Below are positions 1 to 64,000 of a DNA stretch of 64,000 nt, piece after piece. The position numbers were made by a program, and so were the translations under genes. The notes beneath the pieces are model-generated. The model was not told the DNA's origin. It did not search any database and worked only from the letters and a program-made list of their open reading frames with translations. Position 1 is the first letter of the stretch. Each line of letters starts with the position of its first letter. The stretch comes from Isurus oxyrinchus (taxonomy: Eukaryota), in the NCBI GenBank assembly GCA_026770705.1, contig JANJGN010000018.1:75826001-75890000 (forward strand), given 5' to 3'.

Positions 1-2389
1 GTAACTCTTTGGAGTAATAATATGTTCAAGCATACTAAATACTTCACCTTGAGTTTTCTTTATAAATGTAGAAGAAATCTGTTGGTTATCATTGACATAG
101 TGGTTTGCTTTTTGCAATGTAAAATTAAATACAGTGAAACCATTTCTTTTCCAATATCTACATTTTAAGATCTAAACTTTGTATCTAAACTCAATGATAT
201 CACTAAAACGCATAAACCGCTGTATGTGCTTGAGCAGCACAATTTATGATTTTAAAACACAGTTTCTTCCTGTTAACAAAACAACCTTGATGGCTAATGT
301 CTTTCATTTATTCTACTGAGTACTCATGCCAGTATTTTGCTTCAAATTATTAACAGAAGTTTTGTTTCCATAGTTGTAATTCTGAACCATGGTATTTACA
401 CATTTTGTAACAAGAAAATCTACTAAGTTGTTGTTTATTTAATAAAACTACACATATATAAATAACTCACATTAAGTTTTGTGATAATTATATCCTCAAC
501 CTACGTTAAATATGTTTATAAGTGTACTCTTAACTAAATATATATCACAACTACATAGAGGTAATTTTAACATAGATTTTTCACTTAATGAGTATGCTAT
601 CAGAAAATGTTTCAAATACTAGCTTGAACATTTTTAAAATAAAATGATGATCAGAATGATATTAAGCATACTTCCTCTTCTCCGCAATCTATTCAACACC
701 AAAAAGGATTTGTACATCTGTCACTTCATGAGATAGCAAAACAAACCAATGGCGGCTTTATAAAAAGCGACTGGGCACAAATAGATGTTAGGCGAGATAA
801 CCAAAGCATGGTTCAGAAGACTGATGTAAGGACATTTTTGAAAGTGTGGAGAAATGTAGTAGAACAGAGGACTTTGTGAATCAAGTTTTCAAATGCTGGT
901 TTCAATGCATGCTTATTTACAGGCTAGCCCCAAAGTGAGTACCTGGAGCTTAAAGGGACCATCAAAATTAGAATTTATTTTCAAGGTTTAAGTCCTACTT
1001 GATGAAACAAAAATCTTCTCTCTCCTCCATCTTTTGTACTACTAAGTCTCTTATAAATGTTGGAGTCGCAAGTACAAGAGGCCTCAATTTTCCAAACGCC
1101 AATAGCCACCAATGAAGTTTCGCACTGTGGGCTGAGTTTCAAACAATTTGAGCTTCAGTGTAAACATTCACAGTGCAGCCAGGATAAACAATGTTGAGTC
1201 AAGTGGTATATTCATTTACGGTCTGTATTATTTTATTTGTTCATGGGAGGTGGGTGTTGTGGGCCTTTATTGCCCATCCCCTAATTAGCCTTGAGAAGAG
1301 CAATATGAAAAGTCAATGAGGGTAATTTTGAATTGGGGAAATACACAATGAAAATGAACATTTGGAGCGATTTAAGCCACTGATCCGATATTGCCTGTTT
1401 TACACTATCACCCAAAGTTAAAATTGTCCCCAATATCACAGATTCAGAGTATCATGGGAGTGGTACTGAGGTGAATAAAACTTTTTACAAACTCTCTTAA
1501 ATCATGAATGCAGAGCTTGAATATGAAACCCGTGAGCTACGATGAAAAGCTTGCGACTACGATAAATGGAATCAGGATAAAAGCTGAAGTGTATGTTTGT
1601 CCCAATAAGTACACTCATCCTTTTAGTTTGGACTTTCTGACCAGAGTTTCCACATCTGATCTTGGGTGTGCTCTCTGCTCAGGGACATAACAGCAATGGC
1701 ATCTATAAATACTCATTCAAATGAGCTGAAACAGAATGTTTGGCACAGTCAGTTCAGTGCTCCACTAACACACAAATTGGGGGTGAATTTTAATAGTGTG
1801 GACAAATGGGGCTGAATTTTTACCAAGTCAGGATGACTAAAAATGACAGGTGGGTCCTAATTCCAGGATTCCCAACCCTATTCCAGGCCTGTCTGATTTT
1901 CCTTCAAAGGATGTGGGCTGGTTCTTGTTTAAAGCCTGCACCCAAGGCAGGCAGACCGAACAAGGAATTTTCCCGACTCCCGCTCCCTGGCCCTAGGATG
2001 AAAATTCAGGCTATGGTTTTGGGTCACGAGGACCCTTAAGATTGGCGAAAACACCAACTCATTCAGAAAACAGCTCCAACTCGCCACTCGTAAGCATTTC
2101 AATGCATGTGCTTAACCCACTCCAGGTTACTGCTTATAATTTGTAAATGAGGCAATCGGAACAAGATTTTCGCTAGGATGTACATGATATGCACAGATTA
2201 CCTGAGTTTCCTGAAACTCGCCATTGAAACAAAGGCAAGAGGACGGAGCAATTGCAGCAGCAGGTTTCTTCCTCCTATTGCTGGGGAAGTATCTCTGTCC
2301 TACTCCTTACTCCACCCAGCAGCACATCATGGGATATGTCATTAAACATTGGTGCTGCTCATGACCATCCTAAACCAATTACGTTTTGC

Positions 2390-3480
2390 TGCAACTCCTA
2401 ACTACTCCAAATTCCATCCTTGGATTGGCCCTTTAAATGTTCCAGTTAAGAACCTGTCACCTGGGTCTGGACCACACCTGCTGTCATGTATTCGATGCTG
2501 AAATATCACAACGCAACATGCTGAGGCTTTGGTAATACAAAACTTGAGTATTGCTGAAAAAAGAGTTGTATTGAAGCTGTGTGATAGGGAGAGCGTCCTG
2601 ATCAGATCATTTCGCACTGTATGTCATGCATTCATGAACGGGCCTAAGGCCATCGTCGCTTTCGGCCCTGGAAGGTGCCCAGTCTACTTCAGATTCCCCT
2701 GGAAGGGCAATGTGTACCAAAAATTTCAGCAACAGGTGAAGCTAGCTGTTTCATGTTGCTACTATGAAGTGACAACTTGAGCAGTTTTCGCCACTAACAG
2801 AATGTTGCCGTCAGGCCAAAAAAGATGTTCTGCCTATCATGCAAATGAGTAATGTGGTATATGCATTTCAGTGCCAGTGTGATGCTAGGTATGTAGCCCG
2901 TATGTCCCAAATACTGGTGGATTGTATCAAACAGCATGTCCCAGCTGCTGTTTGCAATGGGCAGGGTACACAACGTACCCAACCAGCCGTGTTAGCAAAA
3001 CACAGTGTCCAGATGTGATTCCGCAATTGGACAACATTTGCTAAATAATCCTCAATGCGCTAAGAATTACGCTGACACCAATTTACGATTGTCAGTTGGA
3101 CTTGCAATGTGGCGCATCTGCAAGTGCTTGGGGCTACATATATGAATACACAGGACCCTGTTCTTTGCAGACAGAAAGAACATATACACACATTGTACCT
3201 GTTTCAGCTCAACAAAATAAGTGACAGCCATTCACTGACTCATCCCTCAGGGCAATGCCTTGACTAATCAGGATCAAGCTCTCTGGTTTAAATTTCAAAC
3301 AATGCTAGGCAGTTAACAGTCACCATCAGTGGTGCATTCTCCATGGCAATGACACTTGCCAACCAATCAGCACTCTCTTCATCTCCAATACAAATTATTG
3401 TTTCCCCCTTATATTGGTATTCTTGTGAGTGTCTTGATGAATGCAAGACAAAAAGCTTAGACATGTCTCTTTTTTCATAC
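2390..3480 (+). mobile_element. Old Penelope (Poseidon-like) 3' fragment
   Basis: Degenerate GIY-YIG SNVVYAFQCQCDARYV...IKQHVP...DSAIGQHLLNNPQCAKNY; hammerhead-like remnant near 3433-3465. Confidence 0.75.
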
Positions 3481-3884
3481 ACTGAGACTCCTCCAAGGTT
3501 TCACACCCCATATCACACTCCCCCACTCTGAGTGCACTTCAGATTTACTCTCAGGGCCATCGGTCCAGCAAATGGAGTGCAAAAATATTAAGTGCACAAG
3601 TAGTAAGAGTCTAGGCCCAAATAAAGATGTATAATGACCACACACCACCCACACCCACACATCCTATTAATGAATTTTAAAAATCATGTTTTCATCTCAA
3701 ACTCAAAAATCTGAAGTAACCTGACAGGGTGGATCTGGGTTTTAACTTTCAAAAGAGAAAACAACGTGCAAAAATGCTGTCATATCTCTCAGAAACATCT
3801 CAAATTGTTTCAAATGCAAAGAATTGCAGTGACACAAATGCAGCATCTGCCTTGAAATGTCTAAGTGAGCAGTTAGTTTCTATT

Positions 3885-4090
3885 CTAAAGCAAAATACTA
3901 CAGATGCTGTAAATCTGAAATAAAAGCAGCAAACACTGAAAGTACTCAGGAGTTCTGGCAGCATCTGTGGTGAGAGAAGCAAAGTTTTCAGAATGATGAC
4001 CTGCGACCTGAAACGTTAACTCTGTTTCTTTCTCTTGATGCTACCAGACCCGCCGAATATTTCCAGCATTTTCTGAATTCGTTTTTGTTG
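3885..4090. repeat. Inverted pair of Penelope pseudo-LTR fragments
   Basis: actcaggagttctggcagcatctgtgg versus gatgctaccagacccgccgaatatttccagc; cctgaaacgttaactc hammerhead 3' half. Confidence 0.6.
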
Positions 4091-4582
4091 GTATTGATTG
4101 AGTGAGGTCTCACTTTTGGCTTGAAGAATCTGTGACTGCCTGTTATTTAACATTGCAACACAGCAGCCTCCAAATGAGCAACAGTGGGTCCCACTAGTAA
4201 GGTCCACGTCGGAGAAAACCTGGGACCCAAAGAGAGGGAAAATTTATTTTTTGCTGAGTAGCCACCTTACTAAAGGTGCTGAGGAGTGTGTGGGAGAAAC
4301 CGGCAAGGCTGTGGGGAGGGGCGTAGGCTTCCTGTGCTCTTCAAATATGGCGCATGCATGCACAGGCTACATGTTACTTAGGTGACCTCCAACTAGGATC
4401 ACACCCTTTGGCAGCATTAGCACTGGAGCTCATTAGTGAGCTCAATCCCGGCGTTCTGAGGAATTTTGATGCCAAAGTTTTGAAATCTTGTGACAATGTA
4501 TTCAAATTTCATTATAAATTAATCTTGTTAATCTTGCTCATCGTCAAACCTGTCCAGGATTAATTCCAATAGACAGCTGCTG

Positions 4583-4680
4583 ATGCCAGTGAGTGAAGAA
4601 CATCCTGACAGGCGAGCAATTATAAAAGACTTTCATTGCCTTCATTGTTGTGGCAAAAGCTACTGTTGTTCCAAATGCAG
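4583..4680 (+). CDS. CD247: Candidate exon 1 (signal peptide) of CD247-like gene; 1-nt frameshift in the A4 run at 4624-4627
   Basis: 4626-4679 reads KTFIAFIVVAKATVVPNA followed by a phase-1 donor CAG|GTCTGT; joined to the TM exon it gives PNADA|EV (human PITEA|QS). In-frame TAA at 4623; deleting one A links it to ATG 4583 (MPVSEEHPDRRAII). Confidence 0.5.
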
Positions 4681-7600
4681 GTCTGTTTTGTGTGACTGTT
4701 TGTGTCAGATGTGAAGCTGGGATCTCTATCTTCTAATGGTGTACACCTGCAATGACAGCAGCAACAGAGGCCTGTTTACATTACTTGTTTGTCCTCAATG
4801 GCAGAATTGCTACCAGCAGAAAAACAGTGTGGTGCAGCATACACAAGACTCTAAATTAGCTTTTGAATAATTTACTTCTGTTGAACATTATGTGTTGCAT
4901 GACATGCACAAACCATTTGTAACCCCTGCACATGAAAAGCATTGATCTGGTGGGCAGTGACATTACTCAACTCAGAAGTAAAAGCAGGTTTCCTTCCATG
5001 CATTAGAGTTCAGAACAAATGTATCAATTGATTTGACATGAAAGGAAGCATCTCTTTAGCTTTTGGATTCCTTCAGGGATTCCCCAGCCCAGCCCTCATA
5101 AATATATGTTCTTCTCAAGATCGCTTCACTAATCAGAAAGCTGAAGCAGCTTTTCTGATGATACTGAATTTCCACACTCAAGTCGATGTTGACAATATTT
5201 TTGTATTGACTCGAGCGTTGAGCTCGAGTTACATCAGATTGTTACCCAGTTACATCAGATTGTTTCCATTTACTGTTTTGTTTGAAACCCCCACATAAGA
5301 CACGTACTACAGATATAAAACAGAAGGGAGAAAAGATTAAGACTATCATTATGGAACAAATTTATAGAGCAATTTAACAAAGTGAGTCCCATTTTCTTAA
5401 CAGTCATCGAAACAATCTTTCTCCTCAGTTAGTTTAAATGATTAAACATGGCACCCACTGTAACCCTATACAGATGTGTCCATTTTAGTCAGATTGTATC
5501 TATATCATGAAGTTAAATACAATTTTAATTTTAACCATAATATGTACAGACTTGGTAAATCTTTTTTAAAGCTTAAGTGAGATAGGAACAGTGGGAAATC
5601 TTCATGGAAATTCAATTTAAATTCAACATGGATTCTAATTTTTGTGACCATGCTACTTCGTGCATCAGAGTTGTTTTGTGCCCAGCTGCTGGCACCCGGA
5701 TATCCAGATACCCACGTTATCCACCCCCTTCCAGCACCAATGCACTGTATAGCACTCCAGTATTTACCATTTACCGGAGGCACTGCAGCAACTCGCCATG
5801 CTGCCTGTGCCACCAAGAAGTACAAAAGCAGCAAAACTGTGGGGACCCCACCACTTCCAAGTTCCCCACCATCCTGACTGAACATATCACTGTCCCTCCA
5901 TCGTCATTGGGCTAGTTCTATAACTATAATGGTATAAAGTTCTTTAAAAGCACCGTGTCCACAGTAGGTCATGCTTTTAGTGGTACTGCTTGAGAGAAGA
6001 CATGCTGGAGTGATCAATGCAGCAAAGCCTGATTGGCTGTAGCCATCAAGATGCCAATTATAAGCAGAGTCACATGGCCCTTACCTGGAGTCAACAGACT
6101 CTTTCTCAGCAGAGAAACAGATACCTGCGACATCTGCTACCACAGCACATGTAACTACCGTAACAGGGCTGCCATAGCCAAAGATAGCACTTTTGGCTAT
6201 GTTTCTTGTGCTTGCTTCCACCATCCCCTAGGGATGCTGAAATGTTGACTTACAGAGATGGTGATGTAGAATGGCAAGGAGATACCTTCCCTTGAAAATA
6301 CATCATGAAGGACCAACATTCGAACTGATTGCTTGCAGATTCATACTTGCGTTAAGGATTATGTTCCTGATTTATGCGGCTATCAACTTTAGATGGTCAA
6401 TAGTATGTTGGTGTGTTCTACAACAAAGCTACAGATACCTTAGGGGAACAACCTTAACAAGGTTTCCAACACTGTTCTGCCAAATTTATGAGATCTGCTG
6501 ATGTAATCAGAAAGCTAATGATTTGATCAAAAGTTTAAAAATACTTAGTCATTACTACAGTGGCGTTTATATCACATGCAAAAATGCGTAAGCAAGGAAA
6601 ATATTGTTCACTAAAACTTTTGAGGACTAAATGCCCTTTACAATTTTCTCGATATGCATCACGTCAAAACTCTGTAAATTTCTGTTTCTGACAAGAGCTA
6701 TGTAGATTGACAAAGTAAGCATTTATTTCAGTCATATATTTCAGAAACATTTGGGAGTTGAGATCCCTTGTTTTTAGCACAGCTTAAATACAATGTTAGA
6801 AAATCACACATGAGGGATTTGATGCAAAATTATTAATCCAAGTTAAAAAGAAGCATTAATGACTTTGTTAAAATAATGGACAGGAATTTAATATGAGAAA
6901 GAGCCTGCATTTATCTAATGCCCTTTCACATTCTCAGAATTGCTTCAGGGCCAATGACTGAATGACTTTTAACGTCACTGTTGTCATATAGGCAAATGCC
7001 GCTGCCAATACAGCAAGTTTCCACAAACAGGAATGGGATAAAAGATCAGATAATTCAGGTCTGATGGTATTGGTTGTGGGACAAATGCTTGCTAGGCCAC
7101 TGGGAGAACTTCCTTCAATAGTACCATGGAATCTTTTACATTCCGCTGACCAGGCAGACGGGGTCTTGGTTTAACATCTCATCTGAAATCTGGCACCTAC
7201 AGCAGTGCAACACTTCATTAATGCAACACCAAAGTGGCTGCCTAGACTATGTACCGAAATCTCGGAGTATGATTGGACACATGACATTCTAAAGGACACA
7301 GAGGAATTGCACTCATTTGATGCACAACCTCCTGTTAATAGTCTTTTGTACTTCATAATTATTTGGACTAATTGATTAATGGCTAGTTGGGTACTTGATT
7401 CTCAAATAGACAAATATGAATTCTAATCCCGGAGTTTCATATTACGTGGATATGATTGTCTGACTTGAGTGTATTTGATCAGGTATCAATTTAGCTATCA
7501 AATAGAGTGTACAAGTGCAAGTATTTCAGATGTACACCAGTTCCAAGTGTAATTGGGTCTATAACACAAAACTGTTCCTAATTTGGCACCAATCGGCAAT

Positions 7601-8049
7601 CAAAGAGGCCATAGGGTGGCTGATGTGGAAAATGAGCAAAGTAGCATCTTGTGGTACCTGTTGCCCTTTTGGGATTAGGGCTGTGGCAAATTGCCACAGC
7701 AGAGTAAACGAAGTTTTATTCTGTACCATCTGTGATAAATCTGGTTTGTGAGGACTCCATAGTGACACTGAGCACTCGAAATGCAAAGATTTTCATTTAT
7801 TTTTCAGCATCCAATCTTCCTCAACTTGGGAACAGAATATTTTAAAACAGAAAGCAACATTTAATTCAATTTATTTAATCATCTTAAGCCTGTGTTCCTG
7901 ATGATATGCTGTGCTTCACTTGGCATGTATTGTACTAAAATAGCATGAAAAACCTTTTTCTCTGATGTACAGTCCACATTATAGCATTGAATGATTTTCA
8001 TATGGCTACAATTGCAAGGTCAAAAGCATCCAATGTAAAATTACATGTC

Positions 8050-9606
8050 GAACAATAGAATAGAATATTTTAGCATAAAAAGAGGCTATTCAGCCTGTCC
8101 TGCCTGTGTCAGCACTTTGAAAGAGTTGTCCAACTTAGTCCCAAACACCACCTTTTTCTCCATAACCATGCAAATTAGTCCCCTTTGATTGCAGTGTCCT
8201 GTTACCTTTTGCATGTTCTATGGAATCTGATTCCAATACCCTTCCAGGTGTGCGGTCCAGATTTTAATAAATCGCTGAAAGCATTTCTCCTCACTTTCTT
8301 TTTGCTCATTATTTCGATCTATGACCATTCGTCTTTGACCCAGTGCCAGGGAAACAGTTTCTCCCTTTTTGCTCTATCAAAACCGCTCATAATTTTGAAT
8401 ACCTCCATTAGGTCTCTCCTTAACTTTTTCTGCTCCAGGGAGAGCGACCCCATCTTCTCCAACCTCTCCACATAACAGAACATCCTCATTCCTTGTATTA
8501 TCCTGATAAACCTCCTCTATACCCTCTCTAAAGCCTGGACACCTTTTCTAAAATGCAGTGCCCAGAATTGTACACAATACTCCAGCTGAGGAGATTTGTA
8601 AAGATTTAGCATGACTTTCCTGTTTCCTATTTGATGTCCCTATTACAAAGGCAAATGTCCCATATGATTTCTTAATGGCTATCAAACTTATCCTGCCACC
8701 TTCAGATATTTGTGAGTATGCACCCCCAGATCTCTCTACTTTTGTACTCTCTTCAAAATAGTGCCATTTACTTTTTACCCCCTCTTCATGCTGTTTTCCC
8801 CAAACTTTATTGCTTCATACTTACCCACATTAAATTCGATATGCCATATATCTCCCCATTTCAGTCTATATCCTCCTGAAGACTGCTGCTATCCTCCTCA
8901 CTATTTGCTACATTGCCAATTTTTTAAATCATTCTTTGAAATTGTATTCCCCATATAGTTGATGTCTACATCATAAGAAGTGGCCATAATTCAGACCTTG
9001 GCGGGGGGGTGTCATTTCAATTTTCAGGTTGGTGGGGGCACAGCTCAATCAGTTGTGCGCCTGCCGACCTGTCAACGGGCAATTGAGCTCATTTAAAAAG
9101 CAATTGCACTACTTAAAGGACCTGCCCCTCCAACATTAAAGTTGGCGGGCAGGCTGGGAGCCTGCTTTTCTCCAGTCAGATAAACATTTGCTCATCACTG
9201 TTCTCTACCACCTAAACCTTAACCAATTTTGTACCCACATTATCCAATGTCCCTTTAATACCAGGTACTTTGAATTTCTGAATAAATTTATGTGGTACTC
9301 TAACAAAATCTCTTCGAAAACCCATATATATATATATATATTATATTACTGAACTACCTTCATCAACTTTTCTGTTACTTCATCAAAGAACTCAATCAAG
9401 TTAGTCAGACACATTTTGCCTTTAACAAATCCATTCTGGGTATACCTTTATTAACCCATACCTCTAAGTATGAATTAATTTTGTTTTTGACAATGGCCTC
9501 TAGTAGTTCTCCCACTACTGGCATTAGGCTGATTGGCCTCTTTGAAATAGGTTTACACCTCTCTCCCCATTTTTGATTGGAGGTGCTACATTTGTAACCC
9601 TCTCAC
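8050..9606 (-). mobile_element. CR1 LINE 3' portion (continues at 13495-14480 beyond the LTR insertion)
   Basis: Reverse-complement CR1 3'UTR/RT motifs; the sequence resumes after the LTR element. Confidence 0.8.
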
Positions 9607-9881
9607 TGTTGTAAAGTGTTGGATACCATTAGGTAGATCTTAATGAAGTCCTTGTAGTCATAAGTATGTTAACTGTATGTATTTATTAAATGCAAGAACT
9701 ATGTACATATATACAGTAAAGGATTCAAGCTAGGAGCTGTCTCCATGCTTACTTGTACACACAGCTCTGTCCAACACTGCACTGACCCCTAGGTGTAGGT
9801 CATATGTTTTCTTACATCACTGTGGGCGGTACTGTATTCAGTCCCACGTTAACCCTCTGCATCCCAGGCCCTTATAATACA
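9607..9881 (-). repeat. 3' LTR
   Basis: TG...CA termini, AATAAA on the minus strand near 9683, adjacent PPT 9882-9889. Confidence 0.9.
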
Positions 9882-10254
9882 CCTCCCCCAAGTCTTTATA
9901 CAGTGTATTTCAAGTTATGCTCGTTTACTCCTTGTGTTGACATTGTTATTACTGCCCCATCTCTCCCCTTCAAGTTTCTGAGTTCATAAGTTCAGACTGT
10001 CTGGAGGCCTTATAACCCTTCCATATCTTGTTTGCACTACTGCTGGAGGAATATTAGGCTCTGTCGTTGCAGGTAAACTCTGTTGGTTTGGAGGTTGTTC
10101 TGACATCTGGGTATCTTTACATCCTCCTTTTCCATTCCTTGGTATTGAACTGCTCTTTGTCGATACAGCAGCTGTGGTGATAGGTAGCTGTAGATTTATC
10201 CCATTTTTCCAGGGCGGATGTGCAGCTCACCGTGGCACATATGGAAGTTCATGT

Positions 10255-10890
10255 TTCAACAATAGGACCTTCATTCCCACTTGCTTCACAATTTCAGCCA
10301 ATTTTTTGATTATTTTATTTTTTTCCAGTTGTTTTTTGAGCTTATGAATCTTTTCATTCAGTTTAGTAACAACTCTGGTAAGTTGAGTTGCTTTTGTTTC
10401 AGAGTTATCTGTGGAACTCTTGTATAGGTTTGACAACTTCACCTAGGCATTCACTTCTTTTCAGAGTCTTTCCTCCATGGTCACTCGCTGCTTCTTAGAC
10501 TCTTTCAATTCGCTTGTTAGATCTTCAATCCATTCTGTAGAATTCACCTCTTCTGCTTTTAAAGTCTGGATTTCCTCTTCCATACGTGCATCTCATCCTT
10601 CACGTTGTGCAGATTGGACCGGAGTTCAAGGAGTCCATCAGTTTTGGTTGTTAATTCTACTTTCAAGCAACTGTTCTGATTCATCAGCAATTCCTTCTCC
10701 CATTCCTGACATTTTATATGATGCTTATTGGAGACTTCTGATGCTTGAAGTTCACCAAGTTTTAATTGAAGATCCATTTTTGTTGTATTTATTTCTACAA
10801 GTTCATCATTTAAGCGTTTCAAGTCCTCTTTCAAGTGTTCTACTTCCTGTGAGCAACATTCCAGTGTTCTCATTAGTTCTTACTTTTGTA
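10255..10890 (-). pseudogene. TPR: Captured intronless fragment of nucleoprotein TPR N-terminal coiled coil (disrupted)
   Basis: [50 protein letters not shown]...[21 protein letters not shown] / [11 protein letters not shown]...[50 protein letters not shown] aligns by eye to TPR [50 protein letters not shown]...[24 protein letters not shown]. Confidence 0.88.
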
Positions 10891-11529
10891 CATCTTCCAT
10901 ACATGAAGGTTGATTCTCTCCCATTGATCAGTTTTCCTTGGCAGAGTATAATTCATTGGTGCTATTGTTCAAGCTCGCATTCTGTAATTGTGCTTCTGCT
11001 GATGTTTTTGAGACTCCTCACGAGCTTTTGTGAGAACTTCTACTTTCTCTTGCCATTCTAGGTTCTTTATTTTCATCTCTTCGTATATCTCATTGGAAAT
11101 GTACCATCTTTCTAAGTTTTCTTCCAAATGTCCGAGCATTTTCTTCAGCTCTTTCTTGTGCCTCTGTGACCCCTCAAAAATTTACTTGTTTAAATCTTGA
11201 ACAATTTTAGTGTCTCATGCATTTCCAAGTGTATATACTCAGCTTGAATTTTCAGTTTCAAATCTTCCAATTCAGTTCTGATACAAACATTTTCAAACCC
11301 TTTTGCAGGGTTTGTTTATTTTGGCTTTAATTAAATATTTTTCCTTCATTCACAGCCAACTGCTCATTCCCCATTGTCACCTGCTGTGGCAACTCAGATA
11401 ATGTGTTGGGATTTCCAAAAAGATATATTTTTGAAACTCCCAGAAAGTTCCCTGCCTCCCTGACGCCATCATAGGATTTATTTGAGTATTGTCTTTTTTC
11501 ATTTTGGTGCCTTACTGGGGGTTTCCTGT

Positions 11530-11837
11530 GCCTCTTTTTAAGCTCTGTGCAACTTAAAATCCACAACTTAAAATATTCATCTAATATTTAATCAAAGCTG
11601 GTTGAGGATTCATCAATGTGTTGAATTAGGATTGCTTCATCAACATGCTCACCAAACCAGTATGAAAAGTATAAAAACCAGTATAAAAATATTAATCTGG
11701 ACTTTTTCTAACTTTCTACTGAGACCTGATGTACTTTTGTAGTTTAAAAATTTTCTTCTCCAAGATACCCAATTTTCCATAAGGTTTGGCTTTTGGATGA
11801 GTCCAAATTGATCAGGTAAGTTGGATTTTTGACCCAA
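11530..11837 (-). pseudogene. Degenerate Gypsy gag N-terminus
   Basis: LPDQF...ENWVSWRRKFLNYKSTSGL..K.EKVQINIFI then IDESSTSFD*ILDEYF, typical of aquatic-animal Gypsy gag N-termini. Confidence 0.7.
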
Positions 11838-12528
11838 GGTTAAAAATTTTAAACTATAGGTTCAGCTTTAAGGAGTTGCTGAAATTCAAGATGGTGCCAT
11901 TGTTCATTTGAAGATAAAGGGTTTTCCTGCACTTACCAGTTTTGGCGGGTTTCTGCTGTAATGGCGCTCGTACTCAGCTTGAAAAAATTATGAACAATGG
12001 CGGCTTGGATAGATTACCCTGCTAACTTCTCCGTTTCAGCACTATGCTTTAGGGTTACAAAAGCGTTCAATCCTGCTCTCTGCTGTTCTTTAAAGCTGAT
12101 TCTTTAGTCGTGATTCTTCTGAATCAATTAATTAATTTTTCCCTTTTTGGACCGAGCTTGGATGTTGCATGTTCAGGTGTCGGCTCAGGAACCTGGTTTC
12201 TGACCACTGAACAATTTACAAGTTCCCAGGACTGTTGTGTCCTGGAATTTAGATGTTTTAGCTCACCCCTTGTAGTTCTGCTGACTCTGCAGTCTTGGAG
12301 TTGAAGCTGGACTTCCAAGAGATTCTATGGAGCCTTCTGTTGCAGTGAGGAATTTTAAATTCTTGCCTTCAATTCCCAAATCTTTCTTTGGAACTTTTCC
12401 TTGGTGATTTTCCTCTGCCCGTCTGCTTCTCAAGCTTTTCTTCAGGTCAGAATGCTGCTTTGAATTTTTATTTAGTTTTGCAGGAATTTAGTTTTTCTTT
12501 GCATTTTTTGCGAGCTTTTGGGTTTTTC

Positions 12529-12543
12529 TCCTCACTGCCACCA
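12529..12543 (-). promoter_or_regulatory. Primer binding site (tRNA-Leu-like)
   Basis: Plus strand ctcactgccacca resembles a tRNA-Leu 3' end (...cgctgccacca); it lies immediately inside the LTR. Confidence 0.6.
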
Positions 12544-13494
12544 TGTTGTAGGGCATTGGATACCTTCGGTAGGTCTTAATGAAATCTTTGTAGCTTTAAG
12601 TACATTAACTGTATGAGCAGAATTTAGCTCGTCAGGCGGGCGCGGTTGGGGAGCTGACTGCTACCCGCAATCGAGGCTGGAAGGCGATTTCATGCTAGCG
12701 GGCTAATTAAGTCACACCCAGCGTGAAACGCACGTGACAGTGCCCAGCGCTGCCTGTGCGGGCGGTAGCAGCAGGGCGAGTGGGGCGTGCGCAAACTTTG
12801 TGCATGCGTGCAAGAGTGCGCTTGATAATCTCCCTGAGGCATGGAGCTGCCTCAGAGAGATGAAGAGTCTAAAAAAAAAATAAAGAAATGAAAAATGTTT
12901 TAAAACATGTGCCCTCATGTGACTCTGTCGCATGAGCTGGGACATGTTATTAATTAAATTTTAAAATTTTTATTTTATTTTTATTTGCTTTAGGAAACCT
13001 CATCCCGCCCGTGGATGAGGTTTCCTAAAAAGTGCAAAGGCTGCTTGGCCTTTTCGCCTGCCCTGCCAACCATGAAGTTGGATCGGCAGAGAAAAAGTCT
13101 ATTTAATTGATCCCTTAATGGCCTTAAGAGGCCTTTTAATTGTCAGCAGGCACGCTGCTAACTCTGGCGCGCACCCCCCGACAAAAATATTGTGCGACTA
13201 TACATTGATGTCAAGATGTTTGCCCAATGTCAAAGCTCATCAGCGGGTTGGGCGCACGCACGCCTGCCAAGCTAAAAACTTTGCCCAATGTATTTATTAA
13301 CTGCAAGAGCTATCTAGATACATACAGTTAAACGTTCAAGCTAGGAGCTGTCTCCATCCTTGATTGTACACACAGCTCTGTCCAACACTAAATTGACCCC
13401 TAAATGCAGGTCATGTGTTCTCTTACATCACTGTGTGGGCGATACTGTACTCAGTCCCACGGTAACCCTTTATGTGCCAGACCCTTATACTATA
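12544..13494 (-). repeat. 5' LTR, interrupted by a MITE (12614-13287)
   Basis: 12544-12613 plus 13288-13494 align collinearly to 9607-9881. Confidence 0.9.
12614..13287. mobile_element. ~650-bp MITE with GGGCAGAATTT-type terminal inverted repeats
   Basis: Terminal inverted repeats; homologous copies at 31519-32165 and 37655-38272; inserted within the LTR. Confidence 0.8.
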
Positions 13495-14480
13495 TTAATC
13501 ACTCCCAAATCCAAGGAGAATTGAAAGATTGTGGTCAGTGGTCAGAGCTTCTGCTAAATCTACCCTAGTTTCCCTCAGCAACTGAGGATGCATCCAACTT
13601 GGATCAAGTAGCTTGTTTACTTTGAGTGATTCCCTACCTATTTAGCACCTCCTTTCAATCTAATTTTATTCTATCCAATATTTCTATTCCTCACCTCTTC
13701 TACTGCAATATTAACTTAATCCATTTCTTTAGTGAAGACAGATGCAATGTACTCACTCTGTTCCTCAGTAATGACATCTGTCGCCACAGGAACATTTCCA
13801 TTTGTGCCTTTAATCTGACCTACCTTTCCTTTAACTATCTTTATACTTCTATATATTTATAAAATATTTTTCGATTTCCCTTTATATATTACACACTAAT
13901 CTTCTCTCATCCTCTCTTTGCCCTTCTTATACCCTTTTTCAATTTCCCCCTGCAATCTCTGTATTCTGCCTGGTTTTCAATTTTATCCTATACCTGACGT
14001 TTGTCATAGGCCACCCTTTTTCTATTTTATTTTAATCTCTTTTTCCCTTGTTATCCAGGAAGCTCTAACTTTAGATGATGAATCTTCTCTCCTTATGTGA
14101 ACATGCTTGGTTTATACCCAACCTATCTCTGCCTTGAAGACCCACAATTGCTCTTTTACAATTTGACAATTTTTTGCTTCCAGTCCAGTTATGCTAGATC
14201 CCTCTCAAATTGCTGAAAGTGGCTGTCTTCTGGTTGGGTATTTTCGCCATTGATTTTTCTGCTGTAAGGGGAATTATATAATGATCATTATTGCCCAGAT
14301 ATTGTCCTGCTGAAACACATTGCAAGTGCCTGAATTCACCCCTGAGAACAGGATTTCACACTGCTTCTTTCCACATTGGGCTAGAAAATTACTAATTAAG
14401 AAAGTTCTCTTGTACATATTTTAGGAACACTTCATCCCCTTTGCCCTTTACTTTGTCTTTTTGCCTCCTGTATGTTTTAG
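13495..14480 (-). mobile_element. CR1 LINE continuation
   Basis: Degenerate ORF2 collinear with the 8050-9606 fragment. Confidence 0.7.
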
Positions 14481-14666
14481 ATAATTGAAGTCTATTCATT
14501 GTTGACTGGTAAATTTAGAAGCTTGTAATTACTTAAAGAGTGAGTCACCGCCAGGTCCTCTTTTAAATATGTAACTCCAAAGAGTTATGATTATCATTAA
14601 TATCACATTGTTTTTTTCTGTCAATTACTCCAGTATTTATGACTATATCTGTAAGAATTTACTTAC

Positions 14667-14726
14667 CTCATCTTCAAATCTTAGTCTCTCCATACCACAT
14701 ACTGCTGAGGATGTCACCAACATTCA
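14667..14726 (-). other. Candidate antisense exon
   Basis: Minus-strand CAG acceptor and consensus GAG|GTAAGT donor ~300 nt from the promoter-like patch. Confidence 0.3.
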
Positions 14727-14989
14727 CTGTCCATATAAAATATATTTTAAAACTATGAACAGAACCAAAAAGATGTTAATGTTAATCATATTTCACGCTA
14801 TCAGATTTTTAAAAAGGGATCTTGGTGGTAAGATTGCCTCTTTAAATTTATGCAATACACTAGATAGGATATTTTCATTATTATTTAAAATTAAATACTG
14901 CACAAATGCAAAAGCATATTCGGCCCTGTACAATGGAAAGCTGATTCATGGTTTTAAAATTTTTATGAACCGAAAACATAAGCAAATGG

Positions 14990-15172
14990 ACGGCTCCACA
15001 TAGACAATAAGGTCGAGCAGAACTTCCGGGTCGAAGTGAAGCCTCAACGTGCACCTGCACCCCGACATATTCTGGTGCCATTAACACAGGTGCTGTGCTA
15101 GCTTCGGTTTTCGTAAATGGTTTTACTCTTTTTAATACTTGTTCAAGAAGAATTTGTCTGAAGTATTAGCAG
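14990..15172. promoter_or_regulatory. CpG-enriched promoter-like patch with ETS/GABP motif and a + strand splice donor
   Basis: About 8 CpGs in ~125 nt of otherwise CpG-poor, non-repeat DNA; ACTTCCGGG at 15022-15030; CAG|GTACGT at 15172/15173. Confidence 0.45.
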
Positions 15173-15538
15173 GTACGTTTGACAGGAAAAAAATTATAAT
15201 TTATTCTGTTAAATACAGCATAAAATGGTTTTAAAATGGCACCTACTTGGGTGTTGCAAATTGGTTTTGAAGTAGAAAACAACTATGTAGAACTGTAAGG
15301 TTTTTATGTAAGCTTTTTTCCAATGCTTATTGGTGTACTTTAAAAAGATGTAAGATGTGTCGTTTGGTGCACAAACAAGTTAAAATATATATTGTAGACA
15401 AAATAATGTAATTTAACAGGAATTTAAGATACTTGGTTAACAGGAAACAATACAGTGGGCGTTGACAGAAAATGGTTTAGGTTTTTTAGTTTCCACTCAC
15501 CTCAACAAAAATATAAATTTGTCGTCAATTGATTTCAG

Positions 15539-15718
15539 TAATGCACATGAGTAAGATGCAAGTTGATATATTCCATCACAATTACGTTGAACACTGGATT
15601 GTAATTAGTTGGAGTTATTTCTGAGTTCATAACTGAAGAATAGTGTAGTCAAGTTAAAGCTAACGTAAGAGCTGGTACATAAAAGGATTCTGTGAAAGAT
15701 ATAGTTCAGTCATTTCAG
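15539..15718 (+). other. Candidate non-coding (5'UTR/lncRNA) exon
   Basis: tttcAG acceptor and consensus CAG|GTGAGT donor; stops in the frames checked. Confidence 0.35.
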
Positions 15719-16227
15719 GTGAGTGAGTTTTTTTATAATTAAATATTTATCCCAATGATATGGGATTGTTTAAAGTGTTGAATGCGCTTTATATTATCAC
15801 TTAAATACTGAAAAAATTATCAGAAATGCTGCATCCTTAGAAAAGGGCTCAGATATAGATGCCATTATAAATACCTAAATATAATCCAAAAATTAATAGA
15901 AGTTAGAAGTAGCCCATTAACAACAGCTCTGAGTTACTGGACTATAAAACATAAGGCCTGAGTTCCAAGCCCAGTTCTGGATTTGTTTAAGTTTCTTCAG
16001 TTGATGAGTTTAAGTTGCAAATGAATTTCATAAGCCCTTGACTAAATCACTGAGGAGATAGAAAGGGAAACATACCAGGCTGATTCCTGCCCAGTAAAAA
16101 CAGATTCTAGTCAAATCCATGGTCTGCACTCACAAATATGCTCCATTCACTCTGAGTATACACAGATGGACAATGTCAGGCTTTTTAACTGCAGTGAAGC
16201 GGACTTACAAAAGTCAGTAAACCATTT

Positions 16228-16647
16228 CAGCTGTAGCTCATTTGGTAGCAGTTGTGCTTCTGAGTTAGAAGGTTGTGAATTTAAGTCCAAATCCATGACC
16301 TGAACACAAAAGTCAAGGCCGGCACTCCAGCGAATACTGAGGGAATGACGCACAGTTGAAGGTGTCTTCTTTCAGATGAGACATTAACCAGAGGCCCCAT
16401 CCGCCCTCTCAGCTAGATTCCATGGCACTATTTTGAAGAAGAGCAGGGTAGTTATCTCAGGTGTCCCAGCCAATATTTATTTCATAATCAATGTCACAAA
16501 CCGATTATCTGGTGATTATCATATTGCTATTGTGGGACCTTGATGTGCACAAATTGATTGCTGTGTTTCCTGCATTTCAACAGTGACTACACACTTTAGG
16601 ATGCCTTTGGTTGTGACAGGTGCTATATAAATGCAAGTCTTTCTCTC
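16228..16647 (+). mobile_element. Near full-length Deu-domain tRNA SINE (SacSINE1/AmnSINE1-like); other copies 6895-7270(-), 22140-22500(-), 33120-33420(+), 39450-39695(-), 52810-53130(-)
   Basis: A box tagctcatttggt, B-box-like gaatttaagtcc, Deu core tttcagatgagacattaaccagaggcc...catggcactatt, L2-like tail gctatataaatgcaagtctttct. Confidence 0.8.
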
Positions 16648-19499
16648 TATGCCAAGAAATCCAACTAAAAGATAAAGGAATTTGTCCCAGCATTGGCAAG
16701 TGAATTCGGTGTTTAGACTTGAACCTGTAATATATTTGTTCAAACCACAGGCTATATTTAATCTGTTGAGAAATTCATAATTTCCACACCAATTTTTTCT
16801 TTAAAAATGTGAGCTGACCCAAGTCATGCTGGAAAGCAGACCATGTGAACCTAAAATAGACAAATATCCAAAAACTCAAAATTCCGCCTGTGGTTGGATA
16901 TGGGTGGAATTCTGGTGAAGTTCTGGAGAGGCATCCTAATTTGGTTCCACTGAATTTTCACACCATCTAAACTGTTGTGCTGGGTGTTGTGCTGACAGGA
17001 ATTTCTTCTGCCCACTACTTGACACCAAACTGAGAGGAGGTGCAGGTCCCATTCTGGGCTAGTAAAGACTGCAAAATTTAGTGATAATTGATCACTGTTG
17101 CTGAATGGACCTGTCATTCCAGAGAATAAGTTTCAAAACATTTTCCTTCTGTTTGATCCAAGCTTCTGATTCTACCTCTTGGAGCATCAAGGAACCACTT
17201 TGCATTCCTCCAGCTGCACTATAGGGGTATAGACTCCATGACTTTGTTCTGGGGATTTGGAGCTGGGGTTACTGCGGGAGCGTAGTGGCAAGCAAAATTT
17301 CTATCTTCCCACACTTCTGGCAGCGTAAGATGTCTGGGCGCCAGGTTCTGGAAATTAATTTTTAATAGGCTGACGTGAGAAACAGAGGGCAGTGTCCCAG
17401 CTGGATGACTGTGCTCGACTAATGAAGTTGAATTCCTTCTGATTTCCTTGCCATTGCAGACAGTGTTTCATGTATTCCTGACAAGGTTCCAACATGCTGT
17501 GCTTACAGTGGTACAGAAAAACTTGATACCATTTGACAGTCACATTTTCTGTGGGCTCCTAATAGTGATCAAGTGAAATTGTTGACACTGCAACATCATT
17601 CCAAAAATAAGAATTCATCTGCCAAATTATTTTTTCCAAAAGTGTATACCTAGGTTCAAGTTTGTTTTGACAAACTACAAATGTATATTTTAACTTGTTC
17701 CTTTGTTTCTGGTTATTTTAACTGGAGTGCTTTATTTTGTGTAAATGTTGGGTGTGTTGTTTTCAATAAGAATGCAAGTTTTTCTTTACATCTTGTATCT
17801 AGATGCATGTTGTAGCTGTGTAAGCAAACTGGGTTGTTTCCTCTGTAGAAAATACCCGTGCAACAGTATAAAAATAAAGGTCAAATTCATATATGCTAGT
17901 CTGATATCAGCAGCTGTCTGATGTAAGCACATTTTATTTAGTTCCCAACTTATTCCCAACTACAATTGAAGGGATGTCAACTACTTCTTGCTATGGACAC
18001 AGTTAGATAGTAGCTTTTTTCCTGACATATTGCTTGCTGCGGGATTCAATTACAAGCAACATGACTCTAATTGAGAATCAAATTTATAACCCAATATGAA
18101 TTGTGTCCATTTTTAAGCTCAGTCACCTCCACACCATTGTTGAGGGTCAAGCTGTCTGCACTGCTGAAAAAGCAGATGTATGGAATGGTTGCTCTGCAAA
18201 ATAGGTGGGTGCCTCAGTCTGTCAACCAGCTCTGCACTTGGGTGGTAGATGAAACCATGATAAGGTGCAGAGCACCATTACTGCACAGGAAATGCACAAG
18301 CTTAGAGGTAGTTCCACTCATATGAACCTACCGCAATTAAGATGTTTCTGAAAGTTCTTCTAAACCACACTGAAAACATACTGCAAACAGCGAGAAATGC
18401 GTTATGCCACAAGGAAAGCAGAAGCTCACACAATTTCAAAGCATTTTCATGAAGAATTTGAGTGAAATTCAGATGGAATAGGTAGTTATAGATATTTGAA
18501 CTAGAATGTTGATAAGGTGGAAAGGTGACATATTGACTCAGTTAAGCCACATGTAGATTGAAAACAGGCACAGCCAAAAAGTAACCTTGTGTTAACAACA
18601 CTTTAAGAACTGATGCTGCTAAAAAAAAGTTAAACTCAGCTCACCTAATTAAGAAATATGGACTGACAATCAGTTATAGATGAAAGGGATATTGACAATG
18701 GGGTGGTGGTTGACGAGGTGTATGATTAAAAAAGTGATTGATGGCAGCAATTTTCAAATGACCAGGAATCGTGCCTGAGTAAATGGAACCATTAACAATG
18801 TCACTAGCATGGGGATCAGGATGGGGAACTGAATTGTCACAAGCAGAAATAGAGATGGGAATTAAAGGATTAAGATGTGGGTCATATGGAAAAAATAAGC
18901 TTAGGGAGAAAGGGGAAGTTGGATGGAAGATTTGAGTTAGATTGAGAAGAGAGAGAGGGGTGGTCGATGGGCCTTATGGTCCACTCTTGCTCCAATTTCC
19001 TGACCTCTTGGCCGAGATGAGGAAATCAGCTACGCAGATGGTCTCATTTTTAGAAACGAAGAAATCCTTAAACACTTTAAACTCGGTACTAGAGCTGAAG
19101 GTGAAGTGCGCAGGGTAAGGGATTTGAGGAGGTGCTTAGTCTCGTGGTTCCCTGAGCTTTCCAAAATAGTCTTGGAATAGAGAAGGATGCAGCAGAAGGT
19201 TTTTGGAGATAATTCCCTTCTCAAATATTTAGGATGTATGACAATTCTGGTTCATAATGTTGTCTTAATATTTTGAAAAACATAATAAACTTTCTGTATA
19301 GCTACTTTGTGGAGCTGTTTCTCCCCACATAGTCAAATATTTCCCCAATCTAGCCACACTTAGATTAACTGCAAAATTGATTTCAATACTTTGACTATAA
19401 CAATATGGTTAATTCACTGACATACTCATTACTCATTCAGAATGGTGATTTTCAAATTTTACCTGATTCTTTCTCCCATAGGAGGAGGTAGCAGTAATA

Positions 19500-21835
19500 T
19501 TGAATAGGATAAAAGTAATTATGGAGGAGGTACTTAATGTTGGCAGTCCCCAAAACAGAAACAGTCACCTGGACTGGATGTGATACATCCTAGGTTGTTG
19601 GGGGAAGTAAGGGTGGAGGTTTTGGAGGCTCTGGCCATTGTCTTTCAACCCTCCTTAGATATGGGAGTGGGAAGGGGTTAATTAATAACCTTATTGTGTG
19701 GAGTCCTTTAGGGAACAGTGACCATAACATGACAGAATTTTTCATTAGCATGGAACGTGAAGTAGCCCAATCCAAAACTAAGGTCCTAAATCTAAACAAA
19801 GGAAACTACGAATATATGAGGCATAAGTTGGCTTGGATTAGGGAACTTCATTAAAAGACATGATGGTGGATAGGCAATGGCTATTATTTAAGAAACAAAT
19901 GTATGCATTGCAACAGTTATACATTTATTTCTGGTGTAAAAGCACAACAGGAAAAGTGGCCCAACCATGGCTAACAAAAGAAATTAAGGATAGTATTAGA
20001 TCCAAAGAGCAGTCATATACAGTTGCTAGAGAAAGGAACAAGCCTGAGGACTGGGAATAGTTTAGAATTCAGCAAAGGAGGACAAAGAAATTGATTAAGA
20101 GGGGAAAAATAGATGGCTGGATTTTCCGCACCCGCCTGCCTTGGAGATCTTCCGATCCCTCTGCAAGTCAATGGACTTCTGGCTGGGGCACTGCCTCGCC
20201 CACAGCAGGTCCTGCCTGTGATGGGGCCGGAAAATCCCGGCCAGGGTATGAGAGTAAACTTGCAATGAGCATAAAAGCTGACTGTAAAAGCTTCTATAAC
20301 TATGTAAAAAGAAAAAGGTTAGTGAAAACAATTGTAGGTCCCTTACTATCCAAAATGGGAGAATTTATAATAGAGAATAAGGAACTGGCAGAACAATTAA
20401 ACAACTATTTTATTTCTGACTTCACAGAGAAAGAAACAAATAACTTCCCAGAAATGCTAGGGAACCATGGGTCTATTGAGAAGGAGGAATTGAAGGAAAT
20501 TAGTATTACTTAAAAAATAGTGCTGGAGAAATTAATGGAACTGAAAGCTGATAAATCCCCAGGGCCCGATAATCTACATCCCAGGGTACTAAAGGAGGTG
20601 GTCATGAAAATACTGGATGTATTGGTTGTCATCTTCCAAAATTCTGTAGATTCTGGAACAGTCTCAGCAGATTGGAGGGTGGCAAATGTAACCCCGCTAT
20701 TAAAAAAAGGGGGAGGGAGAAAACAGGGAATTATAGACCGGTTAGCCTAACATCAGCAGTGGGGAAAATGCTAGAGTCTATTATAAAGGATGTGATAACA
20801 GGACACTTAGAAAATATCAGTAGGATTAAACAAAGTCCACATGGATTTATGAAAGGGAAATCATGTTTGACAAACCGACTGGAGTTTTTTTGTGGACCTA
20901 ACTAGCAAAATAGATAAGGGAGAACCAGTGGATGTGGATTTGGTGGGAATGTGAGTGGTGAAGAGGATGTAAGAGGCTTCAAGGCAATTTAGACAAGTTG
21001 AATGAGTGGACAAATACATGGCAGATGCAGTATAACGTGGATATATGAAGTTATTCACTTCGGTAGGAAAAACAGAATGGCAGAGTATTATTTAAATAGT
21101 GATAGTTTGGGAAATGTTGAGGTACAAAGGGACCTGCATGTCCTTGTACACCAATCACTGAAAGCAAGCATGCAGGTGCAGCAAACAGTTAAGAAGGCAA
21201 ATAGTATGTTGGCCTTCATTGCGAGTGGACTTGAGTACAGAAACAAGGTTGTCTCACTGCAGCTGTACAGGACTGAGACCACACCTGGGGTATTGTGTGC
21301 AGTTTTGGTCTCCTAACCTAAGAAAGGGTATATTTGCCTTAGAGGGAGTGCAACGTAGGTTTACCAGACTGATTCCTGGGACGGCAGGATTGTCGTATGA
21401 GGAGAAAATGGGCCAACGAGGCCTGTATTCACTGGAGTTCTGAACAATGAGAGGGGAACCCATTGAAACACATGAAATTCTGACAGGGATGGACAGACTG
21501 GATGCAGGGATGATGTTTCCTCTGGCTGGAGGTTCTAGAACATGGGCTCACAGTCTCAGGATATGGGGTAGGCCACTTAGGATTGAGGTGAGGAGAAACT
21601 TTTTCACTCAGAGGGTGGTGAACCTGTGGAATTCTCTACCACAGAGGGCTGTGAGGGCCAAGTCACTGAATAAATTTAAGAAGGAAATAGATTTCTAGAC
21701 TCTAAATGTGTCAAGGGGTATGGGGAGAGAGTGGGAGTATGGCATGAGATAGAGGATCAGCCATGATCATATTGAATTGCGGAGCAGGCTCGAAGGGCCG
21801 AATGACCTACTTCTGCTTCTATTTTCTATGTTTCT
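19500..21835 (+). mobile_element. CR1 LINE ORF2 fragment (internally deleted; MITE at 20112-20243)
   Basis: KSPGPDNLHPRVLKE, NYRPVSLTS, HGFMKGKSCLTN, RRNFFTQRVVNLWNSLP, ctatgtttct tail. Confidence 0.9.
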
Positions 21836-21839
21836 GTGA

Positions 21840-23660
21840 CAGAGGACTTCAAGATTGCAAATGCTATGCCCTGCTCAAAGAAGGGAGACAAATAAACCTA
21901 GCAATTACAGGACAGTCAGCCTTATGTCAGTGATTAACTCAGAGAAAATAATCCAAGGCAATATTATTTGTCATGGGAAAACACGAATAATAAATCACAG
22001 TCAGCATGGATGTGTTAAAGATGAATTGTGTTTGACTATCTTGTTTGAGTTCGTTGATGAAATAATGGAGAGTGTCGAGGATGGTAATGCAGTTAATATT
22101 TTGTATATGGTCTATCAAAAGGCATTGATGCAATAAAAGAACAATGTAAAATAGCTCCTTTCATGACCAGAGGATGTCTCAAAGCTCTTTAGAACCAATT
22201 AAGTACTTTTTCGAAGAGTTGTAATTTAGAAAATATAACAAATTTGTACACAGCAAGTTCCCACAAACAGCAGTGTCACAGTGACCAGATAACCTGTTTT
22301 TGTGATGTTGATTGAGGACTAAATATTGGATCTTTTACATTTATCTGAGAGAACAGACAGGGCTTCAGTTTAACATCTCATCCAAAAGATGGAACCCCTG
22401 ACAGTGTAATATTCCCATAATTTTGGCATTCAAGTTCAGGACAGGGACTTGAACCTAGAACCTTCCAACTAACAGTCTGGCATGTTACTAACTAAGCCAA
22501 AGTTCAACTATGTAATAACCCTATTATGTAATAACCCTACATAATAGACTTATTGGAAGAATTGAAGGCCTTGGGATTAAGGGGCAGTGGCAGAGTAGAT
22601 ATGAAATTGGCTAAGGGACAGAAAGCAGATCTTAGTTGTGAATAGTTGCTTTTTGGACAAGAAGGAAGTACTCAGTGGTGTCCCCCAACCTTTGGATTGC
22701 TACTATTATACTATATGTTAATGACTTGGATTTGAATATCAGAATATTATTTTAAAGTTTGCAAATGACGCAGAGCTCAGAAATGTAGTGAATAGTGAAA
22801 AGGATAGTAAGAGACTTCAGAAGGACACGGACAGATGAAATGGGCAGAGACATGGCAGTTACAATTTAATGCATAAAAAATTGAAGTGATGGATTTTGGG
22901 AAGAAGAATGTTGGTAACATAAACCAAATGGCGCAAATTTACATGTTGTGAAGGAACAGGGAAATCTGGGGATGTGCTAAAATCAGTAAAGATGGCAGGA
23001 CAAGTTGAGAAGTTTGTTAAAAAAGCATACTGGATTCTTGGTTTTATGAACAGTGGAAGAGAGTTCAAAAGCAAAGAAGTTATACTGAATATTTAAAAAT
23101 CATTACCTAGGCCTCAAATGGTGTATTGTGCTTAATTCTGGGCACCACATTTTAGGAATGATCTTGTGGCCTTAGAGGGCATGCAGAGGAGATTTACTTA
23201 AATAGTAGCAAAGATGCAGGACTTTAGTTACTTGCAGAAACTAGAGGAACTTGGATTGTTTTCATTAGAGCCGACAAGGTTAAGGGGAGATTTAATAGAG
23301 CTGTTCAAAATCTTGGAGGGTTCTGAAAGAGTAAACAAGGAGAACCTGTTCCCAGTGCCAGGTAGGTCTATAATCATGGACACAAATTTAAGGTAATTGG
23401 TCAAAGAAACAGAGGTGAGATGAGAACAAAAATGTTTGCACAGTGAATCATTATGATCTGGGATGTACTACTTGAAAGGATGGTCGAAGCAGATTCAACA
23501 TTAACTCTCAGAAGGAAATTGGATAAATACTGGAGTAGGAAAAAGTTGCAGGGGAAAGAACAGGTGAGTGGAACTGATTTGATAGTTCTTTCAAAGAGCT
23601 GACACAGGTATGATGGGCCTAATGACCTGTTTCTGTGCTGCATCGTTCCATGATGCAATT
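21840..23660 (+). mobile_element. Older CR1 fragment with nested DeuSINE
   Basis: NYRTVSLMS and LGLFSLEPTRLRGDLIELFKI motifs. Confidence 0.85.
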
Positions 23661-24199
23661 CAGGCCAATTCTTATTGTTTCTGGTACAAACCCTCTGCTC
23701 TTCAAATAGGCATCATGGAACCTTTTATGTTCACCCGACCAGTCAGATGTGGCAGAGAAGCGTGATACCCAAATTTTTTTGTCCAGCAAAACTAGTGATG
23801 GATGGCTAATCTAGTTGTGAGCCAGCTATTTGAATTTGAAGGAGCAAAAATTGTGGCCATTTCAGAGAAACAGCCAGGATAGCGACAAAAGCATCAAAGG
23901 TGAGGTAAATGAAAAACAGAGCTCATTGATAGCTCCAGAACTATTGGGCAGAATTTTACCAGCCCCCAGGAGGCAAGAATGGAGGCGGGGGCAGCTAAAT
24001 CGGGGGGAGCTATGATGGATCAGCTTCCTGACTATGTCCCGCCATTGGGAAATTTTACTGAAGCTGGGTGTGAGCTGGTGGTTAGGATACACTCACTGAT
24101 TGACTGGAGTTAGCTTTATTTTCCAGACAGCATAAGTTTTCACATCTGAGAAATGTGAATGAGGTTGATTCTGCAATATTTGCTTTAACAGCAATTGAT

Positions 24200-25185
24200 A
24201 TCTCCATATTAATGACCGAGACCTCGGTGTATAGAATTTCAAAACTTGTGGATGATGTGAAACTTGGAAGCATTGTGAACTGTGAGGAAGATAGTGCAGA
24301 ACTTCAAAAGGACTAAACAGGTGGATGGAATGGGCAGACAGGTGGCAGATGAAATTTAATGCAGAGAAGTATGAAGTGATTCATTTAGGTAGGAAGAACA
24401 CAGAGAGACAACATAAAATAAAGGGTACAATTCTAAAATGGGTGCAGGACCAGAAGGACCAGGGTGTATATGTAAAATTACCATTGAACATGGCAGGACA
24501 GGTTGATAGAGCGGTTGATAAAGCATATAGCATCCTAGGCTTTATGAATAGGGGATTTGCGTATAAAAGCAAGGAAGTTACGTTAAACTTGTATAGAACA
24601 CTGGTTCAGCCTCAGCTGGAGTATTGTGCCCAGTTCTGGGTGCCAGGCATTAGGAAAGATGTGAAGGTAATAGAGAGAGTGCAGCAAAGATTCATGAGAA
24701 TTGTCCCAAAGATGAGGAACTTCAATTATATAAGTAGATTGGAGAAATTATAAGTGTATTACTTGGAAAAGAGGGTGAGGGGAAATTTGATATGGGTATT
24801 CAAAATAATAAGGGGTCTAAACAGGGTAGATAGGGAAAAAATGTTCCTGTTGGTAGATGGATCAAGCTCAAGAAGGTACAAATTTAAGGTATTTGGTAGA
24901 AGAAGCAATGGTGAAATGAGGGGAAATGAACTGCCTTCATGCAGTGCATGGTTAAGATCTAGAATACATTGCTTGCCAATGTGGTGGAGAAAGGGTAAAT
25001 AGAGGCATCCAAGAGTGAACTGGATTGTCATCTGAAAAGGAAAAATGTGCAGGGTAATGGGGAGAAGGTGGGAGAGTAGCATTAGGTGACTTGAGCCCTC
25101 ATAGAGCTGGTCCAGATATGACGGACCGAATGGCCTCCTTCTGTGCTGTTACAATTCTCTGAAGCTGTAATTCTATGATTCTATG
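24200..25185 (+). mobile_element. CR1 3' fragment
   Basis: WADRWQMKFNAEK...YKSKEVTLNLYRTLVQPQLEYCAQFW; attctatg tail. Confidence 0.9.
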
Positions 25186-25199
25186 GGGGACAGTTGGGG

Positions 25200-26020
25200 C
25201 TGTGATGTAGTGGCAGGGAAATCTCTCCGCTGGTTGGAGTCATACCTAGCACAAAGAAAGATGTTTGCAGTTGTTGGAGGTCAATCATCTCAGTCCCAGG
25301 ACATCACTGCACTCAGGGTAGTGCCCTAAGTTGAACCATCTTCAGCTGCTTCGCAAGTGACCTTCCTTCTATCATACAGCCAGAAGTGGGGTTGTTCACT
25401 GATGATTGCTTTTTTTTCGTTCATTCAAGGAATGTGGGCTTCGTTGCCTGGGCAATCATTTATTGACCATCCCTAATTGTCCTTGAGAAGGTGGTGGTGA
25501 GCTGCCTTCTTGAACCGCTGCAATCGTACAATGTTCAGTACCATTTGCAACTTCTCAGATGCTGAGGTAGTGGGTGTCACTATGCACCAAGTCCTGGACA
25601 ATATTCAGGTTTGGGCTGATAGGTGGCAAGTAACATTTATGCCAAAGAAATGCAGGCAATGGCCGTCTCCAAGAAGAGAGAATCTAATCATTGATCCTTC
25701 ACATTCAATGGCATTACCATCGCTGAATCCCCTACTATCAACATCCTGGGGGTTACCATTAACCAGAAACTGAACTTGACTAGCCATATAAATACTGTGA
25801 CTACAAGAACTGGTCAGAAGCTAGGAATAGTGCGATGAGTAATCCACCTCCTGACTCCACCATCCACAAGGTACAAGTCAGGAGTGTGATGCAATACTCT
25901 CCGCTTGCCTGGATGAGTGCAGCTCCAACAACACTCAAGAAGCTTCACACCATCCAGGGCAAAGCAGCCCCTTGATTGGCACATCCACAAATATTCACAC
26001 CCTCCACCACCAACGCACAG
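25200..26020 (+). mobile_element. Second CR1-clade LINE family (family B) fragment; other pieces at 5700-5910(+), 34175-34405(-), 49510-49862(-), 61410-61670(-)
   Basis: LDNIQVWADRWQVTF / QGGVLGPTIF...MFVDDCT motifs; shared 3' end gggcaattagggatgggcaataaatg. Confidence 0.8.
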
Positions 26021-26029
26021 TGAAATAAA

Positions 26030-27765
26030 TATTTTGTTTCTGTCTTCAGAGTAGAAGCCACAAATTACATATCAGAAATATTAGGTAACCAAAGTAGAAT
26101 AAAAGTAATTCATTTCAGCAGAAAAAAGTTATTAGATAAACTTTTGGGACTAAAAGCCAGCATATTGCCAGGACCTAATGGTCCAAGGGTTCTAAAAGTG
26201 GTAGCTGTAGAGATGGTGAATGATCTGGTTATAATTTTCCCAAATCCCCTAGATTCTAGAATGGTTCCAGTGGATTGAAATTTATCAAATGTAACAATGC
26301 TATCCCAGAAAGAAGGGGAAGAGTAAAAAGAGGGAACTACAGGCCAGTTAGCCTGACAGTTGTTGAGAAAATGCTGGTATCTATTATTAAAGGAATCTTA
26401 ACAATGCACTGAGAAAATCATCGTGTGATCAGACAGAGTCGACATAGTTTTATGAAAGGGAAATCATGTTTGACAAATTTATTAGAGTTTTTGGAGGATG
26501 TTATTAATGGTTTGATAAAGGGGAGCCAGTAGATGTAATACATTTGGACTTCCAAAGAGGCATTTGAAAAAGTCCTACACAAAAATGAAATATCCAAGAC
26601 AAGGCCCCTGGAGTTGGGGCAATATATTAGCCTGGACAGAGGATTAGTTAATGGCAGCAAAGCAAGCAGAGAATATAGATAAATGAGGCTATTTCACATT
26701 GCAGGTTATAACTAGTGGAGTGCTGCATGGAACAGTGCTGGGGCTTCAGATTGTTATAATATTAATGACTTAGACAAAGAGAGCAAGGGTAAGGCATTCC
26801 AGTTTGCCGATGATACAAAGCTACATGTTAATGTAAGCTGTGAGGAGGAGACAAAGAGGCCACAAAGAAACAAACGAGTGAAGCGAGTGGGCAACAAAAT
26901 GGCAGATCAAGCATAATGTGGGGAAGTGTGAGGTTATTCACTTGGATAGCAAGAATAACAAAACATATATCTTAAAAGGCATGAAACTTCTAAACAAAAA
27001 TAAAAAATGCTGGAAAAGCTCAGCAGGTCTAACAGCATCCGTGGAGAGAAAGACAGAGTTAATGTTTTTAGTCCACATGACTCTTCTTCATGAAGTGAAG
27101 CTTCATGAAAGTTCTAAATGTTGATGTTCAGAGAGACTTGGGTTAACTTGTACGAGGAATGCAGAAAGTTATCATGCAGATACAGCAAGCAATTAGGAAG
27201 ACAAGTGGAATACTAACCTTCATTACAAGGGGATTGCAGTACAAGAATAAAGAAATCTTGCTAAAATTGTACAGAGCTTTGATGAGATAGTACATTGAAG
27301 ATTCACTAGATTGATCCCTAGGGTGAGAGGGTTGTCCTCTGAGAAGAAGCTGAGTAAAATTGGCCTATATTCTCTGTAGTTAAGAAGAATGAGAGGTGAT
27401 CTCATTGAAACATACAAGATGCTGAGGGGCTTGACAGGGTAGAGGTTGTTTCCTCTGGCTGGGGAATCTAGGACACAAGGAAATCTTAGGATAAAGTGGT
27501 CAATTATTTAGGACTGAGGTGAGGAGAACTTTCTTCAATCAGATGTTGTGAATCTTTGGAATTATCTACCCTGGAGGGTTGTGGCTGCACCATCATTGAT
27601 TATATTCAAGGCTGGGATAGACAGACTTTTGATGTCCTAGGGAATCAAGAGACATGGGGAGCGGGCGGGAAAGTGGAGTTGAGACAGAAGATTAACATAA
27701 TCATATTGTATGGAGGGCAGCATCAAGGGGCCATATGGTCTACTGCCATTCCTAATTCTTATGTT
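26030..27765 (+). mobile_element. CR1 ORF2 fragment
   Basis: NYRPVSLT, GKSCLTNLLEFL, FADDTK and 3' tail. Confidence 0.85.
26995..27103 (-). repeat. Short Penelope pseudo-LTR insertion inside CR1 with ~15-bp TSD
   Basis: Flanked by catgaaacttctaaa / catgaaagttctaaa; similar to 28904-28995. Confidence 0.65.
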
Positions 27766-27784
27766 CAACCTAGCTCTCACTTGA

Positions 27785-28000
27785 CTTAGGATACACCAGT
27801 GTTGTTGAGTGAAGTCAGTTCCTGGATGGAGTTGTTCAAAGTAACCAAGTTCTCTAAGATCGTTGGCATTTTCCATTGTTTTACCACTCTGTAGATACTT
27901 AGTGTTTTGGGGTAAGAGATTTTCAGAGACAACCTTCTTACTGGACTTCAATCTTTTGGATGATGAAGTATATCCATGTAGTGGGTTTCTGGGATCATAC
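27785..28000 (-). mobile_element. Ancient non-LTR retrotransposon C-terminal remnant
   Basis: DPRNPLHGY...RLKS...PGTDFTQQHWCILSQVR resembles the HPLH..RLKS / PG.D...W..L.R.R motifs of LINE ORF2 ends. Confidence 0.35.
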
Positions 28001-28962
28001 AGCCGTGTTTGGGTCTAGTCATATACATTCACATTAAGATCCTGTCAATCTCTCACTGCAACTAGCTATGGGAAGGACTAAAGGTAGAATTTTGAACAGT
28101 TGAGTTTGTCATTTCCTCAGTCTGTTAGTTTTCCGATGTCAACTTTTGCAACAGTGCATTTGACCATCAATCATCTTTTGATTTCATCAATTTTTGAATG
28201 GGGACATTATCACAAACAAAGAAAATCCACCCAAGGGCACACAACCCCACTTCCATGGTCAAATTGGGCAGAAAATTACAAATATTGATCATGCTTACAA
28301 TTGAACAAGATCCAAACACAAGATTCCCATTCCTCCAGCAAAAAAGTGGCAGAGTGAAACTCCTATGTGTTCTCTCATTTTAATTAAGTAATAAATAATT
28401 TAAAATCATGAAAACTACACATGGAAGAGGTATTGCAAAGGCAATGAAGTAAAAATGCATCTTTCCAGTTGGAGCAATGGTGAATTACTAACCTGCTGAT
28501 TATGAAGAACATAAATAGTATGTTAACCTGACATAGACCGCAATATAATCACTGGAAGTAAAAATCACATAGAATATATCCATATTACCATTACATCAAA
28601 GACATTTTATTTGAACATAGATCACTTGAGGCTCAGCTCAGACTCTGCTTTGGTTATTAAGGTCAGATATATGTTAGTGAATATTCTTAAAATTGGTTCT
28701 TCTTTAGAACAGGTCTAAACTTTGTGGAGTTGCTTGGATAGGTGGGATGCCCTTTTGGAGAGGCAAGTGCCCTTGGTCCTAGGACATCTTTAGGGGAGGT
28801 CAGGTGCCCTTTGGGAATGGTAAGGTACCCTTTGGGATTGTTAAAATGAGGCATGAATGTGTGTAAAAAATGCATAAATTGCCATAAATGGCTATAAACA
28901 GCTCAAAAACAGAATTACCTGGAAAAACTCAGCAGGTCTGGCAGCATCGGCGGAGAAGAAAA

Positions 28963-29003
28963 GAGTTGACGTTTCGAGTCCTCATGACCCTTCGACAGAA
29001 CTT
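28963..29003 (-). ncRNA. Minimal type I hammerhead ribozyme (variant core CUGUCGA)
   Basis: AGUU-CUGUCGA-A-GGGUC-augag-GACUC-GAAA-CG-UC-AACU: stem I AGUU/AACU, 5-bp stem II, palindromic ACGU stem III. Confidence 0.75.
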
Positions 29004-29236
29004 GAGTGAGTCCAGGAAAGGGGTGAAATATAAGCTGGTTTAAAGTGTTTGTGTGGGGGGGGGGGGGGGGCGGTGGTTTTGGGTGGGGGGAGAGAGAGAG
29101 AAGTGGAGGGGATTGGTGTGGTTGTAGGGACAAATAAGCAGTAATAGAAGCAGATCATCAAAAGATGTCACAAACAACAGAACAAAAGAACACATAGGTG
29201 TTAAAGTTGGTGATATTATCTAAACGAATGTGCTAA

Positions 29237-30778
29237 TTAAGAATGGATGGTAGGGCACTCAAGGTATAGCTCTAGTGGGGGTGGGGAGAGCATAAAAGAT
29301 TTAAAAATATTTAAAAATAATGGAAATAGGTGGGAAAAGAAAAATCTATATAATTTATTGGAAAAAACAAAAGGAAGGGGGAAACAGAAAGGGGGTGGGG
29401 ATGGAGGAGGGAGCTCAAGACCTAAATTGTTGAATTCAATATTCAGTCTGGAAGGCTGTAAAGTGCCTAGTCGGAAGATGAGGTGTTGTTCCTCCAGTTT
29501 GCGTTGGGTTTCACTGGAACAATGCAGCAAGCCAAGGACAGACATGTGGGCAAGAGAGCAGGGTGGAGTGTTAAAATGGCAAGCGACAGGGAGGTTTGGG
29601 TCATTCTTGCGGACAGACCGCAGGTGTTCTGCAAAGCGGTCGCCCAGTTTACATTTGGTCTCTCCGATGTAGAGGAGACCGCATTGGGAGCAACGAATGC
29701 AGTAGACTAAGTTGGGAGAAATGCAAGTGAAATGCTGCTTCACTTGAAAGGAGTGTTTGGGCCCTTGGACGGTGAGGAGAGAGGAAGTGAAGGGGCAGGT
29801 GTTGCATCTTTTGCGTGGGCATGGGGTGGTGCCATAGGAGGGGGTTGAGGAGTAGGGGGTGATGGAGGAGTGGACCAGGGTGTCCTGGAGGAAACGATCC
29901 CTACGGAATGCCGATGGGGGGGGTGAAGGGAAGATGTGTTTGGTGGTGGCATCATGCTGGAGTTGGCGAAAATGGCGGAGGATGATCCTTTGAATGCGGA
30001 GGCTGGTGGGGTGATAAGTGAGGACAAGAGGGACCCTATCATGTTTCTGGGAGGGAGGAGAAGGCGTGAGGGCGGATGCGCGGGAGATGGGCTGGACACG
30101 GTTGAGGGCCCTGTCAACGACCGTGGGTAGAAAACCTCGGTTAAGGAAGAAGGAGGACACGTCAGAGGAACTGTTTTTGAAGGTAGCATCATCGGAACAG
30201 ATGCGACGGAGGCGAAGGAACTGAGAGAATGGGATGGAGTCCTTACAGGAAGCGGTGAGTGCGGAGCTGTAGTCGAGGTAGCTGTGGGAGTCGGTGTGTT
30301 TGTAATGGATATTGGTTGTCAGTCTATCACCAGAGATTGAGACAGAGAGGTCAAGGAAGGGAAGGGAAGTGTCAGAGATGGACCACGTGAAAATGATGGA
30401 GGGGTGGAGATTGGAAGCAAAATTAATAAATTTTTCCAAGTCCCGACGAGAGCATGAAGCAGCACCGAAGTAATCATCGATGTACCGGAGAAAGAGTTGT
30501 GGAAGGGGGCCGGAGTAGGACTGGAACAAGGAATGTTTCACATACCCCATAAAGAGACAGGCATAGCTGGGGCCCATGCGGGTACCCATAGCCACACCTT
30601 TAATTTGGAGGAAGTGAGAGGAGTTGAAGGAGAAATTGTTCAGTGTGAGAACAAGTTCAGCCAGACGGAGGAGAGTAGTGGTGGATGGGGATTGTTCGGG
30701 CCTCTGTTCGAGGAAGAAGCTAAGGGCCCTCAGACCATCCTGGTGGGGGATGGAGGTGTAGAGGGATTGGACGTCCAT
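29237..30778 (-). CDS. Penelope reverse transcriptase + GIY-YIG endonuclease (partial)
   Basis: 513-aa ORF with the motifs above; N-terminus cut off by a stop, C-terminus apparently extended by a frameshift. Confidence 0.9.
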   Translation of the reverse strand: MDVQSLYTSIPHQDGLRALSFFLEQRPEQSPSTTTLLRLAELVLTLNNFSFNSSHFLQIKGVAMGTRMGPSYACLFMGYVKHSLFQSYSGPLPQLFLRYIDDYFGAASCSRRDLEKFINFASNLHPSIIFTWSISDTSLPFLDLSVSISGDRLTTNIHYKHTDSHSYLDYSSALTASCKDSIPFSQFLRLRRICSDDATFKNSSSDVSSFFLNRGFLPTVVDRALNRVQPISRASALTPSPPSQKHDRVPLVLTYHPTSLRIQRIILRHFRQLQHDATTKHIFPSPPPSAFRRDRFLQDTLVHSSITPYSSTPSYGTTPCPRKRCNTCPFTSSLLTVQGPKHSFQVKQHFTCISPNLVYCIRCSQCGLLYIGETKCKLGDRFAEHLRSVRKNDPNLPVACHFNTPPCSLAHMSVLGLLHCSSETQRKLEEQHLIFRLGTLQPSRLNIEFNNLGLELPPPSPPPFCFPLPFVFSNKLYRFFFSHLFPLFLNIFKSFMLSPPPLELYLECPTIHS

Positions 30779-31518
30779 GGTGAAGAGGAAGTGATTGGGG
30801 CCAGGGAACTGGAAATTGTTGATGTGACTAAAGGTGTCAGAGGAATCACGGATGTAGGTGGGAAGGGACTGGACAAGGGGAGAGAGAAGGGAGTCAAGCT
30901 AACGAGAAATGAGTTCTGTGGGGCAGGAGCAAGCTGACACAATCGGTCTACCGGGGCAGTTCTGTTTGTGGATTTTGGATAGGAGATAGAAGCGGGCCGT
31001 CCGAGGTTGGGCAACTATCAGGTTGGAAGCTGTGGGAGGAAGATCCCCAGAGGAGATGAGGTCAGTGACAGTCCTGGAAACAATAGCTTGATGTTCAGTG
31101 GTGGGGTCATGGTCCAGGGAGAGGTAGGAGGAAATGCCGGCGAGTTGACGCTCAGCCTCCGCGAGGTCGAGGTCAGTGCGCCAGACAACAACAGCACCAT
31201 CCTTGTCAGCGGGTTTGATGACAATGTCAGGGTTGGACCTGAGAGAATGGAATGCAGTAAGTTCAGAGAGATAGAGATTAGAATGGGTGAGAGGACTAAA
31301 GCCTGGTGGGGGGCGGTGGTAGTGGATAGGGGGTATATGTTGGAATTGAGGGTGTGAGGGGCCATGAGAGGTGGGTAGAGATAGGTTGGCATGGAGAGCA
31401 TAGGGGTGGGTAAAGAGGCATGAGGTGGCATGGATGGAGCATAGGGTTTAATGGATGAGGGAGTTTGAGGGGTGAGGGCTGGAGGACTGTGTAATGTTTT
31501 TCTTTTTAATCCTTTAAT

Positions 31519-32165
31519 GGGAGTGAATTTTCTCCCTGTTGGTGGGCACGGGCGAGAGCAGACCTGATCGGCGCCCCCGATTTTATGTGGGCAGGCCAGT
31601 TAAGGCTCACCCAGCGTGACGCATGCCTGTGTGCTTCCTTTGTGGCCGGGGGAGGGGTGGTCCCTGAATCAGGACTGCGCTCTTTTGCGCATGCATGCAG
31701 AAGAGCATAAAAATCTCCCTGAGGCAGAGAGGTGATAAGCTTTAAGTTTTAAAAATTTTAATAAAGAAAAAATAAATTTAAGACCTGTCCCCTCATGTGA
31801 TAGTGTTACATGAGCTGGGACATGTCAATGAACATTAATGAAAAAATTTATTTTATTTATACATCCTTCATAAAGACTCATCCTGCCCGTGGATGAGGTT
31901 CCATGGAAAATGTGAAGGCCGCCAGGGCTCTTCGCCTGCCTGCCAACCTTAAGGTTAGACGGGCAGCTTTCTCAATAGCCTTAATTAGTTAATTAATGGC
32001 CTTAACAGGCCTTTGACAGTTCGGCAGGTGCGCAGCCAACTTGGCTGAACTGAAAATCTAAATGATGCGCGGTGACGTCGGGACACTCGCCTGATGTCAC
32101 CCTGCGTCATCTTACGCCTCGGTGAGTGGGTCCCGCCCCTGCTCGCCAAGCCGGAAATTCCCCCC
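31519..32165. mobile_element. MITE, same family
   Basis: gggagtgaatttt...gaaattccccc termini; shared cctcatgtga and ccgtggatgagg core. Confidence 0.8.
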
Positions 32166-32349
32166 ATGGTGCCAGTGCACTGAGGCAGGCCTTGTGCCCA
32201 GCCCACCTCCACACCCAGCAGCCTCAGCACTCATTCTGGGGTCACCCACCACGACTCCCGTTTGTACCTGCACTCCCTCCGGACCGAAAATACCTGCTGG
32301 GATATTTTCTCCCGGTCTTGTTTGTGGAGCCAAGAATTGTCCTGACTCT

Positions 32350-33110
32350 GCACTCCTGACTTGGGAGAGAAGATTCAGGCCTTTGCTCCAGTCTGAAAAA
32401 CAATCACTCACCACTACTTTTTACTTTCTGCCTGAGCCAATTTTGTACCCACAAATCCATTGCCCCTATAATACCATTAGGTTTGATTTGCTAACAAGCT
32501 ATTTATGTGGTACTTTGTCAAACACCTTTTGAAAGTCTAAATGTGCAACAACAACCACACTGCCCTCATTAACCCTCTCTGTTACTTCAACAAAGAACTC
32601 TGTCAGACATGATTTGCCTTTAACAAATGAGGGCTGGCTTTTGTTTATTAACCCATATTTTTTCAAGTGACAATTAATTTTGCCCTTGGCCATTTTCTCT
32701 AAAAGTTTCCTCACCATTGCCATCAGGCTGACCAGCCTGTAATTGCTGGCCCAAGTGGAGTTTTTGTCTTTTGTGTGAACTGCTTTTTCTTCATTGAATC
32801 AAGAGTTTCTTTGAATGCCTCTCACTGCTTGTCTGTAGATGTACCTATTAACCGCTCAGCCTAGTTAATTGTGATTAAATTATTTTTCACCTTCTGTTGT
32901 TACCCTAGTCTGTAATGCTTGCTCCTCCCTTTCAAACATATATAAAATTCAGTTATGTTACCATTCACAAGATATTATCTTACAGCCAGTTTGTTAATGA
33001 ACTCTGGTTTCTTACTCATTACTAAATCTACTATAGCCTTACCCCTTGATGGTTCCAAAACACATTGGTCCAGAAAATGGTTCTGAATAAATACTAGGAA
33101 TCCAATGCAC
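32350..33110 (-). mobile_element. CR1 fragment
   Basis: GKSCLTEFF...LDFQKVFDKVPH. Confidence 0.8.
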
Positions 33111-34415
33111 ATAATGAAAGCTAACATTTCAGTGCAACACTGAGAGAATGCCACACTATCAGAGGTGTGTCTTTCAGATGAAATGTTAAACTGAGGCCAT
33201 GCCCTTCCTCTCAGGTGATTGTGAAAGATCCTTTAACACTAGCTGAAGGAGGGGAACCCAACTGGTGTCCTAGTCAACATTTATATTTCAACCAATACCT
33301 AAAAGATAGGTTATCTGGTCATTTATTGTACTGCTGTTCATGGGACCTTGTTATGCTTAAATAGACTGCAGTATTTTTTATATTATAATAGTGACTACAC
33401 GTCTAAAGTTCGTTGGTTGTTGAAATACAACATTTTAGGAGGAAGGAGGGCTGAGGAAAGTGTGAAGTTACACAGTTTTGAGGTGCAACTAATGATTGGA
33501 CTCGAGTAAGAAAATGTATGAACGGTCTTGAATCCTATATAGTGGGGCTGCAGAGTGGAGGGAGAACATGTAAAGGAGGATATAGGGTATTTATGTTAGG
33601 AGAAAGAAGAGATTTTTACAAGGTCAAGGTATAACATGGTAGCTGATAAGGAGATAGGACTCTGATGAGAAATTGTGCCAGCATTCTACTTCACAGTGCT
33701 ACAAACTGTTTTATATGGATCACCCATTAAAACATTGCCTACATATGAGCTCTGCTTGGTTCAGTGTGTGTGAACGGTGAAGAGTATCCAGATGGGTCAC
33801 CCCTTGCTTGTGAGCAACAGGTTCCACTGGCATTTTGCAATTGGAGCAGAGGACAGTACTTGGAGAATCACATTTCTTTAGAGTTTATTCCCTAGGGTTG
33901 AGATTTTGGAAACACTTCACATTTTCCTTAACTCTCTTGGAGTTAGTGGATATACCCAGTTCACTTTGACTGCTTGCATTGTTACAGCAGACCACTGTTA
34001 GCTCCTGGGTGGCAGGGTCCTAGGCTTCAGCCTTTATTCCTATGAATCTAATTGGATGATGGCAGATGAATTTGATGTGATCCCTGAAGTATCAAAGATA
34101 AATCTTACTTTACTGTTTAAAGAGAGAGAGTCAAGACTTGGATGATCCCATCCAAGTGTATAGGATTTGGATTTTTTTTATGCATTCATAGGATGTGGGT
34201 CTCTGGCTAGACTATCATTTATTGCCCATTCCTAATTGCCCTTCAGGAGGTGGTGCTGAGCTGCCTTCTTGAACCTCTGCAGTCCATGTTGTGTAGGACA
34301 GAGTTCCAAGATTTTGATCCAGTGACAATGAAGGAACGGCAATATATTTCCAAATCAAGATGATGTGTGGCTTGGAAAGGAACTTCGAGGTAGTGGTGCT
34401 CCCATCCAGATTATG

Positions 34416-35315
34416 TGTGCCAGGCAGACCATATTCACAAGGGAAACTTGGTCACAGTATCACAATGATTTTGCAATTTGTATTTATTATGAGAAGATGT
34501 GTACATTGAATTCAGAAGTAGTAAGTCCACCAAGAACTTTAAAGATTTTAAAAATTAAATTAAAATATTTATTAACACAATAAATGATTTCAAGCACATA
34601 CATAAAACTACACTTACTTAATGCTATTACAACTCTAAAAACTTATAATTAACCCAACTCCCAGTTACACACCACCTTTAAGGCAACAGTCCAAAATAGA
34701 TTCTAGATTTAAAAGAAAACCAGTAAGTTAACACAGTACCCACTTGGCAGTGGAATTCCAAATGGCTTTCACCAACTTCAGTTACTGGATACAGCTGACC
34801 TATGCACAAATGGCTAGAGGCTTCTTGAAGGCTGTTTCACACACTCCTGTTAGATCTTACATAGCCTTTCATTCTCCTTTATATATACAATTTTCTCTTT
34901 TTAATATGTAAGTTCCATTGTTCCATATGTCTTTGGAACGGTACCTTTCCCATAATATAAAAACTTTCATGTTGCCAATATTGTCAGTAGCCTTTGGGAA
35001 AAAAGTAAACACACTCCTTAGCCTTGCTTATCTGGCTAGTTGTAAACAAACTAACATCCCTTTGAAATCCAAACAATTCCTTCCCTTATATAAAAATGCA
35101 AATTCCCTTCACACCTTACATGTTAAGCCAGTATCCATGTCTACTCATTAGCATTTCAAACATTTTTACACCTAGCTTCTTTTGATAATTCCAAGCTTAC
35201 AGTCTGACTCCAAATGTAATTAAATCACACAGACAGAACCAACAACACTCAGCCCCATAAACCTACTTTACAACAAACCAGAAAAATATTATGAAAATTA
35301 TTATACTTTTGTAAC
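34416..35315. repeat. Putative solo LTR (~900 bp)
   Basis: TG...TAACA ends; diverged direct-repeat homolog at 36987-38406. Confidence 0.5.
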
Positions 35316-35854
35316 ACAAATTAAGAAGAAAAATCCTGTTCCTATATTACATTTCTTGAAGTAGATACGAGTTGAGTGTACCTTTTCTTTTAAATCCAGC
35401 TTTTTTTTTTGCAAAGTATAAGGGGAAATATAATGAGCCTATGACCCCAGTTGAGCTTGAAGTGGGTATGGTTCAGGCATTCAAGGCTGTGCTGTTATAG
35501 TTCTATTGCTGATTAATGCTCCTTTTGAGTGTATTGCTCAATCTTCAATGCTAGGAATTTACCTGACAGTTTCCATGAAAATTAAATCTGCTGGGACTTT
35601 CAAGTATGGGATACATGAATAATTTTTAGGAACATTCTTTTCTATTTAAATAAATCAAGGTAGCTTGCTTTTCAAACATTTTTCTTACTGATGCTCTTAC
35701 TCTATTGTATTAACTCTAAACAGCCAAGCATCTTACATCTTACATTGGATGTGTAGATGGGGTAAAGCACTTCCTATGAGATACCTAGTGTACTAAGCAC
35801 AATTTTAGAGAAATCTTCATTCCATTATAATTTCAAGTTCAGAGTTAGAATGTT

Positions 35855-36602
35855 GGTAGGAAGTACATGGAGATACAATATGAAATAAAGGGCATAATTC
35901 TAAAGGGGGTGCAGGAGCAGAGGAACCTGGCGTGTATATGTATAAGTCATTGAAGGGGGCAGGACAGATTGATAGGGTGGTTAATGAAGCTTACAGTATG
36001 CTTGGCTTCATTATTAGGGGCTTAGAGTACAAGAGCAAGGAGGTTATGTTGAACTTGTACAGGATGCTAGTTTGGTCTCAGCTGGAATATTGCATCCAGT
36101 TCTGGATGCCACCCTTTAGTAAGGATGAGAAGGCATTAGAGAGAATGCAGAAAAGATTCATGAGAATGCTTCCAGGGATGAGGAACTCCAGTTATGAAGA
36201 TAGACTGGAGAAGTTGGGACTGTTTTCCTTGGAGATAAGAGGAGATTTGATACAGGTATTCAAAATCACAAGGCACCTAGACAGAATAGGCAGGGAGAAA
36301 CTATTCCCAGTCATGAAAGGATTGAGAATAAGAGGGTACAGATTTAAAGTAATTGGTAAAAGAAAATCTTTTTCACACAGTGAGTTATTAAGGTCTAGAA
36401 TGCACTGCCTGAGAGTGTGATGGAGGCAGGTTCAACTGAAGCTTTCAAAAGGCAATTAGACTGTTATCTGAAAAGGAAGAATGTACAGGGTTATGGGGAG
36501 AAGGCGGAGCAATGGCACTAGGTGAATTGCTCATTTGGAGAGTTGGTGCAGACTTGATGGGCTAAATGCATTGTAACAATTCTGTGATTCTTGATTCTAT
36601 GG
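35855..36602 (+). mobile_element. CR1 3' fragment
   Basis: YKSKEVMLNLYRMLVWSQLEYCIQFW...LGLFSLE. Confidence 0.9.
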
Positions 36603-36669
36603 TTCCTAGAATTGTTGTACAGTCAATTATTTATTGTAAACAGCCACTTGGCAGTACAGAACTTGAATA

Positions 36670-36980
36670 TTGTTGAAAAGAGAGACATGTTTCCAAAGCT
36701 TTTTGTCTTGCACTTATCAGGACAAACAAAAGAATGCCAAATTTCAAACAATTACAACAATTTATACAATGGGAGAAAAGCATGCTGATTTATTGGCAAG
36801 TCAACAGATTGGCTGAGACACTTCCATGGAGAAAGCAATAGGAGACTATAGGCTCCCCAAGCTCCTGGGTAATTCAAAAACCAGCCTGCATTTGCAAAAT
36901 CCAAAACAAAATATCTACTGTTAGATGTGATTCTATGATCAGGCAGCACTTGCTGAACAATTCTGAGTGCGCTAATAGCT
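36670..36980. mobile_element. Fragment of the same old Penelope family, inverted arrangement
   Basis: 36680-36850 is the reverse complement of the 3290-3475 tail; 36890-36975 matches ~2990-3065 on the plus strand. Confidence 0.6.
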
Positions 36981-36986
36981 GGTAAA

Positions 36987-38406
36987 TGCTGAGCTGTTCA
37001 AATCCCGGAGGGAAACTTGAAACAACTGTCACAACTAATTTTCAATTTGTATGTTTTGAGATGTTTTGAATTCAGCAATAACATTACCAAGTCTTAAGAG
37101 GTTTTATACAACTAACTTAAACATTTATTAATAAATTGTAATTGTAAGCACATGTATATGTCCGAAAATTACTGCTACAATAACTTTTAAATCCCTAATT
37201 AATCTGGTTCCCAGTTACACCTTCGTTAAGGCAACTATAAAACACACAGATTTTAAAAGACTCAGGCAATGTAAAATATACCCTGAACAGTCTAATTTGA
37301 AGCGAGTTCTCATAACTTCAGTCCCTGGAGGCAACAGTTTGGTACATACAGGCTAAAGACGTTTCACACTTGTTGAATCTTAAACTGCCTACCCTTACAA
37401 ATATTTTCCCCTTTGAGTGCAAATATCCATGTTTCACTATGTCTTTGGACTTTACCTTCCTGATGATAAAAAACCTCTCAAAGCACTAAGTTTTACCAGT
37501 AATCTTTGGGGGAAAAAAAACACACTGTTTTTAAACTTCACCTAGCTAGGTGACACATTTCACCCGTCCTTTGAAAACAATCTAAGTCTGGTTCATTTAA
37601 AACTGTAAATGTCCTTTTATACCTTACATTCTAAACTTCCCCCCTGTTTACCATGGGCAGAATTTTTTTCTTCGTCGGGCATGCCCGACCCGAACAAGAG
37701 TAAAATAGTGCGCAATGACTTTGGGTAAGCTTCCCGATGTCATTGTGCACTCTCGTGATATTTCGTTCGATGGGCACGCGTGAGAAGTAGCAGCATGCCC
37801 GCGAACAATTAAAAGGCCTATTAAGGACCTTAATTAACTGAATTGAATTTTTCGCTGCCCATTCGCTGGCGGGTGAGCGAATAGGCCAAGCGGCCTTTGC
37901 ATTTTTTGCAAAACCTCATCCATGGGTAGGATGAAGTTTCGATCAGTGATTAAAAAACAAAACTTTTAAAACTCATTTTTAACAGAGTCACATGAGGAGA
38001 CTTATTTTTAAGTTCTTTATTTGTAATGTTAAAAATTTTCAGCTCCCTGAGGCAACTCTCTTTCTTCAGGGAGCTTTCAGTGTGCGCTCCCCGACACATG
38101 CGCAGACTTCAGTGCTCACGGTCCTCCCACCCGCACCCCTGCAGTGCTGAGGCTCCCAGCACGCGTTTCACGCTGACCAGCCGTTAATTGGCTGGCCAAC
38201 GTGAAACTGCAATTGGTTTTGTGGTCCTGGGCCTGCCTGCTGCACCCGCCGACAAGGTAAAAATCCTGCACCATGTTTACATCAAAGCCTTCAGACCAGC
38301 TGCTGTTAATCCAATTAAGTCACACACACACACACATACAAACACAGATACCACCATTTTACAATAAATTCCAATAACATTATGAGAATTATTATATCTT
38401 CCCAAC
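36987..38406. repeat. Putative solo LTR, same family, MITE-interrupted
   Basis: Shares gggaaacttg, cccagttacac, aaggcaac, attatga.aattattata blocks in the same order. Confidence 0.5.
37655..38272. mobile_element. MITE, same family, opposite orientation
   Basis: gggcagaatttt...aaaatcctgcacc termini; flanked by CAT/AT; shorter relatives at 1807-2012 and 20112-20243. Confidence 0.75.
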
Positions 38407-39129
38407 AGAGTAGAGAACTTGTGAAATTATTTTAGGAAATGGACGACTGCCACAGCGATGATGGTAAAATCATGCAGTCATGAATGTCGCAGGCACATGA
38501 ATGTGCAGGATAGCAGTTTAAGAAATACGGATGTGGGTGCGTGGAGAATTAAATGCCAAGATCACTATAGATCTCAAAGGGATATTCTGAACTGCTGGCT
38601 GCTATCCAAGTAGACAAGTAAATGAAAAACTGGTACAAATATATGAAAATAAAGTGATAAAATAAGCTAGGCCATTTCTCTATTGGTATAAATTGGGGCC
38701 ATTACTATACTACCTAGATCAACCACCACCTTCCACAAGGTAAGTTCCTGGAGTAGAGGTAACAGAGATGAGCAGAAGAGAAATAGTTTTCAGTTCGTAC
38801 TCCTGTCGGTCCTGGTGAAGTTGAGAAAATCATGGGGCGGGAAGTGGCCGAAGGGCCCACAGCCTCGTTTTCCTACTGTTGCCGATGTCACCTTACCAGA
38901 GAGTGGAGTAAAATTCAATCCATAAATTTTGAGCATGTTGCCATAGTCTTTTACATGTCTTTAGGCCTGACCAGGAAACAGTAAAAGTATAACAACATTT
39001 AGATGATCAGAAGTATGTTCAATTTTGACTGAGAAGCAACAGTTAGAAAATGTCACGGTTATTATTTGCAATAAACATAATCAGTGAAAATTGTGTGTGG
39101 CAGTAACAGCAAGAAGTATCCACCATTCT

Positions 39130-41610
39130 GAGAAGATACTCAACTGGAGCAAGACTGATTTTAATGAACTGTAAAAGGACCTGGCCCAGGTGGATTGGAA
39201 ACAAAGGTTTGCCAATAAAACAGTAAATGAACAATGGGAGGCCTTCAAACAGGCTCTGGTTCATGTACAGACTAGACACATTCGTATGAAGGGGAAAGGA
39301 AAGCCATCCGAAGCCAGAACTTCTTGGATGGTTAAAGATATAGAAATTAAAAATTTAAAATGAAACAGAAAATGAGGTTTATGATAAATGTCAGGTGCAT
39401 AATAAAATAGAGAATCAAGATGATTACAGATTTGTGGGTAGCATAAAAGGAAAAGAAACTTTACATAACGCCTTTCATGACCACAGGATGTCCCAGTGTT
39501 TTGCAGCCAATGAAGTATTTTTGAAGTATAGTCACTGTTGTAATGTAGGAAATGCAGCAGCCACTTTGTGCACAGCAAGCTCCCACAAACAGCAGTGCGA
39601 TAATGACCAGCTTAGCTGTTTTGTGACATTGATTGAAGGATAAATATTGGCTAAGGCACTGGGATAACATCCCCGCTCTTCTTCAAAATAGCATCTTCTG
39701 CTGTTGGGGTCACTACGAGGTAAAAGGAAGTTTGTTTCTGTCTTTGTTTCTTTTTGTGAAATTTGAGGATCAACTAGAGCCAGGACACGTGCTGTACCTT
39801 GAATTGGCATCCATGGCCACTTTTGTCCTCTTTATCCTCTTGGTCCTTTCATGAGCTGGCTACATATAAACAGTAAAAAATGTAGTCAAGGGAAAGATGG
39901 GTTTGATTGGGAACCAAAAAGGACATCACCTTGTGGAAGCGAAGGCATGGCTGAAGTACTAAATGAATACTTTGCAACTTGTATTCACAAAATAAGATGT
40001 TGATACTGCCAATAAAAGAAGCAGGGTAGAGGGGGTGGGTGCTGGGAGAAAAATAAGCAGTGGAGGTGCTTAAAAGATTAGCAGCACTCAAAGTAGGAAA
40101 ATCACTGGTTCAGATGGAATGCATCTTAGGTTTTTCAGGGAAGCAAGGGTAAAAATAGGCTGGAGCCACAATCCCTCCTTGAATATGGAAGTGGTGCCAG
40201 CGGATTGAAGGGTTGCAAATATTACACCCTATAAAAGATAGGAGGATACAGATAAACTCACTGGCTATAGACCAGTCCACTTAACGTCAGTGGTAGGAAA
40301 ATTTTCAAGGACAATAGAATGGGACAAAATTAATTACCACCTGGAAAGTCATGAGTTGATAAATGACAGACAACAGGGATCAGTTAAAGGCAAATTGTGC
40401 CTGACAAACATGATTAAGTTCTTTGATGGAGTAATGTAGGAGTCTGATGACCGTAGTACAGTTGATGCTGTGTATCTGGTCTTTCAAACACTTTGATGAA
40501 ATACCACAGAATAAATGTGAGAGAAAATTGAAGTCCATGGGATTAAAGGGACAGTGGCAGCATGAGTACAAAACTGTTTAAGGGTCAGAAAGTAGAGAGT
40601 AGCGGAGAAAGGATGCTTTTCAGACTAGAGGGAAATATACACTGGTACAGGGGACAGTGTTGGGACCACTGCTCTTTTTCATATATGTTAACTTGTATAT
40701 ATTGCCTGAACTTGAGCAGACAGGGCATAATCTCAGAAAGTTTGCAGATGACACAAAGCTGCAAATTGTAGTAAACAGTGAGGAGGAAAGCAGCAGGACA
40801 TAGACTAAGAAATAAGTAGACACATGACATATGCAATTTAATACAGAGAAGTATGAAATGATGTATTTTGTAGAATGATGGCTGGCAATGTAAACTGAAT
40901 GTAAAATTTTAAAGGAAGTGCAGAAACAGAGACCTGGGAGTGTATCTACATAAGTCTTTGAAACTGGCAGGACAAGTTGAGAGGTCTTTTAAAAAGCTTA
41001 TGGAATCCTTGGGCCTATCAATGGAAGCATAGAGTACAAAAGCAAAAAGTTATGCTAGAAACCCTTATGAATCACTGAAGTCCTCAGCTAGAGTACTGTG
41101 TTCAATTCTGGGCCTCACACTTTAGGAAGGATGTCAAGGCCTTGGAGAGGGTGAAGAGGAGATTTATTAGAAATACCCCAGGGATGAGGAACTACAGTTA
41201 TGTAGAGAAATTAGAGAAGCTGGGATTGTCCTCTGTAGAGCAGAGAAGGCTAGGAGGAGATTTAATATAGGTGTTCAAAATGTTGAGAGGTTTTGATAGA
41301 GTATATTGGGAAAAATTGTTTCCACTTGCAGGAGGGTGGCTAACCAAAAGACACAAATTTAAGATAATTATTGAAAAAAACAGAGGGGAGGTCTGGAGAA
41401 TTTTTTTTAAATTGTTGTGATCCGGAATGCACTACCTCAAAGGCTGGTGGAAGCAGATTCAATAGAATTTGCAAAAGAAATTGGATAAATACTTGAAGGG
41501 GAGAAATTTGCAGGGCTATGGGGAAAGAACAGCTGGGTGGGTCTAATTGGATAACTCTTTCAAAGGGACAACAGAGGTGTAATGCCCTTCTTTTAGGCTG
41601 TATGACTTCG
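39130..41610 (+). mobile_element. Degenerate CR1 ORF2 with nested DeuSINE
   Basis: GKLCLTNMIKFFD, QGTVLGPLLF, FADDTK and 3' tail motifs. Confidence 0.85.
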
Positions 41611-43647
41611 TAAGTATGAACATGTGCAGTTGAAAGCTATCTCAAGCATAATCTGTCCGTTGAAGAAAGCAACAGTCAGCTAAATATACTGACTCTGTAT
41701 TTCCGGCCACTTTGATGGACATGTTTACATCAAGGACGCAAGTTAAAAAGACTAGCAGTGAGGAGCCAGAGACGGAACACTATTATTTTGTAAAAGGATG
41801 TGGTTGGCTGAGTCTGAAAAACCCATTGTTTGGCTTTCTTGAACAGCTTTGAAGGTATATGTTCCCCAATCATATAACCTCTAGATATGTGTTTTATTCA
41901 TGTAATGCCAATTACTATATATTTATATTGTATTTACTCAAAATGAATATTTGTCAAGGTTCTAAGTACAATTTAGTGATTCAGATTTAGTGACAGTGAT
42001 TCAGAGCTTATTTAATTGAGGGATTTCTGTGATATAAACAGTAGGAAAGAAGCTCGATCTGATTCCAACACATTACAGTTTTGGAACTTCACCATTTGCT
42101 TTAGTAAGTCTGTTCTATAGGGCTTACCACAAATGCTCAGTCACCACCTTGAAGATGGCTGAAAGTCAAACTGGCTCTATTGAAATAATAACAAAGTTCC
42201 GACAGACAAGGAGCCAGGAGCTAGCAGTACAGTGGCTTCCTGCAACATTACATAAACAGCCATCAGCAAATTCAGATATGGCTTTATACATTTAAGGCTA
42301 ATTAATCCTGTTTCTTTTAAGTAAAAACATAAACATTAACAGGTTATAGCCCGACAAAAACAACAATAAAATTATGACATTCTCAAATATGGCTTATGTA
42401 GAAAGAAGTAAGGTTAGAATCTCTCTGAACAAAGCTTCCCTTCTTAGAATATGTCCCAAAAATTACCCTTCAGTTTTAGCCCTTTATTCATATAGTCTTA
42501 TGAAAATCATTCAGATTACATTCAGTATGGCTCTTTCATACCTTTTGACCAAAATGATGATCTGTAATTTCTGAGCCTTAAGCTTTGGAGGCTTGGAATT
42601 TCCTTAGGAATCCTCCAGGAGGAAATCACTGGACCTCCTCCCCCAAAGACATATTAGGTGATTAAAATTGGTTGTTGATGTGGTTTCTGCAGGGTTTCCA
42701 CCAAAGTTGGAGTGGGAGATCAGGAAAACTGTGTGTAAATTCAGAACTGTAATTCTTGTAGTTTTTATTATTGTGGTTCAACAAGTTCAGAGGCCATCTG
42801 AAATAAACAACCATCCCAAATGATTACACAATCCACCTTGATATGCTTCTTGTGGACAGTGCACTATTGATTCTGATAATAGGAATATATTTCTGGTTTA
42901 ATGCACATATCTAGTTAACTGCTGAGCCAAACTTTTCTGAGGTAACTAATCTCAGCTGGAGCAAAAGTAAGGGTGCTACAATTTGTCTCAGAACCCCTGG
43001 TTTAGGGAAGGAAAACTGGGCAATGCTTTAGCACTGCAGCAATATCCAATGATTCATGTATGTGGTCAGGTTTGGTCTAGGCTATGATGACTCAGCAGGG
43101 AATAGTCTGTTGGCACTCATCACCAAGGTTTACAATGGAATGAGGATTTGATGAGATACAGGAGGATGTTTCGAGGAGCTGCCTTCCGTTAAAGGAGGAA
43201 AAGAAAGACAGCCTGGTGTGGAAGAAGAAATTTCAAGTGAGCACTATGTTCGCAATGTTTGTAGACCACCAGTTGTCAACCTGGTGGGTCATAAAGCATG
43301 TACAGACAGGATGTGAAAAATCCAGAATCAATGGTCCAGAAATAAATGTAATTTGAATAATACTGATGCTGTGGCAATTCTTGCCATTATGGGCAAGTCC
43401 AGGTAGAGCCCCTCCTCTCAGCAGACACCCACATACACTTTGTAATCATTTTAATTTAGGCTCCACCACATATTTCCTCCCTTTTTGATGTTTAGCTGAC
43501 CCACTCTTTCTTCTTCAGTGGTTCCCATTCTCAGTGAACTGTTTTGATGACTCAAATTTTCTCTTCCTGTTCCTGTGCTTCTTCAGGGGGTTTTCATTGA
43601 CTTCTTCCCCACTCTTGGCATCTCCAAGCAGCAGAAAAGAGAAGGGA

Positions 43648-43708
43648 ATGAGGAAAGGGAGATGGTTGACACTGTTTTTAATTCAGGAAGTCAAGTGCAG
43701 AGTTGGAA
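43648..43708 (+). CDS. Alternative candidate first coding exon (MRKGRWLTLFLIQEVKCRVG)
   Basis: ATG, 20 codons, then a phase-1 GAA|GTGAGT donor compatible with exon 2; tandem TTCCTG (ETS-like) sites ~80 nt upstream; hydrophobic core is short. Confidence 0.2.
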
Positions 43709-43807
43709 GTGAGTTTAACTCCAGGAACGTTTAGAGAGGGCAATGTTTGTGGGACAGATGGGGTTCCACCAGAACTATTTGGCATGAGGTCACAGCCGTT
43801 TTAACTC

Positions 43808-45290
43808 TTTTTTATTCATGCTTGGGAAGTGAGCATCCCTGGCAGTGCCTGCATTTGTTGCCTATCCTTAATTGCCCTTGAGAAGCTAATGGTGAACTAT
43901 CTTCTTGAACTGCTGCAGTCCATGTGGTGTAGGTGTAGTCACAGTGCTTTTAGAAAGGAAGTTCCAGGCTTTTAATTCAGCAATAGTGAAGGAACGGTGA
44001 CATAGTTCAAAGTCAGGATGGTGACTGACATGGAGGGGAACTTGCAAGTAGTGGTATCCCTATGTGACTCCTGCCCTTGTCCTTCTAGGTGATAGACGTT
44101 ACATGTTTGGAAGGTGCAGTCAAAGGAGCCTTAGTGAGTTACTCCAGTTTATCTTGTAGATGGTACATACTGCTGTTACTATGAATTGGTGGTGGATGGG
44201 GTGCCAATCAAGCAGGCTGCTTTGTCCTGTCATTGAGCTTCTTGAGTATTTTTGGAGCCATGCTCATCCAGGCAAGTGGAGAGTATTCAATCACACACCT
44301 GACTTGTGCCTTGTAGATGGTGGACAGGCTTTGGGGAGTCAGGAGCTGAGTTACTTGCAGCAGAATTCCCAGTCTCTGACTTGCTCTTGTAGCTACAGTA
44401 TGGCTGCCTCAGCTGGTGTTAACCCAGCGGCAGGCAGAGGACTCACCATTAGGGGGACACAACAAACAAAACTGTGCAGGGCTGCTTGCAGGCTCCTGAG
44501 AGAGGTCCCTCATTCAAAGGTACTTAGTATAATGTACACAGTTAACCTGATTGAGGGAGCTGGCATAGGGAACGGACTGCCTGCTGAGAGGCACACCCCT
44601 TGCTGCTTGCTGCTGACCCCTCTCATGCCTTTCCCAGTAAACCCTACCACTATCCTGGTGGCACTGCTGTTTAATAAAGCTGATAACCTCTGGTTGGTTG
44701 GCAGTTCTCAGCAGGTGGGACTTCCACACCCAGGGTCCTTGATTCTGGGGAAGGCCCACCTCTGTCCAGTTAAGTGCCTGAGTGAGTGGCGCTTAGTACG
44801 ACGGGCCTTCTCCAGTAGAGGCGAGGTGGAGCTCTCGCTAGCTCTCCAGTTGGTGGGTGAGACCCTTGTCATCTCCATGAAATAACACCACAAATAACTT
44901 TGCCAACAAACTGCACACATAAAAGCACCTCTAATGCAGAAAACCATTCTAAAGTATTTCACAAGATTTCTTTGACAGCGTCTTCCAAACCCACGACCTC
45001 TACCACCTAAAATGACAAGGGCAGTAGACACATGGGAACACCACCACCTGGAAGTTCTCCTCCAAGCCACTCACTATCCTGACTTGGAAATATATTGCCG
45101 TTCCTTCACTATTGCTGGGTCAAAATCCTGGAACTCCCACTCTAACAGCACTTTGAGTGTACCTGCACCCACATGGACTACAGCAGTTCAAGAAAGCAGC
45201 TCACCACCACCTTCTCAAGGCATATTAGGAATGGGTGGCACATGCTAGTGTTGCCAGCAATGCTAACATTCCAGAAACAAATTAAAAAAG
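43808..45290. mobile_element. Family-B CR1 3' ends in inverted orientation (43808-44400 minus; 44960-45290 plus) around an unrelated spacer
   Basis: Both segments match 54125-54585, in opposite orientations. Confidence 0.75.
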
Positions 45291-45840
45291 CAGTGTTTCA
45301 ATCAGAAAAATGAACACCAAGCCAAAAAAGAAAATAGTAGGAGAAGTGATCACATCCTTGATCAGTGAGAGTTTTAAGGAGTGAATTAAGAGAGTAGGAG
45401 AGGTGGTTAGGTTTAAGGAGTGAATTCCAGAGCACAAGGCCTAGGCCGCTGAAGACATGACTGCCAATGATGAGGTGAAGTAGGAAAGGGTATATGAGAA
45501 GCTTGAGTCAGAGGAATGGAGAGTCCAGAAAGGGTAATGGAGAGAGGGATGAGAAAGGAATGGATTTAAACATGAAGATGAGAATTTCAAGTTTGGGGAT
45601 TTGGGGAACTGGCGGCTAATGTAAGTCAGAGAGAACAGGATTGATGGGTGAGTGAGACTGCTGCAGGACAGGATACAGGCAGAATTGTTTTGGATGGATG
45701 TAAACTTATAGAATATGGGATACTCATCTGGAGAAGTTTGCAACAGATGGGTTTGGTGATGCAACAGCATGAATGAGTGTTTCAGCAGCAGACAGGATAA
45801 TGCAAGGGCAGGAGAAGATGATATTACAGACATAGAAGTA
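45290..45840 (-). mobile_element. L2 LINE 3' fragment (another near 690-900)
   Basis: Reverse complement of LKFSSSCLN / ctctggaattcactcc L2 3' motifs. Confidence 0.65.
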
Positions 45841-46249
45841 CATATATACAAATTGGATGGGCAGGAAAAAAACTAGCTGGTCCATCAAGCCTGCCCAATG
45901 GTGAAGAGTATTTTCTGGTGTATACCTCCACGAACAATCCTCCTTGTTTTTACCCTACTTTTAGAAATGCTAAATGTCATCAACTTTGTTCCTTACTGTG
46001 TATATTGTATTCATCAGAGATCACCAATATTATCATTATGATCAACTGATATTGAATGAAGAACCATCACATTCACCAAATTAGCTTTCAATACTCAATT
46101 AACATTCAAATGTATTGCTATCTGTTGCAAGCTTATCATGAACAGGATAGCTGGGGATATTTAGTAAAGAAGGATCCAGATATCAATTAGTATCAAATAA
46201 AACACTTGGAAATGTGGCTGACTGGGTTTTCTGTTTGCCATTTTGACAG

Positions 46250-46353
46250 ATGCTGAAGTTATGAGCCTGAATGACCCTAAGTTGTGTTATATTCTGGATG
46301 GAATTCTCTTTGTGTATGGGATTATAGTCACTGGTCTCTACCTTAAACTGAGG
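46250..46353 (+). CDS. CD247: CD3 zeta-like exon 2: short ectodomain and transmembrane helix
   Basis: ttttgacAG acceptor, AGG|GTAAGT donor, 104 nt, phase 1-0. Encodes [35 protein letters not shown] with the zeta DPKLCY..DG motif (dimer Cys, TM Asp, Tyr/Thr). Confidence 0.95.
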
Positions 46354-47824
46354 GTAAGTCATCATTATCTATCATTGTTGAGCTTTAGAGGATCCATAAA
46401 TTAAATATTTGTGATATGCGAAGAACAGTACATATGTCTCCAGGTAATTCTGCAGCATTAATGTGTTTTTTTCTAACATACAGACAATGTACTGGTTGAA
46501 ACTGTATGGGGAGCAATTCAATCAACTTTGCTCCAGTGATTCATGTGCAGCATTCTTAGTGGGTGCCATGATCTAGATGTTGATGTATTGATGTGCTGCA
46601 GCACTGAATGCTAGAACACAGTACCCATGATTTCCCAATGAAGAAATTTCCAGGTTTAGTCAAAAACCATGAGGACGAGGAAATTACCCAGGAAGGGAGG
46701 CTATTGAGTTATTTTGATAATGTTAATTTGGTAATCTGATTTGAAACAAGCAGGCACAGCAAAAACATGTATAATTAATAGTAAACTCCCTTAATTCCTC
46801 CAATTATTGTATAGATATTCAAACAATGTGGATGTGTCCCTAAACACTTAAAGCATTATTTTTTAATGAGATATATTTTTCATTTTTTCTGCTTTATTGC
46901 AGCATGATTTAGTCCTGCTGATTTCTTCTTTTCCCGGAGGTATCTGTGGCAATTACTAGCACAGAAGGAACATTTATCCTGAGATTTCAGTACTTCACCT
47001 CTTTCCCAAGCTTTAAATTAACAAAACCACGTAGATTAAAAGAACATTTGTTTAAAAGCAAAGAGGGAATGATTGTCCATTCATCTCCGGAACATTTTGT
47101 TCCCTTCCTGGTGCAGATCATAATCGCCGACAAGTTGGCAAGTAACCTGTGCAGGGACTCCATGATCAGCCAATAACAATTAGCACATTCATTTTACCAG
47201 GAAAGTACTTCTCACTACATGGTGCTACAGACCAGAAATAGCACTAGTGTCAATGAAAATATTTATTTAGTATTATCACTCACAAATAAATCATTAATGT
47301 TTGGAGATTTTTCGAATTTCAAGTTATTTTTTGCCTCTTAACACAAGGCTTGTTAGTGCAGGGTATTTTGTGAATGTGCATGCTTTTTTTTTGTAATTTC
47401 CCAATTATTTTATTATCCTTTCAACACTCCATGGGCCACATGCGAACTGGGGTTGAAAGGGGAAACAGATGACCTGTTGTCTTCCATCTTAGGCTAGCTG
47501 TAAGGAGTAGCAGGAAAGTGGTCTAATTTAAACTTTCTTTCATATTCTCTTCCACCCCCAACTTCCCATATAAGCATAGCCAAGATTGATAACTGTTGAT
47601 AACCCAACCCAACTGTGTGGAAGACTGTGGGGGTTGTGATATAGGTTTTTCATTACATAAAAGACAAATTACAAAATCTGAACTTTGCTCATAACTTCTT
47701 GTAGCATGAGAATCCTGATGGTCATTTTAATTAGTTACATTAGTAACATATTTACAACAGGCAATGGGATTGGTACATTAAATTTATTTTTGCAAAATGT
47801 TCTTTTTTAATTTTATTTTCAAAG

Positions 47825-47893
47825 CTGTCAAAGGCAAAAGATAAACATGAAGATATTCCTGCAAACCAAATGAATGTAGAAGATCAATATCAA
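47825..47893 (+). CDS. CD247: CD3 zeta-like exon 3 (LSKAKDKHEDIPANQMNVEDQYQ)
   Basis: Polypyrimidine tract + AAG acceptor, CAA|GTAAGC donor, 69 nt; only phase 0 is open; ends in the first Tyr of ITAM1 as in mammalian CD247 exon 3. Confidence 0.9.
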
Positions 47894-48914
47894 GTAAGCA
47901 ATTGTTTACATTTTCGTAAATTGGTTACTTTTTGACTGTTACTGTCTTGTCCAATTTATTAGATGTAACCCAAATCAGGTTTCTATTGTCCCTGTGTACA
48001 CAGTGAAAATATTGCTTGCCACCGCTACTGAAGGTCCTGAAACCTGAGTGTACTGAGGTCAATTTTCAGTTGCTTGTCACCCACAAATCGCTCATCCTCA
48101 CTGGAAATGGCACTCACTATTTTGGAGATGTCTTTAGATGAAAATAGGACAAATGGATATTCAGAACATCATTTGCAATATTTACTGCTGCAAATTGATT
48201 GGAGCAACAGTAACAGAAAAGTTGACAGATAAAAATCCATCTTCTTCCGTATTTTTCACTGTTTTCCCTTTTCACCAATTCCCATTCCATTATTGTACAA
48301 ATCTCTGAAATAACTGAAGTGATTCATCAACACAGTAATAACAAAGTGAAACTTGCCTTTTTCATCTGGTGGATACGGGATCTTTTAGCCCTGGAGAAAG
48401 GGAAATTTGTACCAGAGAAATTAAAACATTTTTTTAGAATATAGACTTTTGTGTGAATTAATAATTGAAAGTTAAGGATCAGCCACAGCTTGAGACTGAA
48501 ATATCCTATAAATCATGTGGTGTAACACTTCATGTGAAAGAATTGTATAAAACAAACTGAATTTTATTTATTTTATTTGGAAAAATACGTTATATACATT
48601 TCTCTAAATCTTCAATGTACTCAGCATTCAAATTCTACAGAAAATATAATTCTTTATAATGGAAAATATTAGGAGGGACCTCATAATGGCTGAAATTATG
48701 GTGGACTTTATTATTTCGGGGGCAGGATACCCACCTGATGCTTTTACCAGAAGGCCTGGTTAACTTTTGTGGTTGGGGGGTCATTAACAAGAAATCAGTG
48801 AGCTGTCAGTATTAAATGTGCTTGGGAGGACAGGAAACCCAGCATGGCAGGTGAAAGTGATAAGTTTGTGGCAGCAGCTTAAACAGGGGGTGGAAGCATT
48901 AGGGGTAGCGATTT

Positions 48915-50995
48915 ATATTTTCCTCTACATGATACCCTTCAGCAATATCATGTGAAAACAGTTTTCACCTGTACGCTGATGACACCCAACTCTGCCTCAA
49001 AACCACCTCTCTCAACCCCTCCATCTCTCTCGATCCTCAAGATTGTCAGACTGCTTGTTTATCATCCAGTGCTGGATGAGCAGAAATCTTGTCCAATGAA
49101 ATATCGGGACGAGCAAATCCACTGTCTTTCAACCCCACTACAAATTCTGTTCCCTAGTCACCGACTCCACCTCTCGCCTAGGCAACTGTCTGGAGCTAAA
49201 CCAAACTGTTCACAATCTCGGCATTGCATATGACAACAAGATAAGATCCTGGCTAGCGCCACCATTAAGAACACACATTAGCACCTCCCTGTCTCAGCTT
49301 GTCTGTTGCTGAAATCCACATTCAAACCATTATTACCTCCGAACTTGACTATTCTAATGCGCTGCTGGTCAGCCTCCCATCTTCCACCTTCTGTAAACTT
49401 GAGGTCATCCAAAACTCTGCTCCCACAGTTCATAACTCGCACCAAGTCCCGTTGCCCAACATGCGGCCTGTGGGTCACTATCCGGCCCACCAGGCCTCTT
49501 TATCCGGCTAGTCCAGTTCAGTTTCTGGTTAATGGTGACCCCCAGGATGTTGATAATAGGGGATTCAGCAATGGTAATGCCATTGAATGTCAAGGGGGTG
49601 ATGGTTAGATTCTCTCTTGTTCAAGATGATCATTGCCTGGCACTTGTGTGGTGCGAATGCAACTTGCCACTTGTCAGCCCAAGCCTGGATATTGTCCAGG
49701 TCTTGCTGCATTTGGACATGGACTGCTTCAGTATCTGAGGAGTCGAGAATAGTGTTGAATATTGTGCAATCATCAACGAACATCCCCATTTCTGACCTCA
49801 TGACGGAAGGAAGGTCAATAATGAAGCAGTTGAAGATGGTTGGGCCGAGGACACCACCCTGAAGTGAAGTCAAAGATTCTACAAGAGCTGCCCCTCCAAT
49901 CACAGGCCAATTCTCTCCTGCATTTGCTGTTGGCTCACTAATGATCCTATCATCAGCAAATGCGGAACAGAACCACTCTCTAATTGGAGGAGCAGCTTCC
50001 TTCAGCCTGAGGCCTTAAAAACCAGTGCATCAGCAGCATTGAGTCTGCTGGGGAGGGAGGGAGGTTTTCAGCTTGTTGCGGGGGGGGGTGGCTGGGGGGA
50101 AGGCAGGGGAGAGAGAAAGTCAGAGTGGCTGCTGAGCGGGGATAAAGTGGCTGCTGGGTGTGGGGGAGAGAGTAACTGACAAGTGGGGTAAGTGTGGCTG
50201 CTGGTGGGGGAGAGAGTAGCTGCTGGTGGTGGGGGTGGAAGAGAGTGGTTGCAGGTGGGGGGGGGAAGAGTGAGAGTGCATGTGCGAGAGAAAGTGAGGG
50301 TGTGTGAATGAGAGAGTGAATGTGTGTCTGGTTCACTCCCAGCCTTGGGGGTCGCACTCATTCTCACCCCCACACACCAACACATTCACATCAACTCACA
50401 CAATGGGTGTGGATAAGGGTGAGTGAGTAAAAACGCTGAGACTGGGAGTGAGCCAGAGAGACACGGTTTGTCCCTCTCACACTCTAAATCTCACAATCTT
50501 TGTTAATTATTCATTTAAAAAAATTATCAATTTATTAGACATCACTTTAATTTTACTCAGCAGATTATTTATTTTCTTCGTACCTCAGCATTTTATTAAA
50601 ATTCATGTTTACTGTCGTGCCACACGTTATCTTTCTAAAATTTGCTCATCAGCCCTTGAGAAATATTTGAAATGTGGCCCCTTCACCTGAAAAGTCTGGA
50701 CAGGCCTGATTTATCACTGACACACACTGACTCCTGGTTAAACAATTCCTCAATTTTAAAATTCTCATCCGTGTTTTCAAATCTCTCACCCCTCCTCATC
50801 TTTGTAATCTCCTCCAGCTCGACAACTCTCTGAGGTAGCTGCATTCCTCCAATTCTTGCTTATCTCTGATTTTTATTGCTTTACCAAAATTTGATCAAGC
50901 TTTTGGCCATCCAGCCTAATATCTCCTGATGTGGTTTCAAATATTGATTGATGATGCTCCTGTTAAAGACGCTATATAAATACATGTCATGTTGT
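48915..50995 (+). mobile_element. L2 fragment split by a hAT-like element (49454-50707) that itself contains a CR1-B piece
   Basis: L2 motifs YADDTQL and LDYSNALL; L2 resumes at ~50715; hAT-like ends ccaacatgcggcc...tccggccc and tgtggccc...ggacaggcctg. Confidence 0.7.
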
Positions 50996-53326
50996 TATAA
51001 TTGCAGCACCTGCTGCAGCAATTATAAGTTTTCAAGGCTCAAAGTACAGAAGCATGTGGAGGTACACATGATATTCGATCATGTGACACCTCGCGTGATG
51101 CTTAATCATATGACATTTGATCGAGAGAGATTTGCCCACTGTTTTTCAAATATTATTGCATTTACCTTAGTATCACCTAGCCCCAAACAATATTCAATTT
51201 TATTTTTTTTAGTGAGATGAATAACAATTTATAAATCAAAGAAAGAACACAAAATAGAAAGATTTAAGAATAAGTAATGTTTAAATAAAAACTACTTTTG
51301 CGATGTTTTTATAGTATCAACTGCAATGAGAACCAGAGTGAATTCTGTTGATTCAACAAAAATATTTTAATATAATTTTATAACTTCCTACAATATGTAA
51401 CAACTTATAAGAACAATAAATAAAACCAAAATGAAACCTAATTCAATTCACTGCTGAAGCTTAGCTTCAGGGACGTCAGGTTTATTCCTCAGGGTGAAGG
51501 ATCAAAGCTGTCTGATTCCAAGGACAAAACCCATTATACAACAGTGCACATCACAGGCCAACATGAACCCTCCCTTGCAGCTTGTCTTGTTTTTGCTCTT
51601 CCTTTCTCTGAAATTTGTATTACTGTCTTCTCTTCCCCAGTTTGTTACTCTCTCTCTCTTCACACCCCTCATCCCCAGTTTCTGTTCCACAGGATTGTTA
51701 CAGTGCAGAAGGAGGTCATTTGGCCCATTGTGTGTGCCAATTCTCTGAGTGAGCAATTTGCCTAGTGCCATTCCCCCGCCTTCTCCTCGTAACCACTGCA
51801 CATTCTTCCTTTTCAGATAATATTCCAATTTCCTCTTGAATGCTTTGATTAAACCTGCCCTCTCTCCTTTCCCCCCCTTGATCTCTTAGAACAGAGTTTC
51901 CAGGCGGATTTTGTTGGCCCTGCCGCTGCCTTCCTCACAACCAGCTATGACGTAATGCATTCCAAAATAACTGGGAGGCCAGCAGGGCTTACACATGGCG
52001 GTTTGGTTGCAAGCCATGCCAATCTCTATGCACAGTTTAACACACATACATGAACCATGTATTCAAGCACCATTTCTTCTGAGCTGCCAGCAGCACTGCT
52101 TAGGAGAGCAATTTCCTGCTCCAGTTAGACTCCTACCCAAAGCAAGTGGGTTAGGAGCCCTGCACTGAATGCCAGATTTGCTTCCAGCTTTTCCTTACCA
52201 CGGCTAAGGATTTCTTCAAATACGGCTCCTGACTTTTGCCACCAATGGTTTGTGAGTGGGTTCAGGAACTGTCAATCGCAACAAGGATAGAGACAAAAAT
52301 GACACATGTTTAATACATAATTTACAATATAATTACATATATTAATAAGGCCTTTGCTTGTTTCCAAGGATGCTTTCATCACCTAAATCGAGGTCTATCC
52401 AAAAATTGAAATAGCAGGGCAGTCAGTGGTAAATCCTCTCTCTGATTTTGGTTCCATGAACATCACCTTGTGTAGATGTAATTCGCCTTCTATATTCCAC
52501 TGTTCTCAGTTAGTTATAGCTCCAGGAATATGGTTTATTCTGTGTGCAAAGAAAAGTGATAGTTTTAAGTTGTCATCATAAACTCTTCAGTTTAGTGAGA
52601 GGCATCTTCCAGTAAGAATGCCTGGCTTCCTAAGATTAAAAGATGTTTTCATAATCTTACCGGTAACAGTCCCCAGTTAAGGTAGTTCTATTAAATCAGA
52701 CAAGCACCACAGAGTAAAAATACTTTGAGCAATCTAGACTACATTATAATCATGTTGCAGTTCAGGATACAAGACACATGGTTTGCACTCTTCTGAAAAG
52801 AATTAAAAAAGGATTTGCATTTATATAATGGTTTCCAGGACCATTGGATGTCTCAAAGCGCTTTGCAACCAATGAAGTTTAGTCACTGCTGTAATGTAGG
52901 AAATGCAGCAGTCAGTTTGTACACAGTGAACTCACATAAACAGCAATGTGATAATGAGATCATCTTTTTGTGATGTTGATTGAAGGAGAAGTATTGACCA
53001 AGACACTAGGATAACTTTCCTGTTCTTCTTTTGGGAACTTTTACATTGACCTAAGCAGGTAGATGGGACCTCGATTTAACCGCTCAACCAAAAGATGGCA
53101 CCACCTACAGTGCACAACTCCCTCAGTGCTGTGGATTAGAAAGAACAGGACATATGTAATATTAAATAAGGAAATAATTTCCTCAATTCCAGACTGGTCA
53201 TTGATTAGGGTCATTCAGCCACCCTGTTTAAAGAAATCTCACCGAGCCTTTTTAATGCTAATTTTAAATTGATGGCCTCATGGCTGATTTGCCATTGGCT
53301 ATAACTATTGGCTTATCTATTGGCAT

Positions 53327-53656
53327 GGGAGGCGATGGCGTAGTGGTATTGTTGCTTGACTAGTAACCCAGAGACCCAGGGTAATGCTCTGGGGACCTGG
53401 GTTTGGATCCACCATGACAGATGGTGGAATTGAATTAAAAGTCTAATGATGACCATGAAACCATTGCCGATTGTTGTAAAAGCCCATCTGGTTCACTAAT
53501 GTCCTTTAGGGCTTTCTTACCTGGTCTGGTCTACATGTGACTCCAGATCCATAGCAATGTGGCTGACTCTTAAACGCCCTCTGAACAAGGGCAATTAGAA
53601 ATGGACAATAAATGCTGGCTTAGCCAGTGACACCCACATCCATGAATGAAAAAAAA
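53327..53656 (+). mobile_element. tRNA-derived SINE sharing its 3' tail with CR1 family B
   Basis: tggcgtagtgg A box, gggtttggatccc B box; tail gggcaattag...aataaatgctggc...catgaatgaaaa matches family B. Confidence 0.8.
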
Positions 53657-54124
53657 TCAAAACCTTTCATTAAATCTCCACCGCTCCACTAACATGTCCT
53701 CTCATAAGGGAGCATCTCCTAACCTTGTGACAAATCTGTTTTCGACTTGAGCTATTCTGAATGATACTGGCAGTTCAGTTAGTGTTATTGTTTAGCTAGT
53801 TTAGCTGATTAGTGATTGTGTGATCTGGTCTTGCATCCACTAAATGACTTGACACTGACCAACTGATTTCACTTTCTTTTGGTTAGCTGGGTGTCTGTTG
53901 CAGAAATCAATTGCAACACTTAACAGCATCCAAATCCACATTATTGACAACTCCTTATCAGTAATTTCAATTTGTCAGATGTGCATTCACTTGCCTAAAG
54001 AGTAAAACCTCATTTATACTAACCCAGCAAACTCAGTTCTAATCTGTCATCACCAGCCATGTCACGCTGGAGTCAGTTCAACCCTAAAGAGTCTCTGGCT
54101 ACCTACCGTGACAGTAATTAGACC

Positions 54125-54586
54125 CACAAAGCTCGACACCATCCAAGACAAAGCAGCCTGCTTGATTGGCACCCCACCCACAAGCATTCACTCCCTCCAC
54201 CACCAATGCACAGTGGGAGCAGTGTGTACCATCTACAAGATGCACTGCAGGAATTCACCAAGGCTCCTTTAACAGCACCTTCCAAACCCACAACCACTAC
54301 CATCTAGAAGGACAAGAGCAGCAGACTCATGGGAACACCACCACCTGGAAGTTCCCCTCCAAGTCACTCACCATCCTGACTTGGAAATATATCGCAGTTC
54401 CTTCATTGTCACTGGGTCAAAATCCTGGAACTCCCTCTCTCACAGCACTGTGGGTGTACCTACACCATATGGACTGCAGTGGTTCAAGAAGGCAGTTCAC
54501 CAACACCTTCTCAAAGGCAATTAGGGATGGACAATAAATGCCGGCCTAGCCAGTGACACCCACATTCCATGAATGAATTTTTAAAA
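54125..54586 (+). mobile_element. Family-B CR1 3' end
   Basis: Ends cacattccatgaatgaattttt; high similarity to the other family-B copies. Confidence 0.85.
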
Positions 54587-55339
54587 TCAGACCGTTAACA
54601 AGCCTTTGTTAGATAGCATGTTGGCACGTTGATCAGCACAACTCGCTGTAAAGTGCATGCATGGTTTGTGACCATTCAGTACTGCATGGGGACAACCCAT
54701 TCCCCATCGAATGACATTTTAAATGGTGGCTCCAACAGTTAAAAATGAAGAATTTAGATAGTAACTGCAATTTCTTTGCAACCCAATTATTGCTGGCACC
54801 AAACCCTCAAAATATGAGCACATATCTTCATATTAAATATTCATATTGGTAAAACCAACCAGTGGTGTTGTCTCAATTATCTGTTTTTCCTGATGTGTTT
54901 GTACTTGCAAATTGGTAAATGAGCACTAGAGGACTCTAATGGGAGAAATCATTTTGTAGCAATTGCATTCTAGGACTTCCATGTTCATAAATGTTACAGA
55001 GACTTTGAATTAAAAATAGCTGTTACATTAAGCCATTACATTACCACAACAACTGTCAGACAAAATAGATGGTAGCCAGGAGACAATATATTAAGATAAA
55101 ATAGTGGTTTTCAAAAATTTGGCAGTGATCATTAAATTGTATTTACATTACGCCTTTAAACGAGTAAAATGCCCCGATGCACTTCACAGATGCGGGGAAC
55201 CTATCATGGCCATTAAATTTTATAAGTTTTAAAAGTTCACCCTCACTAAAGACTGAAATCAACTCCAAGTTAGATTTAAAGTTACTGGAGATCCAAATAA
55301 TTGACATCCTTCTATCTGCAAGAGATAATGGGAATGTAG

Positions 55340-57830
55340 CCATAGAATTTGGTGAGGTCAGATGAGATCATCTGCCGCACTTCTTTTGATGGCTGTACAA
55401 GCCAATTCTGGAAAGGCAAAACCTGCCACACATGAAGTTGTCCCTTGCTGAGGCCTTGTTTGTTGGGCTGGTGTCTGCTTTGGAGCTTCAGAAACCACAT
55501 CATTGTGGTGGCAAATTCCTGCCCACAGCTGGTGTTGCCATTTGCATTGATTGTCTCCTAGATTTTCCCACTTGTAATTGATGTTGAGGGCTTTCATGTC
55601 TCTTTTGACAGTATCGTTGAATCGGAGCTTTGGGTGCCCTGCTGGTCTGTTGGCACAGGCCATCTCTCTGTATTGCATATCCTTGGGGATGAGGCCATCT
55701 TCCATCCTCTGCACACATCCATGCCAGCAAAGCCTTCTTTGCTTGACCAGTGTTAGCATGCTTGGCATGTTGCCCTGGCAAGGATTGTTTTATTGGTGAC
55801 TTTATCTTTCTGTGTGATGCCAAGGATGTGTCATAAACACCAGAGATGGAAGATATTGAGTCTTTTTTCTTGGTAGGTGTAAGTTGTCCAGGCTTCGCTA
55901 TTATACTGGAAATGTGCTGAGGGTGCAGGCCTTAAAGATAAGCATCTTGGCCCTGCGGGTCAGTTTGTTATTTCTCCATACCCGTTTTATTAGTCAGTCA
56001 AAGTTGGTGGCTGGCTTTCCAATATGTGTGCTGAGCTCTTTGTCAAGAGACAGGCTGTCTGTCACCATAGATACAAGGTAGCAGAATTTGCTGACTGCAA
56101 ATGTTGGCTTTTGCAATGGTGTTGTTGTTGAATCTGATCACAGGTGGAGGCACAACATCGTCCCATAACTACAGTTGCCTTGACAATAATGGTGAAGGAG
56201 AACATGACACAAGCATGGGACAGATGATCCACGGGCCTTTGCAGCTGGTCTTCTGACTGGGCAACTAGTGTGGCATCATCAACATATGGAAGTTCTCTGA
56301 TCAGGGCATGCCACACTCTTGTCTTGGCTTTCAGTCTTGCTAGGTTAAGGAGTTTCCCATCTGATTATGTGTGGAGCTAACATTGGGAGAAGATCGTGTC
56401 TACTGTGGATCTGCTTCTCTGAAGCCACATTGTGCCTCTGGGGATATTCTGCTAGTTAGTCAATCGAGCATCATTAGATTGACTCTTGCAAAGGCCTCTC
56501 CCAGTGACACTGAGGAGTGTGATGCCCCAGTAGTAGTTTGTATGTCTTTGCATGGATCGATTCAATACTTGTTGGCTTAATGCCTTGCTGTTTTCTGCAC
56601 AACTGCCTTGGCTAGCATGCGATTATCAAGTGCTTTAGGGTTAACAGAAGTTGTAAGGCAGGTGAACTGCACTCTTTTCTTCGATAACGGAGTTATTTCT
56701 GCAAGGCGAGTCCAACCAATCTTTGTTCCAGTTTCTTCCTTTGCCAAATGTGGTTATTGCAGCTTTGAAAATGATCGACTACACAGACTTCAATGGTTCA
56801 TCAGCATTATCTGGTGAGCCCTCAGGAGGAAGGGATTGCCTGAGAGCTTCCAACAATTGTCGTGATGGCTCATGCATGGAATGTTTATGTGTGGAATGCC
56901 ATTGCGCTTAGACTTACGTATTTTCCATGGTTGCACTTTCAGTAGTGCAACTGACAAGTGAGTGATCAGTATATGATCATTATGCATTAAGAATGCTGGA
57001 CAGATCACGCCTTCTGGTGATTATCAGGTCAAGTTGGTGCCAGTGGCCGGATCTCGGGTGGCACCATGACACCTTGTGCTGATGTCTGCTTTGGAAGAAA
57101 GTGTTGGCAACACAAAGTCCACACTGTGCACAAAGCTCAATAGCTGCTGTCCATTTTCATTTATCTTGCTAACACCATGGCATTTGCCATGACATTCTTG
57201 TCTGATCCAACTCTTTTGTTAAAATCCCCCAGGAGAAATAAATTTTCTCCATGCGGCAGATATTCCAGAATATCATCTGCTGTGCTGTAGAAGTGATCTC
57301 TGTGTTTGGCATTGCTTTAGAAGGTTGGTGCAGATCATGGTGACAAAATTTCCATCTGATAGTGGATGAAGAGATATGAAGCGTTCAGAGGTTGCAACAG
57401 GTATCTCAGTTATCTGCGTCGATCTGTTGTTGACAGCAAAGCCTATTCCATGTTCACGATAGTCATCTACACTTGTGCCATGTGAGTAGATGGAATAATT
57501 GGCCTCACATATTGCTCCAGTGTCAGCCAATCTAGTCTCTAGGAGAACAGCAATGTTGATGTTGAACTTGAGTAGCTTACGGTCAATCAATGCTATCTTA
57601 TGTACATTGTCTGTTGACTGCAAGTAGCTGAAATTCCAGCTTCCAAGGTGGAGAATCTTCACCTTTTGTTTCATGGATGCCCAGTTGCCATCTGTTATTC
57701 TGGAGCCCGCTCAGTGGCAGAAGTTGCCAAAAGATGCTTGCTTGAAGATATCACCAGCTGTCTACAGGACTCCACTCCAGTGACTTTGACTCTCCCAAGC
57801 TGGACCTACAAGGGAGTAGGTGCTTTTTGA
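55340..57830 (-). mobile_element. RTE-clade (BovB/Expander-like) LINE, internally deleted
   Basis: APE: LHLGSWN...IAVLLETRL...REHGIGFAV; RT: LIRELPYVDDATLVA; C-terminus WHGCVQRMEDGLIPKD...RPAGHPKLRFNDTVKRDMKALNI. Confidence 0.9.
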
Positions 57831-58142
57831 CCCACAGTTGGGACTTGGTTGATAGACGTCAAGGCAGGTCCAGATACCAATGGGCCTAACGCACCCCCTG
57901 AGGCTAAGGTTCCTCCAAGATCCCTTTCTGTTCAGCCTAGGGCCGTGTGTCGCCGTGAGGAGGCAAGACTTGGTGATGCAGAGGTCTTGGTGATGCAGAG
58001 GCTGGATACTGGCAAGAGAGTTTTATGCAGTCAGCTCTCACTTCTCAGTAAGCTAGCCAGTGGATCATGTAACTGCATTTGATGCATAACATCACCCTGT
58101 GGCAAACCACTGACACACAGAGATCTAAGTAATCTGCTGAAA

Positions 58143-58300
58143 AGCAAGGAGTGGAAGAAGTTGACTTCTAATGCCAGTGTGGTGTCAAACTTGGTTTATA
58201 AAATTTTTCAGCAGGAGATCCAGGTGATCTGCTGAAAATTTTGTAGGCCAAGTTTGACACCACACTGGTAATTATATGTCAGCTTCTCCCAGTCTTTGCT
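58143..58300 (+). repeat. ~160-nt imperfect palindrome in intron 3
   Basis: ccagtgtggtgtcaaacttgg...ttcagcag pairs with ctgctgaa...ccaagtttgacaccacactgg; outer arms also pair. Confidence 0.85.
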
Positions 58301-58498
58301 CACTTTGAAATTAAAAATACCCTTAGATTTATTTAACTTTCTCAGTCTTTATTAAATAAAAAAAAAATCAATGGAGTAACAAGACACTGAGGATAATACT
58401 TAGCTGGTTAACATGGCTGACCTCAATCACTGAGAAATAGGTTTTATTATATTTTGGAGGATTTTTCAGAGTAATCAGAACTTCTATAATTTTTTCAG

Positions 58499-58588
58499 CC
58501 CTTGCAGAAGAATGATCAAGATAGCTATTCGCACCTCAGATTGAAGAACAGGAACCAGGACACAGAGACTGGAATTGGCACAAAACGG
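58499..58588 (+). CDS. CD247: CD3 zeta-like exon 4 (PLQKNDQDSYSHLRLKNRNQDTETGIGTKR)
   Basis: tttttcAG acceptor, CGG|GTATTT donor, 90 nt phase 0; completes ITAM1 YQPL-x7-YSHL; RNQDTETG resembles the zeta RGRDPEMG segment. Confidence 0.9.
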
Positions 58589-58982
58589 GTATTTTGTTTT
58601 AACCTACCTTTTGTAAAGCAATATTTGATTCCAAAGAAAGACAGACAAAAAGCAATTTTATAACAGGAACATTAAAAACAATCTTATTAAATGTTGAGGT
58701 AACAATTTCTGGGATGCTTAAGAGTTATCTATAATTGTTATTTGCACAAGACTACAAATAGTACTAGGGAGGTCTTTTGGTGCATTGGGTAGCGTCCCTG
58801 CCTCTGAGCCAGAATTTCCAGGCTCGAGTCCCACCCCAGGACTTGTTTGTCTGCGTTAAGTATCAATTTACAAATTGTTCCAACACACGCTAATGGCATA
58901 TGGTAAGAGTGGGAGAGTCCTGGTCAGTCATGTGATGGAAATGATATGGAAGTTTCTACCATCATTATCCATAGCTCTAGAG

Positions 58983-59288
58983 GGGGAGGTAGTGGCATAG
59001 TGGTATTGTCACTGCACTGGTAATCCAGAGACCCAGGGTAATGCTCTGGGACCTGGGTTTGAATTTGAATTCAGTAAATAATTAAGTCTAATGATGACCA
59101 TGAATCAATTGTCATAAAAACTCATCTGATTCACTAATGCCTTTAGGGAAGGAAATCTGCTGTCCTACATGTGACTCCAGACCCACTGCAATGTGGTTGA
59201 CTCTTAAAAATGCCCTCAGAACAAGGGCAATTAGGGATGAGCAATAATGCCAGTGACGCCCACACCCACATATGAATTTAAAAAAAAG
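58983..59288 (+). mobile_element. Second copy of the same tRNA SINE
   Basis: Collinear with 53327-53656. Confidence 0.8.
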
Positions 59289-60154
59289 ACTACAACATGC
59301 ATGTAAAAGCACATGTTGTCACAGCACTCGGACTCCCTGATTGACCGTAGTGCAACACTACCGCAAACAGTGCTCGTTGGGAGACAGACAGACGAGGATA
59401 AGTGTTCAATGTTTCATACATGAATTTTCTAAAATATCTAGACAGCATTTTAGGAATTTTTGCATAGTTTCTGCAAGTTATTTGGTGAGCTACAAAAATT
59501 GAATATTTTCAAAATAACTCCAGTGCATTGTTTCCATGAACTTGCAAACCTTGTACAACATTTATTTCCATATTCACAATGTATTTGCATGTCACCCGGT
59601 TCTGAAATTGTTGCAAAGCACAAAAAAGCCTCTGAGAGACCAAATTAGATGAAATATTGTGCTAATTCAATAGCATATTAATGACATTGTCTCCTAGTAA
59701 GACATCCAGTTGCTTGAGTGCTCAGGTACCAGCAAGGTCCCAAGGTACAGATCCAATATATACCTTCACAGCCCAGGTCTTTCCAAGTTTCTAGCTGCAT
59801 TGTGAAATGAATTTCTCACAAGATTCCAGCAAAGGAAGCAATAATCATCTCTGTAACCCCACTTGAAGAGAAAGATCTGGTTCTTTGAACTTCCAGATCT
59901 TGTCTAAGACCAGCACTTATTGGCTCTATCACCGCTAGTGCACGCTACGACCATTTCCAACCCAAAATAGCAAATTAGAGTCCTTGGATCCTGATATGCA
60001 TATTAAAAGGGACCTGCTACCTGAAACATGCAAATGCTGCAGTTCCCCATATGGTAGCCAGGGAGTTGACAACCTCATTTGCTGCATGCAATGTACTAAC
60101 TTTGTAAAACAGTGTCGACAAATATATAACATTCATTGTTTTTTTTCTTATCAG

Positions 60155-60196
60155 AACCAAAGGAGAGAGGATGCTGCTCATAGTGACACCTATTCC
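60155..60196 (+). CDS. CD247: CD3 zeta-like exon 5 (NQRREDAAHSDTYS)
   Basis: Strong polypyrimidine tract + CAG, TCC|GTAAGT donor, 42 nt phase 0; QRR...Y like the zeta QRRKNPQEGLYN exon. Confidence 0.9.
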
Positions 60197-61744
60197 GTAA
60201 GTACAGTTTACAATTTAGGAAATTACTACGTATGCTGCAGAATCTTTATTGTCCAAATAGCCCTTTCATCATTGTGTTTTGCCCCACTTAAACAATATGA
60301 ATGATATCACACACTTAGTATTTAACTACCATGTGTAGAGGTGCAGTTGAGTAATCTGCCCTGGAATTTGACTGGCTTGTAATTACCATGCCCCGCTGAA
60401 TGGTGAATAATGTATGTAGCAGCAGAGTTTGCTAAGTAGAAATGGTTTAGACCTGATCCCAAGTAACGGTAGATGTGTTTACGATGTGACCAAAAGGAGT
60501 ATGTTTTAATTCTGATGTAAAAGCCATTCACCATCACATAGCCCCCCTGAGGCAAGTGCAGAATATTGAAAACTGTGGAGCGTATTTAAAATCTCATTCC
60601 GCTAATAATGGTTACTACTAATAATAATCCTTACTCTTATAAGGTGGTTGGGAAACCTGGAAATGTAGTAAATGTTGGTCCAACCAAATCTAATTTTTTT
60701 CTCTGCTTTCCAGCTGGCAACCAACCAGATTGAGAGATTGGTTGACTGATGGGTGGGAAGGCATTTGGTGGAAGGCCACAGCTGGGGAGGGGAGAAGAGG
60801 GAAGGATTGATCATAATTGGGAAGGATAGTTTGAATATGGGTTGGGAGGCCCATCGCAGAGAGGGAAGCAGGTGAGCCTGGGGTGCACTCTTGCTGTACA
60901 TTCAATGCTGGAAAGGCACATCGCTGATGGATGTGGCTGTTCTCACCTCTCTTCTGCTGCTGGGTTTTCTGAGCCAGCAGTTATTAAATGCAAGTCTGTT
61001 AAAATTTGAAGCATGCAGTCTCATTAGCATATCTAGATATGTGAACCACCTCTAGTGAGCAGCCTGTGTCCCTGAAACCTTTGTTGAAACTGCAAGCAGG
61101 CATATTTGAGGCAGGATGGGGTTGGGTATTGAAATTCCTTGAAATTCCAGCCTATTCCCTCCAACCCCACTGCCCCTTTCCACCCTCCTGCTCAAAAAAC
61201 CCAATCAGCCCTAATGATACCTGAAGCACAATTCTTTATCAACTTTTAAGTCAATCAGCTGTGTGTAACATCCACATAGTACAACATACATCAATGATTG
61301 TCCACACTGATTTTTGATCATATTTGAGGGAGGTGCTGAGCAAAAAAAATTAAATTCTGTGGAACAAAACCAGCTTGCACTTGTTTTGCACATCACTTAA
61401 CAAGTGTTTTTTTTATCCTTTCATGGGATGTGGGCGTTGCTGGCTAGGCCAGCATTAATTGCTCTTGAGAAGGTGATGGTGAGCTGCCTTCTTGAACTGC
61501 TGCAGTCCATAGGTACACCCACAGTGCAGTTAGGGAGTTCCAGGATTTTGACCCAGTGACAGTGAAGGAACAGTGATATATTTCCAAGTCAGGATGGTGA
61601 GTGACTTGGAGGAGAACTTGCATGTGGTGGTGCTCCGATGTATCTGCTGCCCTTCTCCTTCGAGGTAGAACCACATTGACAGGTACATTCATTTATAATT
61701 GATCTGCATTTTAACTAAAAGGTCAAAACTTATTTTGTTTGCAG

Positions 61745-61801
61745 AAACTGAATCCCAAGAACAGAAGTGAGCCTTATGGTGAACTCAAACCAACTCAGCA
61801 G
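61745..61801 (+). CDS. CD247: CD3 zeta-like exon 6 (KLNPKNRSEPYGELKPTQQ)
   Basis: ttttgtttgCAG acceptor, CAG|GTATGA donor, 57 nt; only phase 0 is open; completes ITAM2 YSKL-x8-YGEL (same spacing as mammalian zeta ITAM2). Confidence 0.9.
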
Positions 61802-62709
61802 GTATGATGAGCATGTACTGATGCATCCATAGATTAATGTAACTTCCTGTAAATAATCATGACCAGCTATTAATTATACTTTCACTTGCATTTGGGATTT
61901 GTCCAATAGTACACCATGGTAAAAGCTGATGCTATGTATCGTACTATCAATACCTTTTGTCGTGTATTCCCATCAAAGCAGAAGGACTGAATTTGGTGAG
62001 ATGAAATTATTTTAGTCACAAAGAAGTAATTTTAATTTGACCAGCTTATCTTGCCAACTGGACAAATATTGCACAGCTGAATGATCTACAGCTCCAGCAC
62101 AAATGGTATATGGATCATTGTCTCCTGTGCAGATAGTGTACATTTTATATATTATATACACATGTACCACTTCATCATCTATGCCGCTATTAATTTCTCA
62201 CTGCATGTTGGCAGATCTTTCAACACCAGGAAATCCCAGATAAGAGATGTTCAGTCTTGAAAGCTATATACCATCCATAGTATCACACCTGGCAACCCTT
62301 ACCAACATCCCTACATCCATGCTGTGTGTAATTACCATTTTAAAACTGCGGGGGGGGGGGGGACACACAGCATTTAGCAGGCGTATCAAGGGCAGAACTA
62401 CAAATCACGCCTCCATGTGCCAATAACTCTTAGCATACTGCTTGCTTTTGTCATTGTGGAGAGGACTTATAATATTGATAGAAGGCTTTCAAATTTACTG
62501 TGGTTGACGAGATAGATGAGAGGAAGTGCGAGAATACAACTGAAAAACTTGCAGGCAGGACTAAGAAATAAGAATACAGAAAAAAAGAGAAAGAAACAGT
62601 AACAAGAGTGGATGGAGGCAGAGTAATCAAAGCATTCAAAAGGGAATTAGACTGTTATCTGAAAAGGGAGAATATGCAGGGTTACAGAAGTCAGGGAATG
62701 GCACTAGGT

Positions 62710-64000
62710 CAAAAACAAAAACAGAATTACCTGGAAAAACTCAACAGGTCTGGCAGCATCGGCGGAGAAGAGTTGACGTTTCGAGTCCTCATGACCCTTC
62801 GACAGAACTCGAGTCCAAGAAAGAGTTGAAATATAAGCTGGTTTAAGGTGTGTGTGTGGGGGGCGGAGAGAGAGACAGAGAGGGAGGTGGAGGGGGTGGT
62901 GTGGTTGTAGGGACAAACAAGCAGTGATAGAAGCAGATCATCAAAAGATGTCAACAACAATGGTACAAAAGAACACATAGGTGTTAAAGTTAAGAGTTGG
63001 TGATATTATCTAAACGAATGTGCTAATTAAGAATGGATGGTAGGGCACTCAAGGTATAGCTCTAGTGGGGTGTTTTTTTTTAAAATAATGGAAATAGGTG
63101 GCAAAAGGAAAATCTTTATAATTTATTGGAAACTCCTCTCACTTCCTCCAAATAAAAGGTGTGGCTATGGGTACCCGCATGGGCCCCAGCTATGCCTGTC
63201 TCTTTATGGGGTATGTGGAACATTCCTTGTTCCAGTCCTACTCCGGCCCCCTTCCACAACTCTTTCTCCGGTACATCGATGACTACTTCAGTGCCGCTTC
63301 ATGCTCTCATCGGGACTTGGAAAAATTTATTAATTTTGCTTCCAATCTCCAGCCCTCCATCATTTTCAAGTGGTCCATCTCTGACACTTCCCTTCCTTGA
63401 CCTCTCTGTCTCAATCTCTGGTGATAGACTGTCCACCAATATCCATTACAAACCCACCGACTCCCACACCTATCTCGACTACAGCTCTTCACACCCCGCT
63501 TCCTGTAAGGACTCCATCCCATTCTCTCAGTTCCTTCGCCTCCGTCGCATCTGTTCCGATGATGCTACCTTCAAAAACAGTTCCTCTGACGTGTCCTCCT
63601 TCTTCCTTAACCGAGGTTTTCCACCCACGGTCGTTGACAGGGCCCTCAACCGTGTCCGGCCCATCTTCCGCGCATCCGCCCTCACGCCTTCTCCTCCCTT
63701 CCAGAAACATGATAGGGTCCCCCTTGTCCTCACTTATCACCCCACCAGCCTCCGCATTCAAAGGATCATCCTCTGCCATTTCCTCCAACTCCAGCATGAT
63801 GCCACCACCAAACACATCTTCCCTTCACCCCCCCTATTGGCATTCCGTAGGGATCGCTCCCTCCGGGACACCCTGGTCCACTCCTCCATCACCCCCTACT
63901 CCTCAACCCCCTCCTATGGCACCACCCCATGTCCACGCAAAAGATGCAACACCTGCCCCTTCACTTCCTCTCTCCTCACCATCCAAGGACCCAAACACTC
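62710..64000. mobile_element. Second copy of the same Penelope family with inversion: minus-strand 3' end (62710-63132) joined to plus-strand RT body (63131-64000)
   Basis: Near-identical to 28904-29360 (same strand) and to the reverse complement of ~29755-30625; AA microhomology at the junction; 5-bp deletion frameshift near 63397. Confidence 0.95.
62770..62810 (-). ncRNA. Minimal hammerhead ribozyme, second copy
   Basis: GAGUU-CUGUCGA-AGGGUCaugagGACUC-GAAACGUC-AACUC, same variant core. Confidence 0.75.

Follow-up and report, generated by a model that had tools for sequence, protein, structure and literature searches.

Selection maintained the reading frame, and not TPR function, in a family of shark LTR retroelements that carries captured host coiled-coil sequence. 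One LTR element acquired spliced TPR mRNA, extending from approximately 18 nt before the ATG to approximately codon 470, as an in-frame continuation of a protease-like segment; the descendants carry the TPR piece in another shell, preceded by a Gag-like segment and by captured UACA coiled-coil sequence. The TPR and UACA pieces alike lost length in steps as the element went on copying itself. The likeliest reason for retention of the frame, with a probability of about one half, is that it encoded a Gag-like protein whose tail was a generic coiled coil.

The window contains a decayed non-autonomous LTR element

The copy in the window (the entire 64,000-nt stretch that was analysed) is a decayed LTR element of 3.3 kb, the parts and junctions of which are on the minus strand. 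Alignment of the two LTRs delimited a 3' LTR of 275 bp (9607..9881, TGT...ACA), preceded by a polypurine tract (9882..9891), and a 5' LTR in two parts; the first (13288..13492) matches 9677-9879 at 84% and the last (12544..12615, ending in ACA) matches 9607-9679. Between these parts a gap in the alignment marks a later insertion of 672 bp with imperfect terminal inverted repeats (12616..13287, unstranded), which is probably MITE-like. Directly after the 5' LTR is the primer-binding-site-like motif TGGTGGCAG (12533..12543); this or a near-identical motif followed the 5' LTR in most of 13 further two-LTR copies. The LTRs are identical at 243/291 positions in the window pair and 78-86% identical in the 13 copies, among which 5-bp target-site duplications, judged by eye, were exact in four and near-exact in two. 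Uninterrupted copies measured 3.2-3.3 kb. No reverse transcriptase or integrase core was detected between the LTRs, and a Pfam search of the three sense frames returned the TPR domain alone (E<0.001). With its TG...CA repeats, primer-binding-site-like motif, polypurine tract, short target duplications and lack of such a core, the window element has the organisation of a non-autonomous LTR retroelement.

The interior begins with a segment of approximately 100 codons (11510..11850) that opens the subfamily-wide frame and that we take to be Gag-like from its Ty3/Gypsy motifs. It is followed by pieces of the UACA coiled coil (11065..11344), a coiled-coil-like spacer (10957..11064) that is longer in the sister subfamily, the TPR piece (10255-10956) and a low-complexity tail (9986..10254), which in the window copy shares its frame with the third and fourth TPR blocks. 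The tail ends in RxGRxxxPP, a motif that we presume to resemble Ty3/Gypsy integrase ends. In the family DTG, ILGNDLA, a CxxC-like knuckle and an ADALSR tail were seen, on which our assumed protease, Gag and RNase H labels are based; neither these labels nor the integrase one gained support from Pfam, PDB sequences or a single-sequence fold (mean pLDDT 51), which returned no Gag capsid or SCAN domain and no aspartic protease. Assignment of the family to Ty3/Gypsy (Metaviridae), or of the older shell to Gmr1-like elements, is thus tentative. In one copy of an older shell (L118:6002-6403) the element ends in the RNase-H-like ADALSR just before the 3' LTR, with a blank Pfam result; this order is presumably that expected of Gmr1-like elements.

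Several other features of the window were recorded. Relatives of the 672-bp insertion are present at 31684-32045 and 37716-38076, and the very high depth of its contigs in DNA runs points to a MITE-like family of great abundance. At 9958-9980, approximately 75 nt before the real polypurine tract, a second purine run is joined to an LTR-start-like sequence, possibly the relic of an earlier LTR and hence of an LTR swap. Inverted copies at 29751-30625 and 63131-64000 are 96% identical over 875 bp and are far younger than the other repeats of the window. Contigs from three DNA-type sequencing runs (two organisms) match the locus in part and differ from it little; none of those listed crosses the whole locus, and no RNA sequencing run with the locus was among the runs listed.

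Three in-frame deletions in a spliced copy of TPR

The minus strand of 10255-10956 is an intron-free, spliced copy of part of TPR, and a 105-residue open stretch of it matched whale shark TPR (E 8e-20). The host gene was located in the same genome at G000:C16:74.25-74.30 Mb, and exons 1-14 were joined at their GT-AG ends to give a reference frame of 576 codons without stops. The window copy is 77% identical to this coding sequence (CDS) and aligned to it in four blocks: block 1 (10633..10956; CDS 293-625, spliced across exons 3-6), block 2 (10381..10632; CDS 659-911), block 3 (10323..10380; CDS 1008-1065) and block 4 (10255..10322; CDS 1252-1319), the last of which ends at the 3' capture end of the window subfamily.

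The blocks are separated by deletions of 33 nt (11 codons; CDS 626-658, junction 10632|10633), 96 nt (32 codons; CDS 912-1007, junction 10380|10381) and 186 nt (62 codons; CDS 1066-1251, junction 10322|10323). The first-pass annotation had reported three in-frame internal deletions, the first of about 11 amino acids; codon alignment to the genome's own TPR bore out both the number and the size, all three lengths being multiples of 3. The TPR peptide that it had given for the first deletion was not that of the shark, the gene of which reads TDELLELRREKSNEILELR, so that the 33-nt deletion spans between two LELR repeats.

The same deletions were found in other copies. Among 50 loci of the window subfamily, which were retrieved with the window as query so that sharing is partly a product of selection of the sample, the net loss was exactly 33 nt in 40/49 informative loci, exactly 96 nt in 29/46 and exactly 186 nt in 30/44; most of the other loci were offset by a few bases from copy-level indels. 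In principle, the gaps might stem from splice isoforms of TPR, from cryptic splice sites used in the element RNA or from faulty alignment. In an older subfamily a 162-nt deletion does allow one of its ends to be set 1 nt away from an exon junction, but the ends of the three deletions of the window copy are 37-74 nt away from the junctions, their exact lengths recur in dozens of loci, and none of the 14 shared deletions tested fitted GT..AG within 15 nt. The 96- and 186-nt deletions swallow exon junctions, and none of the three deletions could be given a GT..AG placement. Exon skipping and cryptic splicing were refuted for these three deletions by the junction distances and the missing GT..AG, and splicing or artefact is an extremely improbable source of the gaps as a whole.

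The window copy itself is broken. It has a private 1-nt loss at CDS 706, as well as stops and frameshifts, and owing to this loss the first deletion junction is out of frame with the second and third.

Older forms, subfamilies and a second capture

In total, the alignments to TPR comprised 124 loci and those to UACA 76, with common junctions; two different element shells are represented among them. Both the spacer and the Gag-like part are present in at least 150 copies, this being the number of matches scored of 1,651 and 8,021 candidates, respectively. Among the 150 scored Gag-like matches the longest open frame was 232 aa and no helper element or intact copy was found; every copy seen is now decayed.

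Older forms were retrieved by a genome search with the host exons that lie inside the deletions. The deletion states are nested: the 186-nt deletion alone, in seven loci (L102-105, L107-109); the 186- and 96-nt deletions; and all three, in the window subfamily. Mean identity to host TPR was 84%, 82% and 77% in these classes, respectively. No element copy retained exon 11, the sole candidate (1/1) being the host gene. The older forms carry TPR from approximately 18 nt before the ATG to approximately codon 460-470, and several have a different 5' region and longer terminal repeats of up to 1.7 kb. In this older shell a protease-like end (ILGNDLA) was, by eye, in frame with the TPR ATG in 27/34 loci.

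A tree of the 102 of the 124 loci with enough sequence grouped the UACA-bearing and related loci in a clade (0.99), with the window subfamily nested inside it (0.99); the oldest classes were not separated. Neither the 96-nt nor the 33-nt deletion is confined to a single lineage background, so each either recurred or recombined.

A profile of nine upstream coiled-coil pieces matched shark UACA (E 8e-98), the large exon of which is on host contig C25. Approximately 517 codons of UACA were captured and later suffered shared deletions of 282, 450, 753, 102 and 453 nt; the window retains approximately 280 nt (11065-11344), with the in-frame 753-nt deletion near 11154|11155. The modal distance from UACA to TPR was in frame in both subfamilies (17/36 and 5/21 loci at the mode). 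A search for the source of the spacer gave generic coiled coils in the Atlas and element-like matches alone in the genome.

Short annotated proteins with element-specific joins were found in Cetorhinus maximus and Scyliorhinus torazame, and one annotated shark protein joins the spacer to the TPR-like LNEKIH. The chimera is therefore older than the split of these two shark orders, an age that agrees with 17% LTR divergence. That split dates from the Jurassic.

Variant forms were also observed. In L179 and L180 nearly all of TPR has been lost, and a single open frame of 181 residues runs from the spacer into the final codons of TPR. Many sister-subfamily copies (L154-L182) share a 21-nt in-frame insertion at approximately TPR CDS 292, and 25 loci share a 3-nt deletion at UACA position 552; neither belongs to the 13 deletions analysed below. 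The UACA pieces of L111 precede a TPR part without the 33-nt deletion, and L114 combines the window-type 5' region and all three deletions with no UACA match; these two may be transitional forms. A further 138 genome-wide matches were obtained to the UACA segment that is deleted in the main subfamilies, many of them split at an internal gap of approximately 38 codons; they come from additional subfamilies whose deletions differ (L193, 114 nt; L194, 126 nt). Each of the pairs L018/L084, L017/L028 and L022/L024 lies on one chromosome, and the similarity within a pair far exceeds that to other copies; the pairs are likely later segmental duplications, and so non-independent insertions.

Shared deletions preserved the reading frame

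Across the 124 TPR and 76 UACA alignments there were 17 deletion clusters (at least 10 nt, in at least three loci), of which 12 were in frame. Clusters of 97, 185, 187, 188 and 754 nt were merged into the 96-, 186- and 753-nt events, from which they differ by a nearby private base or two, and a 201-nt cluster was split into deletions of 162 and 39 nt. Each of the resulting 13 distinct events was a multiple of 3: 33, 39, 51, 96, 117, 144, 162 and 186 nt in TPR and 102, 282, 450, 453 and 753 nt in UACA. Among single-locus deletions the in-frame fraction was 33/100 at 10 nt or more and 25/61 at 20 nt or more, an imperfect null since those deletions come from DNA repair and not from reverse transcription.

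Frame preservation could also arise with no selection, if repeat-guided template switching on a coiled-coil mRNA yielded in-frame deletions unaided. The host sequences at the ends of the 33-nt deletion match at 11/15 positions (LELR twice), and the 96-nt deletion is on a perfect 13-nt direct repeat, the longest in the captured host CDS. Repeats in host TPR mRNA are in frame in 44% of cases at 3 nt, 56% at 5 nt and 90% at 9 nt, and those of at least 5 nt in 56-100%. With end repeats of 5, 13 and 3 nt, the 33-, 96- and 186-nt deletions have expected in-frame shares of 0.56, 1.0 and 0.44, the product of which is 0.25; short in-frame host repeats at the deletion ends thus make the argument from these three deletions weak. 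The presence of the 96- and 33-nt deletions in more than one background is likewise what such switching might produce. Over the 13 events, however, the repeat-adjusted chance falls to approximately 0.002, the 186-, 162-, 117- and 144-nt deletions have end repeats of just 3-4 nt, 33-41% of single-locus deletions in the same sequence are in frame by the imperfect null above, and the capture junctions are in frame as well. An origin without selection is largely refuted at the family level and is improbable overall.

The distribution of small indels and stops was examined across the copies. In the window subfamily 148/174 small indels shift the frame, and none was present in more than 4 of 51 loci; one frequent frameshift, of 2 nt near CDS 888, was found in 9/124 loci scattered over the tree. 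Over 553 codon columns (window 11851-10229; 27 sequences) no stop was common to 40% of copies, and the anchors of the Gag-like, UACA and TPR parts all fall in this open phase; its apparent end, the column at 10229, shows a mixture of letters of the kind that CpG decay produces. A start codon was present near the beginning of the open phase in 56% of 18 copies. Shared stops over the whole window-subfamily alignment numbered 28 in the open phase compared to 77 and 77 in the others, and two other subfamilies, with a few shared-stop columns within the long frame, gave 18 compared to 80 and 66 and 8 compared to 105 and 78; because the host frames were open before capture, these scans are not independent of it. 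Direct Gag-to-UACA and TPR-to-tail distances were noisy; Gag and UACA are in frame by the column phase of the alignments.

The first-pass annotation had suggested that the chimera was trimmed while still translated and under selection. For the reading frame this suggestion held, given the shared deletions in two captured genes, the in-frame capture junctions and the subfamily-wide open frames; it did not hold on the three deletions that had prompted it, nor did it extend to the amino-acid sequence of TPR.

TPR-derived residues show near-neutral change

Substitutions on the stem of the window subfamily, at which older classes keep the host codon, comprised 36 non-synonymous and 15 synonymous changes compared to 965 and 341 private changes, a ratio like that of copy-level decay (p=0.63); the stem relative dN/dS was 0.85-1.09 over three thresholds (p of at least 0.63). 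Pairwise relative dN/dS was 0.71 (0.43-1.23) for TPR and 0.69 (0.19-4.21) for UACA. Between subfamilies, the 102 Gag-like codons gave 0.34 (0.20-0.57), a constraint that may have acted in autonomous donors. Net synonymous distance was 0.45 for the Gag-like part, far above the 0.13 of TPR, and this gap points to a swap.

No stop was present on the subfamily stem compared to 2.0 expected (p=0.14), a weak signal. Shared changes were no more conservative than private ones, and proline changes (0/34 shared, 30/875 private) came from too few changes for a claim of avoidance. The changes common to all copies relative to the host (8 to 26) gave a strong signal, which is not creditable to the element because it includes the evolution of the host gene itself. 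Heptad-preserving trimming was considered and rejected; of 16 deletion lengths, 9 leave a remainder of 0, 3 or 4 on division by 7, a count close to the expectation of 7. From these sequence comparisons, the TPR-derived residues appear to have changed at a near-neutral rate.

These data also bear on the idea that the piece worked as TPR, by binding nuclear-basket parts or endogenous TPR and so easing export of unspliced RNA or guiding integration, with trimming that tuned the binding. According to the available part of PMC3258255, export of unspliced RNA of the retroviral type is restrained by TPR at the pore, and N-terminal fragments show activity in the same assay; the oldest copies carry the TPR N-terminus. 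In human TPR, the available part of bioRxiv 10.64898/2026.10.08.757499 places ZBD1 at aa 29-88, ZBD2 at aa 386-481 and the NBD at aa 450-622. On this map ZBD2 is interrupted by the 186-nt deletion (aa 356-417) in all informative copies and ZBD1 by the deletions of 63, 162 and 51 nt, and the captured TPR ends at approximately aa 440-470, at or just inside the start of the NBD. The basket-binding segments mapped in that part of the source were thus cut or never captured, the residues were not conserved, and a second, unrelated coiled coil was added, all of which make a TPR-like function very doubtful.

Proposed mechanism

The deletions would have been made by template switches of reverse transcriptase at short repeats, which should be plentiful in coiled-coil mRNAs. 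Frame-keeping variants alone would then have founded subfamilies, copying success acting as the filter. In the preferred reading, the element would have needed its Gag-like protein to end in a coiled coil of generic type, either to self-associate or to co-assemble with the particle of a helper element. Tail length and exact residues would have been irrelevant, and shorter RNAs would have won. Both captures are sense-strand coiled coils; counting against this reading, there was no sign of selection on the protein structure of the tail.

Selection on the frame could instead act at the level of the RNA, and this explanation, although tentative, ranks close behind the coiled-coil tail. A premature stop would turn a long stretch of the RNA into untranslated tail, with nonsense-mediated decay or less translation-linked packaging as the result, and the captured peptide would be passenger stuffing in the course of being deleted. 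Nonsense-mediated decay of mRNAs with long 3' tails is established. The near-neutral substitutions, the unpreserved heptads and the steady loss of captured sequence, down to L179 and L180 with nearly all of TPR gone in frame, are as expected under such selection. It does not account, however, for the fact that each of two independent captures is a long coiled coil, sense and in frame, although capture may simply be easier for repetitive A-rich mRNAs; several hundred bases of TPR were also retained in all large subfamilies.

More speculatively, a non-autonomous vertebrate LTR lineage may twice have recruited host coiled-coil rods, TPR and then UACA, as a structural Gag-like tail, moved the module between shells, shed the basket-binding segments of TPR and kept the rod. 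If so, host coiled coils would be a selected assembly or helper-hijacking module of parasitic retroelements.

That the frame was kept and the residues and host binding sites were not makes selection for translation separable from selection for host function, and the question of why non-autonomous elements keep any ORF becomes testable. Fragments of these elements appear among the uncharacterised genes annotated in basking shark and cloudy catshark and so contaminate shark gene sets; the family could also mimic TPR or UACA duplications.

Comparison with known systems

Two familiar types of TPR-derived sequence were rejected. A functional TPR retrogene or domesticated gene disagrees with the stops and frameshifts of the window copy, the relative dN/dS of 0.71 and the 232-aa maximum frame among the 150 matches scored; an L1-type processed pseudogene disagrees with the presence of just the 5' fifth or so of TPR, flanked by LTRs. 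Acutely transforming retroviruses carry gag-onc fusions, in which host mRNA lies behind gag, and are helper-dependent. In TPR-kinase fusions the N-terminal rod of TPR is the fusion partner (PMC3258255, available part). The shark family resembles both, with host mRNA behind a Gag-like part and reuse of the TPR N-terminal rod; unlike the gag-onc retroviruses it has no captured catalytic domain, no env was seen in it, and it underwent long germline amplification.

A search of the literature yielded no account of TPR or UACA in an LTR element of sharks. It did not extend to Repbase, Dfam, most subscription journals or preprint supplements, so a repeat name may already exist. The term 'TPR' was absent from the available part of a Greenland shark preprint (10.1101/2024.09.09.611499).

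The closest precedents are captures of host genes by transposable elements, which are compared here from the available portions of the sources cited. LTR-mediated retroposition in animals was described by Tan et al. 2016 (PMC5131818). The features of such retrocopies are present in the shark family, namely an intron-free partial mRNA within an element and retrotransposition after capture with shared junctions. As in those cases, partial spliced mRNA replaces internal element genes, several parental genes occur in one chimera, further non-autonomous rounds followed, and the joins are often in frame; the template switches of Tan et al. occurred at short similarities. Their cases were mostly young and 14/21 older ones were functionless, whereas the shark family, with at least 124 loci in several subfamilies, underwent 13 shared deletions, acquired a second host gene piece and moved to another shell, and kept its frame throughout. 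Maize Bs1 (described in PMC5131818) is likewise an LTR element with several host gene pieces in one chimera that was recopied after capture. It has 1-5 copies and three parental genes, one of them out of frame, with identical switch points in all copies; the shark family, by contrast, is high-copy, vertebrate and progressively trimmed, and both of its identified captures are coiled coils.

Repeated capture of host genes by one element group, with higher copy number, is shared with the Drosophila telomeric elements, which captured fragments of nxf2, aub or piwi (PMC13534243). These are non-LTR elements, with a small-RNA action that needs high identity and no frame, whereas the shark family kept the frame with host identity down to 77%. 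Among vertebrates, crocodilian CrocERV29 (KIT-ligand) and CrocERV31 (nectin3) are LTR elements with captured host mRNA and shared in-frame indels, present in 6-9 copies and older than speciation (PMC4299795). Their captured genes are separate, near-complete ORFs under purifying selection; the shark captures are fused to the element frame, fragmentary and near-neutral in their residues. Gene capture by LTR elements is therefore already known, and the shark family differs from the cases compared in its copy number, the serial capture of two coiled coils, the change of shell and long in-frame trimming without residue conservation. The vertebrate cases compared, as given in those sources, are low-copy or keep the host protein whole, and the shark family provides a long, ordered record of what survives capture.
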